Part shown: positions 1 to 64,000 of the stretch, piece by piece
Numbering within the stretch: position 1 is the first letter of the stretch
Layout: every line of letters starts with the position of its first letter
Source of the DNA: Candidatus Shapirobacteria bacterium
GTDB taxonomy: Bacteria > Patescibacteriota > Microgenomatia > UBA12405
DNA: 64,000 nt
Assembly: GCA_009885205.1 (NCBI GenBank)
Contig: VFLE01000055.1
Span: forward strand, 11,236 to 75,235
Reading direction: 5' to 3'
Translations under genes and position numbers: made by a program
Notes under the pieces: generated by a model
What the model was told of the DNA's origin: nothing
Databases searched by the model: none
The model's input: the letters and a program-made list of their open reading frames with translations, nothing else

Positions 1-464
1 TGCTTGATTTGCATGGCTAATTCACGAGTCGGCGCCATAATTAAAACCTGTTGTCGAGGATTTTTTAAAATTGAATTAATTAGGGGAATAGCAAAAGCGG
101 CAGTTTTACCGGTACCGGTAGCAGCCAGACCTAAAACATCTTTACCTTCTATAATTGGAATAATGGCTTGGTCTTGGATTTGGGTGGGTTTGGTAAAACC
201 TTTGGCTTTGACATTGGACAAAAGAGTGGGATTTAAATTGAAATCGACAAAAGTGTGAACGGTATTTTGTTCTTCAATTTTAACCATAGCTTCGGCTTTT
301 TTGACAAAAAGAGCTGGGTTCATTTTAGTAGCCATAAAACGAGGTCGACCACCACTGCGCACAGGCGAGGCAAAGCGACGAGGATAACTGCCACCAGTCG
401 AAGGTCGACGAACGGCACTACTAAAGTTTTTAAAACCACCACGAGAAGAATTGTTGTTGTACAT
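1..464 (-). CDS. DEAD-box ATP-dependent RNA helicase, N-terminal part (gene continues beyond window start)
   Basis: Minus-strand translation from ATG at 464 gives an RG-rich N-terminus, Q-motif GFTKPTQIQ, motif I AATGTGKTAAF and motif Ia PTRELA. No stop occurs before position 1. The start could be an internal Met near 335. Confidence 0.85.
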   Translation of the reverse strand, partial: MYNNNSSRGGFKNFSSAVRRPSTGGSYPRRFASPVRSGGRPRFMATKMNPALFVKKAEAMVKIEEQNTVHTFVDFNLNPTLLSNVKAKGFTKPTQIQDQAIIPIIEGKDVLGLAATGTGKTAAFAIPLINSILKNPRQQVLIMAPTRELAMQIK

Positions 465-589
465 ACAAATAAATTAAATTTTAGGCAAATATCATCAAAT
501 TGATGACTTAGTTGCCCTTAATAATTATTTGTATACTTAGTACACGAGGGCAAAAATAGATTTCACAGCCTTAACTAAAATCAGATTGT

Positions 590-601
590 ATTGTAGCACA
601 A
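590..601 (-). promoter_or_regulatory. Extended -10 promoter-like motif TTGTGCTACAAT (minus strand), upstream of the helicase gene
   Basis: Reverse complement reads TGcTACAAT (TGn + TACAAT). The same 12-13-mer recurs at 58868 and 59181. Confidence 0.35.
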
Positions 602-692
602 TGCGGAAATAATGCAAGGAATGGTTAAACCCCTCAGTCCTGCGGACAGCTCCCCTTGACAGGGGAGCCAAAAAATATAGTAAAATAAGCAA

Positions 693-2210
693 GTGAATAG
701 AATTACAGTAAAAATTGCTGGGCCGGCGGGGATGGGAATAAAATCGGCGGGATTGTTGTTAGCTAAAATTGTAACTGAATGTGGTTATTATTTTGCCGAT
801 TATTCGGAATATCCGTCACTAGTCCGGGGAGGACACAATACTTATCAAATAACCTATTCAACAGAAGAAGTGTTTATGGTTGATAAAAAGGCCGATGTTT
901 TGGTGTCACTAGTAAAAGATCATGAAGAAGATAGGGTAAATTTGTGGGAGATTCCCCTACCTAACAATATATTTGCTAATACAGTGGCAATCGGGGCGTT
1001 AATGTATAGATTAAATCTGGATAAAAAAATTGCTTTAAAAATTATTAAAGAAAGATTTGGAGATGATGGTAAAAATTTAGAAGCATTTGAGGAAGGATAT
1101 GAGTGGGCAAAGACAAACTTCAAACTTAAAACTTCAAACTTAAAACTTAAAAACGAAGAAATTGATAATGGTGACAAAAAAATGATTATGGATGGAAGTG
1201 AGGCAGTAGCCTGGGGACTGGTAAAAGGGGGCTTAAATTTTTTTGCGGCCTACCCTATGACGCCAGTATCAGGAATTTTGCATTTTTTGGCCAAAAATCA
1301 GGATGAATTGGGGGTGAAAGTTTACCATCCTGAAGATGAAATTGCGGTAGCGTCAATGGCGACCGGGGCTTCAATTGCCGGTGGTCGGTCGGCGGTGGCC
1401 ACCTCGGGTGGTGGATTTGCCTTAATGACCGAGACGGTTTCACTAAATGGAGCTATGGGTGTCGGGGTGGTTTATATCATGGGACAGCGTCCAGGACCGG
1501 CAACTGGCATGCCGACATGGACATCACAAGGAGATTTGTTGTTTACAGTATTTTCGGGTCATGGTGAATTTGCCAAAATAGTACTGGCGCCCGGATCCAT
1601 CGAAGAATCTTTTGAAATGGGACAAATAGCCATAAATTTGGCTAATAAATATGATGTGCCAGTAATTGTGTTGATGGATAAAATGATATGTGAGGGAGCG
1701 ACAAATTTAAATGATTTATCAAAAGAAAAAATAGAAATAATAAAATCTAGTAAAATTGTCCCTGGTCAAGGCGAATATTTATATAATAGTTATGAACACG
1801 ACGAACAGGGTTTTTCGGTGGAAGACAGTGATGGGGCTAAGATGGGGATGGAGACAAGATTAAATAAACTAGAAGAAGCTAAAAAAGATTGCCCCAAAGT
1901 TTTATTGTTAGGGTCGAAAAAATCCAAAAAATTAATTGTGTCATGGGGGTCGACTAAAGGAACAATACTCGAGGCACTAAGGGGGCGAGATGATTATGCC
2001 TATTTACAGGTAAAAACACTATGGCCTATAAACAAGGAAATTGGCAAAATTATAAATGGATTTGAAACAAAAATATTGATTGAAAATAACGCCACCGGGC
2101 AATTGGGACAATTGTTAAAATCCCAAATGAATATTGAATTTGATAAAACAATTTTAAAATATGATGGTCGACCATTTTTTCCAAGTGAATTAAGGGAGGA
2201 ATTAAAATGA
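693..2210 (+). CDS. 2-oxoacid:ferredoxin oxidoreductase, fused gamma-alpha subunit (PFOR/KOR family)
   Basis: 505 aa with a GTG start. An N-terminal gamma-like domain is followed by the alpha-subunit signature GSEAVAWG...FAAYPMTP. It overlaps the downstream beta subunit by 4 nt. Confidence 0.8.
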   Translation: MNRITVKIAGPAGMGIKSAGLLLAKIVTECGYYFADYSEYPSLVRGGHNTYQITYSTEEVFMVDKKADVLVSLVKDHEEDRVNLWEIPLPNNIFANTVAIGALMYRLNLDKKIALKIIKERFGDDGKNLEAFEEGYEWAKTNFKLKTSNLKLKNEEIDNGDKKMIMDGSEAVAWGLVKGGLNFFAAYPMTPVSGILHFLAKNQDELGVKVYHPEDEIAVASMATGASIAGGRSAVATSGGGFALMTETVSLNGAMGVGVVYIMGQRPGPATGMPTWTSQGDLLFTVFSGHGEFAKIVLAPGSIEESFEMGQIAINLANKYDVPVIVLMDKMICEGATNLNDLSKEKIEIIKSSKIVPGQGEYLYNSYEHDEQGFSVEDSDGAKMGMETRLNKLEEAKKDCPKVLLLGSKKSKKLIVSWGSTKGTILEALRGRDDYAYLQVKTLWPINKEIGKIINGFETKILIENNATGQLGQLLKSQMNIEFDKTILKYDGRPFFPSELREELK

Positions 2211-2827
2211 TTAATATAAAATCACAAAATATTCCCACTTGGTGTCCGGGGTGCCATGATTTTATTATTTATGCTTGCATACTTCAGGCAGTAAACAAAA
2301 TAAATATTGATTTAAAAAAACTAGTGATTGTTTATGATATTGGTTGTAGTGGCAATATGGCAGATTTTTTAAAAGTTTTTGGGGTGCATTCATTACATGG
2401 GAGATCAATACCGACGGCGGTGGGGATAAAATTGGCTAGACCTGATTTGACAGTATTGGTAGTGGGTGGTGAAGGAGGAATTTATGGTGAGGGGATGTCT
2501 CATTTGATTGCTGGAGCTCGCCTTAATATTGACTTGACAGTATTGGTAGCCAATAACCAACTTTACTCCCTAACTACTGGTCAAACTAGCCCAACTACTC
2601 CCAAAGGGAGTAAAACAAAATCGACACCGAAAGGAGCTCCCAGTATCGAGGTTGAACCAGTGGGATTGATAAATACAATTAATATGGAAGCACAAGCAGT
2701 TCATGTAACTTGTCTAAAACCAATGGAGGTGACTGAGGCTATTGTAAATGGGATTGAAAATAAGGGATTTAATTTGGTGGATATTGATCAACTGTGCGTT
2801 ACTTATAGCAAACAACTACAGTCATGA
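2207..2827 (+). CDS. 2-oxoacid:ferredoxin oxidoreductase beta subunit (TPP-binding)
   Basis: 206 aa. N-terminal TWCPGCHDF and GxxGxxG TPP-binding region. It is translationally coupled to the alpha subunit. Confidence 0.8.
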   Translation: MINIKSQNIPTWCPGCHDFIIYACILQAVNKINIDLKKLVIVYDIGCSGNMADFLKVFGVHSLHGRSIPTAVGIKLARPDLTVLVVGGEGGIYGEGMSHLIAGARLNIDLTVLVANNQLYSLTTGQTSPTTPKGSKTKSTPKGAPSIEVEPVGLINTINMEAQAVHVTCLKPMEVTEAIVNGIENKGFNLVDIDQLCVTYSKQLQS

Positions 2828-2976
2828 AAAAGAAAAATAATGAAATTATGATTGTGTCGCAAGTTTATGAAGAGGCGTATATCTGGGGTGAAGATATGCA
2901 AAATCTAAAACAAACAATTAAAAGACTAAAGATGTTTGTGAAATCGAAAGTAGAAAAACAGAGTGCAGAGTGTTAA
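2824..2976 (+). CDS. Possible small ORF (50 aa) translationally coupled to the oxidoreductase beta subunit
   Basis: ATGA start/stop overlap with the preceding gene. The product MKKKNNEIMIVSQVYEEAYIWGEDMQNLKQTIKRLKMFVKSKVEKQSAEC has no recognisable domain and is below the ORF-track length cutoff. Confidence 0.2.
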   Translation: MKKKNNEIMIVSQVYEEAYIWGEDMQNLKQTIKRLKMFVKSKVEKQSAEC

Positions 2977-2998
2977 AACCCATTTCAATCTCCCCTAG

Positions 2999-3045
2999 CC
3001 CCTCTTTGACAAGAGGGGGATAAAACTTGTTTTTTATTTATTTTT
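2999..3045 (+). terminator. Putative intrinsic terminator of the oxidoreductase operon
   Basis: Hairpin CCCCTCTT-tgac-AAGAGGGG followed by a T-rich stretch (ttgttttttatttatttttt). Confidence 0.4.
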
Positions 3046-3097
3046 TCATTGGGTGAGTCACAGATTTTGCATATATAATTTCGTTTGAAATATCGTT

Positions 3098-3125
3098 GTA
3101 GAGACGCCCCGCGGGGCGTCTCTAC
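3098..3125. repeat. REP-like perfect palindrome, family A (GTAGAGACG-ccccgcgggg-CGTCTCTAC)
   Basis: 28-bp perfect inverted repeat, identical to the copy at 27732-27759. Confidence 0.9.
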
Positions 3126-3193
3126 AAAAAATCTCATTGGCAAATAATTATCAAGCTAAATTCTAGAACCTAAACAAAATACAAAATGTTAAA

Positions 3194-3272
3194 AGAGACG
3201 CCAAATTTGGTGTCTCTACAATGACACGAATATGCCGAATATTGGGGAATAAATGCATCGAAACAAACAATG
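3194..3272. repeat. Composite repeat: degenerate family-A palindrome + 21-nt linker + conserved 32-nt tail (copy 1 of 3)
   Basis: agagacgcc-aaattt-ggtgtctctac has one arm mismatch. It is followed by attggggaataaatgcatcgaaacaaacaatg. It abuts the uppP stop codon. Confidence 0.8.
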
Positions 3273-3275
3273 TTT

Positions 3276-4019
3276 TTATAAAACAAAGAATAGTATTCCA
3301 GATAAAATCAGTGTATAAACCCCAAAATACCAAAAGGAGTTTTTTTGGAGGATTTTGCGAAGATAGTAGAGGGCAATGATTCCAGTTATGGTGGTTAGAA
3401 TAAAAGTTGTGATAGAAACCGGATTAAAAAAAGAAGTAGTAAGCAACATTTTGTAATCGAGAACAATGGCGCCGAGGGAAGCGATAATAAAGAGGCAGAA
3501 AGAAAAATTAAAGGCTGCCAATGGGGCTAGACCGAGCAACAGGGCCGTGGCAATGGTGGCACCGGACCGGGAAACGGCGGGTAAGATGGCAACTGCTTGC
3601 ATTAATCCTATGATAAGGGCGGATTTGTAATTTAGTTTATTATTCTTAATTTTTATAAACTTGGTAGAGAACAATAAAATAGTTGTAATTAAAAATTCGT
3701 AAGGCATGAATTTGACACTGGAAAAGGTTGATTCGATAAAATCACGAAAAAATATTCCGGCAATAATAGCAGGGATAGTGCCAACGATTATATATTTTAA
3801 ATTGTCAAAAAAATATTTGATTTGATTCCTGAAGAAAAAAATGACCGAAAAAAGAGTGGCGGTGTTTAAAAATATATCGAGGGAAAGTGATGGAGTCAGG
3901 CCGAAAAAATGTTGAAGTAAGTTTAAATGGCCTGAAGACGAAATTGGCAAAAATTCAGTAATGCCTTGGGTGAGACCGAGGAGATAGGATTGAAGTGCAG
4001 ACATGGAAAATAATAGCAC
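3276..4019 (-). CDS. uppP: Undecaprenyl-diphosphatase (UppP/BacA)
   Basis: 247 aa polytopic membrane protein with the BacA signature LGLTQGITEFLPISSSGHL. Confidence 0.85.
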   Translation of the reverse strand: MLLFSMSALQSYLLGLTQGITEFLPISSSGHLNLLQHFFGLTPSLSLDIFLNTATLFSVIFFFRNQIKYFFDNLKYIIVGTIPAIIAGIFFRDFIESTFSSVKFMPYEFLITTILLFSTKFIKIKNNKLNYKSALIIGLMQAVAILPAVSRSGATIATALLLGLAPLAAFNFSFCLFIIASLGAIVLDYKMLLTTSFFNPVSITTFILTTITGIIALYYLRKILQKNSFWYFGVYTLILSGILFFVL

Positions 4020-4027
4020 AAAACAGA

Positions 4028-4441
4028 TTATCTCTTTGGAGATTGTTTCTTGTGTCTGGCTTTGCCACCAGTTCCAACCATACGGCGTTCACGGACGCGA
4101 GAGTCGACAGTTAGTAATCCGGCTTGTCGTAAGACCAAGGTAAAATCAACATCAATTTTTTGTAAAGCCCGGGCAATAGCCAGGGTTAAAGCTTCGCGTT
4201 GACCCTCTTTGCCACCACCAATGATTTTGGCCTCAAAATAATATTTGCCAGTGGTTTTGGTTTCAGTAAAAGGTTTATTTAAAAATGTGTGAGTGGTAGG
4301 GAAATAAAGATCAACTGTTTTTTTGTTGACAGTTGAAATTTCTTTGCCTGTAAAAAGCTTGATAGTAGCAACAGCCGATTTGCGTCGACCTAGAGCCGAG
4401 GTATATTTTTTATTTGATTTTGTCACCATATTGATGTTCAC
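4028..4441 (-). CDS. rpsI: 30S ribosomal protein S9
   Basis: GRRKSAVA motif and C-terminal ...KARHKKQSPKR. The start is probably an internal Met (4429). Confidence 0.9.
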   Translation of the reverse strand: MNINMVTKSNKKYTSALGRRKSAVATIKLFTGKEISTVNKKTVDLYFPTTHTFLNKPFTETKTTGKYYFEAKIIGGGKEGQREALTLAIARALQKIDVDFTLVLRQAGLLTVDSRVRERRMVGTGGKARHKKQSPKR

Positions 4442-4829
4442 TTCCAGTAAATAATTTTAAGCGAGCTAAACGACGATCACGTTGTTTATTTTTGGGGAGC
4501 ATGCCGTTGACACCATGCATAATGACTTGACGGGAGTCTTTGGCCATCATGTCTTTTAAGCTCATTTCTTTTAAATGGCCGGCAAAGGCGGTGTGATGAT
4601 AGTAAATTTTGTCGGTTAATTTTTTGCCAGTAACAACAACTTTGTCAGTATTTATGGCAATAACGAAATCACCATCATCGCGTTGAAAAGAAAAGGATGG
4701 TTTGTCCTTACCCATTAAAATATGGGCAATTTGGACACAAACACGACCCAGGGTTTGACCTTCGATATCGACTAAATGCCATTTGCGGACAACAGTATTT
4801 TCTTTGGTAATAGTTGATCTTAATTTCAT
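4410..4829 (-). CDS. rplM: 50S ribosomal protein L13
   Basis: 139 aa. WHLVDIEGQTLGRVCVQIAHILMGKDKP is typical of L13. Confidence 0.9.
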   Translation of the reverse strand: MKLRSTITKENTVVRKWHLVDIEGQTLGRVCVQIAHILMGKDKPSFSFQRDDGDFVIAINTDKVVVTGKKLTDKIYYHHTAFAGHLKEMSLKDMMAKDSRQVIMHGVNGMLPKNKQRDRRLARLKLFTGSEHQYGDKIK

Positions 4830-5248
4830 TTTATTTTTTTAACTTTAACTGTCTTTTTAATAATAATTTTTTCTTCAATTTTTGGAGTAACTAAATCTTT
4901 ATAAAAAGATAATTTTGATATTAGGGCGTTGTCACCTTGACGTAATTTTACCCTTTGAATTTTTAAAAAGTTGCTAGTACGACCAGAAAGTGAGGATTGG
5001 ATTTTGGCGACAATTTCGGTGACAAACTTATCATCATCAAAAGTTTTATTGATTTCTTTGATGTCATTAATACCACCCTTAATAGCCAAACCAGTAATTT
5101 TTTCGGCATTATTTAATATTGATTTTAATTTGGCTTCGGTGGAAGTAATAAAACCATAAGTAAATAAAGAACGAAGCATACTTCTAAACAAAGACCAACG
5201 TAACTTGGCGGTTCTGTTTAATTGTCGACCTAAAATCCGATGTCTCAT
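4826..5248 (-). CDS. rplQ: 50S ribosomal protein L17
   Basis: N-terminal MRHRILGRQLNRTAKLR is the L17 signature. Confidence 0.9.
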   Translation of the reverse strand: MRHRILGRQLNRTAKLRWSLFRSMLRSLFTYGFITSTEAKLKSILNNAEKITGLAIKGGINDIKEINKTFDDDKFVTEIVAKIQSSLSGRTSNFLKIQRVKLRQGDNALISKLSFYKDLVTPKIEEKIIIKKTVKVKKIK

Positions 5249-5251
5249 TTT

Positions 5252-6172
5252 TTATTTGCTCCAGGAATAGCCTTTGTCTTTGAGCCAGGCATCGATAACT
5301 TTTAATGATTTTTCGCCAACATTTTTTGATTTGGAAACTTCACCGCGTCCAGCTTTGGTGAGACTATCGATATTGCCGAAACCAGCTTTCTTTAAAGCAT
5401 TGGTAACACGAAGAGGTAATTCGATTTCTTCGACGGAAATGTCAGATAAAAGACTGCCGGGGTTACTAGCAATAGTAATGACTTCGTCGCTAAATTCTTG
5501 GGTGTCAAAAATTTGACCAAGAGAATTAATTAAATCTTTGGCGGCAGATTTTAAGGCAACTTCGGGAGTGACTGAACCATCAGTCCAAACATCCATAGTT
5601 AATTTGTCGTAATTTGATTTTTTACCAAGGCGAGTGGGCTCAACTGTATAATTGGCTTTTAAAACTGGAGTAAAAGTAGCATCAAGAATAATTTCGCCAA
5701 CAACATCGGTTTTTTGTTCTTTGGCCATGGTGTAACCAACACCGCGTTCAACTTGAAGCTCGATTTTTAGTTTGGCTTTGTCGTCAGTTAGAGTAGCAAT
5801 AATTTGGTCGGGGTTAGCAACTTTGCAAGAAGTTGAATCGGCAATATCACCGGCGGTAATCACACCTTTACCTTTTTTATCCAAAACTAAGATAGTTGGA
5901 TCTTCTTGATTATAAGTAAATTTTACTTTTTTAAGATTTAGGGAAACTTCAACTAGATCTTCTTTGACTCCTGGTAGAGTGGTAAAAAGATGGGTAGCCC
6001 CGGCTATTTTAATCCGAGTAATGGCGGCTCCAGGAACAGTGATAAGTAAAACTCGACGGAGCGAATTGCCCAAAGTATGGCCAAAACCACCAAATAATGG
6101 ACTCATTTCAAACTGACCAAAAGTGGCAGTTGATTTAAGTGTTTTGAGATGAAAATGGCTGGTGTCAATCAT
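5252..6172 (-). CDS. rpoA: DNA-directed RNA polymerase alpha subunit (short, 306 aa)
   Basis: N-terminal-domain motifs (GHTLGNSLRRVLL) and a C-terminal-domain helix-hairpin-helix. It lies between rplQ and rpsD as in the alpha operon. Confidence 0.9.
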   Translation of the reverse strand: MIDTSHFHLKTLKSTATFGQFEMSPLFGGFGHTLGNSLRRVLLITVPGAAITRIKIAGATHLFTTLPGVKEDLVEVSLNLKKVKFTYNQEDPTILVLDKKGKGVITAGDIADSTSCKVANPDQIIATLTDDKAKLKIELQVERGVGYTMAKEQKTDVVGEIILDATFTPVLKANYTVEPTRLGKKSNYDKLTMDVWTDGSVTPEVALKSAAKDLINSLGQIFDTQEFSDEVITIASNPGSLLSDISVEEIELPLRVTNALKKAGFGNIDSLTKAGRGEVSKSKNVGEKSLKVIDAWLKDKGYSWSK

Positions 6173-6181
6173 ATTTTTGTT

Positions 6182-6814
6182 TTACCTTGAATAATAATCA
6201 ATAATTAAATTGATGTTGACTCCAGAAATACTAGAATCAACAACAGGTAGAGAGGCTGTTTTAAAAGAGAACTTGGATTTGTTTACTTCAATCCAGTCTG
6301 GTGATTTATAATCTTTATCAGATATACGTAATAATTCGCCAGACTTGACAATTATTTTTGGATTTAATGAGATTGTGTCTCCAACTTTAACTGAGTATGA
6401 GGGAATATTGAGGATTTTATCATTAACTAAAATTTGTTTGTGAGAAACTAGTGATCGAGCATGGGAACGGGATAAAGCTAGACCAGACACAAAAACAGCG
6501 TTGTCGAGACGACGTTCGAGAAGTGAGAGTAAGTTTTCACCAACTAATCCTTTCATTAGTTTGGCTTTGTCGTAGTAATTTCGGAATTGGGTTTCAAGTA
6601 GTCCACCATAATAACGCTTGGCGAGTTGCTTGGCACGAAGCTGAATAGCAAAATCGGAAAGTTTTTTAGTTCGTTTGAGACCGTGCATACCAGGGCGAAC
6701 GGCACCTTTTTTATCTATGGGACATTTGGGAGACAAACAACGAGCGCCTTTCAAAAAGAGCTTTGTGCCTTCAGTTCGGCATAATCGACATTTAGTATCA
6801 AGTGTAGAACGCAT
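6182..6814 (-). CDS. rpsD: 30S ribosomal protein S4 (Zn-ribbon type)
   Basis: CRLCRTEGTKLFLKGARCLSPKC C4 knuckle plus an S4 domain. Confidence 0.9.
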   Translation of the reverse strand: MRSTLDTKCRLCRTEGTKLFLKGARCLSPKCPIDKKGAVRPGMHGLKRTKKLSDFAIQLRAKQLAKRYYGGLLETQFRNYYDKAKLMKGLVGENLLSLLERRLDNAVFVSGLALSRSHARSLVSHKQILVNDKILNIPSYSVKVGDTISLNPKIIVKSGELLRISDKDYKSPDWIEVNKSKFSFKTASLPVVDSSISGVNINLIIDYYSR

Positions 6815-6822
6815 AGTTTTGT

Positions 6823-7239
6823 TTAGGCACGTCGCTGTTTGGGCGGACGAGGACCATTGTGAGGGATGGGGGTAATGTCAGAAATTTGTTCAACTTCAAA
6901 ATCTCGTTTAGAACGAAGATATCGAAGAGCCGCATCACGACCAGTACCTGGACCCTTTAAATAAACAAATAACTTTTTGACTCCATGTTTTTTGACTTCT
7001 TCCAAAGCTCGTTCAATAGCGGTAGTGGCAGCAAATGGAGTAGATTTTCTTGACCCCTTAAAACCACAACGACCACTAGACGACCATGACAAGGTTGAAC
7101 CGGCCATGTCAGTAACCGTGACTAAAGTGTTGTTAAAAGTTGATTGAATAAAAAGTTTGGCATCAGAAATATTTTTAAGGACACCTTTCTTTTTGGTGGA
7201 AATTTTTGGTTTGTTTTTTGGTTCTTCTTTGGTGGTCAT
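6823..7239 (-). CDS. rpsK: 30S ribosomal protein S11
   Basis: 138 aa with S11 signature GSRKSTPFAA...GPGTGRDAALR. Confidence 0.9.
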   Translation of the reverse strand: MTTKEEPKNKPKISTKKKGVLKNISDAKLFIQSTFNNTLVTVTDMAGSTLSWSSSGRCGFKGSRKSTPFAATTAIERALEEVKKHGVKKLFVYLKGPGTGRDAALRYLRSKRDFEVEQISDITPIPHNGPRPPKQRRA

Positions 7240-7244
7240 ATTAT

Positions 7245-7664
7245 TTATTTTTTAGTAGGAGCGGCGGCGGCTTTTTGTTGAGTTTCAATTTTTGCCCAAG
7301 CTTCCTTAGTAAGTGAACCAACTGTTTTCTTTTTACCTTTACGAGTCCGAGCATTGCTTTTGGTGCGTTGGCCACGAACAGGCAGGGAAACAATGTGACG
7401 AATGCCTCGGTAGCAACGAATGGCTTTGAGTCGATCAATATTTTCGCGAATTTCGCGTTTTAAATCGCCTTCGGTTTGAAAACCTTCAAGAGCTTTCATT
7501 AAATCACTGATTTGGTCACGGGTTAGGTCTTTAATACGAGTGTTTAGGTCGATATTAGACTTTTTGGCCAAGTCAATAACATTTTTTGGACCAATACCAA
7601 AAAAACGAGTTAGGCCGACTTGGGCGCGCTCATTATCAGGGATATCAATACCGGAAATTCTCAT
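7245..7664 (-). CDS. rpsM: 30S ribosomal protein S13
   Basis: MRISGIDIPDNERAQVGLTRFFGIG and a basic C-terminal tail. Confidence 0.9.
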   Translation of the reverse strand: MRISGIDIPDNERAQVGLTRFFGIGPKNVIDLAKKSNIDLNTRIKDLTRDQISDLMKALEGFQTEGDLKREIRENIDRLKAIRCYRGIRHIVSLPVRGQRTKSNARTRKGKKKTVGSLTKEAWAKIETQQKAAAAPTKK

Positions 7665-7667
7665 AGT

Positions 7668-7781
7668 TTAGCCCTGCTTTTGGGTATGTCTCTTGGTGGA
7701 ACAAATAATTCGACGAAGGCCACGACGAATGACGACTTTACAATTTTTACAGCGGACTTTAATGCTAGATTTGACCTTCAT
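7668..7781 (-). CDS. rpmJ: 50S ribosomal protein L36 (Zn-binding)
   Basis: Hand translation gives the 37-aa product MKVKSSIKVRCKNCKVVIRRGLRRIICSTKRHTQKQG. It is not in the ORF track because it is below the length cutoff. Confidence 0.85.
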   Translation of the reverse strand: MKVKSSIKVRCKNCKVVIRRGLRRIICSTKRHTQKQG

Positions 7782-7843
7782 AGAGATTGACTTTGGTATT
7801 TTACCCTAAGTAAGTAAGAATATCAAAGAGTAAGTTTAACATA

Positions 7844-8053
7844 TTAACCACGATAAACAATACGACCTTTGTTGCCATCGGGGGATAAGACCAGAGAAAC
7901 AGTGTCACCTGCGAGACAACGAATGTGGTTTAGACGTAATCTGCCGGCAAGATAGGCAACAATTAACTTTCCATCTTCGAGCTTGACTCGAAATAATTGA
8001 TCAGGAAGAACTTCGGTGACCAAAGCTTTGACAGTAATATCTTGTTTCAGAAT
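7844..8053 (-). CDS. infA: Translation initiation factor IF-1 (apparently non-AUG start)
   Basis: Hand translation gives (I)LKQDITVKALVTEVLPDQLFRVKLEDGKLIVAYLAGRLRLNHIRCLAGDTVSLVLSPDGNKGRIVYRG, an S1-like IF-1 fold. An in-frame stop lies 3 codons upstream, so only ATT (8053), TTA or CTG can serve as the start. Confidence 0.75.
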   Translation of the reverse strand: MLKQDITVKALVTEVLPDQLFRVKLEDGKLIVAYLAGRLRLNHIRCLAGDTVSLVLSPDGNKGRIVYRG

Positions 8054-8130
8054 TAATTTTTAATTTATAAAAAAATTTATGTTTAATTTTACCTTAAATC
8101 GATGAGAAATGTGGAGGTTAATAGTAATTT

Positions 8131-8985
8131 TTATAGAAAAATAATAATTATTCCTATTAAGGCAATTATGGCTGCGATAGTTTTAGGTAACAGATTCGTT
8201 TCTCCATATTTCTTATTTGATATCCATAAAGAGAAAAAAGTTTTGAAAGAAATCAATGCAGAAACAATACCTACTGGAAGTAATTTATACCCAAAATTAA
8301 TTGAGACAAATGAGATTGCAGCCATTAAACCGACTAAAAGTAACAATTTGTTGGCTGATTTGTTTTCTAATCGATAGAGACTACCTTTTTTAAATAAAAT
8401 AATTATGTAATTAACAATTATTAAGCCCAAGGTAAGGTAGACAGCATAGGTAAATGGTGACGATAGTTTTATTGATTGTTTGTTAAATAAATTAATGGCG
8501 GTGACAAATAAATAATAAAAAATAATTTCTAAATAATTTATGCTTACTTTTTTACTTTTTAGTTCGAATAAGGTTAATAAAACGAAAGCAAAAATAATTA
8601 CACCGATACCAATAAGTTGTTTACCAACTAACAACTCATTAAAAAATATTGCTCCAGCAATAGTAGTAAATAAAATTTCTAGAAAAGCTAAGCCTTCGAC
8701 AGATGAAAAATCATGTTTTTGATATAGATATACTTGATATATTCCAAAAAAGACATTTACCAATAAAGTTGCAATAAACCAGGTAATAAATGCACCACTA
8801 ACTTCAAAAAGATTGGTATTAAAAATTAAGGCGATTAATAATATAAATGGAAACGAAGTAACCCGATAAAATAAATTAACCGATTCTTTGGAAACTTTAT
8901 ATTTACTTAAGTCTTTAACGAAAGAATATCTAAATGTATATCCAATTGAAGCTAGAACAGTAAGAAGTGCACCTAAAATGCTCAC
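8131..8985 (-). CDS. Polytopic membrane protein, EamA/DMT-like permease (occupies the usual map position)
   Basis: 284 aa with about 10 predicted TM helices in two halves. It overlaps adk by 4 nt. Confidence 0.45.
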   Translation of the reverse strand: MSILGALLTVLASIGYTFRYSFVKDLSKYKVSKESVNLFYRVTSFPFILLIALIFNTNLFEVSGAFITWFIATLLVNVFFGIYQVYLYQKHDFSSVEGLAFLEILFTTIAGAIFFNELLVGKQLIGIGVIIFAFVLLTLFELKSKKVSINYLEIIFYYLFVTAINLFNKQSIKLSSPFTYAVYLTLGLIIVNYIIILFKKGSLYRLENKSANKLLLLVGLMAAISFVSINFGYKLLPVGIVSALISFKTFFSLWISNKKYGETNLLPKTIAAIIALIGIIIIFL

Positions 8986-9566
8986 TTTATTTTTTCAATC
9001 TCTTTAACTATATCTTCAAAAATAGGTTCGATGGGGCGATTGCCGTTGATATCGATGAATTTTCCTTTACCTACAAAATAATCTTTGATACCTTCGATGT
9101 TGTCATCATAAAATTTTTGACGATTGGCAATATCCTGTGGGGTATTGTCAGTACGAGTTTTGTCTTGAAATTCTTCACCGGCTTTATCTCGGCGGTCTTT
9201 TATTTGTTGGAAAGATAGAGTTAAATGAATTAAAGTAGTCAGTGGGGCATTGTTTTTGCGTAAATAAAATTCAACAATACGGCCTTGATTTAAAACTCGG
9301 GGAAAACCATCGACGATAAAATTTTTATAGTCGAGTGATTTTAGGTGGGAAATTAAAACATCGAAAACTAAATCATCGGGGACGAGTTTTCCATTATCAA
9401 TATATGATTTGGCTTCGATACCAAAACCAGATTTTTTAGCAATTTCGTCACGAAGCAACTGCCCCATGGAAATATGGGTTAAATTATATTTTTCTGCCAC
9501 CATTTTGGCCTGAGTGGTTTTGCCACAACCTGATGGACCGATGATGAAAAGATTTAGAGGTGTCAT
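8982..9566 (-). CDS. adk: Adenylate kinase
   Basis: P-loop IIGPSGCGKTTQAKMVAEKY and the AMP/ATP-binding regions. Confidence 0.9.
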   Translation of the reverse strand: MTPLNLFIIGPSGCGKTTQAKMVAEKYNLTHISMGQLLRDEIAKKSGFGIEAKSYIDNGKLVPDDLVFDVLISHLKSLDYKNFIVDGFPRVLNQGRIVEFYLRKNNAPLTTLIHLTLSFQQIKDRRDKAGEEFQDKTRTDNTPQDIANRQKFYDDNIEGIKDYFVGKGKFIDINGNRPIEPIFEDIVKEIEKIK

Positions 9567-9619
9567 ATTGAGTTAGTATAACGAATTGTGGATTGATTTA
9601 CAGATGGTTGATTATATTC

Positions 9620-9700
9620 GTAGAGACGCCATATATGGCGTCTCTACATGGAATCGAAAAGGCCGATTATTGGGGAGTAAACGCATCGAAACAAACATTG
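9620..9700. repeat. Composite repeat: family-A palindrome (core ccatatatgg) + 21-nt linker + conserved 32-nt tail (copy 2 of 3)
   Basis: Perfect 28-bp palindrome at 9620-9647, then attggggagtaaacgcatcgaaacaaacattg. It lies between secY and adk inside the r-protein operon. Confidence 0.85.
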
Positions 9701-9712
9701 ATAGGGAATTTT

Positions 9713-10993
9713 TTAATACGATAATTTTTCGTAATGATGCATTTGGACGACGTTTTCGATCTTACGGGTTAATTCGAGAATTACTGAGACGACGATGAGA
9801 ACACTGGTTCCACCAACAGTTAGAGAGGTGACACCAGTCATATTTTGAATTATAGATGGAACAATAGCGATGAGACCTAAAAATACAGCACCAACTAAGA
9901 CAACTCGATTTAATAAAAATTTAAGTCGATTTTCGGTGGCAATACCAGGACGGATACCGGGCATAAATCCGCCAGATTTGCGAAGCTCGTCGGCGACGTC
10001 TTTTGGTTTAAAGACCACCGAGGCATAGAAAAAAGTAAAGGCCAAGACTAATATAAAATAGAAAATAATATAAACATAACTGGTTTGGGAAAAAGTTTTG
10101 GTCAATTGAGAGGCAAATGAGGCAATGGCTGAGTTACTATTATTAACCAAGGCCTGACCTAGTAATGAGGGCAATGAAGCGAGAGAGACGGCAAAAATAA
10201 TGGGCATGACGCCGGCAACATTGACCTTCATGGGTAAATAAGTTACTTGGGCTCGTTTGGCATAATTGATGGGAATACGCAAAATGGCCTCTTCAACCAT
10301 GACTACGGCTAAAATAATACCAAAGGCCAGAGCAGCAAATAATAATATATTAAATAATGTTTCGGGATTGGAAAAATCGGATAAGGCTAAAGTTTGGAAA
10401 AGACCGACAGGTAGACGAGAAATGATACCAGCAAAGATAATAATAGAGATACCATTACCCACTCCAAAATCATTAATTAGCTCACCTAAAAATATCATAA
10501 TCATGGTTCCGGCGACCATGGAGGTGATCAGTGAGGTCATGGCGAGTATATTTAAACTGCCGATGATATTTTGAGAGTGAAGAATGCCGTACATAGCAAA
10601 AGCCTGAAAAGCGGCCAATGGAATGGTAATTATTCGGGTATATTGGTTGATTTTGGCTCGACCATACTCCCCTTCTTTTTGTAAAGCTTTTAACTCAGGG
10701 ATAACAAAAGCCAACATTTGGAGCATAATTGAGGCGTTGATGTAAGGATTTAAACCCAAAGCGGCAATAGAAAAATTGGCTAGGGTTCCGCCGGAAAATA
10801 TATCTAGCAATGATAATAGTTGATTTTGAGCAAAAAAAGATCGAAGTAAGGTAAAATTTACCCCAGGGACAGGAATATGGGCAATAAAACGAAATAAAAC
10901 TAAAATACCCAGAGTAATTAAAATTTTCTTTTTGAGAATAGGGGTTTTGAAGCCCTCAAGGTAAAGAGATAAGGATTTGACCAAATAGTTCAT
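9713..10993 (-). CDS. secY: Preprotein translocase subunit SecY
   Basis: 426 aa with 10 TM helices and conserved SecY motifs. It lies between rplO and adk. Confidence 0.9.
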
Positions 10994-11424
10994 GCTTCTA
11001 TCTTAGCACGAGCAGCAGCTGACAATTTAACATCTGTAAATGTTAATTTTTTGGTTAATTTACCAGCTGACAAAATTTTGACACCGAATTTTTGACGACG
11101 AATGTCGAGTTTGGGAAATTTTTCAAAAATAGTTTTAACTGAGACTATCTCACCAGTTTTGTAGTTCTTTTCAATTTGGGCTAGGGTAATAATCTCGGGT
11201 TTTGGCAGAGCATTGGTACGATGTTTACCCCTAAGGAAAGGCAATCGCTTGATCCAACCCTTTTTGATTTTGGTGCCATCAAAGGTTAATTTGACTTTAC
11301 CTCTAACTTTGCGGCCTTTGGCACCACGACCAGTAGTATGACCACCAACGCCAGAACCAATGCCACGACCAACTCTTTTTTGGGCTTTGTCAGTTGTTTT
11401 GGTTAAATTACTTAGAGTATCCAT
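10990..11424 (-). CDS. rplO: 50S ribosomal protein L15
   Basis: [21 protein letters not shown] motif. The start is taken as the internal Met (11424), giving a 4-nt gap to rpsE. There is no rpmD (L30) between rpsE and rplO. Confidence 0.85.
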
Positions 11425-11428
11425 ATTT

Positions 11429-11905
11429 TTAGAGTGATTGTAAAGCTTTAAAAGTAGCCATGACGTTGACTGATTTATTTTTGGAGCCAATAATTTTGGA
11501 AACTATATCTTGGATACCGGCTAGTTCGACGACAGCCCGAACTGGTCCACCGGCAATGAGACCACTACCTTTTTTACCAGGACGAAGCATAATAATAGCA
11601 CCTTTGAATTTTAGGGTCATGTTCGTTGAAATAGTACCGTTGACGATGGGGATAGAAACTAAAGATTTTTGAGCTTTTTTGATAGCTTTGGCAATGGCAT
11701 CGGCCACTGATTTTGCCCTAGCATGGCCCAAACCTACACGTGACTTTTTGTCACCAGAGACGACTAAGGCAGTAAAAGAAACTTGATTGCCACCTTTGGT
11801 TTTTTTGGAAACACGTTTGATTTCCATAACCTTGTCAGTAAATTCGCTGACTGGTTTTTCAAATTTTTCAAAATGAGCTCGTTGATTGTTTTGTGATGTA
11901 TCCAT
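11429..11905 (-). CDS. rpsE: 30S ribosomal protein S5
   Basis: An S5 dsRBD plus C-terminal domain (GGPVRAVVELAGI). Confidence 0.9.
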   Translation of the reverse strand: MDTSQNNQRAHFEKFEKPVSEFTDKVMEIKRVSKKTKGGNQVSFTALVVSGDKKSRVGLGHARAKSVADAIAKAIKKAQKSLVSIPIVNGTISTNMTLKFKGAIIMLRPGKKGSGLIAGGPVRAVVELAGIQDIVSKIIGSKNKSVNVMATFKALQSL

Positions 11906-11910
11906 ATTTT

Positions 11911-12258
11911 TTAAAATTTTAGTCCACCCTGACGGGCAGCATCGGCTAACGCTTTGACACGACCATGATAACGATATGGTCCACGGTCAAATCTTAAATG
12001 GGAAAGTTTTTGGGTGAGAGCGAGTTTGGCAATGGCGGTACCGACGGCAGTAGCCTGTTCCATTTTGGTGCCTTTGATTAATTTTAAAGTTTTAGTAGAA
12101 GTGGAAGCTAAAGTTTTGCCATGTTTATCATCAATTATTTGAACCCAAATATGACAATTTGATCTAAAAACTGTCAAACGAGGGACACCTAAATTTTGAG
12201 CGATTTTAGATCTAACTCGATTTTGACGTCGTAATTTAGTGTTGTGAATAATTGACAT
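11911..12258 (-). CDS. rplR: 50S ribosomal protein L18
   Basis: 115 aa. RLTVFRSNCHIWVQIIDD...RFDRGPYRYHGRVKALADAARQGGLKF. Confidence 0.9.
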   Translation of the reverse strand: MSIIHNTKLRRQNRVRSKIAQNLGVPRLTVFRSNCHIWVQIIDDKHGKTLASTSTKTLKLIKGTKMEQATAVGTAIAKLALTQKLSHLRFDRGPYRYHGRVKALADAARQGGLKF

Positions 12259-12262
12259 AGGT

Positions 12263-12802
12263 TTAAGCTTTGGCGGTTTTACCGGCTTTTAATTTTATAA
12301 ATTCGTTTAAATAACGGATACCTTTGCCTTTATACGGTTCGGGTGGTCTAATTTTGCGAATATTGGAAGCGACTTGACCAACAACTGTTTTATCGATTCC
12401 GGCAACAGTAATTTTGGTATCATCGGTGACGGTAAAAACGACATCTTGAGGGGCGGTGACAAAAACAGGATGAATAAATCCAGCAATAACGGTTAACTTG
12501 TCGCCATTAACTGAAGCTTTGTAACCAGTACCGCGGACTTCGAGCTCTTTTTGCCAACCAGTAACGACACCAATAATCATGTTGTTAATGTGAGCCCGAA
12601 TAGCACCATGGTTAGAACGGGTTTTTTTGTCTTCTGATGATCGGCTAACAGTCAAAATATTTTTGGCAACTACAACTTCAATTCGAGCAGGTAAATTTTG
12701 GATCAAAGTACCTTTGGGACCAGTGACAGTGACAACAGATTTGTCAATGGTGATGGTGACATTTTCGGGAATAGTGATTAATTGACGGCCAATTCTTGAC
12801 AT
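12263..12802 (-). CDS. rplF: 50S ribosomal protein L6
   Basis: MSRIGRQLITIP start (internal Met of the track ORF) with two L6 alpha/beta repeats. Confidence 0.9.
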   Translation of the reverse strand: MSRIGRQLITIPENVTITIDKSVVTVTGPKGTLIQNLPARIEVVVAKNILTVSRSSEDKKTRSNHGAIRAHINNMIIGVVTGWQKELEVRGTGYKASVNGDKLTVIAGFIHPVFVTAPQDVVFTVTDDTKITVAGIDKTVVGQVASNIRKIRPPEPYKGKGIRYLNEFIKLKAGKTAKA

Positions 12803-12806
12803 ATAT

Positions 12807-13175
12807 TTACCAAATTTGGGCGATAAGTTCACCCCCAACTTTTTTGGCGACTGCTTCACGTTGAGACAGAAGACCAGATGAGGTGGAAATAATAATTAAA
12901 GATTTGCTAGATTTTCCCCAGGGAATATTGTGAGAATTAACATAAAGATGACGACCGGGTTTGGATAATATTTCGACATCATTGACAACTGGATTTGAAA
13001 TGGTGATTTTATGTGTCTTTGAATCGGCCGAAAAATCGGAAATAAATCCATGTTTTTTTAATTTGGCACAAATATCACGGGAAAAACTGGAGTCGATAGC
13101 CACAAAAGATTGGCGTTTGCTCAAAGAAGCATTTTTGACCCTAATTAATAAATCGCAGTATAAAGAGTTCATCAT
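12807..13175 (-). CDS. rpsH: 30S ribosomal protein S8
   Basis: 122 aa. N-terminal DLLIRVKNA and C-terminal SQREAVAKKVGGELIAQIW. Confidence 0.9.
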   Translation of the reverse strand: MMNSLYCDLLIRVKNASLSKRQSFVAIDSSFSRDICAKLKKHGFISDFSADSKTHKITISNPVVNDVEILSKPGRHLYVNSHNIPWGKSSKSLIIISTSSGLLSQREAVAKKVGGELIAQIW

Positions 13176-13180
13176 ATATT

Positions 13181-13366
13181 TTACCAGCTGGCTCGGCTGA
13201 CACCAGGCAACATGCCAGTGTTGGCTAATTTTCTAAAACATAAACGACATAAACCAAAGGCGCGGATAAAGGCGCGAGGACGACCACAAACATTGCAGCG
13301 ATTGTGATGACGGTTTGAGAAGCGTAGTTTTTTTGTTTCTCGATATATTTTTGCAGTTGTGGCCAT
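13181..13366 (-). CDS. rpsN: 30S ribosomal protein S14, Zn-binding type Z (61 aa)
   Basis: CNVCGRPRAF...CRLCFRKLA, the C4 short form. Confidence 0.9.
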   Translation of the reverse strand: MATTAKIYRETKKLRFSNRHHNRCNVCGRPRAFIRAFGLCRLCFRKLANTGMLPGVSRASW

Positions 13367-13373
13367 ATAATTT

Positions 13374-13907
13374 TTATTCTTTTACAAATGGAAAACCTAG
13401 GGTGGATAATAACATTTTTGAATCGTCTATTGAAGAGGCAGATATGTTTAGGGTAACTTCAACACCCCGAATAGTACCAACAGCGTCGAGGTCAACTTCG
13501 GGAAAGTAAGTTTGATCACGAATAGTGAGACTATAATTTCCCTGACCATCAAATGAGGTAAGAGGTAAGCCTTTAAAATCACGTAGCCGAGGTAAAACTA
13601 AATTAAAAAGTTTGTCAACAAAATTGTACATACGAACACCACGAAGAGTGACTTTTAAAGCTAATGGATCATTCTCACGTAATTTAAAAGTTGAAACAGA
13701 TTTTTTGGATAAACGTAATGATGGTTTTTGACCAGTAATAGCGATTATTTCTTTTTCGGCCTTGGCTAGAGCTTCTTTGCTTTCACGGGCCTCAGCTACG
13801 CGATAATTGATGACGACTTTATTTAATTTTGGCAAGGAAAAAATGTTGCGTTTTTTACCAAATTTTTCGATTAATAATTTATTAATTTCGGTGGGAGTGT
13901 AGATCAT
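13374..13907 (-). CDS. rplE: 50S ribosomal protein L5
   Basis: 177 aa. LNKVVINYRVAEA and an L5 C-terminal domain. Confidence 0.9.
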   Translation of the reverse strand: MIYTPTEINKLLIEKFGKKRNIFSLPKLNKVVINYRVAEARESKEALAKAEKEIIAITGQKPSLRLSKKSVSTFKLRENDPLALKVTLRGVRMYNFVDKLFNLVLPRLRDFKGLPLTSFDGQGNYSLTIRDQTYFPEVDLDAVGTIRGVEVTLNISASSIDDSKMLLSTLGFPFVKE

Positions 13908-13910
13908 ATA

Positions 13911-14228
13911 TTATTTTTTAGATATTAAGGGAGCTTGGCATTTTTTGCAAATGCGGGTTTTGACACCATTTTTATCAACATTGTAACCGACACGAACAGT
14001 TTTGGAACAAGAGGGACAAACGAGAGCAACTTTGGAAACTAAAAGCGATCTTTCTTTTTCAACAATTCCACCTTTTTGACCATTTTGAGGTTTAACATGT
14101 TTTTTGAAAATGTTTAAACCCTTGACAACTATTTTTAATGTTTTGGGGAATGACATGATAACTTCACCTGTACGCCCTTTGTCTTTGCCTAAGAGTATTT
14201 TGACTTGATCACCTTTTAAAATTTTCAT
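13911..14228 (-). CDS. rplX: 50S ribosomal protein L24 with a C-terminal C4 zinc knuckle
   Basis: A KOW motif (KGDQVKILLGKDKGRTGEV) and C-terminal CPSC...CKKC. The start is taken as the internal Met MKILKGD. Confidence 0.85.
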   Translation of the reverse strand: MKILKGDQVKILLGKDKGRTGEVIMSFPKTLKIVVKGLNIFKKHVKPQNGQKGGIVEKERSLLVSKVALVCPSCSKTVRVGYNVDKNGVKTRICKKCQAPLISKK

Positions 14229-14235
14229 ATTATTT

Positions 14236-14604
14236 TTAATAAACTTCCTTGGCCATGGAGGCAATTTTACTAAATCCTAAATCTTTGATTTCGCGGGCAA
14301 TAGGGCCAAAAATACGAGTTCCTCGTGGATTTTTTTGGGTATCAATAATAACCCCGGCGTTATCGGAAAATCGAATATAAGAACCGTCGGTCCGGCCAAT
14401 TTCTTTGCGAGTACGAACAATAACAACTTTGACTTTTTCTTTCTTTTTGACTAAACCGTTGGGAAGAGCTTCTTTGACGACACCCAAAACTATATCGCCA
14501 ATAGTGGCTGATTTGTGTTTTGAACCAGTGTAAATATGCATCACCATTAGAGACTTGGCCCCACAGTTGTCGGCTGGCTTGATGATGGAACGAAGTTGTA
14601 ACAT
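14236..14604 (-). CDS. rplN: 50S ribosomal protein L14
   Basis: 122 aa. MLQLRSIIKPADNCGAK... Confidence 0.9.
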   Translation of the reverse strand: MLQLRSIIKPADNCGAKSLMVMHIYTGSKHKSATIGDIVLGVVKEALPNGLVKKKEKVKVVIVRTRKEIGRTDGSYIRFSDNAGVIIDTQKNPRGTRIFGPIAREIKDLGFSKIASMAKEVY

Positions 14605-14605
14605 A

Positions 14606-14869
14606 TTATTTTTTAATTATTGATACGGTTGTAAATCTTTTTAAATGAGAAAGTGGTTTAACTTCTCGAGCTTTGATTGTATCACCAATTACGGCCTTTA
14701 GGTTATTATCAACGTAAATTTTTTTGGATCGTTTGACTGTTTTTTTGTAAAGTGGATGTTGAAATTTGTAATCCATTTTGACAACGATAGTCCCCTGCAT
14801 TTTGTCAGAAACAACTGTTCCGGTAAATATTTTGCCAGTAATGGTATTGGTTTTATTTTTTATAGTCAT
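14606..14869 (-). CDS. rpsQ: 30S ribosomal protein S17
   Basis: 87 aa OB-fold. GTVVSDKMQGTIVVKMDYKFQHPLYKK. Confidence 0.9.
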   Translation of the reverse strand: MTIKNKTNTITGKIFTGTVVSDKMQGTIVVKMDYKFQHPLYKKTVKRSKKIYVDNNLKAVIGDTIKAREVKPLSHLKRFTTVSIIKK

Positions 14870-15039
14870 TATTTTGTTTTTGCCAAACTAGTAGAGAGAG
14901 TAGCAATTTCGCGACGTAATTTTCTAAAAACAGAAGTGTCTTTAAGATTACCTAAGAATTGTTTGGATTTTGCTTCGACTATTTCCTTTCTTTTGGTTAA
15001 AATAAGCGATAGTGTGTCTATTTTATCATTTTTTTTCAT
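14869..15039 (-). CDS. rpmC: 50S ribosomal protein L29
   Basis: Hand translation gives the 56-aa product MKKNDKIDTLSLILTKRKEIVEAKSKQFLGNLKDTSVFRKLRREIATLSTSLAKTK. A TAATG stop/start overlap joins it to rpsQ. It is below the ORF-track cutoff. Confidence 0.8.
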   Translation of the reverse strand: MKKNDKIDTLSLILTKRKEIVEAKSKQFLGNLKDTSVFRKLRREIATLSTSLAKTK

Positions 15040-15042
15040 AAA

Positions 15043-15444
15043 TTAAAGTTTTTTGACGAACCTAGTAACACAAGGGAGTTTGGCACCAGCCAAGCGAAGG
15101 GCTTCACGAGCTTCTGGCTCAGTAATACCGGTAACTTCGAATAAAATACGACCTGGTTTGACAACCGCAACATAACCTTTGACATCACCCTTGCCAGCAC
15201 CCATGGTGCCTTCGCCTTTTTTGGTAAAGGGTTTGTCAGGAAAGATACGAATCCACATTCGACCGGCTCGTTTAGTGGAATGGGCAATGGAGCGCCGCGC
15301 CGATTCGATTTGATTGCTGGTTACCCAGCTACATTCCATGGCTTTGAGACCGTATTCACCAAATTCGACAAGATTGCCGGCAGATTTGCCGTGCATATTG
15401 CCACGAAAGGCTTTTCTAAATTTGGTACGACTTGGTTGTAACAT
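15043..15444 (-). CDS. rplP: 50S ribosomal protein L16
   Basis: 133 aa. MLQPSRTKFRKAFRGNMHG... Confidence 0.9.
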   Translation of the reverse strand: MLQPSRTKFRKAFRGNMHGKSAGNLVEFGEYGLKAMECSWVTSNQIESARRSIAHSTKRAGRMWIRIFPDKPFTKKGEGTMGAGKGDVKGYVAVVKPGRILFEVTGITEPEAREALRLAGAKLPCVTRFVKKL

Positions 15445-15520
15445 ATAATTTAATTTTTAATTTAAAATTTTTAATTTTTAATCAATTTATAATTTTTAAT
15501 TTATAAATTAATAAAAAAAA

Positions 15521-16162
15521 TTAAGCAAGGCATAAATAAACTTTAATACCGATATAGCCAGATCGGGTTAGACATGGGGTTTCAAAATAATCGATGTGTG
15601 ATTTTATGGTAGATAGGGGGACAGTTCCCTTGGAAAATTTTTCACGACGAGAAATTTCGGCACCGTTAATACGACCAGAAAGAACAACTTTAATGCCCTT
15701 GGCCCCAGCATTCATGGTTTTTTCGATAGCAGAAAGAACAGCCCGACGATAAGGCATACGCTTGGCCAATTGAAAAGAAATTTTTTCGGCGACTAATTTG
15801 GCGGAAAAATCGACATTACGAAATTCTTCGACCTGAATATCAATTGATATTTTGGCACTCGATTTGGTTAATAATTTTTGGATATCTTTTTTGAGAGTTT
15901 CTAGCTCTTTGCCCCCTCGACCGATGACTAGACCAGGACGGGAAACAACTAATATAATTTTAATTTTTTTGACTGATCGCTCGATACGAATAGTGACTAC
16001 CCCTGCCGAAGCTAATTTTGTTTGGACAAATTCGCGAATACGTTTGTCTTCCATTAAAAGAATGGGGTATTTCTTTTTGTCGGCATACCAGGATGAATTC
16101 CAGTCAGGAGCGTTGACCGAGGTTTTTAATCTAAAGGCTAGTGGATTAATTTTTTGACCCAT
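15521..16162 (-). CDS. rpsC: 30S ribosomal protein S3
   Basis: MGQKINPLAFRL N-terminus and a KH domain. Confidence 0.9.
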   Translation of the reverse strand: MGQKINPLAFRLKTSVNAPDWNSSWYADKKKYPILLMEDKRIREFVQTKLASAGVVTIRIERSVKKIKIILVVSRPGLVIGRGGKELETLKKDIQKLLTKSSAKISIDIQVEEFRNVDFSAKLVAEKISFQLAKRMPYRRAVLSAIEKTMNAGAKGIKVVLSGRINGAEISRREKFSKGTVPLSTIKSHIDYFETPCLTRSGYIGIKVYLCLA

Positions 16163-16165
16163 ATT

Positions 16166-16540
16166 TTATTGTTTAATTTGGCCTTTGACCACCATATTGA
16201 GGCGGCTGTGGCGACGGATAATAATACCACGAGCAAAGCGAGAACCATGAGATTTGTCGGTTCTTTTGGTTTTTGGACCTTCGTTGACTAAAAATGAGCC
16301 AAAGATTAAGGTTTCGGGAATTAAATTATAATTATTTTTGGCGGTAGCGATGGCGGTTTGAATGGCTTTGGTTAGAACGCGAGCTGATTTGGTGTTGGTA
16401 AACTTTAGCTTTGACAAAGCAGAGATAACGGGAAGTTTTTTGATGGTTTCAACCAAAAGGCGTAATTTGCGAGGAGAAATCTGGATGTTTTTATCGGTAT
16501 AGATAGATTGGCCGGTAGTGAGAGTTGGTGTGGTGGTCAT
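16166..16540 (-). CDS. rplV: 50S ribosomal protein L22
   Basis: ISPRKLRLLVETIKKLPV and an L22 beta-hairpin region. Confidence 0.9.
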   Translation of the reverse strand: MTTTPTLTTGQSIYTDKNIQISPRKLRLLVETIKKLPVISALSKLKFTNTKSARVLTKAIQTAIATAKNNYNLIPETLIFGSFLVNEGPKTKRTDKSHGSRFARGIIIRRHSRLNMVVKGQIKQ

Positions 16541-16545
16541 ATATT

Positions 16546-16815
16546 TTAGGTTTTTTCAATAACACGTTTAACAATACGACCATGACCTTTGAAGGTTCTA
16601 GTTAAAGAGAATTCCCCCAAACGGTGACCGACCATGTCTTCGGTAATAAAGACGTTAATAAACTTTTTGCCATTGTGAACACCAAAATTTTTGCCGACAA
16701 ACTCGGGAGGGATTTGACAGTTACGAGAATAGGTGTTGACGACACCAGTGGTTTTGGTAACTTTTTCAAGTAGTCGAGGATCGATATATGGACCTTTTTT
16801 GCTTGATCTTGACAT
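16546..16815 (-). CDS. rpsS: 30S ribosomal protein S19
   Basis: 89 aa. [16 protein letters not shown]...[16 protein letters not shown]. Confidence 0.9.
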
Positions 16816-16816
16816 A

Positions 16817-17560
16817 TTATTTGGTACGATGCTTAACGATTAAACGATTAGATTTGTTTTTGCGTTTACGAGTCTTTTTGCCCATAGCGGGTTTGCCCCA
16901 AGGAGTTTTGGGGTTCATACCAATACTAGATCGGCCTTCACCACCTCCATGAGGATGCGAGTGAGGATTTTGAGCCACACCCCGAACACTAGGACGAATA
17001 CCGCGATGACGGGAATCACCAGCTTTGGTTAATTTTTGATTAGAGTGATCGGCGTTACTTAACTGACCAATAGTGGCGGTACATAAGGCAGAAAATAATC
17101 GAAGTTCGCCGGAAGGGAGCTTGACCGTAACTTTTTGATCGTCAATACTTTGAATATAGGCCGCCGAACCGGCAGACTTGACAAGTTGGGCCTTGGAACC
17201 AGGGCGAAATTCAAGGTTGTGGATAGCCATACCAACGGGAATCTGACCTAAAGGTAATTTATTACCTTCTTTAATTGGGGCGGTAACGGAATAAACAACT
17301 TTGTCACCAATTTTCATGTTGACAGTGGCTAAAATGTAATTTTTAGTCCCATCGACATAGGTTAAGCAAGCAATATCGACAGTACGATTTGGATCGTATT
17401 GAATGTCGGTAACTTTGGCAACAATGTCAAGTTTTGATCTTTGGGAATCAATTAAACGAATAAATCGTTTATGTTCGCCGCCACGATGGCGAACAGAAAC
17501 ATGACCCTGAGAATCACGGCCTGATCGTTTCTTTTTGATTTTTAATAATTTACTTTTCAT
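16817..17560 (-). CDS. rplB: 50S ribosomal protein L2
   Basis: 247 aa with a C-terminal [10 protein letters not shown]...HPHGGGEG motif. Confidence 0.9.
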
Positions 17561-17837
17561 TTTTGAGAGTTAACATATCAATTTTTTGATCTTTGCCAAC
17601 AGTGATAATGGCTTTTTTGATATCGGGTTTATTGATTGGTCGACGATTTTTCCAATTGGTTTTGACTTTACCCTTAATAGTGACAGTATTGACAGCTAGA
17701 GGGGTAATACCAAAAACTTTTTTAAATTCGCTAGCAATTTGATCTTTATTGGTATTTTTATCAACAACAAAGGTATATTTCCCCAAAGATTGGGTATATA
17801 TGGCTTTTTCAGAAATAATGGGTTTTTTGAGTGACAT
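17550..17837 (-). CDS. rplW: 50S ribosomal protein L23
   Basis: 95 aa. IISEKAIYTQSLGKYTFVVDKNTNKDQI. Confidence 0.9.
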   Translation of the reverse strand: MSLKKPIISEKAIYTQSLGKYTFVVDKNTNKDQIASEFKKVFGITPLAVNTVTIKGKVKTNWKNRRPINKPDIKKAIITVGKDQKIDMLTLKNEK

Positions 17838-18473
17838 TTATTTGCTTAGTTTATTAATTGATTTTTTGGTAAATATCAAAAAATTTTGACAAGACAGATT
17901 ATAAGGGTTTAGGGATGATAAAGAAAGGAGGTTGATTCCGGGAATATTGCTAAAAGCACGTTTGATTGATGGAGTTGGTTTAGAAATTACTAAACCAATT
18001 TTTTTTGATTTAGATAATTGCTCGTTTTGTTTTTCTAGTTTATCGATCAAAGCAAAAGCCGATTTGGTTTTTGGAGTAATGGCACTTAATTTTTCGATAG
18101 CAATAATGGCCGAATTTTTGGCAAATTTTGAATAAATAGTTTTTAAAGCAGCAATTTTCATGCTCTTGGTTAATTTTAGTTTGTAGTTTTGGTTACCTCG
18201 GGGACCATGGGCACTACCACCACCAACAAACTGTGGAGCTTTGGCAGTTGAATGACGGGCATTACCTGTACCTTTTTGGGCATACATTTTTTTGGTAGTA
18301 CCAGCGACTTCACCGCGGTGCTTGGCTTTGGCATGGGCGGAGCGCAAATTACTTTGAGCGACACGAATAGCCTGGGCCAATAACTTGTCATTAATCTTGG
18401 CTTCAAATAAAGACTTGGGTAAATTAATAGTTCCAGTTTTTTTACCTTCAATATTGTAAAGATCGGCTGTCAT
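17838..18473 (-). CDS. rplD: 50S ribosomal protein L4
   Basis: 211 aa. L4 signature KKMYAQKGTGNARHSTAKAPQFVGGG. Confidence 0.9.
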   Translation of the reverse strand: MTADLYNIEGKKTGTINLPKSLFEAKINDKLLAQAIRVAQSNLRSAHAKAKHRGEVAGTTKKMYAQKGTGNARHSTAKAPQFVGGGSAHGPRGNQNYKLKLTKSMKIAALKTIYSKFAKNSAIIAIEKLSAITPKTKSAFALIDKLEKQNEQLSKSKKIGLVISKPTPSIKRAFSNIPGINLLSLSSLNPYNLSCQNFLIFTKKSINKLSK

Positions 18474-18474
18474 A

Positions 18475-19032
18475 TTATTTGGTAATGGTGACCCAAGAAT
18501 TAAGATGGCCGGGGACCGAGCCGCTAACGTAGATTAGATTTTTGACAGTGTCTAAAGATACAATTTTTAGGTGAGTTACGGTCATATTTTTGTTGCCGTA
18601 ATGACCTGGCATTTTTTTACCACGAATAACCTTGCCTGGGGTTTGAGCACCAATGGCACCGGGTGCTCGGACACGATCAGATTGACCACCAGAAACTGGT
18701 TGACGACGAAAACCGTGACGTTTGATAACTCCGGCAAAACCATGACCTTTGGTCTTAGCAGTGACAGAAACATCGTCATTTATGGCAAAAACTAATTCTG
18801 GAGTAATCTCGGAATTGACCTCGGGTAGAGATTCTAAATTTACAGGAGCAAACTCGACATGGCCTTTGACACCATAAGCGATTTGAACTGCATCATAACC
18901 ATCACGAAGTTTATTGCGAAGTAGAGAGACCTTAACTGGTTTGGCATAGAGAGCAGTGACGGCAATTCTTTGACCTTTATCGTTGTAGATATTAGACATT
19001 GATTTTTTTTGAGCAATATATCCAGAAATCAT
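18475..19032 (-). CDS. rplC: 50S ribosomal protein L3
   Basis: 185 aa. TKGHGFAGVIKRHGF... Confidence 0.9.
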   Translation of the reverse strand: MISGYIAQKKSMSNIYNDKGQRIAVTALYAKPVKVSLLRNKLRDGYDAVQIAYGVKGHVEFAPVNLESLPEVNSEITPELVFAINDDVSVTAKTKGHGFAGVIKRHGFRRQPVSGGQSDRVRAPGAIGAQTPGKVIRGKKMPGHYGNKNMTVTHLKIVSLDTVKNLIYVSGSVPGHLNSWVTITK

Positions 19033-19040
19033 AGGTAGGT

Positions 19041-19355
19041 TTACATTTTAACTTCGACATCAACTCCGGAGGGTAAATCCAAATGCTGAAGGCTATCAAC
19101 AGTGCGAAGAGAAGCACTAAAAACATCAATTAAGCGTTTGTGGGTCAAAATTTGATAATGATCACGAGCGTTCTTGTCACCATGAGGTGAGGTTAAAACA
19201 GTAATAATTTTACGATTAGTAGGTAGTGGAATTGGACCTTGAACCGAAGCACCAGCAGTAACCGCAGCTTGGACTATCTTGACCGCCGCCTCGTCAATGA
19301 GGCGGTGGTCAAAAGATTTGAGTCTGATTCTAATACGAGTACCTTTGGTGGCCAT
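19041..19355 (-). CDS. rpsJ: 30S ribosomal protein S10
   Basis: 104 aa. IRIRLKSFDHRLIDEAAVKIV... Confidence 0.9.
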   Translation of the reverse strand: MATKGTRIRIRLKSFDHRLIDEAAVKIVQAAVTAGASVQGPIPLPTNRKIITVLTSPHGDKNARDHYQILTHKRLIDVFSASLRTVDSLQHLDLPSGVDVEVKM

Positions 19356-19358
19356 TTT

Positions 19359-20531
19359 TTATTTGATGATTTCGGTAATGGCACCAGCACCAACAGTTAG
19401 ACCACCTTCGCGGATAGCGAAACGGAAGCCTTTCTCCATAGCAACAGGTTTTATTAACTTGATAATAACGTTAGCGTTGTCGCCGGGCATGACCATTTCC
19501 ACACCTTCGGGAAGGGTAACATCACCGGTAACATCGGTAGTTCTAATAAAGACTTGAGGTCGATAACCAGTAAAGATTGGAGTATGGCGACCACCTTCTT
19601 CTTTTTTAAGTAAAAGGACTTCGGCTTTAAACTCGGTATGAGGAGTAATTGATCCTGGTTTGGCTAAAACTTGACCACGTTCAATATCGTCTTTTTCGAC
19701 TCCACGAAGGAGCAATCCGACATTATCACCAGCTTGACCTTGGTCAAGTTGTTTGTGGAACATTTCAACTCCGGTAACAACGGCTTTTTTGGTAGGACGA
19801 AGACCAACTATTTCAATTTCGTCGTTAATTTTGATAATACCGCGTTCAATTCGGCCGGTAGCAACAGTTCCTCGACCCTTGATCGAGAAAACATCTTCCA
19901 TCGGCATCAAGAAAGGTAGATCAAGTTCACGCTTAGGTTCAGGAATAGAGGTGTCTAGAGCCTCCATTAACTTTCCGATTGATTCGACACCATCAGCATC
20001 TCCATTGAGAGCTTTAAGTGCAGATCCACGGATAATTGGGATAGAATCACCTGGGAAACCGTATTTGGTTAACAAATCGCGGATTTCCATTTCGACGAGA
20101 TCTAAAAATTCTGGATCAGTAACGAGATCAACTTTGTTTAAGAAAACAACGAGAGCAGGAACGTTAACCTGTTTGGCTAACAAAACGTGCTCACGAGTTT
20201 GTGGCATGGGACCGTCTGGAGCAGAAACAACAAGAATTGCACCGTCCATTTGAGCAGCACCAGTGATCATGTTTTTGACATAATCGGCGTGACCAGGACA
20301 GTCAATGTGAGCATAATGACGGTTAACAGTCTCGTATTCAACGTGGGAAATAGCAATAGTAACAATCTTTGACGCATCACGAACAGTACCGCCTTTGGCG
20401 ATATCGGCGTATGATTTTGGATTACCTTGAACTTTTAAAATGGCCGCAGTTAAGGTAGTTTTTCCATGGTCGACGTGACCGATGGTACCAACGTTAACAT
20501 GGGGCTTGTTTCTTTTATATGTGTCTGCCAT
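19359..20531 (-). CDS. tuf: Elongation factor Tu
   Basis: 390 aa with G1 [14 protein letters not shown] and NKVD motifs and full domains II and III. Confidence 0.95.
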
Positions 20532-20585
20532 ATTTTTTGAAGATTAAATTTATTAACAATTAATTATACGCGAAAAAGCTTTAAG

Positions 20586-20614
20586 ATTGTATCAGCTGAA
20601 TACAACGTTTGCAA
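20586..20614 (-). promoter_or_regulatory. Sigma-70-like promoter upstream of tuf (TTGCAA-N17-TGaTACAAT)
   Basis: The minus strand reads tcattcTTGCAAacgttgtattcagcTGaTACAAT, about 50 nt upstream of the tuf ATG, in the fusA-tuf spacer. Confidence 0.45.
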
Positions 20615-20627
20615 GAATGAGATTTGA

Positions 20628-22733
20628 CTATTTTGTACTAGTCTTAATAGTTAACTTTTCTTGTATATCACGAGGCACTGGATCGTAGTGTGATGGTTCC
20701 ATGTAGAATGAACCGCGACCTTGGGTGAGCGATCGGATGACAGTGGCGTAACCGCGGACGTTGTCGAGAGGGATAGTAGCAGTAATGGTAGTAAAACCAA
20801 AAGAGTCAGTAGTTCCGCCAATTTGACCACGACGAGAAGACAAATCGCCAATAACTGTGCCCATAAATTCGGAAGGAACGGCGACCTCCATTTTCATGAT
20901 TGGTTCGAGTACTAACGGATTGGCAAAACCAAAGGCATCTTTGATAGCATAGTTACCGGCTAATTTAAATGCTTGTTCGGATGAATCAACATCATGATAG
21001 GTACCGTCATAAACAGTGACTTTAATATCAGTACAGGGATAACCAGCGATAATACCCTTGGTTAGGGTTTCGCGAACACCTTTTTCGATGGCGGGAATAA
21101 AGTTGCTAGGAATGGCACCACCCTTGACGGCGTTAACAAACTCGATGCCTTCACCTCGGGCTTTGGGCTCGACATGAATTTTACAGTGTCCATATTGACC
21201 ATGACCACCAGATTGGTGGATATATTTACCCTCACCATCGGCATTAATCGAAATAGTTTCCCGATAAGCGACTTGAGGGGCACCTGTTTTGACATTGACG
21301 CCAAATTCACGACGGAGACGATCAACAATAATTTCGAGATAGAGTTCACCCATACCAGCGATGATGGTTTGACCAGTTTCATGATTGAAAGAGACTTGAA
21401 AAGTAGGATCTTCTTGAGATAACTTATTTAAGGCTTGACCCATTTTTTCCTGATCATCGGCAGTTTCTGGCTCAATAGAGAGGGAAATAACTGGTTCGGG
21501 AAACTGAATTGGGGATAAAGAAATAGGATGATTTTTATCGCAAAGAGTGTCGCCGGTGTAAGAATCTTTAAGGCCGATACAGGCAATTATTTCTCCAGCA
21601 TAACCCTCTTCTAGACCTTCGCGCTTGTCAGCGTGCATGAGCAGTAAACGGCCGATTCTTTCGGACTTTTGACGAGTTGAGTTATAAACTTCGGTACCAG
21701 TTTTGATGGTGCCCGAGTAAACACGAACATAGGAAAGAGTCCCAACGTGGGCATCGGTTTGAACTTTAAATAAAAGAGCCGAAAGAGGTTCATTATTCTC
21801 TGGTTTACGATAAAGTTTTTCACCAGTGCTTACGTCAAATCCCTCGATTGGAGGAAGGTCTAAAGGAGAAGGTAAGTAGTCGATAATAGCTTCTAAAATA
21901 GGATGAATACCTTTGTTGCGCCAGGCGGCTCCACAGTAAACTGGAAATAATTTTAATTTGATAGTGGCGGCACGGAGGGCAGATTTTAGTTCTGGTATAG
22001 AAATTTCCTCGTCATTTAAAAATTTTTCCATTAATTGTTCGTCTTCGCCAGCAATTTTTTCAACCATGACCGCTCGGGCTTTTTTGGCGGCTTCTAAATA
22101 CTCGGGAGTGACGTCTTTGACCGTAAATTCCATACCTTCTGGATCTTTGTCGTAGACAATCATTTTCATTTCCATTAAATCGATGACCCCAACATGGGCG
22201 TGTTCTTCACCAATTGGTAGAACAACAGGAACAATAGGACAGCGAAGTTTTTGGGTTATAGAATCGAGAGTGTTTTGAAACGAGGCCCCAACTTTGTCCA
22301 TTTTATTGACAAAAGCAATCCGAGGCACGCCATATTTGTCAGCTTGACGCCAGACAGTTTCAGATTGGGCCTGAACCCCAGCATTGCCGTCAAAAATCAT
22401 GATAGCGCCATCGAGAACGCGAAGTGAGCGTTCGACTTCGGCGGTAAAGTCAACGTGGCCGGGAGTGTCGATAATGTTGATACGATGATCTTTAAAAAAG
22501 GTGGTAATACAGGCAGATTGGATGGTGATTCCCCTTTCCCTTTCTTGGACCATGGAATCGGTAGTGGTAGTTCCTTCATCAACAGAACCAATTTTGTGAA
22601 TTTTACCAGTATAAAAGAGTAAACGTTCGGTAGTAGTAGTTTTACCGCCATCGATATGAGCAATAATACCGATGTTTCGGACTTTGTTCATGGGAACTGA
22701 ACGTTTTTTGGTGACAACAATTGCATCTGGCAT
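20628..22733 (-). CDS. fusA: Elongation factor G
   Basis: 701 aa with the G domain (AHIDGGKTT, DTPGH) and domains II-V. The true start may be the internal Met at 22691 (MNKVRNIGIIAH). Confidence 0.95.
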   Translation of the reverse strand: MPDAIVVTKKRSVPMNKVRNIGIIAHIDGGKTTTTERLLFYTGKIHKIGSVDEGTTTTDSMVQERERGITIQSACITTFFKDHRINIIDTPGHVDFTAEVERSLRVLDGAIMIFDGNAGVQAQSETVWRQADKYGVPRIAFVNKMDKVGASFQNTLDSITQKLRCPIVPVVLPIGEEHAHVGVIDLMEMKMIVYDKDPEGMEFTVKDVTPEYLEAAKKARAVMVEKIAGEDEQLMEKFLNDEEISIPELKSALRAATIKLKLFPVYCGAAWRNKGIHPILEAIIDYLPSPLDLPPIEGFDVSTGEKLYRKPENNEPLSALLFKVQTDAHVGTLSYVRVYSGTIKTGTEVYNSTRQKSERIGRLLLMHADKREGLEEGYAGEIIACIGLKDSYTGDTLCDKNHPISLSPIQFPEPVISLSIEPETADDQEKMGQALNKLSQEDPTFQVSFNHETGQTIIAGMGELYLEIIVDRLRREFGVNVKTGAPQVAYRETISINADGEGKYIHQSGGHGQYGHCKIHVEPKARGEGIEFVNAVKGGAIPSNFIPAIEKGVRETLTKGIIAGYPCTDIKVTVYDGTYHDVDSSEQAFKLAGNYAIKDAFGFANPLVLEPIMKMEVAVPSEFMGTVIGDLSSRRGQIGGTTDSFGFTTITATIPLDNVRGYATVIRSLTQGRGSFYMEPSHYDPVPRDIQEKLTIKTSTK

Positions 22734-22849
22734 AGGTTAAATAAATTTAAAATTTAGAATTTAAAAAACTAATAAAATAAAAAAATGAGCACTAAAAAGC
22801 CACATTTAAGTGAAATATGATAACACGAAAATATAAAAATTAATTGGTT

Positions 22850-23143
22850 TTAAATCTTTTTTTGTAAAATTCGATAAAAAGTTATGATTGAATATGGAAT
22901 AATTAAAAAAAATAAATATTCTTCAATGGGTAAATAGCCAATTGTTAAACCAATTAAACCAGTACCATTAAAACTCCAATGGCCACGATAAACAGCAAAA
23001 CTGTCCCACAGGGTACCAATAACAAAAAAAATTAAAGGAATTTGCAAACTTTCTTTCCGAGACTGATATAGATGAACGTGTAATTTCCAGTCAAAATATA
23101 GGGTAAATAAAAAAACTAACAATAAAATTGATATATATTCCAT
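22850..23143 (-). CDS. Small membrane protein with lycopene-cyclase-domain-like features
   Basis: 97 aa with 3 TM helices and a PIEEYLFFLIIPY motif, resembling the PxEE(x)xFF motif of CrtYc/CrtYd-type lycopene cyclase domain proteins. This is recalled from memory and no HMM search was run. Confidence 0.45.
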   Translation of the reverse strand: MEYISILLLVFLFTLYFDWKLHVHLYQSRKESLQIPLIFFVIGTLWDSFAVYRGHWSFNGTGLIGLTIGYLPIEEYLFFLIIPYSIITFYRILQKKI

Positions 23144-23161
23144 AGCTTTATTTTAAAGTAT

Positions 23162-24376
23162 ATGATTTATAATTGTTCAATGAATATTGCCATTGTTGGA
23201 GCGGGGATGACGGGATTGGTGGCAGGGTACAGGCTGAGTCAGAAGGGCCATGGGGTAACTATTTTTGAAAAAAGTAATGATATTGGGGGATTGATGGGGG
23301 GATTTAAAATTGGAAAAACTTCACTCGAAAAAGCCTATCATCATATTTTTTCGACAGACAATTATATTATTGATTTGGCAAAAGAGTTAAATTTATTTAA
23401 CAAAATATCGTGGCATGAGGAAAAGACGGCTTTGTTTTATGAGGGTGTGGTTTACCCATTTATGGGGATAATTGACCTATTAAAGTTCAAACCGTTGGAT
23501 TTTATCTCTAAAGTTAGACTGGGTTTAGTTAAAATATGGTTACAAAAAGATAATAATTGGCAAAAGTATGAGAACGAATTGGCCTATTTATGGATGAAAA
23601 AGTGGTGTGGTGAAAAGGCTTATAAAGTAATTTGGGAGCCGTTATTGCGAGGCAAGTTTCATGAAAAATATAAAGAAGTGTCCATGGCCTGGCTCTGGGC
23701 GCGGATTCACACTCGAGGAAATTCATCTAAACTAGGCTATTTTGAAGGAGGATTTAGAATTATGGCGGATGCACTTGCGAAACGGATAAAAGATAAAAGA
23801 GGAGAGATTAAACTAAACTTCAATGTTCAAACTTCAAACTTCAAAACAGAAGAATTTGACAAAGTTTTATATACAGGGGCAAGCAAAGAAATAGATTATT
23901 TGGGGGCGATTTGTGTAATATTTACCAGCAAACAAAGTTTAAGTAAATTTTATTGGCATAATATTAATGACAATAAATCCCCTTTCTTGGCTTTTATTCA
24001 ACATACTAATTTGATTGATAAAAAACAGTACGGGGGAAAACATGTTTATTACATGGGGACTTATATTCCAAATGAAGGTGGATTGATGGACAAATCAGAT
24101 GATCAAATTAAAAAACAGTTTTTTGATTATTTAAAAAATATATTTCCAAAATTTGATGAAAAAAAGATTGAGGAAAATTGGGTATTTAAGTTTAAAAATG
24201 CACAACATATAGTGACAAAAAACTACAAAACACCAATCCGCCAGATGGCGGACAAACTTCAAAAAAATATTTATCAATCTAATTTTGCGCAGATTTATCC
24301 GGAGGACCGTGGCACAAACTTTGCCGTCCGCGAGGGAAATAAAATTGCTAAAGTGATATTATCTAGCCATGAATAA
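23162..24376 (+). CDS. FAD/NAD(P)-binding oxidoreductase of the amine-oxidase / UDP-galactopyranose-mutase / CrtI superfamily
   Basis: 404 aa. N-terminal Rossmann IAIVGAGMTGLVAGYRL, ...EKSNDIGGL, an HHIF motif (Glf-like) and a C-terminal YPEDRGTNFAVREG. It is divergent from the 22850 ORF with an 18-bp spacer. Confidence 0.6.
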   Translation: MIYNCSMNIAIVGAGMTGLVAGYRLSQKGHGVTIFEKSNDIGGLMGGFKIGKTSLEKAYHHIFSTDNYIIDLAKELNLFNKISWHEEKTALFYEGVVYPFMGIIDLLKFKPLDFISKVRLGLVKIWLQKDNNWQKYENELAYLWMKKWCGEKAYKVIWEPLLRGKFHEKYKEVSMAWLWARIHTRGNSSKLGYFEGGFRIMADALAKRIKDKRGEIKLNFNVQTSNFKTEEFDKVLYTGASKEIDYLGAICVIFTSKQSLSKFYWHNINDNKSPFLAFIQHTNLIDKKQYGGKHVYYMGTYIPNEGGLMDKSDDQIKKQFFDYLKNIFPKFDEKKIEENWVFKFKNAQHIVTKNYKTPIRQMADKLQKNIYQSNFAQIYPEDRGTNFAVREGNKIAKVILSSHE

Positions 24377-24878
24377 AATTGATTTGATAATTGGTGATTG
24401 GAATTTATTTTTAAATAAAATTTTTTCTAATTTAAAATCAGTAAATATTGATGTTAAAGAATTTGACCTCGACCACATAGCTTATCGGGCAACAACAAAT
24501 GAGATGTTTGAATCAATGTCGTTAAAACTTGCGGAAATCGGAAATAAAATCCATCGAATAATAATTCGAAATCGTTTTATAGACATATATCAATTGAATG
24601 ATGAAATAGAATACAAAAATAGAAAAATTAAATTTATTGAGTTAATGGCACCAGCAGAAGGTGATCAATTTAGGCCAGGACTGGAACATGTCGAATTTGT
24701 AATTCAAGATAATCTCTATGGATTTGTGAAAAAACACAATAATATTAACTGGAATGTAAAATCAATTGACCGAGAAATTGGGGCTGAAGTCGGAATACTA
24801 TTTGGAAATGGAGCTAGTGTGAAATTCAAAAACCAAAATTTACTCAAAATCTTTCGGTTGGAAGACCAAAAGAATTAA
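24369..24878 (+). CDS. Hypothetical protein, possible VOC (glyoxalase-like) fold
   Basis: 169 aa. LDHIAYRAT and GLEHVEFVIQD are paired beta-alpha-beta-beta-beta-like metal-site motifs. This is a weak call. Confidence 0.35.
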   Translation: MNKIDLIIGDWNLFLNKIFSNLKSVNIDVKEFDLDHIAYRATTNEMFESMSLKLAEIGNKIHRIIIRNRFIDIYQLNDEIEYKNRKIKFIELMAPAEGDQFRPGLEHVEFVIQDNLYGFVKKHNNINWNVKSIDREIGAEVGILFGNGASVKFKNQNLLKIFRLEDQKN

Positions 24879-25738
24879 ATTAATTGCTTCTTTAATTCTA
24901 AAAGACCTTCGATAAGGGTTTTTGGAGAATAGCCAAAGTCGGTGATAAATTTTTGATTGGATAAAGATAAATTTGGGGCGTAGGGGCGGGCGTTGGGAGT
25001 CTTTAAATAATCGGCTAACGACGACGGTTGAACTAAGTTTTGGTCAAAATTAAAAGTTTGAGCGATTAATTTACCCATTTCATAAACTGATTGAGAAGAA
25101 GAACCGACTAGATGATAAATACCTGATTTGGTGTCATTAATTATTTTTCGTAGACCTAGGGCAATATCGTCGATAAAAGTAGGAGTGGTGATTTGATCGG
25201 TAAATAATTTACAGGTTTCGTTATTTTTTAATTTACTTATTATTTTTCTAACTAAATCTATTTTTAAATCGAACTTGGCGCGGTAGGGTGAGGCGATGCG
25301 AATAATAGTAAAATTGTTGGGAATTAATTTTTCGGCCAAATCTTTGGTTTGGGCATACCAGTCTAAAGGCTTTGGAATATCAGTTTCGATGTAGGGAGTG
25401 TCTTTTGAACCATCAAAAACATAGTCGGTGGAAATATGGATTAAATGTTTGCCGTACTTTTGACATAAATTAACAATATTTTGAGTGCCGACAACGTTGA
25501 GTTGATAGCAGAGACCGTTTTTATCCCCTTTTTGATCCCAGGCGGCATTGGTGTCAGTAAAGGCGGCTAAATGTAAAACAACATTGCCAGTAAAATGGGC
25601 AAAGACTGATTCTAAAGTCTCTGGTTTTAAAATATCAAAACCAGTATCGATGGATAAATCGGTAAAATTTATGTCAGGATTTAGCTCGACTATACGAGAA
25701 CCAACTAGACCAGATAAACCTGTACCAATTATTTCCAT
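24875..25738 (-). CDS. rfbD: dTDP-4-dehydrorhamnose reductase
   Basis: GTGLSGLVGSRI Rossmann fold, STDYVFDG and YAQTK. The start is set at the internal Met (25738), giving an ATGGAAATAA overlap with the rfbC stop. The track ORF extends to 25828. Confidence 0.8.
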   Translation of the reverse strand: MEIIGTGLSGLVGSRIVELNPDINFTDLSIDTGFDILKPETLESVFAHFTGNVVLHLAAFTDTNAAWDQKGDKNGLCYQLNVVGTQNIVNLCQKYGKHLIHISTDYVFDGSKDTPYIETDIPKPLDWYAQTKDLAEKLIPNNFTIIRIASPYRAKFDLKIDLVRKIISKLKNNETCKLFTDQITTPTFIDDIALGLRKIINDTKSGIYHLVGSSSQSVYEMGKLIAQTFNFDQNLVQPSSLADYLKTPNARPYAPNLSLSNQKFITDFGYSPKTLIEGLLELKKQLI

Positions 25739-26271
25739 GAATCGAAAGTGGGTAATAATTTGTCTTTGTCGGATAAGACGGGAACAACATCCAGAGGCCA
25801 AGTGACATTTAAGGTTAGGTCGTTCCAAATAATTCCCCGTTCGGATGGTTTATCATAATAATTATCGCATTTATAGGAAAAAATTACGTCTGGAGTGAGA
25901 GTTATAAAACCGTGAAGAAAATCACGGGGGATAAAAAGCATATGATTGTTTTCACCTGATAATTCAAACCCCTCCCAAACACCAAAAGTAGGCGAGTTGG
26001 GTCGCATATCAACGGCGACATCAAAAATTTTACCTTGAATTACTCTAACTAATTTGGCTTGGGATGATTCCCCCGCTTGTAAATGTAAACCTCGGAGAGT
26101 ACCAATTTCTGCTGAAAAAGATTGATTATCTTGGACAAATTTGGCAGTAATACCAGCTTGGTTAAAAACTTTCTCACTATATGATTCAAAAAAGTTGCCA
26201 CGATTGTCACCAAAAACTTGGGGTTTGATCAAAAATAAATCTTTGATTTTTGATGACTCAATAAATTCCAT
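25729..26271 (-). CDS. rfbC: dTDP-4-dehydrorhamnose 3,5-epimerase
   Basis: 180 aa cupin. RGLHLQ...QAKLVRVIQGKIFDVAVDMRPNSPTFG. Confidence 0.85.
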   Translation of the reverse strand: MEFIESSKIKDLFLIKPQVFGDNRGNFFESYSEKVFNQAGITAKFVQDNQSFSAEIGTLRGLHLQAGESSQAKLVRVIQGKIFDVAVDMRPNSPTFGVWEGFELSGENNHMLFIPRDFLHGFITLTPDVIFSYKCDNYYDKPSERGIIWNDLTLNVTWPLDVVPVLSDKDKLLPTFDSWK

Positions 26272-26273
26272 TT

Positions 26274-27641
26274 TTATATAGTTGGAGTTGGAGTGGGCTT
26301 AGGAGTACTAGTAGCAACCTTGGTTGGGGTGACGGTTGTTTTTGGAGTTGGAGTGGTAGCAGTAGTGGGGGCGGCAGCACCGGTTTTGAGGTCGGTACCA
26401 ATGACAAAGACGACATCATAAGTGGAATTTGCCTTAAGATCGGTAATAGTAGCACCAGTGAAATCAGAAATCTTGCTGGTAAAATAGGCCGAAGAAGTAG
26501 AAAGTGATGGTTTTATTTGAATAGTATTGGCAGTAACTTTTTCGGTGGCATTGCCAATGTTGACACTAGTAAAACCTAATTTAGTTAATTTTTCCTTAAT
26601 CACGGCGGCTTGACCACTAATATCAGTGGCATTTAAGACCTGTAATTTTAGAGATTTTGATGGTTCAGTAACAATAATAGATGGGGTAGGAGTAACATCG
26701 ATGACATCAGTGGGAATGGGGGTAATCATGGCAACTTTAGGATCGGTGATATCACTGGGGTTATTATTTTGATTAAGAGCAAACCAGACGATAACGGCGG
26801 CAATAATAGCGGTAAATAAAGCAACTGCGATGATGGGGAGAATATTTTTTTTGTTTTCCATAGGTGCCCCTATTATACCAGCAACCGGAAGGGGAAGGTT
26901 GCCCTGAAATTTTAAATCAACAACTACCTGTGAATCGGTATAAATTGATTTTTCGATGTCGGGAACGTCAAAAATTGGTTCGAGAGAGGTAGGGAGAAAA
27001 ACCTTGGTAGCTGGGGTACCAAAATAGGCTTGAGAGTAATTGATAATCTTTTTGATATCGGGAAGTGATTTTTTGACGATTGAGGTGAGGTAGACCTTGC
27101 CTTGAAAACCCAAGGTGACGAGATATTCTGATTCGAGTGGGTAAAAAACAAAATAAGGTTTATCATAAAAGTTGTCAAAAAGTTTTATTAATCCCTCAGA
27201 CAAGGCAAAATATGATAGTTTTAAGTTTAGAGCGGTTAGATTTTTTAGGAGAGGGGCCAGTTTGACTTGATCAAAAATACGAGCTTGGATTAAGGTTTTG
27301 TCGCCTTGGGGGACAATTTCGTAAGTAACTTGGGAGGGAATAATTTCAAAGGGAGCAGTACCCTTAGCCAAGGTAACGACTTCGTCGAGGCTGACAGAGG
27401 TGACTTTTTCATCATAAACAAAAGATCGGGTAAAAACAACACTATCATCAATTAAGACCGAAGCTCCCAATATTTTTTTACTTTTTAAATAGACGGATAA
27501 ACGGGCTAATTCGGATTCTGTTTGCTCTGCCCATAAATTTATTTCAAAAGAAATTGAATTGTCATTATTTTTGGCAAAATAAATTGATAGATTTTCGGCC
27601 TTGGGCCAAAAGACAATTTTGGAGAGATTGGTTGATGACAT
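26274..27641 (-). CDS. Membrane protein with a C-terminal LytR_C-like extracellular domain and a Pro/Thr-rich tail
   Basis: 455 aa. A cytoplasmic N-domain, one central TM helix (ILPIIAVALFTAIIAAVIVWF), then VLNATDISGQAAVIKEKLTKLGFTSVNIGNA (LytR_C-like) and a ...TPTPKPTPTPTI tail. It is co-directional with rfbCD. Confidence 0.5.
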   Translation of the reverse strand: MSSTNLSKIVFWPKAENLSIYFAKNNDNSISFEINLWAEQTESELARLSVYLKSKKILGASVLIDDSVVFTRSFVYDEKVTSVSLDEVVTLAKGTAPFEIIPSQVTYEIVPQGDKTLIQARIFDQVKLAPLLKNLTALNLKLSYFALSEGLIKLFDNFYDKPYFVFYPLESEYLVTLGFQGKVYLTSIVKKSLPDIKKIINYSQAYFGTPATKVFLPTSLEPIFDVPDIEKSIYTDSQVVVDLKFQGNLPLPVAGIIGAPMENKKNILPIIAVALFTAIIAAVIVWFALNQNNNPSDITDPKVAMITPIPTDVIDVTPTPSIIVTEPSKSLKLQVLNATDISGQAAVIKEKLTKLGFTSVNIGNATEKVTANTIQIKPSLSTSSAYFTSKISDFTGATITDLKANSTYDVVFVIGTDLKTGAAAPTTATTPTPKTTVTPTKVATSTPKPTPTPTI

Positions 27642-27731
27642 AAATTAATGATAGCAGAAAAAAATAAAAATATTTTGTGATTGGGTGATAAGTTTTTGAT
27701 TTTGTTTACTAATTTTGCTTGGGATATAGTG

Positions 27732-27759
27732 GTAGAGACGCCCCGCGGGGCGTCTCTAC
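27732..27759. repeat. REP-like perfect palindrome, family A (core ccccgcgggg), identical to 3098-3125
   Basis: 28-bp perfect inverted repeat, upstream of the 26274..27641 gene. Confidence 0.9.
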
Positions 27760-27826
27760 ATGAAAATTCCAAACAACAATAATTTACGAAAGTCAAAAGA
27801 CCACCCAAACAAAAATTGCTAAAGAA

Positions 27827-28105
27827 CTATTTACAATCAGTGATATCAAGTTTTACGGCCTCAGAGTTTCGAAGAATACAGCCAGTTGAACTAAGTTGCG
27901 TTATACCCCGACAACCGTCTAATATACCTGCACCAATAATTTGTTCTACTGGAATAACACATTTAGCTTTACCAACGGTATCTTCTTGATATGGTTCTCG
28001 ACTAACAATGGGAACTAATTTTGCAATTTCTTCGTCTGAAAGACCTCGTAAAACTGGGCAAAAATTGCGAACGTCAGCTAATTTATGCATAGCATATATT
28101 AACAT
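27827..28105 (-). CDS. Small cysteine-containing hypothetical protein (about 90 aa)
   Basis: The track ORF runs 27827..28144, but its first 13 codons are the rpsG terminator hairpin. The start is therefore taken as an internal Met (MLIYAMHKLADV...). The product has 5 Cys and no recognised domain. Confidence 0.3.
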   Translation of the reverse strand: MLIYAMHKLADVRNFCPVLRGLSDEEIAKLVPIVSREPYQEDTVGKAKCVIPVEQIIGAGILDGCRGITQLSSTGCILRNSEAVKLDITDCK

Positions 28106-28135
28106 AACCAAAAATCCCCCATTTCTGGGGGATTT
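28104..28135 (-). terminator. Intrinsic terminator downstream of rpsG
   Basis: Minus strand: AAATCCCCCA-gaaa-TGGGGGATTT followed by TTTTGGTT. This separates rpsL-rpsG from the inserted island and fusA-tuf. Confidence 0.6.
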
Positions 28136-28153
28136 AAAAATCAATTGATTTAT

Positions 28154-28636
28154 TTACCATCGCATGTGGGCGAAGGCTTTGTTGGCTTCAGCCATACGTT
28201 CGACTTCGGTGCGTTTGCTGATTGAAGCACCTTCGTTGTTGAGAGCTGATTGGAGCTCGGCGGCGAGCTTGAGACCAAAAGAGTGATATTGTTTATTGGC
28301 CTTAGCGCGGGCAGAATTAATTAACCAGCGAATAGCCAGGGAATATTGACGACTACCTCGAACTGGAGTGGGAACTTGGTAGACAGCACCACCAATGCGA
28401 CGAGGACGGACCTCGACTTTTGGTTTAATATTGTCCAAAGCTTGTTCGAGAGTGACCAGAATATCTTCACTTTTAGTTTCTTTTTTAAGAATTTCTAGGG
28501 CTTGATAAACTTGTTTTTGGGCAGCTGACTTTTTGCCGTCCATAATTGAGCGGTTAATAAGCTTGGCGACTATTTCACTGTGATAAAGAACATCGGGTTC
28601 TAAAATTCGTGGAGTTATTTGACCTTTTCTGGACAT
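28154..28636 (-). CDS. rpsG: 30S ribosomal protein S7
   Basis: MSRKGQITPRILEPDVLYHSEIVAKLINRSIMDGKKSAAQK. The start is set at the internal Met. Confidence 0.9.
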   Translation of the reverse strand: MSRKGQITPRILEPDVLYHSEIVAKLINRSIMDGKKSAAQKQVYQALEILKKETKSEDILVTLEQALDNIKPKVEVRPRRIGGAVYQVPTPVRGSRQYSLAIRWLINSARAKANKQYHSFGLKLAAELQSALNNEGASISKRTEVERMAEANKAFAHMRW

Positions 28637-28663
28637 AAATTTAAATTTCAAATATCAAATTTA

Positions 28664-28757
28664 CAAGTTCCAATCAAGTTCCAAATTTTCAAATTCCAAA
28701 TTGGAAATTGTTATTTGTTGATTGTGATTTGTTTGGAAATTGTTTTTTTGGAAATTG
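28664..28757. promoter_or_regulatory. Array of a 10-mer (TTGGAA[A/C]TTG) in the rpsL-rpsG spacer: three inverted copies followed by three direct copies
   Basis: caagttccaa at 28664 and 28675, caaattccaa at 28690, and ttggaaattg at 28701, 28733 and 28748. These include the 17-bp palindrome aattccaa-a-ttggaatt. The position corresponds to the S7 autoregulatory site of E. coli. Confidence 0.4.
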
Positions 28758-28774
28758 TTTTTTAATGAATAATT

Positions 28775-29197
28775 TTAAGCAGTTGTTTTTACGGGACGTT
28801 TAGTACCGTATTTACTGCGAGATTGTAAGCGACCAGCGACGGGGGCAGCGTCGTATTTTCCCCGTAAAATGTGATAACGGACACCTGGTAAGTCCCTGAC
28901 GCGACCGGCGCGAATGGAAACGATACCGTGTTCGGCCAAGTTGTGGCCAATACCGGGAATGTAGGCCGTAATGGTGGCTTTGTTGCTAAGTCGAACCCTG
29001 GCGACCTTACGCAAAGCCGAATGAGGCTTTTTGGGGGTCATAGTCTTGACCACTGTGACAACACCCTTTTTAAAAGGATTAAAAGACGAGACAAGGCGAT
29101 TTTTAATACTATTAAAGTTGTTACGCAGGGCACCTGATTTTAATTTTGAGCGCCTGACGACTCGACCTTTTCTGATTAATTGATTGACGGTTGGCAT
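28775..29197 (-). CDS. rpsL: 30S ribosomal protein S12
   Basis: [12 protein letters not shown]...PKKPNSALRK-type sequence, 140 aa. Confidence 0.95.
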
Positions 29198-29203
29198 ATA
29201 TTT

Positions 29204-32200
29204 TTATATTTGTCGAATTTTCCCGACGGGAATTAGACGTCCGATAATAACATTTTCCTTGAGACCTATCAAGTTATCGACTTCACCCAAGAGTGAGGCC
29301 TCGGTCAATACCGAAGTAGTTTGTTGGAATGAAGCAGCCGAAAGCCATGATCCAGTGGAGAGAGCCGACTGAATTAGACCCAATAAAACTTTTTTGCCTC
29401 GGGCTGGTTTACCACCATTGGCTTTGGCTTTGTCATTTTGATCTTGATAAACAGCTTTGGTGACAATTTGACCATAAAGGAAATTGGTATCTTCGGGGTC
29501 ATTAATTTTGATTTTGTCACTCATCTCTTTGACCATAACTTCGATGTGTTTATCATGAATACCAACACCTTGTGATTCGTAAACACCCTGAATACTGTTG
29601 ATCAAATATTTTTGGGCCTCTTCCAAACCTGAGACTTCGAGAATATTGCGAACATCAAGAGGACCAGAGCAGAGTTGGGTTCCGATTGAAACTAGATCAT
29701 CATCGGCAACTAACAATGAAACATTGCTGGGAAGTTGATAAGAAACTGTTTTAGCAATATTTTCCTCATTTTTACCGGTAATTTTGATATCAAAACCGTC
29801 AATAGTCTCTTTGATCTTTATTTTGCCCGATAATTCGGAAATAGGTGAAGGGAATTTGGGCATACGAACTTCAAAAAGCTCCTGAATCCGGGGCAAACCT
29901 TGAGTCACGTCGACACCTAGAACACCTCCAGTATGCTTGGTTCGAAGAGTTAGTTGAGTCCCTGGTTCACCAATAGATTGAGCGGCGACGACTCCAACTG
30001 GAACACCTAAACTGACTAATTTACGAGTGGAAAGATCCCAACCATAGCATTGACGACATAAACCTTGCATCGATTTGCAAGTTAAAGGGGAGCGAACAGC
30101 AACCGAACTTACAGTTGAATTTTCGATAATAACTTGCAAGTGACTATCGATTAAAGTACCAGCGGAAACTAATACTTTTTTGGTGGTAGGATCGACAATA
30201 TCTTCGCCCACTACCCGACCTAATAAACGACGACCAAAGAATTTTTCCCGATTTTTTTCAGTACGAGAAATGATCCAATATTTAGTGGAGCCACAGTCAT
30301 CTTCGCGGGTGATGGCTACATGAGCACTGTCAACCAGACGACGGGTTAAGTAACCAGCGTCAGCAGTACGCAAAGCTGTGTCAGCCAAACCTTTGCGGGT
30401 ACCCCGAGCTCCGGTGATATATTCAAAAACGGACAAACCTTCGCGGAAATTTGATTTGGTAGGTAATTGAACGATTTTACCGGTAGGATCAACCATTAGT
30501 CCTCTCATACCGGAAAGTTGTTTGATTTGGTCCTTGGAAGCCCGCTTGATACCGGCAGCAGCAATAATACGAATAGGAGAATCAATGTCTAGAGTTGCCC
30601 AAGTTTTCTCCGCAATATCTTCGGTAATTTCCATCCAAATGCTTTGAGATAGACGTTTGCGTTCTTCGTTGGTGACTAGACCGGTTTTATAAGATTCTTC
30701 GATTTGAGCCACTCGATCGTTGGCGGCGGCGACGATTTTATTTTTTTCGGGTAAATAACCACAATCAGCCATAGATAGGGACAAACCAGATAAGGTAAAA
30801 CCAGCAAAACCAAGATCTTTGAGAGAGTCAATTAAATGCACAGTCTTAATTCGACCGGCAACTTCAATTGATTTGACAATCAAATCATTAAGAGCTTTTG
30901 ACCCAGCCATTGGAGTGTTGATAAACTCAAATTCTTTGGGTAAAACAGAGTTAAACCAAATTCGGCCATAAGTGGTTTTGACTAATTTGCCATTAATACG
31001 AACAACCACTAGTTCACGGAGTCCAATTTTTTTGGATTGATAGGCAAGGGTAGCTTCGTTGGTGTCGGCCAAAATTGATAAGTTACCAAATCCCTCATCT
31101 GTTTCGGTTTTAAGATCCGAACTTTGAACTGAGGTAATGTAATAACAACCGACTGCCATTTCCTGAGAAGGAATGGAAACTGGAGCCCCATCGGAGGGCT
31201 TGAGTAGATTTCGAGAAGGTAACATTAATAATTTAGCTTCGCGCTGTGAAGCGACTGATAGAGGTAAATGAACCCCCATTTGGTCACCATCAAAATCGGC
31301 ATTAAAACCTTTACAGACACAAGGATGGATGCGAATTGCCAATCCATCGGTTAAAATTGGTCTAAAAGCTTGAATTGATAGTTTGTGTAAAGTTGGAGCC
31401 CGATTTAATAAAACATAAGTATCTTTGGTGACTCTTTCTAAAATGTCGTAGACTTCGTCAACTCGATGATCGATTAAGTTTTTGGCACTTTTGATGTTAG
31501 CCGCCAGACCGGTGTTCATTAATTCACGTAAAACAAATGGTCGATAAATTTCTAGAGCAATTTCTTTGGGAAGACCAACTTGATTTAGTTTTAACTCGGG
31601 ACCAACTACAATCACTGATCGACCCGAATAATCAACCCGCTTACCAAGTAAGTTGCGACGGAAACGACCTTTTTTGCTTCGCAAAAGATCGGATAGAGAT
31701 CGGGGTAAACGTTTGGAATTACTTTTGCTTTTATTTTTGGTTGATTTTTGAGAATCAATGAGCATGTCAACTGATTCTTGCAACATTCTTTTTTCATTAC
31801 GTAAAATAATCTCGGGAGCTCCTAATTTGATAAGTTTTTTGAGACGATTATTGCGATTAATTAGTCGGCGATAGAGATCATTTAAATCAGAGGTAGCAAA
31901 ACGACCACCAGTGAGTTGAACCATGGGACGCAAATCTGGCGGAATAACTGGGACATGTTTGAGAATGGTCCAGCTAGGATCGATGGACTCGGAAATCATG
32001 CCATTTAGAATCCGAATCTTGTACATGATTTTCTTTTTCTTGAGCTTGGAACTAGTTTTTTCTAGTTCTATCTTGAGATTTTTGACGGTCGAGGGCAAAT
32101 CGAGACCTTGCATAACTTCAAGTAAAGCTTGGGCCCCCATTTGGGCTTCATAAAAAATGTTGGCCTTGAATTGGTCTAAATAAAACTCTTCTTCGTCGGT

Positions 32201-32938
32201 TAAAACTGAAAGGACTGATAAATTTTTGACTTTGTCTTCGAGGAAATTCATGAGTGACTCGATTCTATTTTTTTCGGCCGAAGCTTTGTTTTCGATTTTT
32301 TGCAAATCTTGTTTTAATTTGACAGCTCGTTCCTTTTGGGCAATTAAAAGCTGCTCGGGATTTTTGATTTTATTTTTGAGGGCCGTAGTTTCGGCCTCGG
32401 ATTCGGATTTTAATTTATCTGAGGTAATTTTGGAGTCAACATCAATTTGGGCTTGGCGTTTTTGAGAGTTGACCGAGAGATTGGTCATGGCCTCTTTACG
32501 TTTGTCATTATTGATGGAAGTTACCAGGTATTTAGTAAAATAAACTACAGATTCCAAATCTTTTTGAGAAACATCAAGAACAACACCAATGGGTGAAGGA
32601 GTATTTTTAAGGTACCAAAGATGAACGATAGGAGCAGCTAGGGAAATATGTCCCATACGCTCGCGACGGACTTTACTTGTCGTAACTTCAACACCGCATT
32701 TATCACAAATAACACCTTTAAATCGGATTTTTTTGTATTTTCCACAGTAACATTCGTAGTCATGACTGGGTCCAAAGATTTTTTCACAAAAAAGACCATC
32801 TTTTTCGGGACGCCAAGAACGATAATTAATTGTTTCCGGTTTTAAAACTTCACCTTGGGACCAAGCAAGGACTTCGTCGGGAGAAGCCAACTTAATCTTG
32901 ATACCTGTAAAGTTGAGCATATTTTTAAATTTAAACAT
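29204..32938 (-). CDS. rpoC: DNA-directed RNA polymerase beta' subunit
   Basis: 1244 aa. Zn-binding CxxC...C, NADFDGD catalytic motif, trigger loop and bridge helix. Confidence 0.95.
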   Translation of the reverse strand: MFKFKNMLNFTGIKIKLASPDEVLAWSQGEVLKPETINYRSWRPEKDGLFCEKIFGPSHDYECYCGKYKKIRFKGVICDKCGVEVTTSKVRRERMGHISLAAPIVHLWYLKNTPSPIGVVLDVSQKDLESVVYFTKYLVTSINNDKRKEAMTNLSVNSQKRQAQIDVDSKITSDKLKSESEAETTALKNKIKNPEQLLIAQKERAVKLKQDLQKIENKASAEKNRIESLMNFLEDKVKNLSVLSVLTDEEEFYLDQFKANIFYEAQMGAQALLEVMQGLDLPSTVKNLKIELEKTSSKLKKKKIMYKIRILNGMISESIDPSWTILKHVPVIPPDLRPMVQLTGGRFATSDLNDLYRRLINRNNRLKKLIKLGAPEIILRNEKRMLQESVDMLIDSQKSTKNKSKSNSKRLPRSLSDLLRSKKGRFRRNLLGKRVDYSGRSVIVVGPELKLNQVGLPKEIALEIYRPFVLRELMNTGLAANIKSAKNLIDHRVDEVYDILERVTKDTYVLLNRAPTLHKLSIQAFRPILTDGLAIRIHPCVCKGFNADFDGDQMGVHLPLSVASQREAKLLMLPSRNLLKPSDGAPVSIPSQEMAVGCYYITSVQSSDLKTETDEGFGNLSILADTNEATLAYQSKKIGLRELVVVRINGKLVKTTYGRIWFNSVLPKEFEFINTPMAGSKALNDLIVKSIEVAGRIKTVHLIDSLKDLGFAGFTLSGLSLSMADCGYLPEKNKIVAAANDRVAQIEESYKTGLVTNEERKRLSQSIWMEITEDIAEKTWATLDIDSPIRIIAAAGIKRASKDQIKQLSGMRGLMVDPTGKIVQLPTKSNFREGLSVFEYITGARGTRKGLADTALRTADAGYLTRRLVDSAHVAITREDDCGSTKYWIISRTEKNREKFFGRRLLGRVVGEDIVDPTTKKVLVSAGTLIDSHLQVIIENSTVSSVAVRSPLTCKSMQGLCRQCYGWDLSTRKLVSLGVPVGVVAAQSIGEPGTQLTLRTKHTGGVLGVDVTQGLPRIQELFEVRMPKFPSPISELSGKIKIKETIDGFDIKITGKNEENIAKTVSYQLPSNVSLLVADDDLVSIGTQLCSGPLDVRNILEVSGLEEAQKYLINSIQGVYESQGVGIHDKHIEVMVKEMSDKIKINDPEDTNFLYGQIVTKAVYQDQNDKAKANGGKPARGKKVLLGLIQSALSTGSWLSAASFQQTTSVLTEASLLGEVDNLIGLKENVIIGRLIPVGKIRQI

Positions 32939-32940
32939 AT

Positions 32941-35900
32941 TTAGTTTTCCTCCTTGACTTCAACTTCTTCTAACACAGGTTCTGGTTCTATTTCACCATC
33001 GGGAGAAATATCGATAACCAGTCCTGCTAATTCTTTGGTAAGAACTTTAAATGATTCGGGGATATCAGGCTCGGGAATAGGAGTGCCTTTAATAATAGCT
33101 TGAAAAGCCCGAGTTCGACCTTCAATATCGTCAGACTTGATAGTCAACATTTCTTGGAGAATGTGGGCAGCTTGATGGGCTTCAAGAGACCAAACTTCCA
33201 TTTCTCCTAACCGTTGACCACCCATTCTGGCCTTACCACCTAAAGGTTGTTGAGTGACCAGGGAATATGGCCCGGTAGATCGAGCATGAACTTTGTCATC
33301 AACCATGTGAACCAGCTTAAGAATATAACCAACACCAACAACTGTTTCTTGTTCGTAGGCATCACCAGTGCGACCATCATAAAGCTGAGTTTTTCCGGTG
33401 ACTGACAAACCAGCGGCTTTTAGCTCGGAACCAATTTGATCTTCGGTGTATTTTTCAAAAACAGGGACGGCATAATGTTTGTTTAATTTTAGTCCGGCAG
33501 CGGCCAAGGTGACTTCAAGGATTTGACCAAGGTTCATACGAGCCACGACCGAGAGAGGTGACATAACCAAATCAATGGGAGTACCATCGGCCAAACGGGG
33601 CATGTCATACTCGGGCATGATGCGACAAATAACACCTTTATTCCCGTGTCTTCCGGCAATTTTGTCACCTTCTTGGATACGACGAATTTGGGCAACATAA
33701 ACCTTGACCATTTTGTTGACACCAGGATCGAGTTCGTCTTCTTGTTCTTTGGACAATATTTCAACCTTGATGACGACTCCCCCTTCTCCATTGGGAACGC
33801 GAAGTGAGGTATCTTTGACTTCACGGGCTTTTTCTCCAAAAATGGCACGAAGTAATCTTTCTTCGGCACTAAGTTCTTTTTCACCACGAGGTTCAACTTT
33901 ACCAACTAAAATGTCATTAGGACCGACGGTAGCGCCAATCATGACAATACCATCTTCGGTCAATTTAGCCAACTCATTTTCGGAAACATTGGGAATATCT
34001 TTGGTCAATTCTTCGGAACCTAATTTAGTTTCAACCACATTAGCTTGATATTCATAAATTTGAATATTGGTTAAAACATCTTCTTTAACCAGTCTGTCAG
34101 AAATTAAAAATGAATCTTCGTAACCAAGACCATCAATAGAGGCGTAGGCAACTAGTAAATTAGTACCAATGGATAATTCACCATTATCAGTAGAAGGACC
34201 ATCAATAATAACTTCACCTTTTTTGACAACATCGCCAACATTGACTAAAACTTTTTGATTATAACAAGTACCATAGGGTGAAGTACGTTCAAATTTTGCG
34301 GTAAAATAGGTAATATCATCGACGATTACTTTGTCGGCGTCAACATAAGAAACGACACCGGCTTTGGTGGCTTGAACTGAACGGTGCATAGCAGTAGCAA
34401 TTTCTCGCTCCATACCAGTTCCAACAATGGGGGCTTGGGGTTTGACCAATGGTACGGCTTGAGTCTGCATGTGAGAACCCATTAGGGCCCGAGTAGCATC
34501 GTCATGATCGACAAAAGGAATTAGAGAAGCCGAGGAACCAATGATTTCGTTGGGAACCATGTCGACATATTCAACATCATCAATGTAACCTTCGGCAAAT
34601 TCGCCTTGAAAACGAACTGGTACCCAATTTTGAGTAATATTATTTTTGTCATCAACACTAATACTTAAATTAGTAGTCTTGTGATTAAACTCATCTTCGG
34701 CGTCCAAAAAGACGATATCGTCACTAATCGCTAGTTTTTTACCATTTTTAATAATTTTTCTAAAAGGGGCAAGCAAAAATCCATATTTATCGACCTTGGC
34801 GTACAGGGCTAGATAAGTAACCAAACCGATGTTGGGACCTTCGGGAGATCGAACGGTACAAATACGACCGTACTGGGAGGCATGAACGTCACGAATCGAA
34901 AAGGCGGCTCGCTCACGAGTTAAACCACCAACACCAACGACAGTCACCCGACGGAGTAAATCAATTTCGGCTAAAGGATTAGTTTGGTCTAAAATAGCGG
35001 ATAATTGATTGCTTCTAAAAAAAGTATTGAGAGAGGAAATCATGGGTTGTGGGTTGATCATTTGACTGGGACTGGGTTTTTCTTTGGTAGAAAGAAGAGA
35101 CATTCTCTCCTTAACCATTCGCTCGAACCGAGCCATAGCGGGTCTGAGGGCAATTTGGGCGACGATTTCACCAGCACGACGTAAACGACGATTGGCGAGT
35201 GAATCGATATCATCAAATTGTTTGGTTTCACCTTTTTGTAATTTGATCAAATGTTTGAGAGTGGCGATTAAATCTTCGGATCGAAGTACCCAATTTTCTC
35301 GATTGGTATCATCAAAATTAAAACCAAATTTTTTATTGACTTTGTGACGACCAACAAAACCTAATTCATAGGTTCGCAAATCAAAAAAACGATCGTTAAA
35401 AAATTTCTCTGAATTCTCCAAAACTACTGGTTCGCCGGGACGCATTTTGCGATAAAATTCGAGCAAAGCTTCTTCCTTGGTTTTGGTCGGATCGGCAGAA
35501 ATAGTACTATTAATATATTCACCAAGTTCGTTTTGAATTTGTTTGTCGGTATACCCGGTTAAGGCCCGAAGTAAAACAGTAGCCGGAACTTTCTTTTTTC
35601 GGTCAATACGGGCAAAAATAACTTCTTTTTTGCCAACAAAAAATTCTAACCAAGAGCCGCGGACAGGGCGAATTTCGGCATTACAAAGATTTTTACCAGT
35701 ACTGTGATCAATTTGAGCGGTAAAATAAACGCCAGGGGAACGAACTAATTGATTGATGATACCCCGTTCAATACCGTTGACAATAAAAGTTGCTTCGGGG
35801 GTCATGGTGGGCAAGTTTAGGAGGAAAACTGATTCTTCTTTGACTAAACCAGTCCGTTTGTTGGTTAGTTTGGCTTTGACAACAATGGGAACAGTATAAT

Positions 35901-36138
35901 TTAAGCCTTTGATTTTGGCGGTGGCAGGGGAAATGGTGATTTCGTCAAAAGTAATTTCACCTAATTCGAGAAGCCAGTTATTGCCTGTGTAGTCGGAAAT
36001 TGGAGAAATGGAGCGGATGGTTTCAATTAAATCTTTTTTGAGGAATTCGGCCCAGGATTCTTTTTGAACAGCTAAAAGGTCAATGGTCGGGAGGGAGGAG
36101 TAATTTTTACCCCAGTTGGTTCTTTTGGCGGAAGACAT
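32941..36138 (-). CDS. rpoB: DNA-directed RNA polymerase beta subunit
   Basis: 1065 aa (compact). Rif cluster, fork loop and GDKxxxRHGNKG-type motifs. Confidence 0.95.
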   Translation of the reverse strand: MSSAKRTNWGKNYSSLPTIDLLAVQKESWAEFLKKDLIETIRSISPISDYTGNNWLLELGEITFDEITISPATAKIKGLNYTVPIVVKAKLTNKRTGLVKEESVFLLNLPTMTPEATFIVNGIERGIINQLVRSPGVYFTAQIDHSTGKNLCNAEIRPVRGSWLEFFVGKKEVIFARIDRKKKVPATVLLRALTGYTDKQIQNELGEYINSTISADPTKTKEEALLEFYRKMRPGEPVVLENSEKFFNDRFFDLRTYELGFVGRHKVNKKFGFNFDDTNRENWVLRSEDLIATLKHLIKLQKGETKQFDDIDSLANRRLRRAGEIVAQIALRPAMARFERMVKERMSLLSTKEKPSPSQMINPQPMISSLNTFFRSNQLSAILDQTNPLAEIDLLRRVTVVGVGGLTRERAAFSIRDVHASQYGRICTVRSPEGPNIGLVTYLALYAKVDKYGFLLAPFRKIIKNGKKLAISDDIVFLDAEDEFNHKTTNLSISVDDKNNITQNWVPVRFQGEFAEGYIDDVEYVDMVPNEIIGSSASLIPFVDHDDATRALMGSHMQTQAVPLVKPQAPIVGTGMEREIATAMHRSVQATKAGVVSYVDADKVIVDDITYFTAKFERTSPYGTCYNQKVLVNVGDVVKKGEVIIDGPSTDNGELSIGTNLLVAYASIDGLGYEDSFLISDRLVKEDVLTNIQIYEYQANVVETKLGSEELTKDIPNVSENELAKLTEDGIVMIGATVGPNDILVGKVEPRGEKELSAEERLLRAIFGEKAREVKDTSLRVPNGEGGVVIKVEILSKEQEDELDPGVNKMVKVYVAQIRRIQEGDKIAGRHGNKGVICRIMPEYDMPRLADGTPIDLVMSPLSVVARMNLGQILEVTLAAAGLKLNKHYAVPVFEKYTEDQIGSELKAAGLSVTGKTQLYDGRTGDAYEQETVVGVGYILKLVHMVDDKVHARSTGPYSLVTQQPLGGKARMGGQRLGEMEVWSLEAHQAAHILQEMLTIKSDDIEGRTRAFQAIIKGTPIPEPDIPESFKVLTKELAGLVIDISPDGEIEPEPVLEEVEVKEEN

Positions 36139-36202
36139 CGCTAAATTTTAATTAATAAAAAATAGACGAGTTATGTTCCAACTGCTCGCCAAATGTAGAG
36201 CA

Positions 36203-36230
36203 TTATATCCCTTATTATTTATGAGTACAA
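36203..36230 (-). promoter_or_regulatory. Candidate promoter for rpoB (TTGTAC-N16-TATAAT)
   Basis: The minus strand reads TTGTACtcataaataataagggaTATAATg, about 60 nt upstream of the rpoB ATG. Confidence 0.35.
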
Positions 36231-36250
36231 TAGGTCAAATTTTATTTCTA

Positions 36251-37147
36251 TTAAAAATCGAATTCTTTAGTAATTTTTTGGGTCTTTTTATCAACATCAA
36301 ACCAATTAAAAGTGGCGGTATGGTCATCTTTAATTTCATAAACATGAATCACCCATGCAGATTTGTCGTCTGTATCGTGGTCATACTCAATAATAGTATT
36401 TGGAACTGTTTTTCGATAATTTATGACTTCAGGAAGTTGAGAAACTAAATACATTGCTGTTTGTTGATATGCAAGTTCAGCCATGTCAATGAATTTAAAG
36501 GTGGAGAGGATTTGGTTAAAATCAGACTGAAGTAAAGTTTCTGCAGGATATTTGGCAATCGTAATAATATTATTTTTATAAAACAAATAATAGGTGATGC
36601 CTGTACCATTCCCCTGCCATTCTAAATATTTTGCTGGATAACCTCCAATAGTTAGACCATTTGTTGAGATAACTTTCCCTCCAATTCCTGAAGGATCGTC
36701 TTCTATACTCTTTAGTTGTTTGGCAAAATATTCTTCTAAAGTCTGATTGGCTGTATTTGGACTAACCCATATTTCAACTTTTAATTCATTGCCTTGCATT
36801 GAATAGCCTTTACGATTAGTTAAATCAACTGGACTCATAAGTGAAAGATATAATGTTTCACTGTTATTTGTAGGAGAATTTTCAGTTAGAGAATAATTTT
36901 TAGGATAATCAAAATTAAATCCAAAATCTGTATTTATATATTTGCCGTTATAATTTACGATTGGTAATGGAGTTGTAATTGCGGTTGTTTGGGATAAATC
37001 TACAACTGGATTGGTTATTGGGGTAATAGTTGAAATTTCAGTAGTTTTTACTGATTGGCGGCCGAGGAGAAAAACTCCGGTGAGAAATAAGACAAAAGCG
37101 AGGGAGATTATAATTAAATTTAAATAATTTGTTTTTGGTTTGTCCAT
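36251..37147 (-). CDS. Membrane-anchored hypothetical protein, paralog 1 (signal-anchor + extracytoplasmic domains)
   Basis: The start is taken as MDKPKTNYLN (37147), which aligns with paralog 2 MDKPKPNYLN. The track ORF begins at an upstream TTG. One N-terminal TM helix is followed by an ILSTFKF motif. Confidence 0.6.
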   Translation of the reverse strand: MDKPKTNYLNLIIISLAFVLFLTGVFLLGRQSVKTTEISTITPITNPVVDLSQTTAITTPLPIVNYNGKYINTDFGFNFDYPKNYSLTENSPTNNSETLYLSLMSPVDLTNRKGYSMQGNELKVEIWVSPNTANQTLEEYFAKQLKSIEDDPSGIGGKVISTNGLTIGGYPAKYLEWQGNGTGITYYLFYKNNIITIAKYPAETLLQSDFNQILSTFKFIDMAELAYQQTAMYLVSQLPEVINYRKTVPNTIIEYDHDTDDKSAWVIHVYEIKDDHTATFNWFDVDKKTQKITKEFDF

Positions 37148-37188
37148 ATTAAAAGAGTAACATTTTTTGAAGGACAATAGGTCAAATT

Positions 37189-38181
37189 TTAGGGATTGAC
37201 CACTGTTTTTTGAAGAGTCTCAGGATTGATTGAATACAGATTTGTAATATTTTGGTCGTAAGGAATTTCTTTAACATTAAGTTGATTTGTTTTTGACCAA
37301 TTTAAACAATATGAAGATTGAATTCCAGAAAGTAATGTTTTACGTTGCTGTAGGTCAAAAATGGTGTAACCCCAGTAACCGGAAGTGCCGTATTCTATAC
37401 ACGCAAATTTTTTATTTGGTGAAAATATCAATTGACCTGGATAATCAACTGGCTTTTTGTCAAAGATATATTTTTTGTTGTTAAAAATAAAATATGCAGA
37501 GTAATCTTTGACGTCAATTTGGAGTTCCTTGCTATTTGGTAAATTAATTAAATTTACTATATTTTCGGTGAATTTAAAGGTAGAGAGGATTTCCTGATAT
37601 ATATTAATATCATTAGAATTTATGACACCTTCTTTTGGTTGAAGTGTTAAAACGTAGATATTGTTACCGTTCTTAAAATATGTAGAAAATACCGAAAAAC
37701 CAGCAGCATTATAGTTTTCTTGACGTTGAATACAATTTAATCCAGCTATGACAGTTTTTTTGGTTGAAATAACAGCAATTGAGGATGTACCTTCATATTC
37801 AGTTGAGTTTTGTTTATCTTTTTTTGACAAATACTCCGAAATTGTTTTTGAATTGTCTTCTGTAATATCGATAAGAAAGATCGATTGATTTGGTGAAGAA
37901 ATATACACATAATTTCCAGTTTCTAAAAGAGCTTCTTTGTTTGCATTCCAACTTGATGGATAATCAAAGGAAAAAATATTTTTACTGTCAGTATATGTTT
38001 TCCAATTTTGGATTGGATCAGTGACACTGGTTGGTATTGCCGTTGTTTGGGGTAAAACGGTGATGGGGTTGGGAATGGTTTTTACTGACTGACGGCCGAG
38101 GTAGAAGACACTGACAATAAATAAAACAAAAGCAAGGGAGATTAAAATTATATTTAGATAATTTGGTTTGGGTTTGTCCAT
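37189..38181 (-). CDS. Membrane-anchored hypothetical protein, paralog 2
   Basis: 330 aa. N-terminus MDKPKPNYLNIILISLAFVLFIVSVFYLGRQSVKT is about 80% nt-identical to paralog 1. It shares the EILSTFKF motif. Confidence 0.6.
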   Translation of the reverse strand: MDKPKPNYLNIILISLAFVLFIVSVFYLGRQSVKTIPNPITVLPQTTAIPTSVTDPIQNWKTYTDSKNIFSFDYPSSWNANKEALLETGNYVYISSPNQSIFLIDITEDNSKTISEYLSKKDKQNSTEYEGTSSIAVISTKKTVIAGLNCIQRQENYNAAGFSVFSTYFKNGNNIYVLTLQPKEGVINSNDINIYQEILSTFKFTENIVNLINLPNSKELQIDVKDYSAYFIFNNKKYIFDKKPVDYPGQLIFSPNKKFACIEYGTSGYWGYTIFDLQQRKTLLSGIQSSYCLNWSKTNQLNVKEIPYDQNITNLYSINPETLQKTVVNP

Positions 38182-38196
38182 ATAAAAAGAATAGCA

Positions 38197-38993
38197 CTAA
38201 TTTATTGATCTTTTGGTTTTAATATTTAAATAATTTTTTGAGGAAATGACGGATTTTGGGGATTTGGATTCGATTTCGGTGCGGGCGACTTTGGCAACAT
38301 GACCGCCATCATTGGCGTCTGTTTTTAAGTTTGAAAATGTTTTAGAGTCTCTATCCTTGGTAAATTTGGTGGTGGAAGCTTCACCAAGCATGGTTAAAAT
38401 TAATTCGATATCATCCATGTGGTCACGTAAATTTTCGCGTTTTAGACGGGGACAAAACCGCTTTTCATTATTTCATTGGTTAATATGGCAAAATCAATAT
38501 TGCGTTTGACTCCCCTATTTTTCCATTCATCAGTTAAGGTATGACGAACAGCAATACCCCGAGCCTGTTTGTCAATCCAATCTTGAGGATAACCTTTCTT
38601 TTCGTAAATAGCTTTCATCCTGTCCATGGCCAATTCGGGATTTTCGATTTCTTGAATTCGCTCATGTCCAACTAAAGCTAGCCATTGTTTGAATGGTTCG
38701 GCTTTGGGTGAAGGAATTGTTTGAATTATACGGAGTAAAGTTTTAGTATCGGCACAATCGGATAATCGTTTTCTACCATCAGATGCGATTAATTTTAATC
38801 GTACGATATTCTCGTACACTTGGCTGAACCCTTCTTTGTTTAGTTTTATTTTTAAGTCACTCCAATATCGTTTTGGGATGTTGCTGTCGGATAATATTGA
38901 GATCACATCAATAACAGAAAACCACCAGTCATTTTTGAAATAAATTTTTCGAACTTGTTTTCCTTCAAACAAAGCGATTTTGTTTGATTCCAT
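38197..38993 (-). pseudogene. BRO-N / DinD (RhuM-like) family gene interrupted by a frameshift
   Basis: The 183-aa ORF (38442..38993: FEGKQVRKIYFKNDWWFSVIDVISIL ...) stops at TNEIMKSGFVPV*. The downstream frame reads ...KRENLRDHMDDIELILTMLGEASTTKF... (38197..38418+). The frame switches in an A-run near 38461-38470. Confidence 0.55.
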
Positions 38994-39050
38994 AGCTAAT
39001 ATTACCGAAGTAATACCGAAGTGTCAATAGAACAAAATAGGTCAGACTTA

Positions 39051-39971
39051 TTACAGAAATTTGAACGAGGAAATTACAAAGTCATCGTCGCCTTCCAGGG
39101 TAACGATATATTTTTTGTCGGGAGAAATCGTTGTTTTAATATCACCAAAAGAATGAACGACAGTGTTGTCGTAAACGGAAATGGTGGTGACTGATTCACC
39201 ACTGGTACAGGATTCTTGTTTAAAGGGAATCTTGTTACCGTTGACCGAGGTCGCTTCGACGACATATTTGGCAGTAGTAGGACATTCAAATTGGTAGCCA
39301 TATTTGATATCCTTGTATGTTTTGCCAACAGTTTTTACCGTAGGTTCGGGAGTAACACAGGCTTTTTCGGTACAGGCAATTGTTAAGTTAGGGGTGCACG
39401 AACAAGTGTTGCAAGAATCGGTTGAGGGGAATGACTCACCAACAATATATTTTTTGTCATTGAGTTCACAAAACTGGGAAATTATTTTGGTGGGGGTGGG
39501 CCCCGCCGTTGCGGGATTGACAGAAGTGGGTGCTGGCTCTGATTGATTTGAAAAAAGATTATAAATTATGGCAGAGACGACAACCATAAATAAGGTCAGA
39601 GAAAAATAAAAAAGGTATTTGAAAAAATTTGAGGGTTTATCTTGAATTGGTTCTGATGGAAAATAAATTGGGGGGACTACTGGTTCTTCTTTAACAATGG
39701 GTTCTGAGACAATGGCTTTTTCAATGACCTTTGGAGGGATAATTTTGGGTGAATCTGTTGATATTAATGACTCAGGTTTTGAGACTTCAAATATAGGGTT
39801 TGGTTCTGATGCGACAGGAACAATTTCTGGTTCTAAATTAACTTTGGTTATAACGGGATTTACAACAAGGGGAACAACTTCTTTGTTTTCGACTGGTGGA
39901 GTGAGTGAGGAGGCATATTTGTTTAAAATTTCTTGATATTGTTGTTGCAGTTGATCATCATTATTGGGCAT
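39051..39971 (-). CDS. Membrane protein with a Pro-rich cytoplasmic N-region, one TM helix and a Cys-rich extracytoplasmic domain ending ISSFKFL
   Basis: 306 aa with at least 10 Cys in the C-terminal domain. The C-terminal S[ST]FKF motif is shared with paralogs 1 and 2. Confidence 0.5.
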   Translation of the reverse strand: MPNNDDQLQQQYQEILNKYASSLTPPVENKEVVPLVVNPVITKVNLEPEIVPVASEPNPIFEVSKPESLISTDSPKIIPPKVIEKAIVSEPIVKEEPVVPPIYFPSEPIQDKPSNFFKYLFYFSLTLFMVVVSAIIYNLFSNQSEPAPTSVNPATAGPTPTKIISQFCELNDKKYIVGESFPSTDSCNTCSCTPNLTIACTEKACVTPEPTVKTVGKTYKDIKYGYQFECPTTAKYVVEATSVNGNKIPFKQESCTSGESVTTISVYDNTVVHSFGDIKTTISPDKKYIVTLEGDDDFVISSFKFL

Positions 39972-40024
39972 ATAAATACTATGACATCTTTACAAAAGAT
40001 ATGCAATAAACTATTATTTTTATA

Positions 40025-40495
40025 ATGAAGAAGATATTAATTTTGTTTGGATTAATAATGGTTTTTAGTGTCAATAATGTTTTGGCGGGTGGCTTTAATA
40101 TGACTTCAATTGGGCAAGTAGACACCTCGGGTCTACAAATTTCCCAGTGGTGGTATACCTCGGGAAACCCAACCTTTCGGGGCGAGGCAACATCAGGGGC
40201 AGAAGTAATTTACGAAATTGATGGGGTGGCATTACAAATTAATGCCGATAGCTCGGGTGATTGGGTGTTTACACCCCAATCTGCTTTGTCGAGTGGTGAT
40301 CACAACATTGTAATTAAAAGTGGCGAGAGTGAAATAAAGTTTGTATTAACAATTGGAAATGAAAATGTAAATTGGTCGACAGTGGAAAAAGGTAGTGGTG
40401 GAGTTTTGCCGGCAGCTGGGACAGCTTGGCCAACAATAATAACATTGGTTGCGGGAGCTGTGATGTTGGTTTTGGCGAAAAGAATGATAATATAA
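40025..40495 (+). CDS. Secreted Ig-like protein with a sortase-type C-terminal sorting signal (LPAAG + hydrophobic segment + KRMII)
   Basis: 156 aa. N-terminal signal peptide MKKILILFGLIMVFSVNNVLA. C-terminal VLPAAG-TAWPTIITLVAGAVMLVLA-KRMII. Confidence 0.55.
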   Translation: MKKILILFGLIMVFSVNNVLAGGFNMTSIGQVDTSGLQISQWWYTSGNPTFRGEATSGAEVIYEIDGVALQINADSSGDWVFTPQSALSSGDHNIVIKSGESEIKFVLTIGNENVNWSTVEKGSGGVLPAAGTAWPTIITLVAGAVMLVLAKRMII

Positions 40496-40498
40496 GCG

Positions 40499-41572
40499 AT
40501 GAAAAAAGTTTTTATAAAGACTTTTGGTTGTGCTCAAAATATGGCTGATTCGGAGCGAATTAAGGCGTATTATTGGGAAAAGGGATTTGCAGAAGTTGAT
40601 ACTTGGCAAAAGGCTGACGAAGTAGTCATCAATACTTGTATTGTACGAGAATCAGCCGAAAATCGTGCTTACGGATTGATTAAAAATATCCAAAACTTCA
40701 AACTTCCTGCCTCGCCGGCAGGCAGGCAAGCTTCAAACATTAGGGTGGTGGTGACGGGTTGTGCGGTGGGGGCTTATGGTAAAAAAGATATTAAAGGAGT
40801 AGACGAGTGGGCCAAGATTGATAAATTTTTGGTGTGGGAACCGATAAGGTCTAACAAAAAGGCAGCCTTAATTTCTATTTCGACTGGCTGTAATAATCAC
40901 TGTACTTTTTGTATTGTGCCTCGCGCTCGCGGCAAAGAAGTGTCAAAAACATTGGCGACGGTTTTGGCCGAAGTTGACAGGGCAATTGAAAGTGGTTTTA
41001 AAGAAGTGGTATTAATTGGACAAAATGTAAATAGTTATGGTTCTGATTTTAATACTGATTCGTGGGTACATATGGGTAAAAAGCGGATTAAAAGTCGGTT
41101 TCCGGAGCTTTTGGAAAATGTGGCCAAACGTAATTTGGACAAAATTTCGTTTATATCGAGTAATCCCTGGGATTTTTCGGACGAATTGATTGAGACAATA
41201 GCTAAACATAAAAATATTGATAGATTAATTCACCTCCCCTTTCAATCGGGCAACGATGAAATTTTAAAGAGAATGAACAGGGCCTATACTAAACAAGAAT
41301 ATTTAGAGTTAGTACAAAAAATAAAGTCGAAGGTAAAGGATGTCAGATTTAGTACAGATATAATAGTAGGATTTCCGGGAGAAACTGATGAACAGTTTTT
41401 GGATACGGTCGATGTCTGTAAAAAGGTGGGTTTTGAAATTGCTTATATTAATAAATACTCGCCACGCTTGGGCACCGTCTCGGCAAAAATTTTTGAAAAT
41501 GATATTCCGATGAAGATAAAGAAGGAAAGATGGGTGATATTGGATCAGTTGGTGAATAAGAAATTACCTTAA
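40499..41572 (+). CDS. Radical-SAM methylthiotransferase (MiaB/RimO-like), lacking the C-terminal TRAM domain
   Basis: 357 aa. An MTTase N-domain with Cys in FGCAQN, NTCIVRE and TGCAV. Radical-SAM CNNHCTFC. It ends right after the radical-SAM core. Confidence 0.7.
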   Translation: MKKVFIKTFGCAQNMADSERIKAYYWEKGFAEVDTWQKADEVVINTCIVRESAENRAYGLIKNIQNFKLPASPAGRQASNIRVVVTGCAVGAYGKKDIKGVDEWAKIDKFLVWEPIRSNKKAALISISTGCNNHCTFCIVPRARGKEVSKTLATVLAEVDRAIESGFKEVVLIGQNVNSYGSDFNTDSWVHMGKKRIKSRFPELLENVAKRNLDKISFISSNPWDFSDELIETIAKHKNIDRLIHLPFQSGNDEILKRMNRAYTKQEYLELVQKIKSKVKDVRFSTDIIVGFPGETDEQFLDTVDVCKKVGFEIAYINKYSPRLGTVSAKIFENDIPMKIKKERWVILDQLVNKKLP

Positions 41573-42466
41573 ATATTTAGCGATATTGGCATTGTGTTCG
41601 GAGAGGGTTTTGGCGTAACGCATGGTGCCGTCGGTGCCGTGGATATAATAGAGATAATCTGAAGGGATGGGGTTATTTGCCGCAAAAAGAGAGTCAAGGC
41701 CAGGATTGCAAATTGGACTGGGGGGTAGACCAGTACTTAAATAAGTATTGAAGGGAGAAACAATTTTTAAGTCAGTTTTAGTTAGTTTTAGCCAATATTT
41801 AGCTGGTTTATTTTTGGTATCGCGAGCATATTGAACAGTAGCATCAATTTGTAACGCCATGTTAATTTTGAGACGATTGTTAATAATCCCAGCCACCATT
41901 TGTTTATCCGTTTTAGTCTTGGCCTCGCGTTCTAAAATTGAGGCTAGGGTAATAATTTGGGATAAATTATTTTGGTTAATGTTTAAAGAAGTTATTTTTT
42001 TGTCGAAATTTGTTTTGATTAAAGAGGTGACATCGTCGGTAGTAAAATAATCGGGAATTAAATAACTGTCAGGATAAATATATCCTTCAAGGTCGGGGGT
42101 AAATATAAATTTGGAAGAAATTTCTTGCACCCGTGTCCCGGGAATAATTTTTAACCAAAAGTCGTAACTACCGCCAGTAGTAAGTTTGGCCAATATTTGG
42201 GATAAATTATTAGATGAAGTTAATTGAAAACCACCAGCTTTAATATTTTTACTACTATCGGTTAAAAGAGCATAAATTAAAAAAGCATATTTGTTTTTAG
42301 TAAATTTATTTTTGGATAAACGAAAACTAATGGTTTGGAGACTATCACCCTGATTGATGACAAATTGACGAGAAGTGGTGTCGGTGGAAACAGGTGAAAA
42401 TGACCAATAACAAACTAAAATCGATAAAAACAAAAAGATAAACGAGAAAAGTAAAACTTTTTTCAT
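41564..42466 (-). CDS. mltG: Endolytic murein transglycosylase MltG (YceG-like)
   Basis: 300 aa. N-terminal TM, LASILEREA and GLPPSPICNPG motifs. It is near ruvX as in many bacteria. Confidence 0.8.
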   Translation of the reverse strand: MKKVLLFSFIFLFLSILVCYWSFSPVSTDTTSRQFVINQGDSLQTISFRLSKNKFTKNKYAFLIYALLTDSSKNIKAGGFQLTSSNNLSQILAKLTTGGSYDFWLKIIPGTRVQEISSKFIFTPDLEGYIYPDSYLIPDYFTTDDVTSLIKTNFDKKITSLNINQNNLSQIITLASILEREAKTKTDKQMVAGIINNRLKINMALQIDATVQYARDTKNKPAKYWLKLTKTDLKIVSPFNTYLSTGLPPSPICNPGLDSLFAANNPIPSDYLYYIHGTDGTMRYAKTLSEHNANIAKYLR

Positions 42467-42469
42467 GAA

Positions 42470-42667
42470 CTAAACTTCACTAAATAGAGCGCGGCGATAG
42501 GTTGACTTTTTGCTGTCAAAAATAAAAATACGACCACACTTGCAAGTGGCAGTAGTCTGACCTCGAACCTGAGCTTTGACAGCCTTGGCTAAAGGTTCAC
42601 TGCAACCAACACAACGACCCTGGGATAACAACCATGCTTGGATAGGAGAGATAAGATTTTTAAACAT
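42470..42667 (-). CDS. Small zinc-ribbon protein
   Basis: 65 aa with CVGC...CKCG. It lies between ruvX and mltG. Confidence 0.4.
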   Translation of the reverse strand: MFKNLISPIQAWLLSQGRCVGCSEPLAKAVKAQVRGQTTATCKCGRIFIFDSKKSTYRRALFSEV

Positions 42668-42674
42668 TGACTAA

Positions 42675-43043
42675 TTATAAACTAATTGCCCGATTTAAGA
42701 TAATAGCAGCTGAAACTGAATCTAATTTTTTACTATTTTTGGGACGAATTTTACTAGCTTCGATGGTGGAAACGGCTTCTTCGACGGTTTCAATTGGAAT
42801 ATTGGTTGCTGTTTTTAATTTGTTGACAAAGGATTTTGTAACAAGAGCAAATTTGCCTTGAGACATGCCAACAAAAATTTTATTGATTTTATAATCGGTA
42901 ATTATTTTTTTTATTTGAATTATTAATTTATCATTGTTGTCGATTTGAGGGAGGGTAAAAATAATATTGTTGATAGTGTAGGCTAGACCGACTCGTTTGG
43001 TACCATAATCTAAGCTTAAGTAGTTCATATTAAAAATCGACAA
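42675..43043 (-). CDS. ruvX: Putative pre-16S rRNA nuclease / Holliday-junction resolvase-like YqgF (RuvX)
   Basis: 122 aa. LSLDYGTKRVGLAYT is the YqgF signature. Confidence 0.75.
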   Translation of the reverse strand: MSIFNMNYLSLDYGTKRVGLAYTINNIIFTLPQIDNNDKLIIQIKKIITDYKINKIFVGMSQGKFALVTKSFVNKLKTATNIPIETVEEAVSTIEASKIRPKNSKKLDSVSAAIILNRAISL

Positions 43044-43761
43044 TGCGGGCTTTAATAACTAAACGACGTAAATAGGTACCGGGCGGGGTACAAGTAATAA
43101 GGGTCAAATATCGACCATCAAAACGTTGTTCGAGGACAGATAGATCGGTAGGGGGGACTTCGTACATTTCTTCGACTAAATATTTATATTCAACGCTGTC
43201 GAAATTAATCAAGATTTCGTCACCTTGTTTTAATTTATATAAAGTAGAAAAAATAGTTAAATATGACTTGGGGTTAAAAAACTGAGGCAAAACGGAATGA
43301 CCAAAAATAACTGGCGAACCAAATTGACCAGGGAGGGCGGTTTGAGGATATTGGATGAGACTTTTTTTGAGATCTAAACTACCAACTTGGACCACGGCCG
43401 AGTCAATTTTTAGTTTGGGGACGGAAATTAAATATTCCGTTTTTGAGACAGTGGGATTTTGGGAAGAATTTTGTAAATTGTTTTGATCGTCAACAAACCA
43501 GTTTGACAATTGAGTAAAGTCGGTACCACTTTCACCTAAAATACTACCAGAATTGGCATATCGAGTAGAAAGAGGACTTAAGACTTGATTAAATTTGATT
43601 GAATATTCGATTTGATATTGTAAGATTGGTACAATGGCTGACAAAAAAAATAAAACACCAATAATTAAAAACGAAGAGGCAATTATTTTTTTGTGCTGAG
43701 GGGATAGCTTGGGTCGAGGTCGAGGAATTTTTACTTCCTTTTTGACATAAATATAGCCCAT
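43030..43761 (-). CDS. Sortase family transpeptidase
   Basis: 243 aa. N-terminal TM anchor, His in VIFGHSV, the catalytic TLITC motif and a downstream Arg (RRLVIKARI). Confidence 0.7.
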   Translation of the reverse strand: MGYIYVKKEVKIPRPRPKLSPQHKKIIASSFLIIGVLFFLSAIVPILQYQIEYSIKFNQVLSPLSTRYANSGSILGESGTDFTQLSNWFVDDQNNLQNSSQNPTVSKTEYLISVPKLKIDSAVVQVGSLDLKKSLIQYPQTALPGQFGSPVIFGHSVLPQFFNPKSYLTIFSTLYKLKQGDEILINFDSVEYKYLVEEMYEVPPTDLSVLEQRFDGRYLTLITCTPPGTYLRRLVIKARIVDF

Positions 43762-43762
43762 T

Positions 43763-45727
43763 TTAGTTTTTAATGATGATATTGATTAAGTTAGATTTGA
43801 CAGGTAATCGGTGAAGTAAATTAAAAAACCAAAGAGAATTGTTTAAATCATGTTGATAATATTTGGGTAAGGTATTTAAAATTGATTTTAGATCTGATTC
43901 TTTTTTACCGACTAACTTTAATTTGAGTTGATCAATATTTATCAAAGGATTAGCAACACCAGTTAAAGTTAGTTGACCAGAATTATAATTTAAAGTTACT
44001 TTAGCCGAATTTTTGTCTAAAAGAGTCAGACTCTCCCGCTTGGGGAAAAAAGTGGAAATTATATTTTGTTTTTGAAGTAAATCAAAATATAAAAAACTGA
44101 CCTTGGAAGAAAGTTGTAAAGATAAAACGTCGGCTTCTTCCCCAACTTCACGATTAAAAGTCGTTTTTTGATTTTCATAGACCATGGTTGAATCAAGAAT
44201 TGAATTTTCAGTTGATTTTTGGGAATTTATATCATTTTTGGCCTGTTGTTTTAACAATTCTTTGGCTGATTCTAAAACCTTGGTTTTGTCAGCTTGAGTG
44301 ACAACCGCGATTTGATCGCGAGTACCACCAGTAAAGGCTTTGGTTGACTTGGCCAATAAATTGGGGTCACTTTTGATGGTAAAAGCAATATTTTCTGATA
44401 AATTATATTCTGGCCCAATGATTTTAGCAGTCACGGCTGCCTTGACCTGACCCATAGTGATGATGCCAGTATCTAAATTAGAAGTACTGGCAGGGAGCAA
44501 AATGTTGTTGGTGGTTTCAAATTCTTTGCCAGAAGTATCGGTAATAACGAGGCCTTTGTTAACGGTAATTGATCGATCGAGTTTATTAAAAACGATGACT
44601 TCACCTTTGGCTTTTTCCCCGACTTCTTTTTTGCCAGTAGTAGAGGAAGAAGTACCGACACTTAAATCAAAAGTTTTGGTGGTGACATTGGAGGCAGGAT
44701 CTGGAGTAAAAGCAAAGATTTCGCTAAACTCGGTCGGGTTTTGATAGATGGTTAAATCGACCCTAGAAAAATAAAGCGGTAAAACCGGTAAAAATGGCAA
44801 TAAAACTAGGGGTAAAAGATAAATGTAGTTAAATTTTAATTTTGGAAAAGAAAAATTATGTAGGAACGCATCATGATGCGTTCCTACGTTTGAATTTTGA
44901 GGTGGCTCTTCGAGAACAGGATTGACTTCAACTGGTGAATCTTCTGCTGTAAATCCGAGAGAAGTGGCATCTATCTCTTCTGTGGTATCGGAAACAGGAA
45001 TAACATCGATGATGTTATTAGTAATTGAGGTGGCGGCGGGAGTAATTTGTTTTTTGACAGTATCGACAAAAATTTGGGCCAAAGATGAAGGATCAAGAGA
45101 AATAACATTGGGTAAGTGTAAAAATGTTTCTAAGTCTTGGCGAGCTAACCAGTTATAATTTTTTAAATCGTCAATAATTTCGGGGGAATAACTACCAATA
45201 ACAATTATTTTGGGTGGTAGGGCCGAGGTAAATTCAAGAGCTGATAATTGTTCTTCAAATTTGGAAACGGAAAAATCGGCCGAAAAATCGGCTGTAAATC
45301 GTTTTTTAATTTGACCTAAATAGACTAGAGAAAGATGATAATGTTTGGGACTAAAATAAACTAAAAGATAAGAACCGGGAAAAGAGTCATCATGATCATA
45401 AGATTCAATAAAAGCATCGTCATAACTAACAAAACCAAGGGGGTGGAATTTTAATTTTTGACAAATAGATTTGAGATTGGTTAGTATTTGGGGGGAAATA
45501 CTACCATCTGGTCCCACCCAATTTGGTGGAACAATAAAAGCACAATTTGAAGTTTCGTCATTATTTTGGGTAGAAATAGAGGTATCGATGGCTTTTAAAA
45601 GTGAGTCGGGGTTGTCAGAACTCCATTCTATTTCTTGACCAAGACTGATGATTTTATTGGAAACCAGAGAAACCTGAGCGGTATCAGATGTGATGGAAAT
45701 TAACCAATAAGCATTGTCGTGCATCAC
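43763..45727 (-). CDS. Hypothetical 654-aa ORF. An actin-like (PilM/FtsA-like?) N-region and a TM + extracytoplasmic C-region are joined through an in-frame REP-like palindrome, so it may be two genes.
   Basis: Residues around 280-290 (GTHHDAFLHNF) are the translation of palindrome 44860-44887. Immediately after comes a hydrophobic segment LKFNYIYLLPLVLLPFLPVLPLYF. There is no ATG between the palindrome and the TM. Confidence 0.4.
   Translation of the reverse strand: MMHDNAYWLISITSDTAQVSLVSNKIISLGQEIEWSSDNPDSLLKAIDTSISTQNNDETSNCAFIVPPNWVGPDGSISPQILTNLKSICQKLKFHPLGFVSYDDAFIESYDHDDSFPGSYLLVYFSPKHYHLSLVYLGQIKKRFTADFSADFSVSKFEEQLSALEFTSALPPKIIVIGSYSPEIIDDLKNYNWLARQDLETFLHLPNVISLDPSSLAQIFVDTVKKQITPAATSITNNIIDVIPVSDTTEEIDATSLGFTAEDSPVEVNPVLEEPPQNSNVGTHHDAFLHNFSFPKLKFNYIYLLPLVLLPFLPVLPLYFSRVDLTIYQNPTEFSEIFAFTPDPASNVTTKTFDLSVGTSSSTTGKKEVGEKAKGEVIVFNKLDRSITVNKGLVITDTSGKEFETTNNILLPASTSNLDTGIITMGQVKAAVTAKIIGPEYNLSENIAFTIKSDPNLLAKSTKAFTGGTRDQIAVVTQADKTKVLESAKELLKQQAKNDINSQKSTENSILDSTMVYENQKTTFNREVGEEADVLSLQLSSKVSFLYFDLLQKQNIISTFFPKRESLTLLDKNSAKVTLNYNSGQLTLTGVANPLINIDQLKLKLVGKKESDLKSILNTLPKYYQHDLNNSLWFFNLLHRLPVKSNLINIIIKN
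44860..44887. repeat. REP-like perfect palindrome, family B (GTAGGAAC-gcatcatgatgc-GTTCCTAC), inside an ORF
   Basis: 28-bp perfect inverted repeat. Confidence 0.9.
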
Positions 45728-47484
45728 TCTAGAATAGCATAAATTCGACGTTTTCCACTGCCTGCAGATTCTTGTTTTTGGATAGTGAATTTACCTAGTT
45801 CTTGCGTATTTTTAACGTGGGGACCAGTACAGACTTCGGCAGAGAAATCCCCCATTTGATAGACGGTGACAATTTCGGGGTATTTATTGCCAAAAAAAGC
45901 TAGAGCCCCTGATTTTTGGGCGTCGGTAAAAGGCATGGATTTTACTGTTACCTCCATTTTTTTGTTGATTTGTTGATTAACCAAATCGTTTACTTGTTTG
46001 ATTTGATCATCTGTCAATTTATCAGTATGGGTAAAATCAAAACGCATTCTATCACCAGTGATATTTGAACCGGACTGTTGGACATGGTTACCTAAAACTT
46101 GACGCAAACTTTGATGTAAAAGATGGGTAGCAGTATGATAACGAGTGATTACTTCGCTATGGTCAGCTAAACCGGATTTAAATTTCCCAGCGGATAATGT
46201 TCTTGATTCTTCTTGATGTTCAAGTCTTGCTTCCTCAAAAGATTTTTTAATTGCGTCGGGATCTAATAAAAGTTTTCCATTAATTTCTTCTAAAAACATC
46301 TCTAATGGAAAACCAAAACTTTCGTAGAAATAAAAGGCTTGTTTGCCAATATCACTATACTTGATATATTTTGGCTTACCTTCGATAATTTTACCTAATT
46401 CATTTTTGTATTTTTCAATTTCCTTTAAACCATTATTTAGAGTTTTTCTAAATTTATTTTCTTCAACTTCTAGAGTTTGTAATATTTTTTCTTTATTTTG
46501 ATTTAATTCAGAATAAATACCAGCATAGTTGTCTTGATTATCTAAAACTGATTGAGCAATAATTGAACAAAAATTAGTTTCAATGCCAATTAATTTACCT
46601 TGACGAATGGCGCGGCGAATAAGACGGCGCAAAACATAGCCACGTTCTTTATTGCTTGGCTCAATCCCATCAGCAATGATAAAAACAGCTGAACGAACAT
46701 GATCAGCTATTATTCTCATTGCTCGAGTTATTTGCTCGTCAGTACCATAACTTTTTCCTGATAAAAATTCAATTTTTTTGATAATTAGTTGCCAGATGGT
46801 GGACAAATAATTATCAGAGTGACCTTCAAGAAAAGCAGTGGTGCGTTCGACACCCATACCAGTATCGACATTAGGCTTGGCCAAAGGCTGATATTTACCA
46901 ACAGAATCTTTGTTAAATTGCATAAAAACATCGTTCCAAATTTCAACACCATCGATAAACATCTCCGAATCAGGACCACATGGACCGGTAACACCAGCTG
47001 GTCCCCACCAATTGTCATCCTTGGGCAAAAATTTTATTTTATCTTTAGGGATACCTATTTTTTCCCAGATTTTGGCACTATCAGTATCTTTTGGAGAATT
47101 GTTGTCACCCTCAAAACAGGTGACAACTAGACGGCTTTTATCTAAATTTAAATGTTTGGTAATAAATTCAAAACTCCAATTTAGTGCTTCATTTTTAAAA
47201 TAATCGCCAAGCGACCAGTTACCCAACATTTCAAAAAAAGTGTGGTGATAAGTGTCACCAACTGAATCGATGTCACCAGTACGAATACATTTTTGGACGT
47301 TGACCAAACGCTTGCCTAATGGGTGGGGTTGGCCCAATAGATAGGGAACTAAGGGATGCATACCAGCGGAAATAAAAAGAGTGGTGGGGTCGTTTTCGGG
47401 AACTAGAGAGGCCGAGGGAATTTCGGCATGACTTTTCCCCACAAAAAATTCAATATATTTGCTTTTTAATTCACGAGCGTTCAT
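45724..47484 (-). CDS. alaS: Alanyl-tRNA synthetase, short form (catalytic + editing domains, no C-Ala domain)
   Basis: 586 aa. A class-II core (FFVGKSHAEIPSASLVP..., WGPAGVTGPCGPDSE) and an editing-domain HxxxH (HTATHLLHQSL). Confidence 0.85.
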   Translation of the reverse strand: MNARELKSKYIEFFVGKSHAEIPSASLVPENDPTTLFISAGMHPLVPYLLGQPHPLGKRLVNVQKCIRTGDIDSVGDTYHHTFFEMLGNWSLGDYFKNEALNWSFEFITKHLNLDKSRLVVTCFEGDNNSPKDTDSAKIWEKIGIPKDKIKFLPKDDNWWGPAGVTGPCGPDSEMFIDGVEIWNDVFMQFNKDSVGKYQPLAKPNVDTGMGVERTTAFLEGHSDNYLSTIWQLIIKKIEFLSGKSYGTDEQITRAMRIIADHVRSAVFIIADGIEPSNKERGYVLRRLIRRAIRQGKLIGIETNFCSIIAQSVLDNQDNYAGIYSELNQNKEKILQTLEVEENKFRKTLNNGLKEIEKYKNELGKIIEGKPKYIKYSDIGKQAFYFYESFGFPLEMFLEEINGKLLLDPDAIKKSFEEARLEHQEESRTLSAGKFKSGLADHSEVITRYHTATHLLHQSLRQVLGNHVQQSGSNITGDRMRFDFTHTDKLTDDQIKQVNDLVNQQINKKMEVTVKSMPFTDAQKSGALAFFGNKYPEIVTVYQMGDFSAEVCTGPHVKNTQELGKFTIQKQESAGSGKRRIYAILE

Positions 47485-47511
47485 GGGAGAATTATAGCAA
47501 ATGATTTAATT

Positions 47512-47539
47512 GTAGAGACGTGATTAATCACGTCTCTAC
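47512..47539. repeat. REP-like palindrome, family A (core tgattaatca), identical to 63657-63684
   Basis: 28-bp perfect inverted repeat. Confidence 0.9.
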
Positions 47540-47565
47540 GAAAAAATAAAACAATTTTATGTATA

Positions 47566-47591
47566 AGGAACAGACACACAGGTCTGTTCCT
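47566..47591. repeat. REP-like palindrome, family B variant (AGGAACAGAC-acacag-GTCTGTTCCT)
   Basis: A 10-bp stem with a 6-nt loop. It is closely related to 62757-62782. Confidence 0.8.
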
Positions 47592-47710
47592 ACGTTTTTA
47601 ATCGTTTAAAAACTTTTTTAGATTTGATTACTTTTTTGGGTGTTAGATTTAGAGTTTCGACATCAGAGGGGATGGTGACGGATATTTTTTTGATTGGCTC
47701 AACAATGTTA

Positions 47711-47750
47711 GTAGAGACGTAGCGCGCTACGTCTCTACGCTTTTTTTTTA
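47711..47750 (+). terminator. Family-A palindrome (core tagcgcgcta) followed by T9: intrinsic-terminator architecture on the plus strand
   Basis: gtagagacgtagcgcgctacgtctctac + gcttttttttta. Confidence 0.5.
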
Positions 47751-47767
47751 TTATTTTTTTCGATTTT

Positions 47768-47795
47768 GTAGAGACGCCCCTAGGGGCGTCTCTAC
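47768..47795. repeat. REP-like palindrome, family A (core cccctagggg)
   Basis: 28-bp perfect inverted repeat. Confidence 0.9.
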
Positions 47796-48047
47796 TATTG
47801 TCTATTAATTTATCTGTTTCACCAAAAAAATCGTTAAATTTATTTTTTATTTTTTTGATAATTTTGGCTTTGTCCTCAGCCGATATTAAAACAACTGCAG
47901 AAGCGATGATGGCGCCAATTATTAATCCCATTATAAAAAGTGAATTGTTATTATTTTTACTATCATTACACATTTTTTGTATTTTATTTTAATTTAATTT
48001 CGATTTAACTTTCGCCTCGCCGGCGGGGCTATGATCATCGCACATAT

Positions 48048-48305
48048 TTAGTTGTCTTTTTTGGACTTGGAGAACGAATTAAATAGCTTAAAACCATTTT
48101 TGAAACCCATTAAAAAGTCGGAGGCGGAGGAGACGGGACGGGCGATGGAGGAGGAAATTAAATTAGCATCGTCAACTATAGGCGAAACTTGTTTTAACAA
48201 TTTGCGAAGATCTTGGATAAATTTGATTAAATAAACAAAACAAAAAACAATAGCAATAGTAATGATCGATAAACTAACAGCAATGATGGTTGAAGTAACA
48301 TCCAT
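48048..48305 (-). CDS. Small membrane protein (DUF948-like?)
   Basis: 85 aa with an N-terminal TM helix and a coiled C-terminus. This is a weak family call. Confidence 0.35.
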   Translation of the reverse strand: MDVTSTIIAVSLSIITIAIVFCFVYLIKFIQDLRKLLKQVSPIVDDANLISSSIARPVSSASDFLMGFKNGFKLFNSFSKSKKDN

Positions 48306-48335
48306 ATAAAATAGTTTACACTATATTTTAAATTT

Positions 48336-48926
48336 TTATCTAAGAATTTTTTCTTCAACAGTACTTTTACCAGCCGGAGAAGTGGACTGAACTACAATTT
48401 TGGCTTCAGAGGTAGATAATTCCATTTTTTTGGCAAAATTACCGTCTTGGTCGACGACAACTTGATCTTGATTTATGGTGACAGTTGATTCGATATTGGT
48501 AGTACCTTTGATTTCGACAATTTGACTATATTGAGGCCAATTGACAATTAGTTTTGGGGGGTGGTTAAATTTAACGTATTCAAAGATTAAATATGAGGCA
48601 AATAAAACAATAAGTAAGGCAATAACGACAGTATAGGTAAATTGAGGAGTAAAAGAAAAAAATGATGATTTATTGTTTTTATCACAAATTTTTTTGGCAT
48701 AATCTCGACGAAAAATTGAAATAATTTCGTTGGGGTTTAAACCTAAGAATGTAGCATATTCGCGAAGCATGAGGGAACAATAAGGCTCATCGGGAAAGTC
48801 ATTACTTTTCTCTAACTCAAAAGCCTGGAGATATTTGAATGGGATTTTGGTTTTTTTACTAATTTCATCGAGAGTATATTCGCGATCAAGACGAGTTGTC
48901 TCTAGTAAAAAAGAAGTGCGCTTCAT
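48336..48926 (-). CDS. RodZ-like protein (HTH + single TM + extracytoplasmic domain)
   Basis: 196 aa. An N-terminal XRE-type HTH (LDEISKKTKIPFKYLQAFE) and the TM helix VVIALLIVLFASYLIF. Confidence 0.55.
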   Translation of the reverse strand: MKRTSFLLETTRLDREYTLDEISKKTKIPFKYLQAFELEKSNDFPDEPYCSLMLREYATFLGLNPNEIISIFRRDYAKKICDKNNKSSFFSFTPQFTYTVVIALLIVLFASYLIFEYVKFNHPPKLIVNWPQYSQIVEIKGTTNIESTVTINQDQVVVDQDGNFAKKMELSTSEAKIVVQSTSPAGKSTVEEKILR

Positions 48927-48999
48927 GTTTATTTGGTATCGCTAAATAAAAATATTTTTTTATTTTTAATTTTTACAACATTTGTTTTCATTTATTTAG

Positions 49000-51102
49000 T
49001 TATTCAGTATCGTTGGGAGTAGCATGAGGGATTAAAATTTCGCGGGCCTTGGCACCATTAACCGGACCGATAATCCCGGCCTTTTCCATTTCATCTAAAA
49101 TACTTGCGGCTCGCGCATAACCAACTCGGAGATGGCGTTGAAAAAAAGAAGCTGAAGCTTTGCCTGAGTTTCGGGTTAATTCGACTGCCTGAGTAAATAA
49201 GGCGTCATGATTTTCACCATCAACAACATTCATATTGGGTGATAGAGCATTTGGACTTTTGACTGGTTGTTTTAATATTTCGTCATTATATTCGCCAACA
49301 CGCTGAGTTTTTAGGAAATCGACAAGTCTGGTTATTTCTTTGTCAGAAACAAAACAACCTTGAACCCGTGATGGTTTGGCCTGTTCGGGGGGGATGTAAA
49401 GCATATCGCCTCGACCCAATAACTTTTCAGCCCCGGGAGTGTCCAAAATTACTCGGGAGTCCATCATCGAGGCCACGGCAAAAGCCATCCGGGCCGGAAT
49501 ATTGGCTTTGATTAAACCGGTAATAATGTTGACTGAGGGACGTTGAGTCGCCAAGACAAGATGAATGCCAGTGGCCCGAGCCATTTGGGCAATCCGACAA
49601 ATATTATCCTCGACTTCGGCGGGGGAAAAAAGCATAATATCGGCCAATTCGTCAATAAAAATTACAATATAAGGCAACGATTGAATACCAGAAATATTAT
49701 TAAAGCCTTCGATATTTTTGGCCCCAACTTGGGTAAATATTTTATAACGACGTTCCATTTCGGCGACGGCCCATTTGAGAGCAGAGACAACTTTTTCTGG
49801 CTCGACAATAACCGGGGTAAGCAAATGAGGAATGCCGTTGTAGGGGGTCAACTCGACTCGTTTGGGGTCAACCATAATTAAACGAAGTTCGTCGGGTGAG
49901 GCGCGAAAAAGAAGAGTGGCAATCCACGAATTGATACAGACTGATTTACCAGAACCAGTTTGACCAGCAATCAGCACGTGAGGCATTTTGGTAATATCGG
50001 CAACCTTGGGAAGTCCGGCGACATCAAGACCCAAGGGGACAAAAATTTTGTTGCGGGCATTTTTCATGACTTCAGACTCAAGAATGCGACGGATGGGAAC
50101 GACTTCAAGGGAATGATTTGGGACTTCGATACCGACTAGGGAACGACCAGGAATGGGGGCTTCGACTCGGATTTGACCACCGGGGGCAGCTAGAGCCATG
50201 GCTAAATCGTTACTAAGTGACACAACCTTGGTTAACTTGGTGCCCAAAGCAACTTCGATGGCGTATTGAGTCACCGAGGGGCTTTCGTTGACATCGGCCA
50301 CCCGAGCCGTAATACCAAATGACTCTAAAGTTTGCTCAATGATACCGGCATTTTTGGTAACATTGCCCCGATCAGCTTTGGTACCAGGAGTATTGTCAAA
50401 AATAGTAATGGGAGGATAGTTCCAAACTTGATTACTAGAAGAACTTAAAACGGGGGAGGCAAAGATAGAATTATTATCTGATTTCATAACCGGAGCAATA
50501 TCTAGAAATTTGGTTTCATCTTTTTTGCTGTAATGGGACTCATCTTTGGCAAAAATTGGTTCATTATTTTTTTGTAATATCTTTTTCTCTTTTGATTTTA
50601 TTGATAGACCAACAGTATATTTTTTGATAGCCAAAAATATATTTTGAAAAAATTTGAAAAGTTGGACAATATTAGTATCAAAAAGAACGACGATACCAAC
50701 AATAAAAGCAAAGAAAAAAATGATAAAGCTGATAATTTCAGAAAATATGGCTAGAGTTTGTTGCCATAAAAATAAACCAACAATCCCCTGTTTAAAAAGG
50801 GCCAAGGAAGCGACAAACATGATGAGAAATCCAAAAAAGATATTGGCTTCTTTCAAAAATATTTTTATTTTGGTAAATAAAAAGGAAATCAATAGCAACA
50901 AAAAAGGAATCATGACCGAGGCAAAACCAAAATAGTCGGATAACATTATGTTAAAGTTTGAGGCAAAATTACCCTGACGTAAAAATGATATGACCGAAAT
51001 TACCGATAAAATTAAGAAAAAGATAAAGAAAATTGATTTGACAGTATCAGGTTTTAGTTTAAGGCTGGGTAATATTTTACTTTTTTTACGTCCTCTGGGC
51101 AT
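49000..51102 (-). CDS. ftsK: DNA translocase FtsK/SpoIIIE
   Basis: 700 aa. N-terminal TM helices, a Walker A LIAGQTGSGKSV, a RecA-like motor and a C-terminal gamma-like winged helix. Confidence 0.9.
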   Translation of the reverse strand: MPRGRKKSKILPSLKLKPDTVKSIFFIFFLILSVISVISFLRQGNFASNFNIMLSDYFGFASVMIPFLLLLISFLFTKIKIFLKEANIFFGFLIMFVASLALFKQGIVGLFLWQQTLAIFSEIISFIIFFFAFIVGIVVLFDTNIVQLFKFFQNIFLAIKKYTVGLSIKSKEKKILQKNNEPIFAKDESHYSKKDETKFLDIAPVMKSDNNSIFASPVLSSSSNQVWNYPPITIFDNTPGTKADRGNVTKNAGIIEQTLESFGITARVADVNESPSVTQYAIEVALGTKLTKVVSLSNDLAMALAAPGGQIRVEAPIPGRSLVGIEVPNHSLEVVPIRRILESEVMKNARNKIFVPLGLDVAGLPKVADITKMPHVLIAGQTGSGKSVCINSWIATLLFRASPDELRLIMVDPKRVELTPYNGIPHLLTPVIVEPEKVVSALKWAVAEMERRYKIFTQVGAKNIEGFNNISGIQSLPYIVIFIDELADIMLFSPAEVEDNICRIAQMARATGIHLVLATQRPSVNIITGLIKANIPARMAFAVASMMDSRVILDTPGAEKLLGRGDMLYIPPEQAKPSRVQGCFVSDKEITRLVDFLKTQRVGEYNDEILKQPVKSPNALSPNMNVVDGENHDALFTQAVELTRNSGKASASFFQRHLRVGYARAASILDEMEKAGIIGPVNGAKAREILIPHATPNDTE

Positions 51103-51134
51103 AAAAATAGTATATAGTAGTCAGTGGTTAGTGG

Positions 51135-52553
51135 CTAGTATGAAAGACCAAACAACCATCGGTGGGAGGAAGGTTTGCCACAGCGGACGCACTTGCCGTT
51201 TTCTTCAGGAGCGTCGAGAGGGAGACAGCGAGTAGTGGCCTTGGTGTCGGTTTTAATTTGGGCCTCACAATCAGCATTTTCACACCAGTGGGCGGAAATA
51301 AAACCACGACTAGTTTCCATTATTTTTTTAAATTCGTCGTAAGTGTCGGCTTTAAAAGTATGGTCTTGGGTAAACTTTTTGTGTTTGTCAAAAAGTTTTT
51401 GCTGAATATCTTTTAATAGCGCATCAACGGTTGTTGATATGTCAGCTATAGGAACAGTAATTTTTTCACTAGTATCACGACGAGAAATAATGACGGTGCC
51501 CGAGGCAACATCACGATCACCAATTTCTATTCGTAGAGGAATTCCTTTTAGTTCCCATTTATTGAATTTGACACCTGCAGTCTCCCCTTCTTTGTCGTCA
51601 AGTTTAATGCGATAACTTTCTAAATTTTTTAGTAGTTCTTTTGATTTTTCTAATGCAGTAGTGTGCCCAGGAATAGGAACAATTACTATTTGGATTGGGG
51701 CTATATTTGGAGGAATAACTAACCCCTTTTCGTCACCATGAGACATAATTAAGCCGCCAATTGAGCGAGTAGAAAATCCCCAAGAGTTTTGCCATGGCAT
51801 ACTCTTTTCTCCTATTTGGTCTTGGACCGTCCAGTCAATCGATTTGGAAAAATTTTGACCAAGATCGTGGCTAGTACAGGCTTGGAGCGACTTGCCATTG
51901 GGCATTAAAGCCTCAAAAGTGTAGGATTTAAAACCACCGGCAAATTTCTCGGAATCACTCTTGGCACCAATAATGCCATAAACACCCATTAATTCATTGT
52001 ATGTTTGCTCATACATTTTGATGGCCCACATAACTTCTTGCATACTTTCTTCGTGGGTCAGGTGTGCACAATGCCCCTCTTGCCACAAAAATTCTGAGGT
52101 ACGTAAAAACAAATAGGTGCGTTTTTCCCAGCGAACGACATTGCACCATTGATTCATACGAACTGGTAAGTCGCGCCACGATCCAAACCATTTTTTGTAC
52201 ATTTCGTACATCATCATTTCTGATGTAGGACGGACGGCTAATTTATCGACCAACTCTTTGCCACCACCAACGGTGACCACGGCGAGCTCTGGAGCAAAAC
52301 CTTCGACATGTTCTTTTTCTTTTTCAAAATAGGACATAGGGATAAATAAAGGAAAATAGGCATTTTCCACATCATGCTTCTTGATCAAAACATCCATGAA
52401 TTTTTGGATATTTTCCCAAAGAGCATAACCATAGGGTCGGATGACCATACAACCTTTGACAGGGGCATAGTCGGCCAGCTCGGCTTTTAACACCACCTCA
52501 TTAAACCATTCGGATAAGTTTGTTTTGAAATCAGGAAGTTGATTTTGAGCCAT
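51135..52553 (-). CDS. proS: Prolyl-tRNA synthetase, archaeal/eukaryotic-type
   Basis: Class-II motifs (FLRTSEFLWQEGH) and a C-terminal Zn-binding tail CVRCGKPSSHRWLFGLSY. The start is set at the internal ATG (MAQNQ). The track ORF starts at an upstream TTG. Confidence 0.85.
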   Translation of the reverse strand: MAQNQLPDFKTNLSEWFNEVVLKAELADYAPVKGCMVIRPYGYALWENIQKFMDVLIKKHDVENAYFPLFIPMSYFEKEKEHVEGFAPELAVVTVGGGKELVDKLAVRPTSEMMMYEMYKKWFGSWRDLPVRMNQWCNVVRWEKRTYLFLRTSEFLWQEGHCAHLTHEESMQEVMWAIKMYEQTYNELMGVYGIIGAKSDSEKFAGGFKSYTFEALMPNGKSLQACTSHDLGQNFSKSIDWTVQDQIGEKSMPWQNSWGFSTRSIGGLIMSHGDEKGLVIPPNIAPIQIVIVPIPGHTTALEKSKELLKNLESYRIKLDDKEGETAGVKFNKWELKGIPLRIEIGDRDVASGTVIISRRDTSEKITVPIADISTTVDALLKDIQQKLFDKHKKFTQDHTFKADTYDEFKKIMETSRGFISAHWCENADCEAQIKTDTKATTRCLPLDAPEENGKCVRCGKPSSHRWLFGLSY

Positions 52554-52727
52554 ACAAAATAATAGCAAATTTACAGGGACGAATGCATCGTGGTACCACC
52601 CTTTTTTAATCTCTTTTGAATTTACAGTTCAGTTCTGGAGCTACTTTCGTAGTCACCTCCACGGCGGGACACCGTTTCATAGGTTTTGAGAATTATATCA
52701 GATTTTTTATCGTGGTATAAATAATAA

Positions 52728-53033
52728 ATGACTAAGACAAAATCATATTTAACTTTACTTGCTTTAAACTTTGTATTTTTGTTTTTATTTTTGAATTTTT
52801 ATTCAGGTACTATTTATGGAAAGAATAATCTTGGTGGTGGTGAGCCTGGTCTGGCGGAATTCAGTGTATTTGTGTGGGGATTGGTGTATTACCCAGTTGG
52901 TATTTTGTTATCAATTAGTTTTTTTAATAATATCGTTAATAAATTTTCAATGGTTAAAATTAAATTTATACATAAGCTCTTGATTTCCTCAATAATTTTA
53001 TCTTTTTGTTGGACTTGGTTTTTATTTAGATAA
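52728..53033 (+). CDS. Hypothetical small membrane protein (3 TM)
   Basis: 101 aa, hydrophobic, with no recognisable domain. Confidence 0.35.
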   Translation: MTKTKSYLTLLALNFVFLFLFLNFYSGTIYGKNNLGGGEPGLAEFSVFVWGLVYYPVGILLSISFFNNIVNKFSMVKIKFIHKLLISSIILSFCWTWFLFR

Positions 53034-53101
53034 TACAAAAAGCCCGCGGTGCACGAAATAAATTTCATACACAACGCGAGCTTGAATCAATAATAACAGA
53101 C

Positions 53102-54871
53102 TTAAACTTCCATCACCAATGGCAAGACCATAGGTTGGCGGCCGGTCTTTTCGAGAATTATTCCTTCAATATGAGCCTGTAATTCTTGTCTAATAAATTC
53201 AAAATTAGCAGGTTTAGAAGTTGCCTCGGTAAATTTGCGATTTATTTCGGCCATTAAAAAGTCCATAAGATCGGCATTTTCTTTTTCAAAAACAAAGCCC
53301 CTCGATAAAATTACTGGAGGTTTGGCTAAGATACCAGTTTCTTTAGTTACCAACAAAACAAAGGAGAACATCCCTTCTTCGGCCAATAATTTGCGATCGC
53401 GCAAAACAGTAGTACCAACATCACCAATTCCCAAACCATCAATTAATACTTTGCGAAGCTGATTGTGCTGTTTGGTATCGACCTTACCATCGGCAAAAAA
53501 AGTGATAATAGCATCGGTATCGGGTGAAATTAATTGTTCGTCTTTGTACCCCATAGTTTTGGCCATGGTGTGGTAACTTTTGACGTGACGGAAATTACCT
53601 CCAATTGGGACTAAATATTTGGGACGGACTAAATCCATCAAAATAGCGTGTTCTTTTTGAAAACCGTGACCAGAGACGTGAATTTCTTGACTGTCACCAT
53701 AAATTACTTCGGCACCCATACGAGCCAGAGTGTCAATCAAATCATAAATATGGGAAGTAGTGCCAGGAATATAATCGGGGGCAGAAAAAATAACTTTGTC
53801 ACCTGATTTTATTTTAATCCTATGTTTTCCCATAACCATTTTACTTAAAGCAGAATTAGGTTGAGCGGAAAAACCAGCAACTAAAAATATTAGCTTATTA
53901 TCGGCAAAATTTTTGGTTCGTTCAACGGGCACTAAATCATCATCAGTTAAGTTAACATAGCCAAGTTCTTTGGCAATGGCAATAGCTTTGTCAACCGAAT
54001 AACCGACGGGGACAATTTTTCGACCAGCGCGTTTGGCATAATCGATGGCTTGACCCCAACGAACGACGTTACTGGAAATTGAAGTCACAAAAACCCGACC
54101 CTTTGATGTAATAATATCGCGGTTGAATTTTTCGGCAATAGAACTCTCGGAAGGTGAAAAACCTTCGTGATCAGCACCAAGACAATCAGACATTAGAGCC
54201 ACAACTTTCTTTTCACCAACGCGGGCGATGTGAGCCAAATCGGAAGGTTTGCCGTCTAAGGGAAATAAATCAAATTTAAAATCAGAACCATGGTAAAAAA
54301 TACCGATGGGAGTGGTAATAGCAAAATGATTGGTGTCAGGAACAGAATGGTTGACCTTAATGGTATCAATAGTAAATGGACCGGCGGTCATAACATCACC
54401 ACTTTCGTAGATTTTCATGTTGCTACGAATTGAGGCTTCGACTAAACGATTATCAATAAAGGCAGCGGCCATTCGAGGGGCAAAAAGTGGGATATTTGGA
54501 CCAAGAACAGGGAGAATAAAACGAAGAGCACCGATATGGTCTTCGTGACCGTGGGTGATAAAAATACCCAAAATTCGGTCTTTTTTGTCTTCCAAATATT
54601 TAGTATCAGGAATTTGGAGATCAACTCCAAACTCGTCTTCTTCGGGGAAACCAACACCGCAGTCGACAATGATTATCTGACTTTTGGCCAGGTCGCCATT
54701 GGGGACATATTCATAGACGAACATGTTTTGGGTAACATCACCAAAGCCACCAAGGGCAATGAGACGAACCGAATCACGGCTACCGCCAAGATTTTGGACA
54801 GGGAGAGTTTTGGAAAAATTAACAGGAGGACGGTTTACCGGACGAGCCGGTGAGAAATTTTTATTTATCAT
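53102..54871 (-). CDS. rnj: Ribonuclease J (metallo-beta-lactamase / beta-CASP)
   Basis: 589 aa. ITHGHEDHIGAL motif plus beta-CASP and C-terminal domains. Confidence 0.85.
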   Translation of the reverse strand: MINKNFSPARPVNRPPVNFSKTLPVQNLGGSRDSVRLIALGGFGDVTQNMFVYEYVPNGDLAKSQIIIVDCGVGFPEEDEFGVDLQIPDTKYLEDKKDRILGIFITHGHEDHIGALRFILPVLGPNIPLFAPRMAAAFIDNRLVEASIRSNMKIYESGDVMTAGPFTIDTIKVNHSVPDTNHFAITTPIGIFYHGSDFKFDLFPLDGKPSDLAHIARVGEKKVVALMSDCLGADHEGFSPSESSIAEKFNRDIITSKGRVFVTSISSNVVRWGQAIDYAKRAGRKIVPVGYSVDKAIAIAKELGYVNLTDDDLVPVERTKNFADNKLIFLVAGFSAQPNSALSKMVMGKHRIKIKSGDKVIFSAPDYIPGTTSHIYDLIDTLARMGAEVIYGDSQEIHVSGHGFQKEHAILMDLVRPKYLVPIGGNFRHVKSYHTMAKTMGYKDEQLISPDTDAIITFFADGKVDTKQHNQLRKVLIDGLGIGDVGTTVLRDRKLLAEEGMFSFVLLVTKETGILAKPPVILSRGFVFEKENADLMDFLMAEINRKFTEATSKPANFEFIRQELQAHIEGIILEKTGRQPMVLPLVMEV

Positions 54872-54994
54872 AAGTAAAGTATAAGAATGAAGAGAATTGT
54901 TTTAATTAAATAATGGTAACATTTTCGCGACTAACATTTCGTTTCGGAGAATGATTCTGTTCAAGCTGTTGGGATAGTATAACATGAAAATTGT

Positions 54995-56068
54995 TTACCA
55001 CTGTGGCATATATTTTTTGACGTTACTATCGTCAATAACAATTTTGGGTGTGCCGGATAAAATTAGGGCGGCGGTTTTGCGACAGAGGCCTTCGATGTTG
55101 CGCTTTAGAGTACGGACACCGGCGTCAAAACCAAGAGGACGAACAATGTTTGGCCAAATGTCATCGTTAATTATTAATTCGTCCTTAGTTATGGCTGAAT
55201 CTTTTAGTGCCCGGGGTAATAAATATTTTTTACCAATCATCATTTTTTCTTCGTCATTGTAACTAGGCATTTGGATAACTTCGAGACGATCCATAACGGC
55301 AGTAGCGATACGGGCAGTGTTGTTGCAAGTGGCGACAAAAAAAGCTTGGGACAAATTAAAAGGATAATCTAAATAATGATCGGAAAAGCGGTCGTTTTGC
55401 TCGGGGTCGAGTAGCTCGACTAGCACACCCATAATGGTATTGAGGGCATCGTCGGCGACACGGTCGATTTCATCTAAAAGTATGACGGGATTATTGGTTT
55501 TGGCAGTGGCCAGACCACGGATAATGGCGCCGGGTTCGGCTTCGGGGTGGAGACGACTTTGACCACGAAGATAAAGTGGGTCACCTAAACCGCCAAAAGG
55601 AATACGAATAAGTTGGCGACCAAGGACATCGGCAATGGACTTGGCCATGGTAGTTTTGCCAGTACCTACGAGCCCCACAAACAACAAAATTGGAGCCCGA
55701 AAAGGCTCGTCGGGGTGACGAGTTTTTTGCAAAGCCAGAATGGAAACGTATTCTTCGATTCTTTGTTTAACTTCGTCGAGGCCATAATGATTTTCGTCGA
55801 GTTTTTGGCGAGTGTGGGAAATGTCAAGAATGTCGTCACTTTTGGTAAACCAAGGCAATTTAATAACCCAATCGAGATATTTATTGGCTGATTGATAAAA
55901 AGCCCAAAAAGTATCTTCGGATTTTGAGTTTACTTCTAACTGGGCAAATAACTCGTTTAAAGATTCGACCAGACCATCGGGTAATTTGACACTCTTGGAT
56001 TTGGTCCGCAATTTTTCAATGGCACTAACGATGGTCAAATTTTCTTCGGGCATATAAAAAGTATACAC
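54995..56068 (-). CDS. Lon-like AAA+ ATPase without the S16 protease domain and with a truncated N-domain
   Basis: 357 aa. It aligns with the Lon AAA+ module from ...YLDWVIKLPW...HYGLDEVKQRIEEY through Walker A GLVGTGKTT, Walker B ILLDEID, sensor-2 and AGVRTLKRNIEGLCRK. It then stops, with no Ser-Lys protease domain. Confidence 0.7.
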   Translation of the reverse strand: MYTFYMPEENLTIVSAIEKLRTKSKSVKLPDGLVESLNELFAQLEVNSKSEDTFWAFYQSANKYLDWVIKLPWFTKSDDILDISHTRQKLDENHYGLDEVKQRIEEYVSILALQKTRHPDEPFRAPILLFVGLVGTGKTTMAKSIADVLGRQLIRIPFGGLGDPLYLRGQSRLHPEAEPGAIIRGLATAKTNNPVILLDEIDRVADDALNTIMGVLVELLDPEQNDRFSDHYLDYPFNLSQAFFVATCNNTARIATAVMDRLEVIQMPSYNDEEKMMIGKKYLLPRALKDSAITKDELIINDDIWPNIVRPLGFDAGVRTLKRNIEGLCRKTAALILSGTPKIVIDDSNVKKYMPQW

Positions 56069-56145
56069 GAAAAAACACTATTATTTATGAGACCAATGTG
56101 TGGTGGAATTCTTGTTTTACTACAACGTGATTTGTCGATTATTGT

Positions 56146-56226
56146 GTAGAGACGCACCATGGTGCGTCTCTACAGGGATGCGAATATGCCTAATATTGGG
56201 GAATAAACGCAGCGAAACAATCATTG
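56146..56226. repeat. Composite repeat: family-A palindrome (core caccatggtg) + 21-nt linker + conserved 32-nt tail (copy 3 of 3)
   Basis: Perfect palindrome at 56146-56173, then attggggaataaacgcagcgaaacaatcattg. It lies between pnp and the lon-like gene. Confidence 0.85.
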
Positions 56227-56232
56227 AATATT

Positions 56233-56260
56233 GTAGGAACATGCCGCGGCATGTTCCTAC
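56233..56260. repeat. REP-like palindrome, family B (GTAGGAAC-atgccgcggcat-GTTCCTAC)
   Basis: 28-bp perfect inverted repeat, 7 nt after the composite repeat and 17 nt before the pnp stop. Confidence 0.9.
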
Positions 56261-56276
56261 GTAAAGAAATTACGAA

Positions 56277-58496
56277 TTATCTTCGAGGTCTCGAGTCGTT
56301 TTGGGCGAAGTTACGGAAACCGCCGGAACGAGGTCGGTCACTACCACGATTATCAAACTGAGGACGGGGTGGCCCCGCCTTCGCAAAGCCTTCGTCGGGC
56401 GAAGCAGGATGAGCGGTTTTAAACTCGGGGGCTGATAATTTTATTTGATGATTATCATTGTAACCACTGATTTGGACTTTAATTTTGTCACCAACTTTGA
56501 TAATAGCTGAGGGGTCAGATAGGAAGCCTTGGGTCATTTCCGAGACGTGAAGTAGAGCTTCACGACCGGGTAAAAATTCGACAAAGGCACCAAAATTTTC
56601 AACACGAGTTACTTCTCCTTCAAACTCTTCGCCCATTTGGACTTCGCGAACCATGGATTCAATTTGAAAAGCACAAGCGTCAATTTGAACCTGATCTAGG
56701 GAAGAAATTGAAGCACGACCAAAATCATCAATATCAATTTGGGTGCCAAATTTTTCCATTAAGGCTTTAATGGTTTTGCCACCAGAGCCAATCACTTCTC
56801 CGATTTTGTCTTCGGGTAAGGTAATCATTTTTATTTTAGGGGCATAAGCTGACAATTCTTTGCGTGGTGCGATTAATACCGATTCCATTTTGGTAATAAT
56901 TTGGAGACGAGCGGCTAAACTTTGGGCAAAAGTATCCTTAATCATGGCAAAAGATAGACCCATGCGTTTGATATCAAGTTGAATGGCGGTAATACCCGTT
57001 TTGGTACCAGTAATTTTGAAATCCATGTCACCACAGTGATCTTCGATTCCGGCAATATCGGTTAATAAAATATATTTACCTGCATCATCGGAAACCATAC
57101 CGACAGAAATACCGGCCACATGAGCCTTGAGGGGAACACCAGCGGCCATTAAAGACATGGTTGAACCACAGGTCGAGGCCATAGAAGATGATCCATTTTG
57201 AGATAGCACTTCGGAAGTTAAGATAATAGTATAAGGAAATTCCTCGACAGTAGGAATGACGGCAACTAAGGCTTTTTCGGCTAGGGCTCCGTGACCAATT
57301 TCACGGCGACCAGGACGACCAGTGCGTCCAGTTTGACCGGTGGAAAAAGGTGCGGCGGAATAATAATGAATATAACGTTTGGTAGTTTCACCACTGCTAT
57401 CTTGTAAATGTTGTTCTTCAGATAAAGGACCTAAAGTAGTAATAGTTAAGGCTTGGGTTAATCCCCTTTCAAATAAGGCGGAACCATGGGTACAAGGTAA
57501 GACATCAAGCTCTATATTTAGGGGACGAATTTCGGTCGTGGCTCGTTTGTCATAACGTTTGCCGGCCAGAGTTGTGGCACGAATATATTTACGAACAACA
57601 TTGTCGACGGCTTCCATTAATTTGGCCTTGTCTACTTCACCCGATTCTAATTGTGTCGCAAATTTTTCGATAGCAGTTTCTTTTATTTTTTCTTCACCGG
57701 CCATATGGGCACCATCAACACCGGCAGAAATAAAATCCTCAAGTTCTTTTTTAACGGCTGCTTCGACTTTATCTTGCAATTCAATTGAAGGCGAAAGATC
57801 GGTGTATTCCATTTTTGGTTTGCCAAATTCTGTGGCAAATTCCATAAGTTTTGCATTTATTTCATCACCAGTTTTAATACCTAATTCGATAGCTTTGAGA
57901 ACAATATCATTATCAACAATTTTGACATCGGCCTCAATCATGTTGACACCCTCAGAATCTTTACAAATTAAAAGATCCATATCGGAAGTTAATTGGTCGG
58001 TAATGGTGGGAAATAATGAAATTTCACCTGATTTTAGGCCTAAACGAACGGCCGAAACGGGACCTGAAAACGGTAAACCTGAAATCATGAGGGCAGCAGA
58101 AACGGCAGTAAAGGCAGTGACAACCACATCATTGTCGCGGTCATTACTTAAAACCGTGGCCATAACTTGGACTTCGTTTTTGAAACCCATAGGAAATAGA
58201 GGGCGGATAGATCGGTCGATAATTCGGCCAAATAAAACAGCGGTGTCACTGGGACCACCATCGCGTTTCATCCATTTGCCACCTTTGATAACACCACCAG
58301 CATAAAATTTGTCAACAAATTCGACAGAAAGTGGAAAATAATCTTTGGATAAATCCAAATTGCCTTTGACAACGGTGGCCAAAACCACAGTTTTGCCCAT
58401 TTGAGCCAGCACGGCACCACTGGCCTGTGGGGCTAATTTGCCGGTTGATAGGGTTATAACTTTACCACCGAGTGAGATATCCATAGATTTTTGCAT
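56277..58496 (-). CDS. pnp: Polyribonucleotide nucleotidyltransferase (PNPase)
   Basis: 739 aa. Two RNase PH domains, KH and S1 domains, and a basic C-terminal tail. Confidence 0.95.
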   Translation of the reverse strand: MQKSMDISLGGKVITLSTGKLAPQASGAVLAQMGKTVVLATVVKGNLDLSKDYFPLSVEFVDKFYAGGVIKGGKWMKRDGGPSDTAVLFGRIIDRSIRPLFPMGFKNEVQVMATVLSNDRDNDVVVTAFTAVSAALMISGLPFSGPVSAVRLGLKSGEISLFPTITDQLTSDMDLLICKDSEGVNMIEADVKIVDNDIVLKAIELGIKTGDEINAKLMEFATEFGKPKMEYTDLSPSIELQDKVEAAVKKELEDFISAGVDGAHMAGEEKIKETAIEKFATQLESGEVDKAKLMEAVDNVVRKYIRATTLAGKRYDKRATTEIRPLNIELDVLPCTHGSALFERGLTQALTITTLGPLSEEQHLQDSSGETTKRYIHYYSAAPFSTGQTGRTGRPGRREIGHGALAEKALVAVIPTVEEFPYTIILTSEVLSQNGSSSMASTCGSTMSLMAAGVPLKAHVAGISVGMVSDDAGKYILLTDIAGIEDHCGDMDFKITGTKTGITAIQLDIKRMGLSFAMIKDTFAQSLAARLQIITKMESVLIAPRKELSAYAPKIKMITLPEDKIGEVIGSGGKTIKALMEKFGTQIDIDDFGRASISSLDQVQIDACAFQIESMVREVQMGEEFEGEVTRVENFGAFVEFLPGREALLHVSEMTQGFLSDPSAIIKVGDKIKVQISGYNDNHQIKLSAPEFKTAHPASPDEGFAKAGPPRPQFDNRGSDRPRSGGFRNFAQNDSRPRR

Positions 58497-58520
58497 AAAT
58501 AATTATATATAAAAACGCGG

Positions 58521-58790
58521 TTACTTTTTGAGGTTAAGAGATTTGATCAATTTACCATAGCGTTCTTCATTGTTGAGGGAGAGATAGCGAAGCAAACGAC
58601 GACGTTTGGCAATTTTGGACAATAGTCCACGTTTTGCCGGAGAATCGTGTTTGTTGTCACCGAGGTGACCTTGGAGTTTGTCGATTTCTTTGGATAAAAT
58701 AGCAACTTGAATTTCAGGAGATCCAGTATCACCCTTGGCTTGGGCGAATTTGGTAACGACTGATGTTTTTTCGTCTTTGGTTAATGCCAT
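58521..58790 (-). CDS. rpsO: 30S ribosomal protein S15
   Basis: 89 aa. GDTGSPEIQVAILSKEIDKLQGHL... Confidence 0.9.
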   Translation of the reverse strand: MALTKDEKTSVVTKFAQAKGDTGSPEIQVAILSKEIDKLQGHLGDNKHDSPAKRGLLSKIAKRRRLLRYLSLNNEERYGKLIKSLNLKK

Positions 58791-58867
58791 GTGTTTAATG
58801 GTGCTAATTTTAGTAAAAATTAAAATTCCAGAATGGCTACTGAAAAACTAAAATAAGTACAGTTGAT

Positions 58868-58879
58868 ATTGTAGCACAA
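58868..58879 (-). promoter_or_regulatory. Extended -10 promoter-like motif TTGTGCTACAAT about 80 nt upstream of rpsO
   Basis: The same 12-mer is found at 590-601 and 59181-59192. Confidence 0.4.
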
Positions 58880-58883
58880 ACAC

Positions 58884-59231
58884 CTAGACTGTTCGAGTGA
58901 TGTTGATGAATTGTGTTGGGTCAACCATACTACCAATTATTGGCATGGAGTGAATAATCCTTGATTTTCCAACAGGCAATTTTCTGTCTGACCAAAGAAT
59001 ATTACCAAGCCAGACTTTTACGTGACCATCGTATGTTTCCAAATCAACACGAAAAAACCCTATGGGATACTCGGCTTTTGATCGCTCCGTATGTATAATT
59101 GGTCTGATTTCTGCTGAGTTAATGCCTTCTGATATATATAAGGAAAATTCGGCTTCCTGGGGTAATTGGTTCACAAAGACATTGTAGCACAAAAAATTAA
59201 GAACGAGGGAAAAATTCTTCTGAGACGACAC
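58884..59231 (-). CDS. Hypothetical protein (115 aa) in the slot normally holding rbfA/truB
   Basis: No confident family assignment. A copy of the TTGTGCTACAAT promoter motif lies inside its 5' part (59181-59192), so the true start may be downstream or the 5' part may be non-coding. Confidence 0.3.
   Translation of the reverse strand: MSSQKNFSLVLNFLCYNVFVNQLPQEAEFSLYISEGINSAEIRPIIHTERSKAEYPIGFFRVDLETYDGHVKVWLGNILWSDRKLPVGKSRIIHSMPIIGSMVDPTQFINITRTV
59181..59192 (-). promoter_or_regulatory. Extended -10 promoter-like motif TTGTGCTACAAT (third copy)
   Basis: A 16-mer GA[TC]ATTGTAGCACAAA is shared with the copy at 58865-58880. Confidence 0.3.
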
Positions 59232-59424
59232 AACTTTCTGTTCCGGTAGCTAATTTATTTTTTGCAGAACAAGTTCTGGCTCCAGTTAACGAATTAGTAT
59301 TATTTTTTTTTAAAACACTTAACATTATTTTTTTTGACGGTTCTACCTCATTAATACTAGTCGGGAACCATTTTTGGCAACGAAGACAAATTGGATAGCT
59401 TTCTGATTGTGCTTGATTTGGCAT
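59197..59424 (-). CDS. Hypothetical small Cys-containing protein (75 aa; CxxC...C...C)
   Basis: It overlaps the 115-aa ORF by 35 nt and has no recognised family. Confidence 0.25.
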   Translation of the reverse strand: MPNQAQSESYPICLRCQKWFPTSINEVEPSKKIMLSVLKKNNTNSLTGARTCSAKNKLATGTESCVVSEEFFPRS

Positions 59425-59438
59425 ACTCTTTTTAACTT

Positions 59439-60251
59439 TTAGACAGTGGGATTAAAGGTTGGATTTGGTGTGAACTGAGGGGTGGTGGTAGGTGTTGAAG
59501 CTGGGATGTCAGCAATGGGGTTAACCTCTGGAGTTACGGGAGTAGTAGTTGGAGTTTCGGGCTGGGTGGCACGGAGACAGAGGGCACCGGCTTCAAAAGA
59601 TTCGGGGGAAACATTAACAGAGAATGATTGGGTAGCAACCCGAAGACCAATTAAAATGTCTTTGCCGGAGTCTTGGTCTAAGGTTAATCCTAACATAGGC
59701 AATAAGAAGGTAAATATTTCAGAAAAGGGAGCATCGGGGTCGATTAAACTAGCTTTAGCCCAAGATTTGGGAGTATTGGTGGGTGAAATATAAATCCAAT
59801 TGCCCGAGTTAACCATAGAGGCTTTGTCACCTAAAGGCATTTCATCACCTAACATAAAACAAATATCGGCAGAACCAGAGCTATTGTTAATTGAAATTTG
59901 ATTTTGATCAATTTTAGTCGCTCCTGTTTTGGTTTTGACAACCAAATTTAGTTTGCCACCATCATCGTTGTAGGAAACCTGATCAATTTGATCCAAAGGA
60001 TAGGAGACAGTAATAACCAAATCGGCAGGATTATAGGAATCAGTAATCAATTCAAGTCCACTTAATTTGGAATAATTTTGATCGGGTTTTTGGAGTGACA
60101 AAACTTGGGCGGTTTTACCAGCTTTTTTTAAAGCTAGGGCTAAACCTAAAGCTGAACCAATTGAATCAACTGACATGGTAGGAACCACGATTAGGGCAGA
60201 TTTGGCGGTATCTAAAAGAGATTTAATTTCGGTGACGTTGTAGTTTTTCAT
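59439..60251 (-). CDS. DHH-family (NrnA-like) protein with degenerate DHH motifs and a Pro/Thr-rich C-terminal tail
   Basis: 270 aa. IVVPTMSVDSIGSALGLALAL aligns to the DHH motif I/II region but lacks Asp and His. It sits downstream of infB, where rbfA-nrnA or rbfA-truB usually lie. Confidence 0.45.
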   Translation of the reverse strand: MKNYNVTEIKSLLDTAKSALIVVPTMSVDSIGSALGLALALKKAGKTAQVLSLQKPDQNYSKLSGLELITDSYNPADLVITVSYPLDQIDQVSYNDDGGKLNLVVKTKTGATKIDQNQISINNSSGSADICFMLGDEMPLGDKASMVNSGNWIYISPTNTPKSWAKASLIDPDAPFSEIFTFLLPMLGLTLDQDSGKDILIGLRVATQSFSVNVSPESFEAGALCLRATQPETPTTTPVTPEVNPIADIPASTPTTTPQFTPNPTFNPTV

Positions 60252-60266
60252 AATGGTTATGATAGT

Positions 60267-61679
60267 CTATTTTTCAACTTTATAGGCTATTATAACATCA
60301 TTTATTTTAAAATCAACATATGGTCGAAAAGTGATGCCATATTGATGGCCAGCTTTGGCGGTATCAACAATGTCTTTGGCCTGACGAATTCCTTCGATTT
60401 TAGTATTTTTGATAATAATATCGTCACGTTTTAAGTGAATGTTGTCGCCTTTAGTCAACAAACCTTTGGTGACTTCGATACCAGCGATGCGGACTTTGTC
60501 AATTTTAAACTCGGCAATAATTTTGGCCTCACCGATGGTAGTTTCTTCAATGGTGGGGTCAAGCATTAATAAAACTTGTTTTTGAATATTTTCTAAAATT
60601 TCGTAAATGATTTTTGATTCAAAGATAGGTACTTTTTCGTTGTCAGCTAAATTTTTGATAAACCTGGGTACTGGTACATTGTAGGCAAAAACTTGGCCAT
60701 GAGCGGAAGCGGCCATGTTGACATCATTGTCGGTGATAGTGCCAACGCCAGAGGCGAGCAAGAAAACGTCGTCGGAAAGAGAACTAAGGAGAGCTTCAAG
60801 AGTGCCCTGAACATCGGCTTTAATGACGATAGGTAGTCGAGGAGAGCCATCGGTTTTAGTTTGAGACAAACGAGTAGGATCGATAGTGGAAGTAGATTCG
60901 GTTTTAAGGCTAGAAACTGGAGTACCAACTAAAGGGACTGATTCAAAACCGAGAATTTCGACAGCAGATGAGGGTAAGGCGATGGGAATAGACATGGCTT
61001 TGACCTTGCAGGGGATGTTTTGGGCAAAAATAATATCACCTAATTTAATTTGACCTTTTTTAACGATAAGGGTAGCGACGGGACCGCGACTTTTGTCGAG
61101 TAGTGACTCGATAACCACGGCCTCGAGTGGTTCGTCCTTACTATCGGTTAATTCCATAATTTCGGCGTGTAAAAATATACTATCTAGGAGGGCGTCAATC
61201 CCCTGACCGGTTTTACCAGAAACGGGGAATAGAGCCACCTGACCACCATATTCTTCGGGGGTTAATTCGAGTTCAACCAATTGACCTTTGACTTTTTCTG
61301 GGGAACTATCGGCCATATCGACCTTGGTCATGGCGATAATGACAGGGGCATTGGTTTTTTTAATTTCTTTGATACATTCCTTGGTTTGGGCCATAACTCC
61401 ATCAACAGCAGAAATGACGAGAACAATAATGTCGGTAATTTGAGCACCACGAGAGCGCATTTGACAAAAAGCAGCGTGACCAGGAGTATCGATAAAGGTG
61501 ATTTTGCCTGATTTTCCGGATTTAGACGAGACATCGACAGTATAGGCAGAAATGTGTTGAGTGATTCCACCCGCTTCGCGAGCAGCGACACTACTACCAC
61601 GGATTTTATCCAAAAGAGTAGTCTTGCCATGGTCAACATGGCCCATTATTGTGACAATGGGTGGGCGGAAATTTTGCAT
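60267..61679 (-). CDS. infB: Translation initiation factor IF-2 (short form starting at the G domain)
   Basis: 470 aa. [19 protein letters not shown] and NKVD motifs plus the C-terminal beta-barrels. Confidence 0.9.
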
Positions 61680-61682
61680 AAT

Positions 61683-62672
61683 TTAGAGTTTTGATCCCTG
61701 AACTTTTATTTCTAAACCCGTCAAAATACCTGCTAAACGAACATTTTCACCGCCAGAACCAATGGCCAGGGCCAAATCAGATTCAGGAACTTCGACTAGA
61801 GCCAGACCGTTGGTGATAGAAATAACTTTGACATTGGAGGCTGGAGAAAGGGCATTGGCAATAAACTGTTTTTTGTCCTTAGAATAGGATATAACGTCAA
61901 CTTTTTCCGATTGAGGCAACTCGTTTAAAATAGCCTGAATACGAATACCTTTTTGACCAATACAGGAACCGACAGGGTCGACACCCGCTTGGGATGATGA
62001 GACAGCAACCTTGGCCCTGGCACCAGCATCGCGAGCAATAGTTTCAATAGTGACAGCTCGGTTGCCAACCTCGGGAACTTCACGAACAAAAAGTTGTTTG
62101 ATAAATTCGGCGTCAGCTCGGGATAAAATTATATCTTTGCGACCAGTTTCTGCATCTTGATGAATAGATTTAATTAAAAACTGTTTTTTACTGCCAAGTT
62201 GCAGGCTTTCGCCACGAATTTGCTCGTCTTTGGGACAAATACCTTCGGTCTTGCCAATACCAACGGTAAGACGATAGGAATCGTTGCGTAAAATATAACC
62301 CTGGACGAGAGTGCCTATTTTATGAGCATACTCGGCCATGATGGTATCTTTTTCGGCTTCATGAATACGTTGATCGATAACGTTTTTGGCGGTAACAGCG
62401 GCAATTCGACCAAATCCAGGAGGGGTAACATTGAGACGTTTTTTGTCGGTTATTTCAAAGATGGCAAAGGAGCCTGATTCTGGGGCCAACTCAACTTCAA
62501 AAACAGTGTCATCGGCAACAATGTTGCCATGTTCTTTTTGATCACGTTTGTAGGCAGAAATTAGACCAGCTTCAATTGAGTCAAGAATTTCTTGGACGGG
62601 AATATTTTTTTCACCGGCAATTTGGGCCACAGCTGAGGCGAATTCTGTTTTTGGTAGTTTTTTGATATCCAT
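61683..62672 (-). CDS. nusA: Transcription termination/antitermination factor NusA
   Basis: Contains N-terminal, S1 and KH domains. The start is set at the internal Met ([11 protein letters not shown]), because the upstream part of the track ORF overlaps a terminator hairpin. Confidence 0.85.
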
Positions 62673-62687
62673 ATATTTATTTTTACT

Positions 62688-62710
62688 AAAAAAAAGGGCG
62701 TAAAACGCCC
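62688..62710 (-). terminator. Intrinsic terminator/attenuator between dnaJ and nusA
   Basis: Minus strand: GGGCG-uuuua-CGCCC followed by U8. It lies 16 nt upstream of the nusA ATG. Confidence 0.45.
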
Positions 62711-62756
62711 GTTTCACTAGCAAATATGTAACTTGGTTATTATAACACTAAATTTA

Positions 62757-62782
62757 AGGAACAGATACACGGATCTGTTCCT
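62757..62782. repeat. REP-like palindrome, family B variant (AGGAACAGAT-acacgg-ATCTGTTCCT), overlapping the dnaJ stop codon
   Basis: 10-bp stem with a 6-nt loop. It is closely related to 47566-47591. Confidence 0.8.
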
Positions 62783-63638
62783 ACAAACCCAATTCTTTGA
62801 TCAATTCTTTTTGATGTGTGGTTAATTTGGTGGGAATAAAAAGATTAAGGCGGATGTAAAGGTCACCTTTGCCAAAACCTTGGACATCGGTAATGCCGTG
62901 TCCACGAAGACGAATGAGGGTTCCGGGTTGAGTACCTGGTTTAATACGAATTTTAAGAGGTTTGTCTAAAGTAGGGACAGAAAGTTCGTCACCTAAAATA
63001 GCCTGAACTAGGGTAATATCTTGATTTATAAATAAATTATTTCCCTCACGGGTAAAAATTTTGTCAGGGAGAACATCGATATACAAAATAAAATCACCAA
63101 ATTTTATCCTCTGCCCATCATCAACCCCGGCAGGGATAGTAACTTTACGACGACTGCCATCTAAAACAATTTCTTTCTTACAGCCGTTGGCGGCATCAAT
63201 AAAAGACAATTGGATTTTGTAAGTAGGGACTTGTCGAGAACGAGATTGACCCATACCCCCGTTGCCGAAGAATTGTTCGAAAATATCAAAAGGATTACTA
63301 AAACCGCCAAAGTCAAAATCGTCTTGTCCCCCACCTTGACTACTTTGCCAAGTAAAGTTGAATGGTCCATTTTGTTGGGTGTGAGTGTGACCACCAAAAT
63401 TGCTACCGGCCGAGGATGGGTCAAAAGCGGCGTGGCCAAATTGGTCGTAGGCGGACTTTTTTTGAGGATTACTTAAAACCTCGTAGGCACCATTGATTTC
63501 TTTAAATTTTTCCTCGGCATCGGGGGCTTTATTGCGATCGGGGTGAAACTCCATGGCTTTTTTGCGATAAGCTGACTTAATATCCGCCGCCGATGCGCCT
63601 TTTGCTAATCCTAATGTATCGTAAAAATCTGGTTTCAT
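62781..63638 (-). CDS. dnaJ: DnaJ-family chaperone (J domain + G/F region + C-terminal substrate-binding domains, no Zn-finger; CbpA-like)
   Basis: 285 aa. J-domain HPD motif (MEFHPDRNK) and a Gly/Phe-rich linker. Confidence 0.85.
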   Translation of the reverse strand: MKPDFYDTLGLAKGASAADIKSAYRKKAMEFHPDRNKAPDAEEKFKEINGAYEVLSNPQKKSAYDQFGHAAFDPSSAGSNFGGHTHTQQNGPFNFTWQSSQGGGQDDFDFGGFSNPFDIFEQFFGNGGMGQSRSRQVPTYKIQLSFIDAANGCKKEIVLDGSRRKVTIPAGVDDGQRIKFGDFILYIDVLPDKIFTREGNNLFINQDITLVQAILGDELSVPTLDKPLKIRIKPGTQPGTLIRLRGHGITDVQGFGKGDLYIRLNLFIPTKLTTHQKELIKELGL

Positions 63639-63656
63639 TGATTATATATTTTACAG

Positions 63657-63684
63657 GTAGAGACGTGATTAATCACGTCTCTAC
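63657..63684. repeat. REP-like palindrome, family A (core tgattaatca), identical to 47512-47539
   Basis: 28-bp perfect inverted repeat between dnaK and dnaJ. Confidence 0.9.
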
Positions 63685-63703
63685 GATGTGTGGCGAATAA
63701 ATT

Positions 63704-64000
63704 TTATTTAACAATCTCCCCTTCTTCTGCATCTTTTGGTGCTTCGGATTTTTTGGCGTTGGCTTCGGCTTGGGCGGCGTCGGCTTGTTCTTGGCCGGGG
63801 ATACCACCTTCACCTTGTGGAGGTTGTTGATTAGCGTAAACGGTTTGGCCAACGACTTGGAGAATTTGATTTAATTCCTCGGTGAATTTGTCCATTTCGT
63901 CTTTGTTAACTTCGGTTTTTGTCAAAATTTCTTTACCTTCTTTGATTTTGATCTCAATTTTTTCCTTATCTTCGGGCTTTACTTTGTCAGCAAAGTCTTT
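63704..64000 (-). CDS. dnaK: Chaperone DnaK, C-terminal end (gene continues beyond window end)
   Basis: The minus-strand frame is open from the window end to the stop at 63704. It encodes the DnaK lid/tail (...KEILTKTEVNKDEMDKFTEELNQILQVVGQTVYANQQPPQGEGG...). It lies upstream of dnaJ. Confidence 0.8.
   Translation of the reverse strand, partial: KDFADKVKPEDKEKIEIKIKEGKEILTKTEVNKDEMDKFTEELNQILQVVGQTVYANQQPPQGEGGIPGQEQADAAQAEANAKKSEAPKDAEEGEIVK

Follow-up and report, generated by a model that had tools for sequence, protein, structure and literature searches.

Two divergently transcribed genes in a 64,000-nt stretch of DNA (hereafter, the window) from a Candidatus Shapirobacteria bacterium, a member of the ultra-small CPR bacteria, encode a small lycopene-cyclase-domain protein (Lyc97) and an FAD-dependent oxidoreductase (FAD404). 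The first-pass annotation, made from the sequence alone, read the two as a functional pair, possibly modifying a polyprenyl lipid carrier. This raises the question of whether Lyc97 and FAD404 belong to one pathway or are neighbors for other reasons. Open reading frames for both genes are present in the window at the positions listed here with the surrounding features:

20628..22733, minus strand: fusA (EF-G), the direct divergent neighbor of the FAD404-type gene (FAD gene) in relatives
22850..23143, minus strand: Lyc97, a 97-aa protein with three transmembrane helices and a single lycopene-cyclase domain of the CrtYc type, PIEE at residues 72–75
23144..23161, no strand: spacer between the divergent start codons, 18 bp, or 36 bp if FAD404 starts at M7 (23180)
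23162..24376, plus strand: FAD404, a 404-aa FAD-dependent oxidoreductase of family PRK07233 (NF005560) with an amine-oxidase/phytoene-desaturase/PPOX fold
24369..24878, plus strand: YecM/VOC-fold protein, 169 aa (PF06185, 81 bits)
24875..25738, minus strand: rmlD, dTDP-4-dehydrorhamnose reductase (PF04321, 173 bits, the match beginning at residue 31 of the long ORF)
25729..26271, minus strand: rmlC, dTDP-4-dehydrorhamnose 3,5-epimerase (TIGR01221, 216 bits against a cut-off of 155.75)
26274..27641, minus strand: membrane protein with a C-terminal LytR_C domain (PF13399, 35 bits)
28154..28651, minus strand: rpsG (S7), the upstream edge of an island that splits the str operon

Lyc97 resembles a single CrtYc half-cyclase

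Lyc97 scores above the curated cut-offs of both lycopene-cyclase-domain models (PF18916 Lycopene_cyc, 34.7 bits against a gathering score of 27; TIGR03462, 65.5 bits against 39.4), and its AlphaFold2 model (pLDDT 91) contains helices at residues 2–20, 29–52, and 73–94. The protein carries the PxEE motif P72-I-E74-E75-YLFFLIIPY; among 23 homologs, neither glutamate (E74, E75) varies, and conservation of P72 is at least 90%. PxE(E/D) is the catalytic signature of this lycopene-cyclase class, as defined in PMC12016392. Lyc97 thus shares with the CrtYc/CrtYd proteins, including fused CrtYcd and the N-terminal domain of fungal CrtYB/CarRA, the domain, the three-helix size class, and the signature. 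In alignments it matches actinobacterial CrtYc, not CrtYd, with the CrtYc-specific motifs WDxxAxxxGHWxF and PxEEYLFFL in common, while the PDB contains no sequence relative. Judged by its sequence, the gene is real and its initial assignment to the three-helix, PxEE-bearing lycopene-cyclase-domain family is correct.

The closest homologs of Lyc97 form a small clade (approximately 26 clusters at 90% identity and 55 at 50%) whose hosts are CPR bacteria and DPANN archaea, unlike those of CrtYc/CrtYd. Members score 89–159 bits with a model built for the clade, compared with at most 72 bits for canonical cyclases. Whereas CrtYc and CrtYd act as two domain copies, in tandem genes or fused, and 38 of 40 actinobacterial loci contain a tandem partner domain, the 64-kb window and every CPR/DPANN locus encode one copy and no CrtYd-type partner. 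Tblastn searches with CrtB, CrtI, CrtE, and CrtYd returned no match in the window or in 21 CPR/DPANN loci (315 kb), so the window shows no carotenoid gene; the first pass had likewise reported no phytoene synthase or prenyltransferase there. The same queries matched 32, 35, 19, and 36 loci, respectively, among 67 other lycopene-cyclase-domain loci from Actinomycetota, Bacteroidota, and others. Lyc97 is best described as an orphan half-cyclase of the CrtYc kind, belonging to a small clade found in CPR bacteria and DPANN archaea. The lack of carotenoid genes at all CPR/DPANN loci examined suggests either that the fold has a function outside carotenoid metabolism or that episymbionts have exchanged genes.

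Genes beside the CPR/DPANN homologs of Lyc97 are unrelated housekeeping genes. A recurring flavoenzyme partner was sought and rejected: one homolog overlaps a Pyr_redox_2 gene (L014) and another lies two genes from a DAO-family gene (L017), but these belong to different families, are absent elsewhere, and were treated as chance neighbors. In the window, fusA lies 116 bp downstream of Lyc97 on the same strand, and the two may be co-transcribed.

FAD404 belongs to the PRK07233 flavoprotein family

FAD404 matches the Amino_oxidase domain (PF01593, 67 bits) and, over the whole protein, the model NF005560 (PRK07233, "hypothetical protein"; 413 bits against a cut-off of 252), which describes an uncharacterized family of FAD oxidoreductases with more than 4000 listed homologs. 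Three motifs, GAGMTG (residues 13–18), AYHHIF (58–63), and YPEDRG (379–384), show little or no variation within the family. Alignments to homologs begin at residues 6–9, which points to M7, at position 23180, as the probable true start. A 438-aa CPR subfamily matches the entire NF005560 model with 481 bits, and FAD404 and its Microgenomates relatives are shorter than this form by approximately 30–40 residues in mid-protein.

Phytoene desaturase is the best structural match of FAD404, and both phytoene desaturase (PDS) and protoporphyrinogen oxidase (PPOX) rank above UDP-galactopyranose mutase (UGM), itself of similar fold. Plant-type PDS (5mog), PPOX, and the hydroxysqualene dehydroxylase HpnE have in common with FAD404 the GxGxxG and HHIF-type N-terminal FAD motif, although sequence identity is 14–18% and all curated models score far below cut-off (PDS TIGR02731, 27 bits against 569; HpnE TIGR03467, 54 against 283; PPOX, 38 against 98). 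HpnE aligns full-length to the 438-aa subfamily (91 bits). FAD404 differs from these enzymes in its surroundings, which offer no squalene, heme, or carotenoid context; squalene-synthase-like genes, the hpnC/hpnD context, were not seen in any examined locus. The earlier placement of FAD404 in the amine-oxidase/PDS/UGM superfamily stands, but by curated cut-offs it is a member of neither the Glf nor the CrtI family. Literature searches on PRK07233, on lycopene-cyclase domains in Patescibacteria, and on FAD/GtrA genes in Saccharibacteria retrieved nothing relevant.

The structural match to PDS, together with the PxEE and other CrtYc-type motifs retained in Lyc97, is what one would expect of a remnant or scavenging carotenoid module, in which FAD404 would be a CrtI-like desaturase and Lyc97 a lycopene cyclase acting on host-derived carotenoids. 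We consider this highly improbable, given a score of 29 bits against 238 with the crtI_fam model (TIGR02734), the PDS score above, and the missing CrtYd partner and crtB, crtE, and crtI genes in the window and all CPR/DPANN loci. The FAD gene is instead conserved beside envelope and translation genes throughout its lineage, which we take to be non-pigmented and fermentative.

The FAD gene lies in a conserved island with a variable junction

In Microgenomates, a conserved island comprising rpsG, LytR_C, and rml genes and the FAD gene, facing a divergent fusA, splits the str operon. The usual order is rpsG, LytR_C, a variable set of rml genes, the FAD gene, and fusA. A divergent EF-G gene lies upstream of the FAD gene in 56 of 64 loci. 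Among 45 loci with enough flanking sequence, LytR_C lies downstream in 28, rmlD, rmlC, or rmlB beside the FAD gene in 31, and either rml or LytR_C downstream in 36. The LytR_C gene, adjoining rpsG, is the most constant neighbor in the island. Much of this synteny may simply reflect vertical inheritance. Across Microgenomates, the identities of the flavoprotein to FAD404 (approximately 46–79%) overlap those of S7 (approximately 58–95%).

In the window, the YecM/VOC-fold gene, whose first 8 nt overlap the end of FAD404, is lineage-specific and missing from all 80 related loci. The adjoining rmlD (159 bits with TIGR01214, under its cut-off of 224) is convergent with the FAD404–YecM unit. As noted at first reading, the rhamnose pathway is fragmentary: of rmlABCD for dTDP-L-rhamnose, only rmlC and rmlD are present, and rmlA and rmlB, found in the clusters of relatives, are absent from the 64 kb. 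A scan of positions 22500–25000 yielded 14 promoter-like matches compared with 11.7 ± 3.7 expected in shuffles, which is no enrichment, and promoter and terminator predictions together were no more informative than shuffled sequence. In loci where insertions separate the FAD gene from rmlD, the idea that these carry glycan genes found no support; judged by ORF listing, they look like unrelated ORFs, among them an apparent ATP-synthase operon.

The frequent rml neighbors raise the possibility that FAD404 works on sugar nucleotides, for instance as a UGM-like pyranose/furanose mutase or as a sugar oxidase, and would feed the rml or a GT2 pathway with no lipid chain as its substrate. The family profile aligns with E. 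coli UGM (1i8t) across approximately 300 residues, one relative (L175) has rmlA-like and GT2 genes beside the FAD gene, and the invariant polar and aromatic motifs WxWARIHxR, YWHNIND, HTN, and PEDRG could bind a sugar or phosphate. We nevertheless regard this reading as rather unlikely. The UGM model TIGR00031 reaches 23.3 bits against a cut-off of 303.75, confined to N-terminal residues 8–81; PDS and PPOX are the better structural matches; the C-terminal FAD motif is of the amine-oxidase/PDS type; and FAD404 is convergent with the rml genes and lies outside their operon.

The short junction between fusA and the FAD gene acts as a hot spot, having acquired unrelated cargo in different lineages. 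The gap measures 28–210 bp in 49 of 66 loci; other gaps hold DUF202, DUF2164, NUDIX, HIT, MFS, CoA-transferase, or unknown ORFs, and one (L092) contains an integrase-like ORF. Whether a small membrane partner of FAD404 recurs in this slot was also considered and rejected: DUF202 occurs in four loci, similar-sized ORFs in three others are DUF2164, and the rest are heterogeneous. In this genome and one related contig, the cargo is the gene for a CrtYc-like half-cyclase.

Lyc97 and FAD404 are not conserved neighbors

The pairing proposed at first pass fails the co-occurrence check put forward along with it, applied here to gene neighborhoods. Tblastn detected Lyc97 near none of the FAD404 homologs in 80 metagenomic loci (46–78% identity) and four other loci (L001–L004), and no FAD404 homolog was found near Lyc97 homologs in 18 other CPR/DPANN loci, for which up to 10 kb of flank was available. 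Gaps that contain no Lyc97 gene hold no remnant of one, even at E = 10. On the basis of these neighborhoods, from 84 FAD loci and 18 other CPR/DPANN Lyc97 loci, we reject a conserved Lyc97–FAD404 pairing. The sole exception is L171, the only related contig with the order FAD/Lyc97/fusA. It is more distant from this genome (EF-G 85% identity, FAD 66%) than loci such as L001 and L093 (EF-G 95–96%, FAD 74–78%), which do not contain Lyc97. Therefore, the insertion is either old and repeatedly lost or occurred twice at the same place, and either scenario would hint at some selective value.

If the two proteins acted jointly on an isoprenoid other than a carotenoid, for example a glycolipid or the undecaprenyl-phosphate carrier, the flavoenzyme would introduce or remove double bonds in the chain, and Lyc97 would cyclize or hydrate its end. 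The 18–36 bp between start codons, the repeated gene order in a contig that is not the closest relative, and the ties of the FAD family to undecaprenyl-phosphate GT2, GtrA, and GT-C genes (see below) are consistent with this model, as is the window's uppP gene product UppP, which indicates that a polyprenyl-phosphate carrier is in use. The enzymes closest to FAD404 in fold and sequence, PDS and HpnE, likewise act on isoprenoid chains. Against it stand the missing co-localization, the functionally unrelated genes that fill the Lyc97 slot elsewhere, and the numbers of each family: the flavoenzyme family is far larger than the Lyc97 clade, so most of these flavoenzymes work without Lyc97. We judge joint action to be unlikely.

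Our preferred reading, which we hold to be probable, is that Lyc97 and FAD404 are adjacent through a lineage-specific insertion and not as a conserved functional module, with separate roles as set out below. They are most likely two separate proteins and not a new lipid-modifying pair, and setting aside the two-enzyme module removes a false lead. Both proteins have enzymes of isoprenoid chains as their closest characterized relatives, which counts against separateness, and the two may conceivably share a substrate class.

FAD404 homologs in other CPR phyla are coupled to genes for polyprenyl-phosphate-type glycosyltransferases

In Saccharibacteria, Dojkabacteria, and other CPR phyla, FAD404 homologs are found in operons with ArnC/PgfS-like GT2 genes, GtrA, and membrane proteins of the PMT_2 or DUF2298 type. 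One locus (L160) reads GT2, FAD, GtrA, and PMT_2-like; L175 reads rmlA-like, GT2, and FAD (with a 4-nt overlap), followed by GtrA and two further GT2 genes; and three more (L176, L169, and L149) combine the FAD gene with GT2 and/or DUF2298. Compared with PgfS, the neighboring GT2 proteins reach 283 bits, and with ArnC 160–182 bits. This placement of the FAD gene between GT2 and GtrA or GT-C-like genes recalls three-component polyprenyl-phosphate glycosylation systems (GtrA/GtrB/GT-C, ArnC/ArnT, and streptococcal PgfS or GacI-L). The window differs, in that GT2, GtrA, and GT-C genes are all missing from it, and we know of no such flavoenzyme in the Gtr, Arn, or Pgf systems. The flavoenzyme DprE1, of the decaprenyl-phospho-arabinose pathway, has a lipid-linked sugar as its substrate and is encoded next to a GtrA-like gene and GT-C genes, a layout comparable to that of the FAD gene in other CPR phyla, although its VAO-type fold differs from that of FAD404.

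Gene context and homology point to an envelope-glycan or polyprenyl-phosphate role for FAD404. As a PRK07233 flavoprotein with a PDS/PPOX-like fold and HpnE as its closest characterized sequence family, it would most likely act on a polyprenyl-phosphate carrier, or on a sugar linked to one, at the surface of the membrane during the assembly of wall glycopolymers. We base this on the translational coupling of CPR homologs to ArnC/PgfS-type undecaprenyl-phosphate glycosyltransferases near GtrA flippases and GT-C-like membrane proteins. The polyprenyl-linked envelope chemistry first suggested for the locus gains indirect support for the flavoenzyme.

The role proposed for Lyc97 draws likewise on context and homology. 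As one of the stand-alone CrtYc-like proteins of its clade that retain the catalytic PxEE, it would probably form a homo-oligomer and protonate the terminal isoprene double bond of a non-carotenoid or scavenged isoprenoid. A more specific and decidedly speculative proposal, to which we give little credence, is that these proteins are homo-oligomeric end-group cyclases or hydratases of undecaprenyl- or dolichyl-phosphate carriers or of host-derived isoprenoid lipids, and that in the Shapirobacteria-like lineage Lyc97 and the PRK07233 flavoenzyme together remodel the lipid carrier on which wall glycans are assembled.

CPR bacteria and DPANN archaea alike thus possess a lycopene-cyclase homolog of half size whose catalytic motif is intact. 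The PDS/HpnE-like PRK07233 flavoprotein is widespread among CPR bacteria; its gene lies in the str operon region in one phylum and is coupled to those of undecaprenyl-phosphate glycosyltransferases in others. As CPR bacteria have few biosynthetic pathways, it is a reasonable target for studies of how they build their envelope.

An island splits the str operon

The window (G+C content ~35-42%) comes from a CPR (Candidate Phyla Radiation) bacterium and includes its rpoB/C, str, S10, spc and alpha clusters of ribosomal genes; the closest homologs of the encoded proteins bear the labels Candidatus Shapirobacteria or Microgenomates. The str operon (rpsL, rpsG, fusA, tuf) is interrupted between rpsG and fusA by ~5.4 kb (22734-28153), within which a 97-aa lycopene-cyclase-domain protein (Lyc97) and a 404-aa flavoenzyme (FAD404) are divergently encoded.

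Features of the interrupted str operon, with one lipid-carrier gene elsewhere in the window
3276-4019, undecaprenyl-diphosphatase (BacA/UppP)
20628-22733, fusA, one edge of the interruption
22850-23143 (-), Lyc97, on the fusA strand, 116 bp upstream of fusA
23162-24376 (+), FAD404, on the strand opposite to the rml genes
24369-24878 (+), YecM/VOC-fold gene, overlapping the end of FAD404 by 8 nt
24875-25738, rmlD
25729-26271, rmlC
26274-27641, LytR_C-domain membrane protein
27827-28144 (-), 105-aa ORF, flanked by rpsG and the LytR_C gene
28154-28651, rpsG, the other edge

The rhamnose pathway is a fragment, as the first-pass annotation described it: rmlC and rmlD are present, while the window lacks rmlA and rmlB, which relatives carry inside the corresponding island. 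The 8-nt overlap between the YecM/VOC-fold gene and FAD404 suggests translational coupling. The 105-aa ORF has no Pfam or NCBIfam match, and a weak HATPase_c ORF occupies the matching position in the related contig L004. Elsewhere in the window, adjacent paralogous ORFs of 308 and 330 aa (36251-37177 and 37189-38181, (-)) have an N-terminal anchor to the membrane in common (MDKPK.NYLN...), and a Pfam scan of one of them gave no match.

An island comprising a LytR_C membrane protein, variable rml genes and a PRK07233-family flavoenzyme gene (hereafter the FAD gene) splits rpsG from fusA in the window and related loci (L001-L004, L091-L170), and is kept across Shapiro- and Woesebacteria-type genomes. 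Three long contigs (L001, L002/L003, L004) encode rpsG, LytR_C, rmlA/B/C/D, a few small ORFs, the FAD gene and divergent fusA. A metagenome scan added 80 loci with FAD proteins 46-78% identical to FAD404, in which EF-G is divergently encoded upstream of the FAD gene in 56 of the 64 with enough flank, and 36 of 45 have LytR_C or an rml gene on the downstream side. The start codons of fusA and the FAD gene are just 28-210 bp apart in 49 of 66 loci. Because the island splits the str operon, fusA requires its own promoter within this short divergent gap.

Lyc97 belongs to a distinct lycopene-cyclase-domain clade

Both ORFs, their reported motifs and the three-helix Lyc97 are all present in the sequence, and profile searches bear out the proposed domain: Lyc97 scores 34.7 bits with PF18916 (curated cut-off 27) and 65.5 with TIGR03462 (cut-off 39.4), and is a real member of the lycopene-cyclase domain family. 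A sub-threshold match to DUF2878 is weak (Pfam, 18.9 bits, E 0.002). The AlphaFold2 model (pLDDT 91) contains three long helices, and no sequence relative of Lyc97 was found in the PDB. Its PIEE motif lies inside a block invariant in 23 homologs; PMC12016392 describes PxE(E/D) as a signature found in all cyclases of the CrtYc/Yd type. An alignment to cyclase pairs of actinobacteria places Lyc97 with CrtYc (WDxxAxxxGHWxF, PxEEYLFFL), not CrtYd (PxEDLLFGF).

Searching the full set of 1.84 billion cluster representatives with HMMER recovered 1375 family members, among which just ~55 single-domain clusters of ~100 aa exceed 75 bits. With an HMM built on the Lyc97 clade, its members score 89-159 bits and canonical cyclases reach no more than 72 bits. 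Close homologs form 26 clusters in a 5.8-billion-protein set and occur in 12 GTDB loci (L011-L022), mostly from CPR bacteria (Doudna-, Yanofsky- and Saccharibacteria) and DPANN archaea (Woesearchaeota, Nanohaloarchaea), which have the clade in common at 46-64% identity; this sharing suggests gene exchange between ultra-small episymbionts. Two MAGs in this set bear the label 'Gammaproteobacteria'.

Compared with the CrtYc/CrtYd cyclase system, Lyc97 is without two defining features, namely two domain copies and a carotenoid context. A tandem CrtYd partner is present in 38 of 40 actinobacterial canonical loci, and carotenoid queries matched among the 67 non-CPR/DPANN Lyc-domain loci (CrtB in 32, CrtI in 35, CrtE in 19, CrtYd in 36); the same four queries had no match in the window plus 21 CPR/DPANN loci (315 kb). 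We propose that Lyc97 works as a homo-oligomer and performs acid-base catalysis on an isoprenoid that is not endogenous lycopene; confidence in the substrate is low.

Lyc97 is probably one of many insertions at the fusA-FAD junction

The first-pass annotation suggested, as speculation, that the Lyc97/FAD404 pair may represent a non-carotenoid use of the cyclase-domain fold, for example in modifying a polyprenyl lipid carrier or glycolipid. The expected co-occurrence in relatives failed to appear: tblastn found neither Lyc97 nor YecM in the 80 metagenomic FAD loci, L001, L002/L003 and L004 have no lycopene-cyclase-domain gene, and Lyc97-less fusA-FAD gaps hold no Lyc97 remnants even at E = 10. 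The YecM/VOC-fold gene, missing from all 80, is thus a second lineage-specific addition beside the flavoenzyme. Conversely, no FAD404 homolog lies in the available flanks (up to 10 kb) of close Lyc97 homologs. Around these homologs lie unrelated genes of housekeeping function, among them those for aminoacyl-tRNA synthetases, TsaD, ScpA, Dus, LemA with M48 peptidase, and TatD. The homolog sits between LemA and the M48 peptidase in Yanofskybacteria and in one locus from Saccharibacteria (L017, L018, L020; ~9426-11200), and in a Doudnabacteria locus (L014, 8754-10297) its start overlaps the end of a gene for a Pyr_redox_2 flavoprotein.

The sole exception is L171, a 3.2-kb contig with the FAD gene, divergent Lyc97 and then fusA, as in the window (identity 73% for Lyc97, 66% for FAD, 85% for EF-G). 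Lyc97-less L001 and L093 are nearer to the window (EF-G 95-96%, FAD 74-78%), so the Lyc97 insertion is either old and repeatedly lost or recurrent at one site. The pair hypothesis survives through L171 alone, at low probability.

Longer fusA-FAD gaps carry mixed cargo: DUF202 (four loci), DUF2164 (three), NUDIX (two), HIT, an MFS transporter, a CoA-transferase/GNAT fusion and unknown ORFs. The DUF202 and DUF2164 genes are 82-87 aa ORFs recurring in the slot that Lyc97 occupies.

Recurrent 82-87 aa ORFs in the fusA-FAD slot
L004, 7703-7951
L109, 9693-9950
L110, 9645-9908
L111, 5451-5699
L102, L106 and L107, further loci

In L092 (FAD protein 78% identical), a tyrosine-recombinase-like ORF (1090-1914), read by eye from the sequence, replaces fusA directly upstream of the FAD gene, consistent with a hot spot of recombination at the junction. 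The likeliest reason that Lyc97 and FAD404 are neighbours is that a conserved Microgenomates island has taken up many lineage-specific insertions at its fusA-FAD junction, of which Lyc97 is one. The two proteins belong to known superfamilies, as uncharacterised variants.

FAD404 family and its putative role in envelope-glycan assembly

The flavoenzyme falls in the amine-oxidase superfamily (PF01593, 67 bits) and in NF005560/PRK07233 (413 bits vs a cut-off of 252), in line with the superfamily placement first suggested. Scores far below cut-off rule out membership of Glf (23 bits vs 304), CrtI (29 vs 238), PDS (27 vs 569) and HpnE (54 vs 283). The nearest solved protein by sequence profile is the uncharacterised Pyrococcus PF1083. 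The family is large (>4000 matches) and strongly conserved, with GxGxxG, AYHHIF and YPEDRG invariant or nearly so. A sugar-nucleotide substrate is a serious rival to a lipid-carrier one, since polar and aromatic residues are unusually common among the invariant positions and the neighbourhood contains rml genes.

From context and homology, we infer that the PRK07233 family helps to assemble envelope glycans, its substrate being either a polyprenyl-phosphate carrier or a sugar linked to polyprenyl phosphate. For the flavoenzyme, the original proposal's tie to envelope lipids holds, but a functional pairing with Lyc97 is not supported. This role is drawn from gene contexts and from PgfS/ArnC and HpnE resemblances. 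A 438-aa subfamily (49-59% identity to FAD404; NF005560 481 bits across the full model) occurs in Saccharibacteria, Dojkabacteria and other Patescibacteria, and HpnE gives its best full-length alignment among characterised families (91 bits).

FAD gene contexts in other CPR phyla
L160, 13-4097, GT2, FAD (4-nt gap), GtrA, then an overlapping PMT_2-like GT-C
L175, 5095-11991, rmlB-like, rmlA-like, GT2, FAD (4-nt overlap), GtrA, two more GT2 genes
L176, 5955-10524; L169, 8665-13837; L149, FAD gene flanked by GT2 and/or a DUF2298 membrane protein
L177, FAD, then GT1

The GT2 proteins at FAD loci are similar to PgfS (283 bits) and to the undecaprenyl-phosphate transferase ArnC (160-182 bits). Operons in which 438-aa genes are found with ArnC/PgfS-like GT2, GtrA and PMT_2- or DUF2298-type membrane proteins look like a Gtr-type three-component glycosylation system with the flavoenzyme as an extra component.

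Follow-up and report, generated by a model that had tools for sequence, protein, structure and literature searches.

Proteins of the PsbP/Mog1 fold superfamily form an alpha-beta-alpha sandwich that begins with a beta-hairpin at the N-terminus, has an antiparallel sheet at its centre, and ends in a C-terminal helix and one last strand. PsbP, CyanoP, and PnsL are lumenal subunits of photosystem II (PSII) and NDH, and CyanoP is a lipoprotein. DcrB (6e8a), LpqN (6e5d), Apa (5zxa), Mtc28 (4pws), and BT_1490 (3hlz) are lipoproteins or secreted proteins associated with envelope biogenesis, lipid or protein binding, and adhesion. The fold is also found in the DUF1795 proteins (SciW/EagT6, Tsi3, TplEi), which comprise cytoplasmic chaperones and periplasmic immunity proteins, both belonging to the T6SS of diderm bacteria. 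A literature search for PsbP-like proteins in CPR bacteria returned nothing relevant.

Where operon-first genes have a -10 (Pribnow) box 6-8 nt before the start codon and no Shine-Dalgarno sequence, the arrangement is regarded as a signature of leaderless transcription, the 'group C' pattern of GeneMarkS-2 (PMC6028130). We found nothing relevant in the literature on leaderless mRNA or Shine-Dalgarno use in Patescibacteria/CPR. Here we compare these systems with a gene cluster beside rpoB in an uncultured member of the Shapirobacteria (CPR), using a 64-kb stretch of its DNA (the window) and the corresponding loci of its relatives (L numbers).

Results

The cluster lies upstream of rpoB

All genes of the cluster are on the minus strand, and the cluster is therefore upstream of rpoB, not after it as an earlier note on this DNA had stated. 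The order sortase-ruvX-zn65-yceG-miaB-Big_13-cys-rpoB-rpoC is conserved, and the flanking genes are housekeeping genes. The same note had set the cluster between rpoB and the tRNA-modification gene miaB. That is its setting, but it does not adjoin miaB directly: a Big_13 gene (40025..40495, minus strand) intervenes, the product of which carries LPAAG, a TM segment, and KRMII.

Two tandem paralogs encode predicted membrane-anchored proteins

The genes par1 (36251..37147, minus strand; 298 aa) and par2 (37189..38181, minus strand; 330 aa) had been described as tandem paralogs with N-termini about 80% identical in nucleotide sequence, and our comparison agrees. BLASTP aligned the two products at 35% identity over 231 aa (E 1e-26), and 85 of the first 105 nt (81%) are identical. 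A direct repeat of 119 nt (37044-37162 and 38078-38196, 82% identity) spans the 5' ends of both genes together with the -10 box. par1 starts at the ATG at 37147 and not at the TTG at 37177. Gene conversion was rejected as the sole cause of the 81% identical 5' ends because the protein sequence of the anchor is conserved in other genomes (P0003, P0010, P0012, P0014, and L033).

The par1 product is a predicted single-pass membrane protein made up of an N-terminal anchor, MDKPKTNYLNLIIISLAFVLFLTGVFLLGRQSVKT, a PsbP/Mog1-like domain (HMM, 2e-36) that ends in ILSTFKF at residues 213-219 (STFKF at residue 215), and a C-terminal domain of ~78 aa. Its ortholog, at 2846-3748 of L033, has the same C-terminus. 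The par2 product has an anchor like that of par1, a PsbP/Mog1-like domain at about residues 55-205 that also ends in ILSTFKF (STFKF at residue 200), and a C-terminal domain at residues 229-328 that is beta-rich in a low-confidence AF2 model. In both proteins the anchor helix occupies about residues 8-31, following MDKPK. Neither has a lipobox, par1 being Cys-free and par2 having no Cys in its first 35 residues. No sortase-anchor signal (LPXTG-type motif, hydrophobic stretch, basic tail) was found in par1, par2, or cys, nor any looser LPxTG-like motif. The earlier note was thus right in excluding LPXTG and in calling the paralogs membrane-anchored: all three proteins are predicted to be single-pass proteins with extracytoplasmic domains, and the predicted topology is N-in, C-out.

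The shared motif is the last strand of a PsbP/Mog1-fold domain

A motif search recovered ILSTFKF in both paralogs and ISSFKFL at the end of the Cys-rich protein, as the earlier note had observed. The common S[ST]FKF forms the final beta-strand of a domain with the PsbP/Mog1 fold that par1, par2, and cys all contain. All of the structural elements of the superfamily listed above were found, and the core of the AF2 model of par2 had a pLDDT of 85-94. Foldseek with par2 returned CyanoP (E 1.1e-6), followed by PsbP, BT_1490, DcrB, Apa, Mog1, SciW, and LpqN, with E values from 1e-6 to 1e-3. Against Pfam PsbP_2 (PF18933), par2 scored 24.4 bits and par1 14.9 bits; both are below the curated gathering cutoff of 27 bits, and we therefore consider them divergent members. 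The aligned region extends from the W-x-T-Y...F-x-F-x-Y-P-x-x-W hairpin through the C-terminal helix and strand, and ILSTFKF, the family's invariant core (S200, T201, and F204 do not vary), aligns with the C-terminal end of the PsbP_2 profile. Beyond what PF18933 covers, par1 and par2 have a conserved membrane anchor at the N-terminus and unrelated domains at the C-terminus. In cys the domain is cut down to about 90 residues and joined to a Cys-rich module.

The paralog-family profile matched 28,241 50%-identity clusters at E <= 1e-3 and overlaps PsbP_2. Homologs P0005, P0010, and P0040 were already annotated with PF18933, and four of ten sampled profile matches (P0197, P0205, P0222, and P0277) exceeded the PsbP_2 cutoff. 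The profile found nothing below E 0.6 among PDB sequences, and an NCBIfam search of par1, par2, and cys gave no meaningful match.

Sequence identity to the PsbP, CyanoP, and PnsL proteins is only 13-18%, and the cluster proteins, which carry a signal-anchor helix but lack a lipobox, differ in this from the lipoprotein CyanoP. The CPR clade of the host is known as non-photosynthetic, so neither PSII nor NDH is a likely partner; no photosynthesis genes were present in the window or the related loci. DcrB, LpqN, Apa, Mtc28, and BT_1490 have the fold and the predicted membrane side in common with the cluster proteins, but they show no detectable sequence similarity and do not have the TM helix predicted here. 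The DUF1795 proteins belong to the same fold family, and no T6SS genes were seen in the window.

The Cys-rich gene is a core gene of the clade

The third member, cys (39051..39971, minus strand), encodes a conserved, predicted bitopic membrane protein of 306 aa. A helix predicted to be cytoplasmic has the invariant sequence YQEILNKYA and is followed by a Pro-rich linker, a TM segment at about residues 116-141, a six-Cys module at residues 168-205 resembling FnI, VWC, and pacifastin modules, and a shortened PsbP/Mog1-like domain (about residues 214-306, ~90 residues) that ends in ISSFKFL, with SSFKF at residue 301. The six Cys are invariant in 32 homologs. In the comparison with the disulfide-rich pacifastin, VWC, and fibronectin type I modules both scores were under the Pfam cutoffs (for PF05375, Pacifastin_I, 26.3 bits against 27.9), and homologs of cys are already annotated with PF05375; cys is a bacterial membrane protein, and a function as protease inhibitor is not implied. 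Pfam gave no PsbP_2 match in cys, and hhalign aligned only 23 columns between the cys and par families.

About 20 Shapirobacteria loci have cys in the same position beside rpoB, and it is a core gene of the clade. It is absent from L027 and L028, where the rpoB context is kept.

Comparison of the interval across relatives, a check that the earlier note had proposed, did reveal variable paralog content, from 0 to 3 copies. Only the space between cys and the rpoB promoter (the slot) varies, holding 0-3 PsbP-like genes plus pseudogene debris, such as the pseudogene fragment in L033. One gene is conserved across the clade, and the two duplicates come and go between relatives. Together with the very large size of the family, this pattern points to an ordinary accessory cluster and not to a foreign island.

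Promoter geometry fits leaderless mRNAs

We searched for the pattern TGnTAyTCT-N6-ATG that had been reported upstream of both paralogs and found it at both, with TGNTANNNT-N6-ATG at 37145-37162 and 38179-38196. The extended -10 box of par1, TGtTACTCT (37154..37162, minus strand), lies 6 nt before the ATG at 37147 and also precedes par homologs in L002 and L033; that of par2, TGcTATTCT (38188..38196, minus strand), is 6 nt before the ATG at 38181. The cys promoter (39978..40006, minus strand) consists of a -35 box TTGCAT (40001-40006), a 17-nt spacer, and TGtCATAGT (39978-39986), 6 nt from the ATG at 39971, and both boxes and their distance to the ATG are conserved in orthologs at about 20 loci. 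A DinD-type gene between par2 and cys has the best promoter-like site of the region (38999..39027, minus strand; 10/12), with TTGACA, 17 nt, TAATAT, and 5 nt to the ATG at 38993; this promoter is kept with the gene in L031, in an unrelated context. With spacings of 6 nt for par1, par2, and cys and 5 nt for the DinD gene, all four carry the leaderless signature.

In all, TGNTANNNT-N6-ATG occurs 8 times against 2.6 expected; seven of the eight are at ORF starts, and four lie outside the cluster. A loose Shine-Dalgarno 4-mer precedes only 6 of 75 genes. The geometry noted earlier as leaderless-type does fit leaderless mRNAs, but it is no special feature of the cluster, being the habit of a genome with almost no Shine-Dalgarno sites. 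Judging from this geometry, we infer that the cluster genes are transcribed without leaders.

A generic sigma-70 scan of 36000-40200 found 17 sites compared with 16.9 in shuffles, and no intergenic terminators were found on the gene strand of that region. TAnnnT at 5-7 nt from the start did not separate operon-first (15/32) from internal genes (15/43), since all upstream regions are A/T-rich, and we used the strict extended -10 pattern with ortholog conservation instead. Rfam at the gathering threshold detected no family in the 64-kb window, tRNA included, and a permissive scan of 36100-36300 gave chance-level matches only.

Only a DinD/BRO-N pseudogene looks mobile

The DinD/BRO-N-type gene (38197..38993, minus strand), a PADLOC PDC-S13 candidate, is unrelated to the three membrane proteins. 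It had been called decayed, and the lesion can now be described. Bro-N (PF02498) was matched at 37.7 bits (cutoff 25.6; 3.2e-9), and the gene is split into two ORFs, 38442..38993 and 38197..38418. The two halves match positions 1-180 and 204-272 of the single PDC-S13 profile (3.6e-77 and 1.6e-17), and both match phrog_15286. Tblastn with the 275-aa homolog P0048 aligned in two frames, with residues 181-192 lost. Members of this family ('DNA-damage-inducible protein D') are full-length, at 273-280 aa, and align with 38197..38993 end to end at 60-87% identity, while the copy here has lost 12 codons by internal deletion, is frameshifted, and has no intact ORF of about 273-280 aa.

With its phrog_15286 and PDC-S13 matches and its homologs across phyla at >= 60% identity in unrelated contexts, this gene invites a reading of the entire interval as a foreign or mobile island, the remnant of a prophage or pathogenicity island with a surface-protein cassette. 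The GC content of the paralogs (0.31-0.32, compared with 0.38 +/- 0.04 for the window) and the differing slot content of relatives are in keeping with such an origin. Two other genes of the window have still lower GC, though, and the DinD unit, with its own promoter, accounts for only about 0.85 kb. No integrase was found, nor any of the tRNA or other Rfam families in 64 kb; neither PHROG, whose only match was the DinD gene, nor PADLOC matched par1, par2, or cys; the flanks are housekeeping genes; the named homologs of the paralogs come from Shapirobacteria; and the paralogs use the promoter style of the host genome. The syntenic position of cys largely refutes a foreign island, which we regard as highly unlikely. 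What stands of the proposed variable surface-protein cassette is its variable paralog content, not the foreign or mobile origin. Only the DinD/BRO-N pseudogene looks mobile, and the somewhat low GC of the paralogs would allow for some transfer between related CPR genomes.

The recurring motif is a piece of the rpoB promoter

The motif TGACCTATT, which reads AATAGGTCA on the plus strand, occurs at 36229-36237, 37176-37184, and 39036-39044. It does lie downstream of all three genes, as had been observed, at positions 1-4 nt from those first assigned. There are four copies in the window against 0.47 expected, and none of 100 shuffles reached four. The copy after par1, TAAAATTTGACCTATTGTACT (36224..36244, minus strand), has as its 3' half TTGTAC (36225-36230), the -35 box of the rpoB promoter, which continues with 17 nt and TATAAT (36202-36207). 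TAAAATTTGACCTATTGTACT is also present upstream of rpoB in L002, L003, and L033, and in an alignment of rpoB upstream regions the motif coincides with the -35 region. The copy after par2, TAAAATTTGACCTATTGTCCT (37171..37191, minus strand), duplicates the region around this -35 box (21-nt repeat D11, 95% identity), and a degenerate copy, cTGACCTATTttg (39036..39044, minus strand), follows cys. The AATAGGTCA motif derives from the rpoB -35 region by duplication. The copy that precedes par1 lies at 12 or 20 nt, no workable -35 distance, and so may be a functionless relic.

A repeat that closes successive genes could also mark a dedicated cassette array, whose units (promoter, PsbP-like gene, and 17-21-nt repeat) enter and leave by recombination at the repeat, integron-like or by Campbell-type integration of circles. 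The near-identical 21-nt repeat closing par1 and par2, the motif closing par-b and par-c in L002, the M-like copies after genes in L033, the independent 30-nt duplication that flanks the slot genes of L023, and a copy number of 0 to 3 would all suit it. Ordinary tandem duplication copies a 3' flank just as well, however, and there is no recombinase gene nearby. The slot genes of L004-L006 are spaced only 3-4 nt apart and have no repeat copies, par homologs elsewhere in genomes lack the repeat, and the motif is nothing more than the -35 region of rpoB. L003 is devoid of paralogs, and there the motif directly follows cys, intact, as part of the rpoB promoter. We give such an array very little credence.

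Equally little can be said for coupling to rpoBC, with cys as a membrane-tethered regulator that touches the transcription machinery through its invariant cytoplasmic helix and with the paralogs as alternative sensor modules co-transcribed into rpoB: at 20 residues the helix falls far short of known anti-sigma domains, rpoB has a conserved promoter and leader of its own with any slot content, its context is retained in the two loci without cys, and small CPR genomes often conserve synteny without a functional link.

Discussion

We propose, with a probability of roughly 0.75 for the account as a whole, that this locus is a birth-and-death slot for PsbP-like genes beside a conserved founder. Three homologous single-pass proteins (N-in, C-out) would display a PsbP/Mog1-fold domain outside the cytoplasmic membrane. 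The founder would be cys, which immediately precedes the rpoB promoter across the clade, and the space between cys and that promoter would be a hot spot in which PsbP-like genes duplicate, diverge, and decay. The presumed duplication unit begins with the extended -10 box, at 6 nt from the ATG, and ends with a copy of the sequence around the rpoB -35 box, and TTGACCTATTGT would recur after the genes because each unit ends in such a copy. In this genome the slot holds two PsbP-like genes and a DinD/BRO-N (PDC-S13) gene, now a pseudogene, that appears to have brought its own promoter. The genes would be read as leaderless mRNAs, as is probably usual in this genome, where Shine-Dalgarno sites are so scarce. 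Homology and the common fold, conserved synteny, varying copy number, conserved promoters, and the lesion in the pseudogene are shown by the comparisons above; the topology, the leaderless transcription, and the function are inferred.

By analogy with CyanoP/PsbP, DcrB, LpqN/Apa, and the DUF1795 proteins, the domains most likely bind envelope proteins or lipids, or serve as scaffolds for them, without enzymatic activity, and the variable C-terminal domains would give them differing specificities.

It is improbable that the cys-rpoB junction is a dedicated site that acquires and diversifies surface modules, picking up, duplicating, and losing self-contained units through recombination at a repeat. 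Such a unit would combine a PsbP-like gene encoding the conserved anchor with a leaderless extended -10 promoter and with 17-21 nt copied from the rpoB -35 region. If so, these presumed episymbionts would have a means of gaining fast-changing envelope binding proteins, and through the conserved anchor these would dock to a shared partner, for example the invariant Cys-rich protein.

On the birth-and-death account the significance is modest, with neither a new mechanism nor a foreign island revealed. CPR bacteria encode many uncharacterised membrane-anchored proteins, and one family of these can now be assigned a fold and an estimated size of >28,000 50%-identity clusters, and can be recognised by its W-x-T-Y...F-x-F-x-Y-P hairpin together with ILSTFKF as the terminal strand. 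There is also a concrete locus at which PsbP-like genes arise and die beside a core gene. The near absence of Shine-Dalgarno sites, with -10 boxes 6 nt from the start, should be useful for gene calling in CPR genomes and for the design of expression studies.

A conserved gene order with one variable gap

The window is from a metagenome-assembled genome of Candidatus Shapirobacteria (Microgenomates, CPR). We retrieved 29 loci by way of the rpoB N-terminus and compared their open reading frames with those of the window; the closest rpoB loci came from Shapirobacteria MAGs, with 92% and 89% identity. The earlier note had described a variable surface-protein cassette of foreign or mobile origin lying after rpoB. 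The adjacency is right, but the order is not: the cluster genes are all on the minus strand, which puts them upstream of rpoB. In the 5' to 3' direction of that strand, the Cys-rich membrane-protein gene cys (39971..39051) comes first, followed by a split BRO-N/DinD gene (38993..38197), the tandem paralogs par2 (38181..37189) and par1 (37147..36251), and rpoB (36138..32941), then rpoC. On the far side of cys, and divergent from it, are a Big_13 gene (40025..40495, plus strand) and, beyond that, miaB (40499..41572, plus strand). A sortase gene (43030..43761, minus strand) lies 2.5 kb from the Big_13 gene.

The order sortase-ruvX-(65-aa Zn protein)-yceG-miaB-Big_13-cys-rpoB-rpoC-rpsL-rpsG was kept across Shapirobacteria, and cys immediately preceded rpoB in 18 of the 29 loci, in locus L033, and in the window. 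The only variable part of the loci compared was the stretch that separates cys from the rpoB promoter, here called the slot. In the window it holds the two paralogs and the DinD pseudogene. L002 (rpoB 92% identical to that of the window) has three genes there, L033 three genes and a pseudogene fragment with ILSTFKF, L004, L006, and L023 two genes each, L005 one gene, and L008 one small ORF; in L003 (rpoB 89% identical) and about ten other loci it is empty. Of the outcome that the note had named as counting against it, half was found: the interval is conserved across the clade in its frame and in cys, but not in the paralogs, and none of the proteins here belongs to a housekeeping family. The differing copy number among relatives supports the earlier view of the paralogs as variable membrane or surface proteins. 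The ortholog of par1 is L033 2846-3748, with an identical type of C-terminus ending ...MFDF, and further par family members occur elsewhere in Shapirobacteria genomes, by UDG and RNase J or by DeoC and transketolase.

The Big_13 (bacterial Ig-like) protein ends ...GGVLPAAGTAWPTIITLVAGAVMLVLAKRMII, an LPxxG sorting-signal-like motif followed by a hydrophobic stretch and a basic tail. Its gene and the sortase gene keep their synteny across Shapirobacteria, which makes the two proteins a likely substrate/sortase pair.

The DinD gene

The BRO-N domain in the 38993..38197 gene is real (Pfam), and the gene is decayed as had been proposed: its halves are 94% and 83% identical to P0048, a 275-aa homolog, and lie in different frames, with residues 181-192 missing. 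More than 8,000 homologs, mostly of 273-280 aa, span the joined reading frame, and both halves match a single PADLOC profile (PDC-S13) and a single PHROG. The homologs, which are named DNA-damage-inducible protein D, phage antirepressor, or Bro-N protein in their sources, represent several phyla, with identities of about 60%. The closest one on a long contig sits among toxin-antitoxin and metal-resistance genes, away from rpoB, and the 76% nucleotide homology with that copy starts exactly at the TTGACA -35 box of the gene. The gene was absent from all of the related loci compared. The reading of the interval as a foreign island was not supported; the DinD gene is the only one of mobile character in it, and it is inactivated. 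L002, the closest relative, has a small ORF of about 58 aa (6610..6845, MTPQDLRQIRLISKII...) where the window has this pseudogene.

A repeated motif derived from the rpoB promoter

The motif TGACCTATT is indeed repeated, with 4 copies in 64 kb versus 0.47 expected, and three of them lie just past the stop codons of par1, par2, and cys, at positions 1-4 nt from those first reported. L003 has no paralogs, and its sequence runs from the cys stop codon through aaaTTTGACCTATTGTAGT, a 17-nt spacer, and TATAAT into the rpoB leader. When 22 regions upstream of rpoB were aligned, the motif's 3' half (TTGTAC/TTGTAG; TTGC.. in other lineages) proved to be the -35 box of rpoB, at a constant 17 nt from the -10 box. 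In the window, the copies behind par2 and par1 form a 21-nt repeat with 95% identity, and a degenerate copy lies behind cys. L002 carries motif copies behind par-b and par-c, L033 has a motif-like copy ahead of slot gene 2, and in L023 another 30-nt piece of its own rpoB-upstream sequence is duplicated and flanks the slot genes on both sides. The slot genes of L004-L006 are spaced 3-4 nt apart and lack the motif, nor was it found next to par family members elsewhere in the genomes.

A cassette might, with low probability, be built by recombination at the repeat TTGACCTATTGT, with the motif as the recombination site; copies do stand at the gene boundaries, but this role for the motif found no further support. 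The simplest reading is tandem duplication of units whose ends are rpoB promoter-proximal sequence. The -35 copy in front of par1 stands 12 or 20 nt away from the -10 box and is therefore probably a relic.

In L033, a close relative, a decayed PsbP-like fragment (2253..2846) lies between slot genes and still encodes ...ILSTFKFSES and a C-terminal domain; it is followed by a motif-like copy and a TGtTATTCT-N6-ATG promoter. This fragment shows directly that genes die in the slot.

A 32-nt element, ACATTTGGCGAGCAGTTGGAACATAACTCGTC (36165..36196, minus strand), lies between the -10 box (36202..36207) and the ATG (36138) of rpoB, where the 5' end of the rpoB mRNA is predicted. It occurs once in the window and is nearly invariant across 22 Shapirobacteria loci. 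It can pair into a 6-bp stem, GGCGAG/CTCGTC, that closes a conserved 14-nt loop, with wobble-compatible changes only. It matched no Rfam family, and its single-sequence fold was unremarkable (z -0.67). The element might serve rpoBC as an autoregulatory RNA or as an operator.

Three proteins with one fold

Tandem paralogy of par1 (298 aa) and par2 (330 aa) was borne out by 35% identity over 231 aa (E 1e-26), and so were their near-identical 5' ends, with 85/105 identical positions across the first 105 nt; an 82%-identity, 119-nt repeat contains this stretch, promoter box included. The shared motif is also present, as STFKF at residue 215 of par1 and 200 of par2 and as SSFKF at residue 301 of the 306-aa cys, and a motif search of the three proteins found no LPxTG-type motif.

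An AlphaFold model of par2, based on 14 homologs, has an N-terminal helix (8-31), a confident core at about 55-205 (pLDDT 85-94), and a weaker beta-rich C-terminal domain. Foldseek assigned the modeled core to the PsbP/Mog1 fold, with CyanoP as best match (E 1.1e-6), followed by plant PsbP, PnsL, BT_1490, DcrB, Apa, Mog1, SciW, and LpqN; these relatives were named from the PDB descriptions of the matches. Pfam pointed the same way below threshold, PsbP_2 (cutoff 27 bits) scoring 24.4 bits for par2 and 14.9 bits for par1, and 4 of 10 sampled matches to the par profile passed that cutoff. That profile matched 28,241 clusters (50% identity) at E <= 1e-3 and 6,536 at E <= 1e-10, many with 2-6 tandem domains. 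ILSTFKF is the best-conserved stretch of the family alignment, with S200, T201, and F204 invariant; in par1 it aligns to the final positions of the PsbP_2 profile, and in the par2 model it forms the end of the C-terminal helix and the final strand.

In 32 homologs of cys, an N-terminal helix predicted to be cytoplasmic is invariant (Y12, Q13, I15, L16, Y19); after it come a hypervariable Pro-rich linker, a conserved TM segment, and a module with six invariant Cys. The C-terminal domain has about 90 residues and ends SSFKFL. In the L023 and L012 cys orthologs most of the par-domain HMM found a match, and in the L011 ortholog its start did. One cys homolog is already annotated as Pacifastin_I plus PsbP_2, and hhalign of the two families linked the first hairpin with 95.9% probability. 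All three proteins carry one fold, and they share S[ST]FKF because it is the last strand.

The helix motif Y-Q-x-I-L-x-x-Y-A (window 39905..39971, cys residues 1-22) is invariant, also in the cys orthologs of L002-L024; a search of every ORF in the window and the 29 loci found it in cys orthologs only. Some par relatives (L033 1642..2253 and the proteins P0004 and P0007, from the alignment) have a four-Cys module, C-T-x-E-A-K-I-C-P-D-G-S-x-V-G-R-x-G-P-x-C-x-[FY]-x-P-C-P, between anchor and PsbP-like domain, which differs from the six-Cys module of cys.

Leaderless-type starts

The geometry TGNTANNNT-N6-ATG, read earlier as leaderless-type, is present at both paralog starts but is a genome-wide habit and not specific to the cluster. 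Leaderless genes have a published computational signature, a -10 box placed 6-8 nt ahead of the start codon (PMC6028130). The pattern had 8 matches in the window versus 2.6 expected; seven were at ORF starts, four of these in unrelated genes (24369, 27641, 45724, 47484), and starts 42667, 51102, and 54871 are further examples of the habit. For the ORF listed as GTG 45727, the true start is probably ATG 45724. Upstream regions of the window genes are A/T-rich and essentially without Shine-Dalgarno sites, a loose 4-mer being present in only 6 of 75 genes. Such sites are nearly absent even within the ribosomal-protein operon, and in many operon-first genes the ATG is preceded at 6 nt by a -10 box, which is often TGn-extended.

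Upstream of cys, about 20 loci share a -35 TTGCA(T/A), 17 nt, TGnGAATAT or TGnCATAGT, 6 nt, and ATG, with a -10-to-ATG gap of 5-7 nt in a few; this kept spacing lends phylogenetic support to a transcript predicted to start at the ATG. In L002 and L033, the par genes have aaTGtTATTCTtttaWtATG in common.

Function and overall reading

None of par1, par2, and cys has a catalytic signature. Among known proteins of this fold, PsbP/CyanoP, DcrB, LpqN, Apa, Mtc28, and DUF1795 proteins are binding or scaffold proteins on the outside of the membrane, or chaperones. From these two points, we infer that par1, par2, and cys would be envelope-facing binding modules on a signal-anchor helix tether, and the variable C-terminal domains of the paralogs may diversify specificity. 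The anchor KPKTNYLNLILIS.AF.LF..G.Y.LGRQSVK is kept across different genomes, and such conservation suggests that it has a specific intramembrane partner. The sequence observations of the note all hold, and its interpretation is borne out in part. In the cluster, a very common family of PsbP_2-like proteins has undergone a lineage-specific expansion at a hot spot of duplication.

Follow-up and report, generated by a model that had tools for sequence, protein, structure and literature searches.

Rickettsia palindromic elements (RPEs) are reportedly the classic example of selfish DNA in protein-coding genes, a case going back to Ogata and colleagues in 2000. RPE-1 is ~100-150 bp long and adds 30-50 residues to its host protein. 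RPEs are also discussed in a survey of the GTAG-tagged REP superfamily, where the short ones are described as CGTC-tagged; according to the same source, some REPs are located within ORFs, their GTAG feet can give TAG stops, and published analyses argue against functional constraint on REPs (Di Nocera et al. 2013, PMC3733652). Double-foot REPs, which occur in frame in genes as well, go together with subclass 2.4 of the TnpA_REP/RAYT enzymes in Cyanobacteria, Bacteroidetes and scattered phyla (Quentin et al. 2018, PMC6006769).

A 64-kb stretch of DNA (64,000 nucleotides; the window) from a Candidatus Shapirobacteria bacterium contains a dispersed family of such palindromes, one of which, the target, is positioned inside ORF 43763..45727. 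The explanation in which we place considerable confidence is that this ORF is one conserved membrane-protein gene and that a double-foot REP copy, having arrived in RAYT-type fashion, sits in frame in a tolerant linker as a passenger. The target REP is a documented kind of event: REPs of the double-foot and other classes are already known in frame in genes.

The closest described system is that of the double-foot GTAG REPs (PMC6006769). Common features are a GT[AG]G foot at the 5' end and a C[TC]AC foot at the 3' end, a long perfect stem, and dispersed, mainly intergenic copies, some of which are in frame, including in the RAYT gene itself; for the GAGAC arm type, the taxonomic spread is also the same. 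Here, however, the family resides in a Patescibacteria (CPR) genome, the window holds no RAYT, and the target has a GGAAC arm variant. The GTAG-tagged superfamily (PMC3733652) likewise consists of short palindromes, mostly downstream of genes, some of them wholly inside ORFs with a few residues added, and its GTAG feet provide TAG stops, as is the case here at 47590 and 62781. In contrast to the loop-less perfect 28-mers of the window, most of its REPs contain a loop and leave one foot unpaired, and the survey was made without CPR bacteria. RPEs, too, are palindromic repeats that occupy structurally tolerant positions of functional genes without breaking the frame, whereas their sequence is unlike that of the element described here.

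The REP family of the window

The family comprises 13 copies, ten perfect 28-bp palindromes, which have no strand, and three imperfect or single-foot copies, assigned to the minus strand; the chance expectation for such copies is 0 (100 shuffles). GTAG...CTAC feet are present in all ten perfect copies. Eight copies are intergenic and two lie across ORF ends; the coding share of the window is ~94%, yet only 3 of the 13 are fully within ORFs. The intergenic palindromes are found at 3098..3125 (between convergent genes), 9620..9647, 27732..27759, 47512..47539 (centre GTGATTAATCAC, between a 127-aa ORF and alaS), 56146..56173, 56233..56260 (with the GTAGGAAC arm subtype of the target) and 63657..63684 (centre GTGATTAATCAC), and a decayed copy, which lacks one foot and has a single mismatch in its stem, is located at 3192..3219 (minus). 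The initial claim that all copies other than the target are intergenic does not hold: two are in frame in the 127-aa ORF (47590..47973), at 47768..47795 (site 1, RDAPRGVST) and 47711..47738 (site 2, RDVARYVST), and two single-foot copies on the minus strand supply TAG stops through their GTAG, one (GTAGGAACAGACCTGTGTGTCTGTTCCT, 47566..47593) to this same ORF at 47590 and the other (62757..62784) to ORF 62781..63638. No Rfam match was obtained across 43000-48500 at E values up to 1. The main arm of the family, the 9-mer GTAGAGACG, is found in the window only inside palindromes, and the idea of a single-arm uptake sequence was therefore rejected.

The target itself, GTAGGAACGCATCATGATGCGTTCCTAC (44860..44887), is a 28-bp perfect double-foot REP with 14-nt perfect arms, a GTAG foot at the 5' end and a CTAC foot at the 3' end. 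None of 100 shuffled sequences matched it, and by our own arithmetic ~2e-4 such palindromes are expected per 64 kb. The corresponding RNA is predicted to form a hairpin of 12 pairs (-21.5 kcal/mol for the region, z -5.8). The label "REP-like" under which the palindrome had originally been listed is correct. Its arm is the rarer GTAGGAAC (the GGAAC variant, GTAGGAACG) and not GTAGAGAC; within the window, this arm is restricted to two double-foot and two single-foot copies. The target centre, CATCATGATG, recurs together with GAGAC arms in another locus (L141).

The palindrome indeed lies in frame within ORF 43763..45727. The coding frame runs GTA GGA ACG CAT CAT GAT GCG TTC CTA C, the only stop-free frame of three, and is read as VGTHHDAFL(H), residues 281-290; across the palindrome, the peptide predicted from the ORF is ...NSNVGTHHDAFLHNFSFPK....

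One gene with an insert

ORF 43763..45727 (minus strand) ends with a stop codon at 43763-43765. Its likely start is not the GTG at 45727 but the ATG at 45724, which overlaps the alaS stop and gives a protein of 653 aa, identical to the database protein P0001, rather than 654. The sequence-only reading had favored, as most economical, two neighboring genes, one for a PilM-like cytoplasmic protein and one for a PilN/O-like single-pass membrane protein, joined via an intergenic palindrome that is open in this frame by chance; its alternative was that a hairpin element had entered the linker in frame and is tolerated there. Two genes would be in keeping with the position of the palindrome exactly between both folded halves, with the intergenic location of the majority of family copies, and with the fit of the element to a terminator-like pattern, which matches on both strands, albeit in mid-gene and with a conserved in-frame continuation.

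An alignment of orthologs, set beforehand as the test of the two-gene reading, gave the opposite answer: each ortholog is one protein, 630-730 aa long, in which an equivalent linker is present and the palindrome is absent. All 84 homologs of the host protein are single proteins, ~60 of them spanning the whole query; in a motif scan the palindrome-coded peptide occurs only in the host protein itself, and a peptide of this type is absent from the linkers of the other 83 (83/83). An ortholog from locus L243 (64% identical) has a 9-residue gap at the position of the insert. In the alignment of 22 sequences (A1), the conserved blocks on either side of the insert share one frame, with the motif LGF..DSP upstream and FPK..FNY downstream, and a ribosome-binding site or start codon in between is unneeded in all orthologs. 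The gene order alaS-X-sortase-ruvX-yceG is kept at three syntenic loci (L002, L243 and L245), where X, the host gene, is one gene: it is called as a complete single gene in L002 and L245, and in L243 a single gene runs off the contig end. With single-protein orthologs that lack the palindrome, a shared frame and kept synteny, two genes bridged by a palindrome were ruled out, and we assign that arrangement a vanishingly small probability; the ortholog comparison favors the in-frame insertion instead. At the level of these comparisons, ORF 43763..45727 is shown to be one gene, conserved in Shapirobacteria and related Microgenomates.

The junction might also be an artefact, a metagenome assembler having merged two contigs at a shared repeat into a false fusion. 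Assemblies do break at REPs, and locus L245 starts within a truncated REP. Both flanks of the target, however, are the same orthologous gene in correct order and frame, and the target centre is unique in the window, so that no second copy is available for a mis-join; an artefact is scarcely credible here.

Architecture of the host protein

As modeled, the host protein starts with a cytoplasmic domain of actin-like fold, which a long disordered linker joins to a single transmembrane helix; a baseplate-J-like outer domain comes last. The N-terminal domain (residues 1-229; 45041..45727, minus) adopts an actin-like ATPase (ASKHA) fold in the AlphaFold2 model (pLDDT ~70-84), and its Foldseek matches are PPX/GppA, PilM, BT_3980, EutJ, ParM and MreB, with E values of ~1e-6 to 1e-5. 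No match was found for it in Pfam or NCBIfam, and visual inspection of the invariant residues of A1 revealed no obvious glycine-rich loop or nucleotide-binding motif. The earlier actin/PilM/FtsA-like assignment is upheld at the fold level, but not for PilM specifically, the match being to a generic ASKHA fold.

The palindrome is housed in the following linker (residues 230-301; 44825..45040, minus), which is hypervariable and disordered: pLDDT is 27-36 over residues 231-300 in the AlphaFold2 model, residues 281-290 belong to the block of lowest confidence (pLDDT ~27), and neither length nor sequence is conserved among 22 orthologs. A hydrophobic segment directly after the palindrome was correctly recognized from the start, the Kyte-Doolittle 19-residue maximum being 2.1 at residue ~301; together with the alignment, it delineates a transmembrane helix at approximately residues 302-320 (IYLLPLVLLPFLPVLPLYF; 44768..44824, minus), of which the LLP..LLP.LP motif is conserved in A1. 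The helix is followed by a beta-rich domain (residues 323-654; 43766..44761, minus; pLDDT 80-90), baseplate-J-like with a GlxA-type barrel and presumably extracellular, judging from the lysines ahead of the helix. Foldseek matches it to baseplate (wedge) proteins of phages and diffocin and to the GlxA barrel. Pfam Baseplate_J (PF04865) scores 19.8 bits (E 5e-4), under the cut-off of 21.1, and three distant homologs carry PF04865. The C-terminal region is not PilN/PilO-like, contrary to the initial proposal.

The arrangement is reminiscent of PilM-PilN of the type IV pilus alignment complex, where a cytoplasmic actin-like domain is also tied to a single-pass membrane segment, and PilM structures are among the fold matches. 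In contrast to the two genes of that system, the host protein is one polypeptide, its outer domain is baseplate-J-like and not PilN/PilO-like, and PPX/GppA, EutJ, BT_3980 and ParM score equally in the generic ASKHA match.

Proposed arrival of the palindrome

Outside the window, the cross-phylum search was carried out with the GTAGAGACG (GAGAC) arm type, the target's own arm being GTAGGAACG. In public collections, GTAGAGACG-N10-CGTCTCTAC is present in Bacteroidota, Cyanobacteria, Chloroflexi and other phyla; perfect palindromes make up 88 of 128 copies, and even the loop positions are symmetric. RAYT-like ORFs flank or carry GAGAC-arm copies in four loci (L014, L015, L056 and L073) and likewise in 14 low-GC metagenome loci. 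In-frame copies also occur in the RAYT gene itself, between its HuH and Y motifs. Among the RAYTs with GAGAC-arm copies is KKP60240.1 from Candidatus Roizmanbacteria, and other close homologs of these proteins are either named RayT or come from Patescibacteria. The RAYT-like proteins contain the motifs MPNH[IV]H, WQ and YIxNNP; their top Pfam match is Y1_Tnp (29.8 bits for L180, with a cut-off of 23, and 20 bits for L208), and their best NCBIfam match is REP_Tyr_transpos NF047646 (50-54 bits, below the equivalog cut-off of 80). In the 64-kb window and the three syntenic loci of related species, hmmsearch detected no RAYT gene while recovering the positive controls, which leaves the cognate transposase in the target genome unproven. 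A literature search on RAYT and Patescibacteria returned spurious matches only, and a search by sequence string returned primers and other unrelated matches.

The preferred course of events is as follows: a REP copy would have been brought in by a RAYT/TnpA_REP tyrosine (HUH-Y1) transposase, which cuts and joins single-stranded DNA and whose gene presumably lies in another part of the genome or has since been lost, and this copy would have become fixed, in this lineage only, in linker-coding DNA about ten residues ahead of the membrane helix. From copies in the ~94% coding part of the window, selection would have spared those at tolerant sites and purged the remainder. Since 28 is not a multiple of three, more than a clean 28-bp insertion must have happened; 28 bases and two more make ten codons in a segment without structural constraint. 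The insert would have survived for two reasons, the use of the only stop-free frame and a net length change divisible by three. A TA duplication as the source of the 28+2 bases is unsupported, since direct repeats of 1-3 nt around 221 non-redundant copies are at chance level; the absence of a target-site duplication fits what is expected of HUH-type insertion. A T bias is seen at position -1; this bias and the missing duplication are the only signs of mobilization, and both are indirect. The nearest ortholog is just 68-70% identical, and in a base-level comparison at the target the flanks are too diverged to define a footprint; with no empty-site allele from a close relative, the insertion has not been seen directly, and both the mobilization step and the exact footprint are inferred.

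The 127-aa ORF provides a second view of genic copies. It is conserved in nine other genomes; at site 1, a REP with a different centre is located at the same site in the orthologs of L002 and L243, and at site 2 the REP-coded motif occurs in 6 of 10 orthologs, the L243 copy being identical. At these orthologous sites, the arms are identical and the centres wholly different yet symmetric; at site 1, the flanks are too diverged to define a footprint. Such replacement points to rewriting or conversion in place, and the target palindrome, too, could have arisen or been rewritten where it stands, by template switching, fold-back synthesis or copying from another REP without RAYT. The lack of a RAYT in the window, the symmetry of loop positions and the failure of 28 bases alone to keep the frame are compatible with such an origin. 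It is nevertheless improbable: the arms match a dispersed family whose GAGAC arm type is shared between phyla and flanks or lies within RAYT genes, it is very unlikely that 9-nt arms matching the family consensus exactly would originate locally and independently, and conversion presupposes an earlier REP at the site.

Passenger or co-opted element

That in-frame REPs persist at orthologous sites of the 127-aa ORF indicates that genic REPs can be long-lived, and it is one of the observations from which co-option of the target might be argued: the hairpin could act as a partial terminator, pause or RNase site that tunes N-domain-only versus full-length product, or the His-rich decapeptide near the membrane could be functional. 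The hairpin is stable, and in sense orientation it is followed by ATAATTTTTC, a terminator-like match; the U-tract, however, is offset from the stem and interrupted. The insert is missing from every other homolog examined, so that it has no conserved function in the host gene family; elements of this type turn up in many unrelated proteins, and functional constraint has been argued against in print (PMC3733652). We regard co-option as a poor prospect; most likely, the encoded decapeptide is a functionless passenger. As a strong hairpin is followed by a U-rich tract, a side effect of the insert on the mRNA is possible.

Implications

For annotation, the host gene should stay one ORF, with a note that ten unusual residues are encoded by a REP; neither a fusion nor a frameshift nor a domain boundary should be read into them.

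A more speculative idea, to which we give a rather low chance, is that double-foot REPs are frame-neutral 30-nt mobile units (pyrimidine, 28-mer, purine), of which RAYT cuts both feet and swaps the symmetric centre between copies as a cassette. This would explain identical arms with wholesale replacement of the centre through speciation at orthologous in-frame sites, the palindromic loop positions, and the finding that genes can harbor approximately one fifth to one quarter of the copies even where the CPR genome is tiny. If true, ten-residue insertions would be steadily supplied to loops and linkers of CPR proteins.

Very small Patescibacteria genomes host a REP family that is active there or long-lived; its main arm type is found across phyla in company with RAYT genes, and its copies add in-frame residues to several proteins and in places even the stop codon. 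It is a simple marker of recent insertions into disordered loops and a natural data set for studying how perfect palindromes are positioned and preserved by RAYT-type enzymes.

Host gene and position of the palindrome

Positions 44860-44887 hold a perfect 28-bp palindrome, GTAGGAACGCATCATGATGCGTTCCTAC. No match to such a palindrome occurred in dinucleotide-preserving shuffles of the window, and by our own arithmetic roughly 2e-4 are expected by chance (~64,000/4^14); the element is real and non-random. It is a double-foot REP (GTAG...CTAC), situated in frame, as the sequence-only reading had it, within the minus-strand ORF 43763..45727, here called X. In the frame of X it is read GTA GGA ACG CAT CAT GAT GCG TTC CTA C, which gives VGTHHDAFL and ends on the first base of an H codon (residues 281-290). 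On direct reading the remaining two frames contain the stops TAG and TGA, leaving a single open frame out of three whichever strand is read; the stop-free frame alone is in use. Because the N-termini of X orthologs read MHDN.../MQDN..., the start of X is likely the ATG at 45724, which overlaps the stop codon of alaS.

From the sequence alone, ORF 43763..45727 had been taken for two adjacent genes bridged by the palindrome, and an alignment of orthologs, proposed then as the test, gives one gene. A search of a large protein collection yielded 84 homologs of X (601 to 811 aa; those with names are from Candidatus Shapirobacteria and Patescibacteria), approximately 60 of which have a query coverage of 99-100%. 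Both halves of X are conserved in a 22-sequence alignment, where LGF..DSP.E directly upstream and FPK..FNYYWLLP directly downstream of the palindrome-coded residues share the same frame. The order proS-ftsK-HTH-small ORFs-alaS-X-sortase recurs in all three syntenic loci of related species (L002, L243 and L245) and is continued by ruvX and yceG in two of them; X is one called gene there, cut by the contig end in L243. The single-protein homologs, the same-frame motifs and the one-gene syntenic loci refute the two-gene reading: X is a single gene.

In the window, alaS-X-sortase-ruvX (43030-47484) forms a tight conserved operon, the sortase gene starting right at the X stop, and related genomes retain the pairing of a sortase with X, a baseplate-J-like surface protein. 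In L243, the gene call for the FtsK homolog (6994-9088) is split into two overlapping ORFs (461 and 252 aa) instead of a single one of ~700 aa, possibly owing to a frameshift or an assembly error.

The AlphaFold2 model of X, computed on the alignment (mean pLDDT 75.6), is confident for residues 1-229 and 323-654, whereas residues 230-301 are disordered (block-mean pLDDT 27-36); the minimum block (27) coincides exactly with the palindrome-coded residues 281-290. The hydrophobic segment anticipated after the palindrome is present as a helix, its Kyte-Doolittle hydropathy peaking at 2.1 near residue 301. Foldseek searches against the PDB match the N-terminal domain to the actin-like ATPase folds PPX/GppA, PilM, BT_3980, EutJ, ParM and MreB; the earlier actin-like assignment therefore stands at the level of the fold, but the specific assignment to PilM does not. 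Nor does the suggestion of a PilN/PilO-like second half hold: the C-terminal domain matches phage and diffocin baseplate proteins and the GlxA barrel, in agreement with a sub-threshold match to Pfam Baseplate_J. Since the linkers of orthologs differ widely in both length and sequence in the alignment, the linker is a tolerant site.

Relatives of X were also inspected for the insert itself. A scan of the 84 homologs for peptides encoded by GTAG[AG][GA]AC...CTAC in either open frame found the palindrome-coded linker peptide in the window's own protein alone; one further motif match, to the conserved ETFLHLP block of the homolog P0015, is read as chance. The ortholog in L243, the relative whose 127-aa protein (see below) is closest to that of the window, is 64% identical and has a 9-residue gap at the insert position, and no palindrome was found in the X gene of L002, L243 or L245. 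By these three observations, the insert is specific to the window's lineage among everything sampled. A single gene, a lineage-specific insert and a disordered linker together bear out what had been offered as a fallback, a hairpin element residing in frame in a tolerated linker.

REP copies in the window

The window contains ten perfect 28-mers, eight with the arm GTAGAGACG and two with GTAGGAAC, a decayed copy (3192-3219) and two single-foot REPs (47566-47593 and 62757-62784; GTAGGAACAGAyC, 6-nt loop, GTTCCT), the GTAG of which provides the TAG stop of ORF 47590..47973 and ORF 62781..63638, respectively. The 9-mer GTAGAGACG was not found in the window outside these palindromes. Contrary to the initial impression that all other copies are intergenic, two lie in frame in the 127-aa ORF 47590..47973 and the two single-foot copies are located at ORF ends. 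Only three of 13 copies are fully genic in a window that is ~94% coding, which fits selection removing most genic insertions.

The 127-aa ORF (minus strand; L002 5024-5458 and L243 10001-10399) encodes a lysine-rich, membrane-anchored protein. The ORF is real: related genomes supply nine homologs of it, and its syntenic position is unchanged in all three fetched loci. Its REPs are translated as RDAPRGVST (site 1, 47768-47795) and RDVARYVST (site 2, 47711-47738); a REP is found at site 1 in three and at site 2 in six of ten orthologs. The arms at these sites are identical across species, whereas the centres differ wholesale: site 1 carries GCCCCTAGGGGC in the window versus GTGATTAATCAC in L243 and L002, and at site 2 the window equals L243 while L002 is different. 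Of the five copies in related loci, four nevertheless have perfectly palindromic centres, and the L245 copy has a single stem mismatch. Identical arms around completely different yet palindromic centres suggest that the centres are replaced or converted in place rather than altered by point mutation. In-frame REPs are retained at orthologous positions even though the genomes are very small.

The REP family and RAYT genes elsewhere

A cross-phylum scan for GTAGAGACG-N10-CGTCTCTAC, with one genome per species, matched at least 120 stretches; among the matches listed are Bacteroidota, Cyanobacteria, Chloroflexi, Acidobacteria, Planctomycetes and other phyla, a perfect palindrome through the centre in 88 of 128 copies, and four loci with RAYT-like ORFs (MPNHxH ... 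WQ ... YIxNNP) that contain or adjoin the palindrome. Symmetry through the centre is perfect in all ten perfect window copies, in 89 of 127 copies of the fetched cross-phylum loci and in nearly all copies of the other fetched loci, and the innermost base pair is complementary in ~86% of copies (window and loci L003-L242); symmetric loop bases are not required by hairpin stability alone. The main-subtype arms are conserved across phyla, with centres that are swapped, yet mostly symmetric.

A metagenome scan for GTGATTAATCAC, a centre variant found in the window, retrieved 120 low-GC loci. RAYT-type transposase genes occur on several of these contigs (L180 3286-3861, L208 8637-9209, L151, L172, L173, L183, L185, L213 and L224) and carry the exact 28-mer GTAGAGACGTGATTAATCACGTCTCTAC in frame as RDVINHVST/RDMINHVST, L172 having a one-base variant. 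For one of the proteins an identical entry exists, KKP60240.1 from Candidatus Roizmanbacteria, and among the close homologs many bear the name 'REP element-mobilizing transposase RayT' or are from Patescibacteria; the best family matches are Pfam Y1_Tnp and NCBIfam REP_Tyr_transpos, the latter below cut-off. A recognisable REP-coded peptide is found in 56 of 120 RAYT homologs. The main arm type of the family hence appears to travel with RAYT genes, and no RAYT gene was found in the window or the syntenic loci. L208 has two adjacent gene homologs in common with the window.

For 23 of 127 and 41 of 142 copies across the fetched loci, the reading frame stays open over 50 codons or more to either side. 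Among these, a MiaA-like protein in L141 contains two in-frame REPs (5297-5324 and 5521-5548), one of which (VETHHDVSLL) has the centre of the palindrome in X, and two orthologous multi-pass membrane proteins share the position of a REP within a loop (L125 2677-2704, L138 3825-3852). Contig L245 begins (1-20) within a truncated REP, AGACGCAAGATCTTGCGTCT, for which reason REP palindromes probably break short-read assemblies.

Arrival in X and consequences

The REP probably reached X by RAYT-type single-strand cut-and-join. Indirect support comes from the lack of target-site duplication, 1-3 nt direct repeats being at chance level in 221 non-redundant copies from the window and the loci, and from the preference for T just outside the foot (position -1; 51-59% versus 25-40% background in two large locus sets, with ~75% pyrimidine). 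The palindrome is extended by one base in about one third of the 221 copies. The 28 nt of the palindrome do not divide by three, yet X has a coding insert of ten codons, and ten residues are gapped at site 1 in the 127-aa ORF. The mobile unit may therefore be 30 nt, or small compensating changes may have occurred; an empty-site allele close enough to decide the footprint was not found in the data compared. The decapeptide is presumably a neutral passenger. Being strong and fitting a terminator-like pattern when read in the sense orientation, the hairpin could affect the mRNA.

The window family matches the published description of double-foot REPs (5' GT[AG]G and 3' C[TC]AC), which accompany TnpA_REP of subclass 2.4 in Cyanobacteria, Bacteroidetes and scattered phyla and can insert within genes with the frame unbroken (Quentin et al. 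2018, PMC6006769); the original REP-like label was apt. REPs wholly inside ORFs and GTAG feet giving TAG stops have also been described (Di Nocera et al. 2013, PMC3733652). Given these matches, the in-frame genic REP is an already known phenomenon; new here are the host lineage and the particular insertion site. More interesting than the insertion in X is the behaviour of the family: arms shared across phyla, swapped symmetric centres and persistent in-frame copies.
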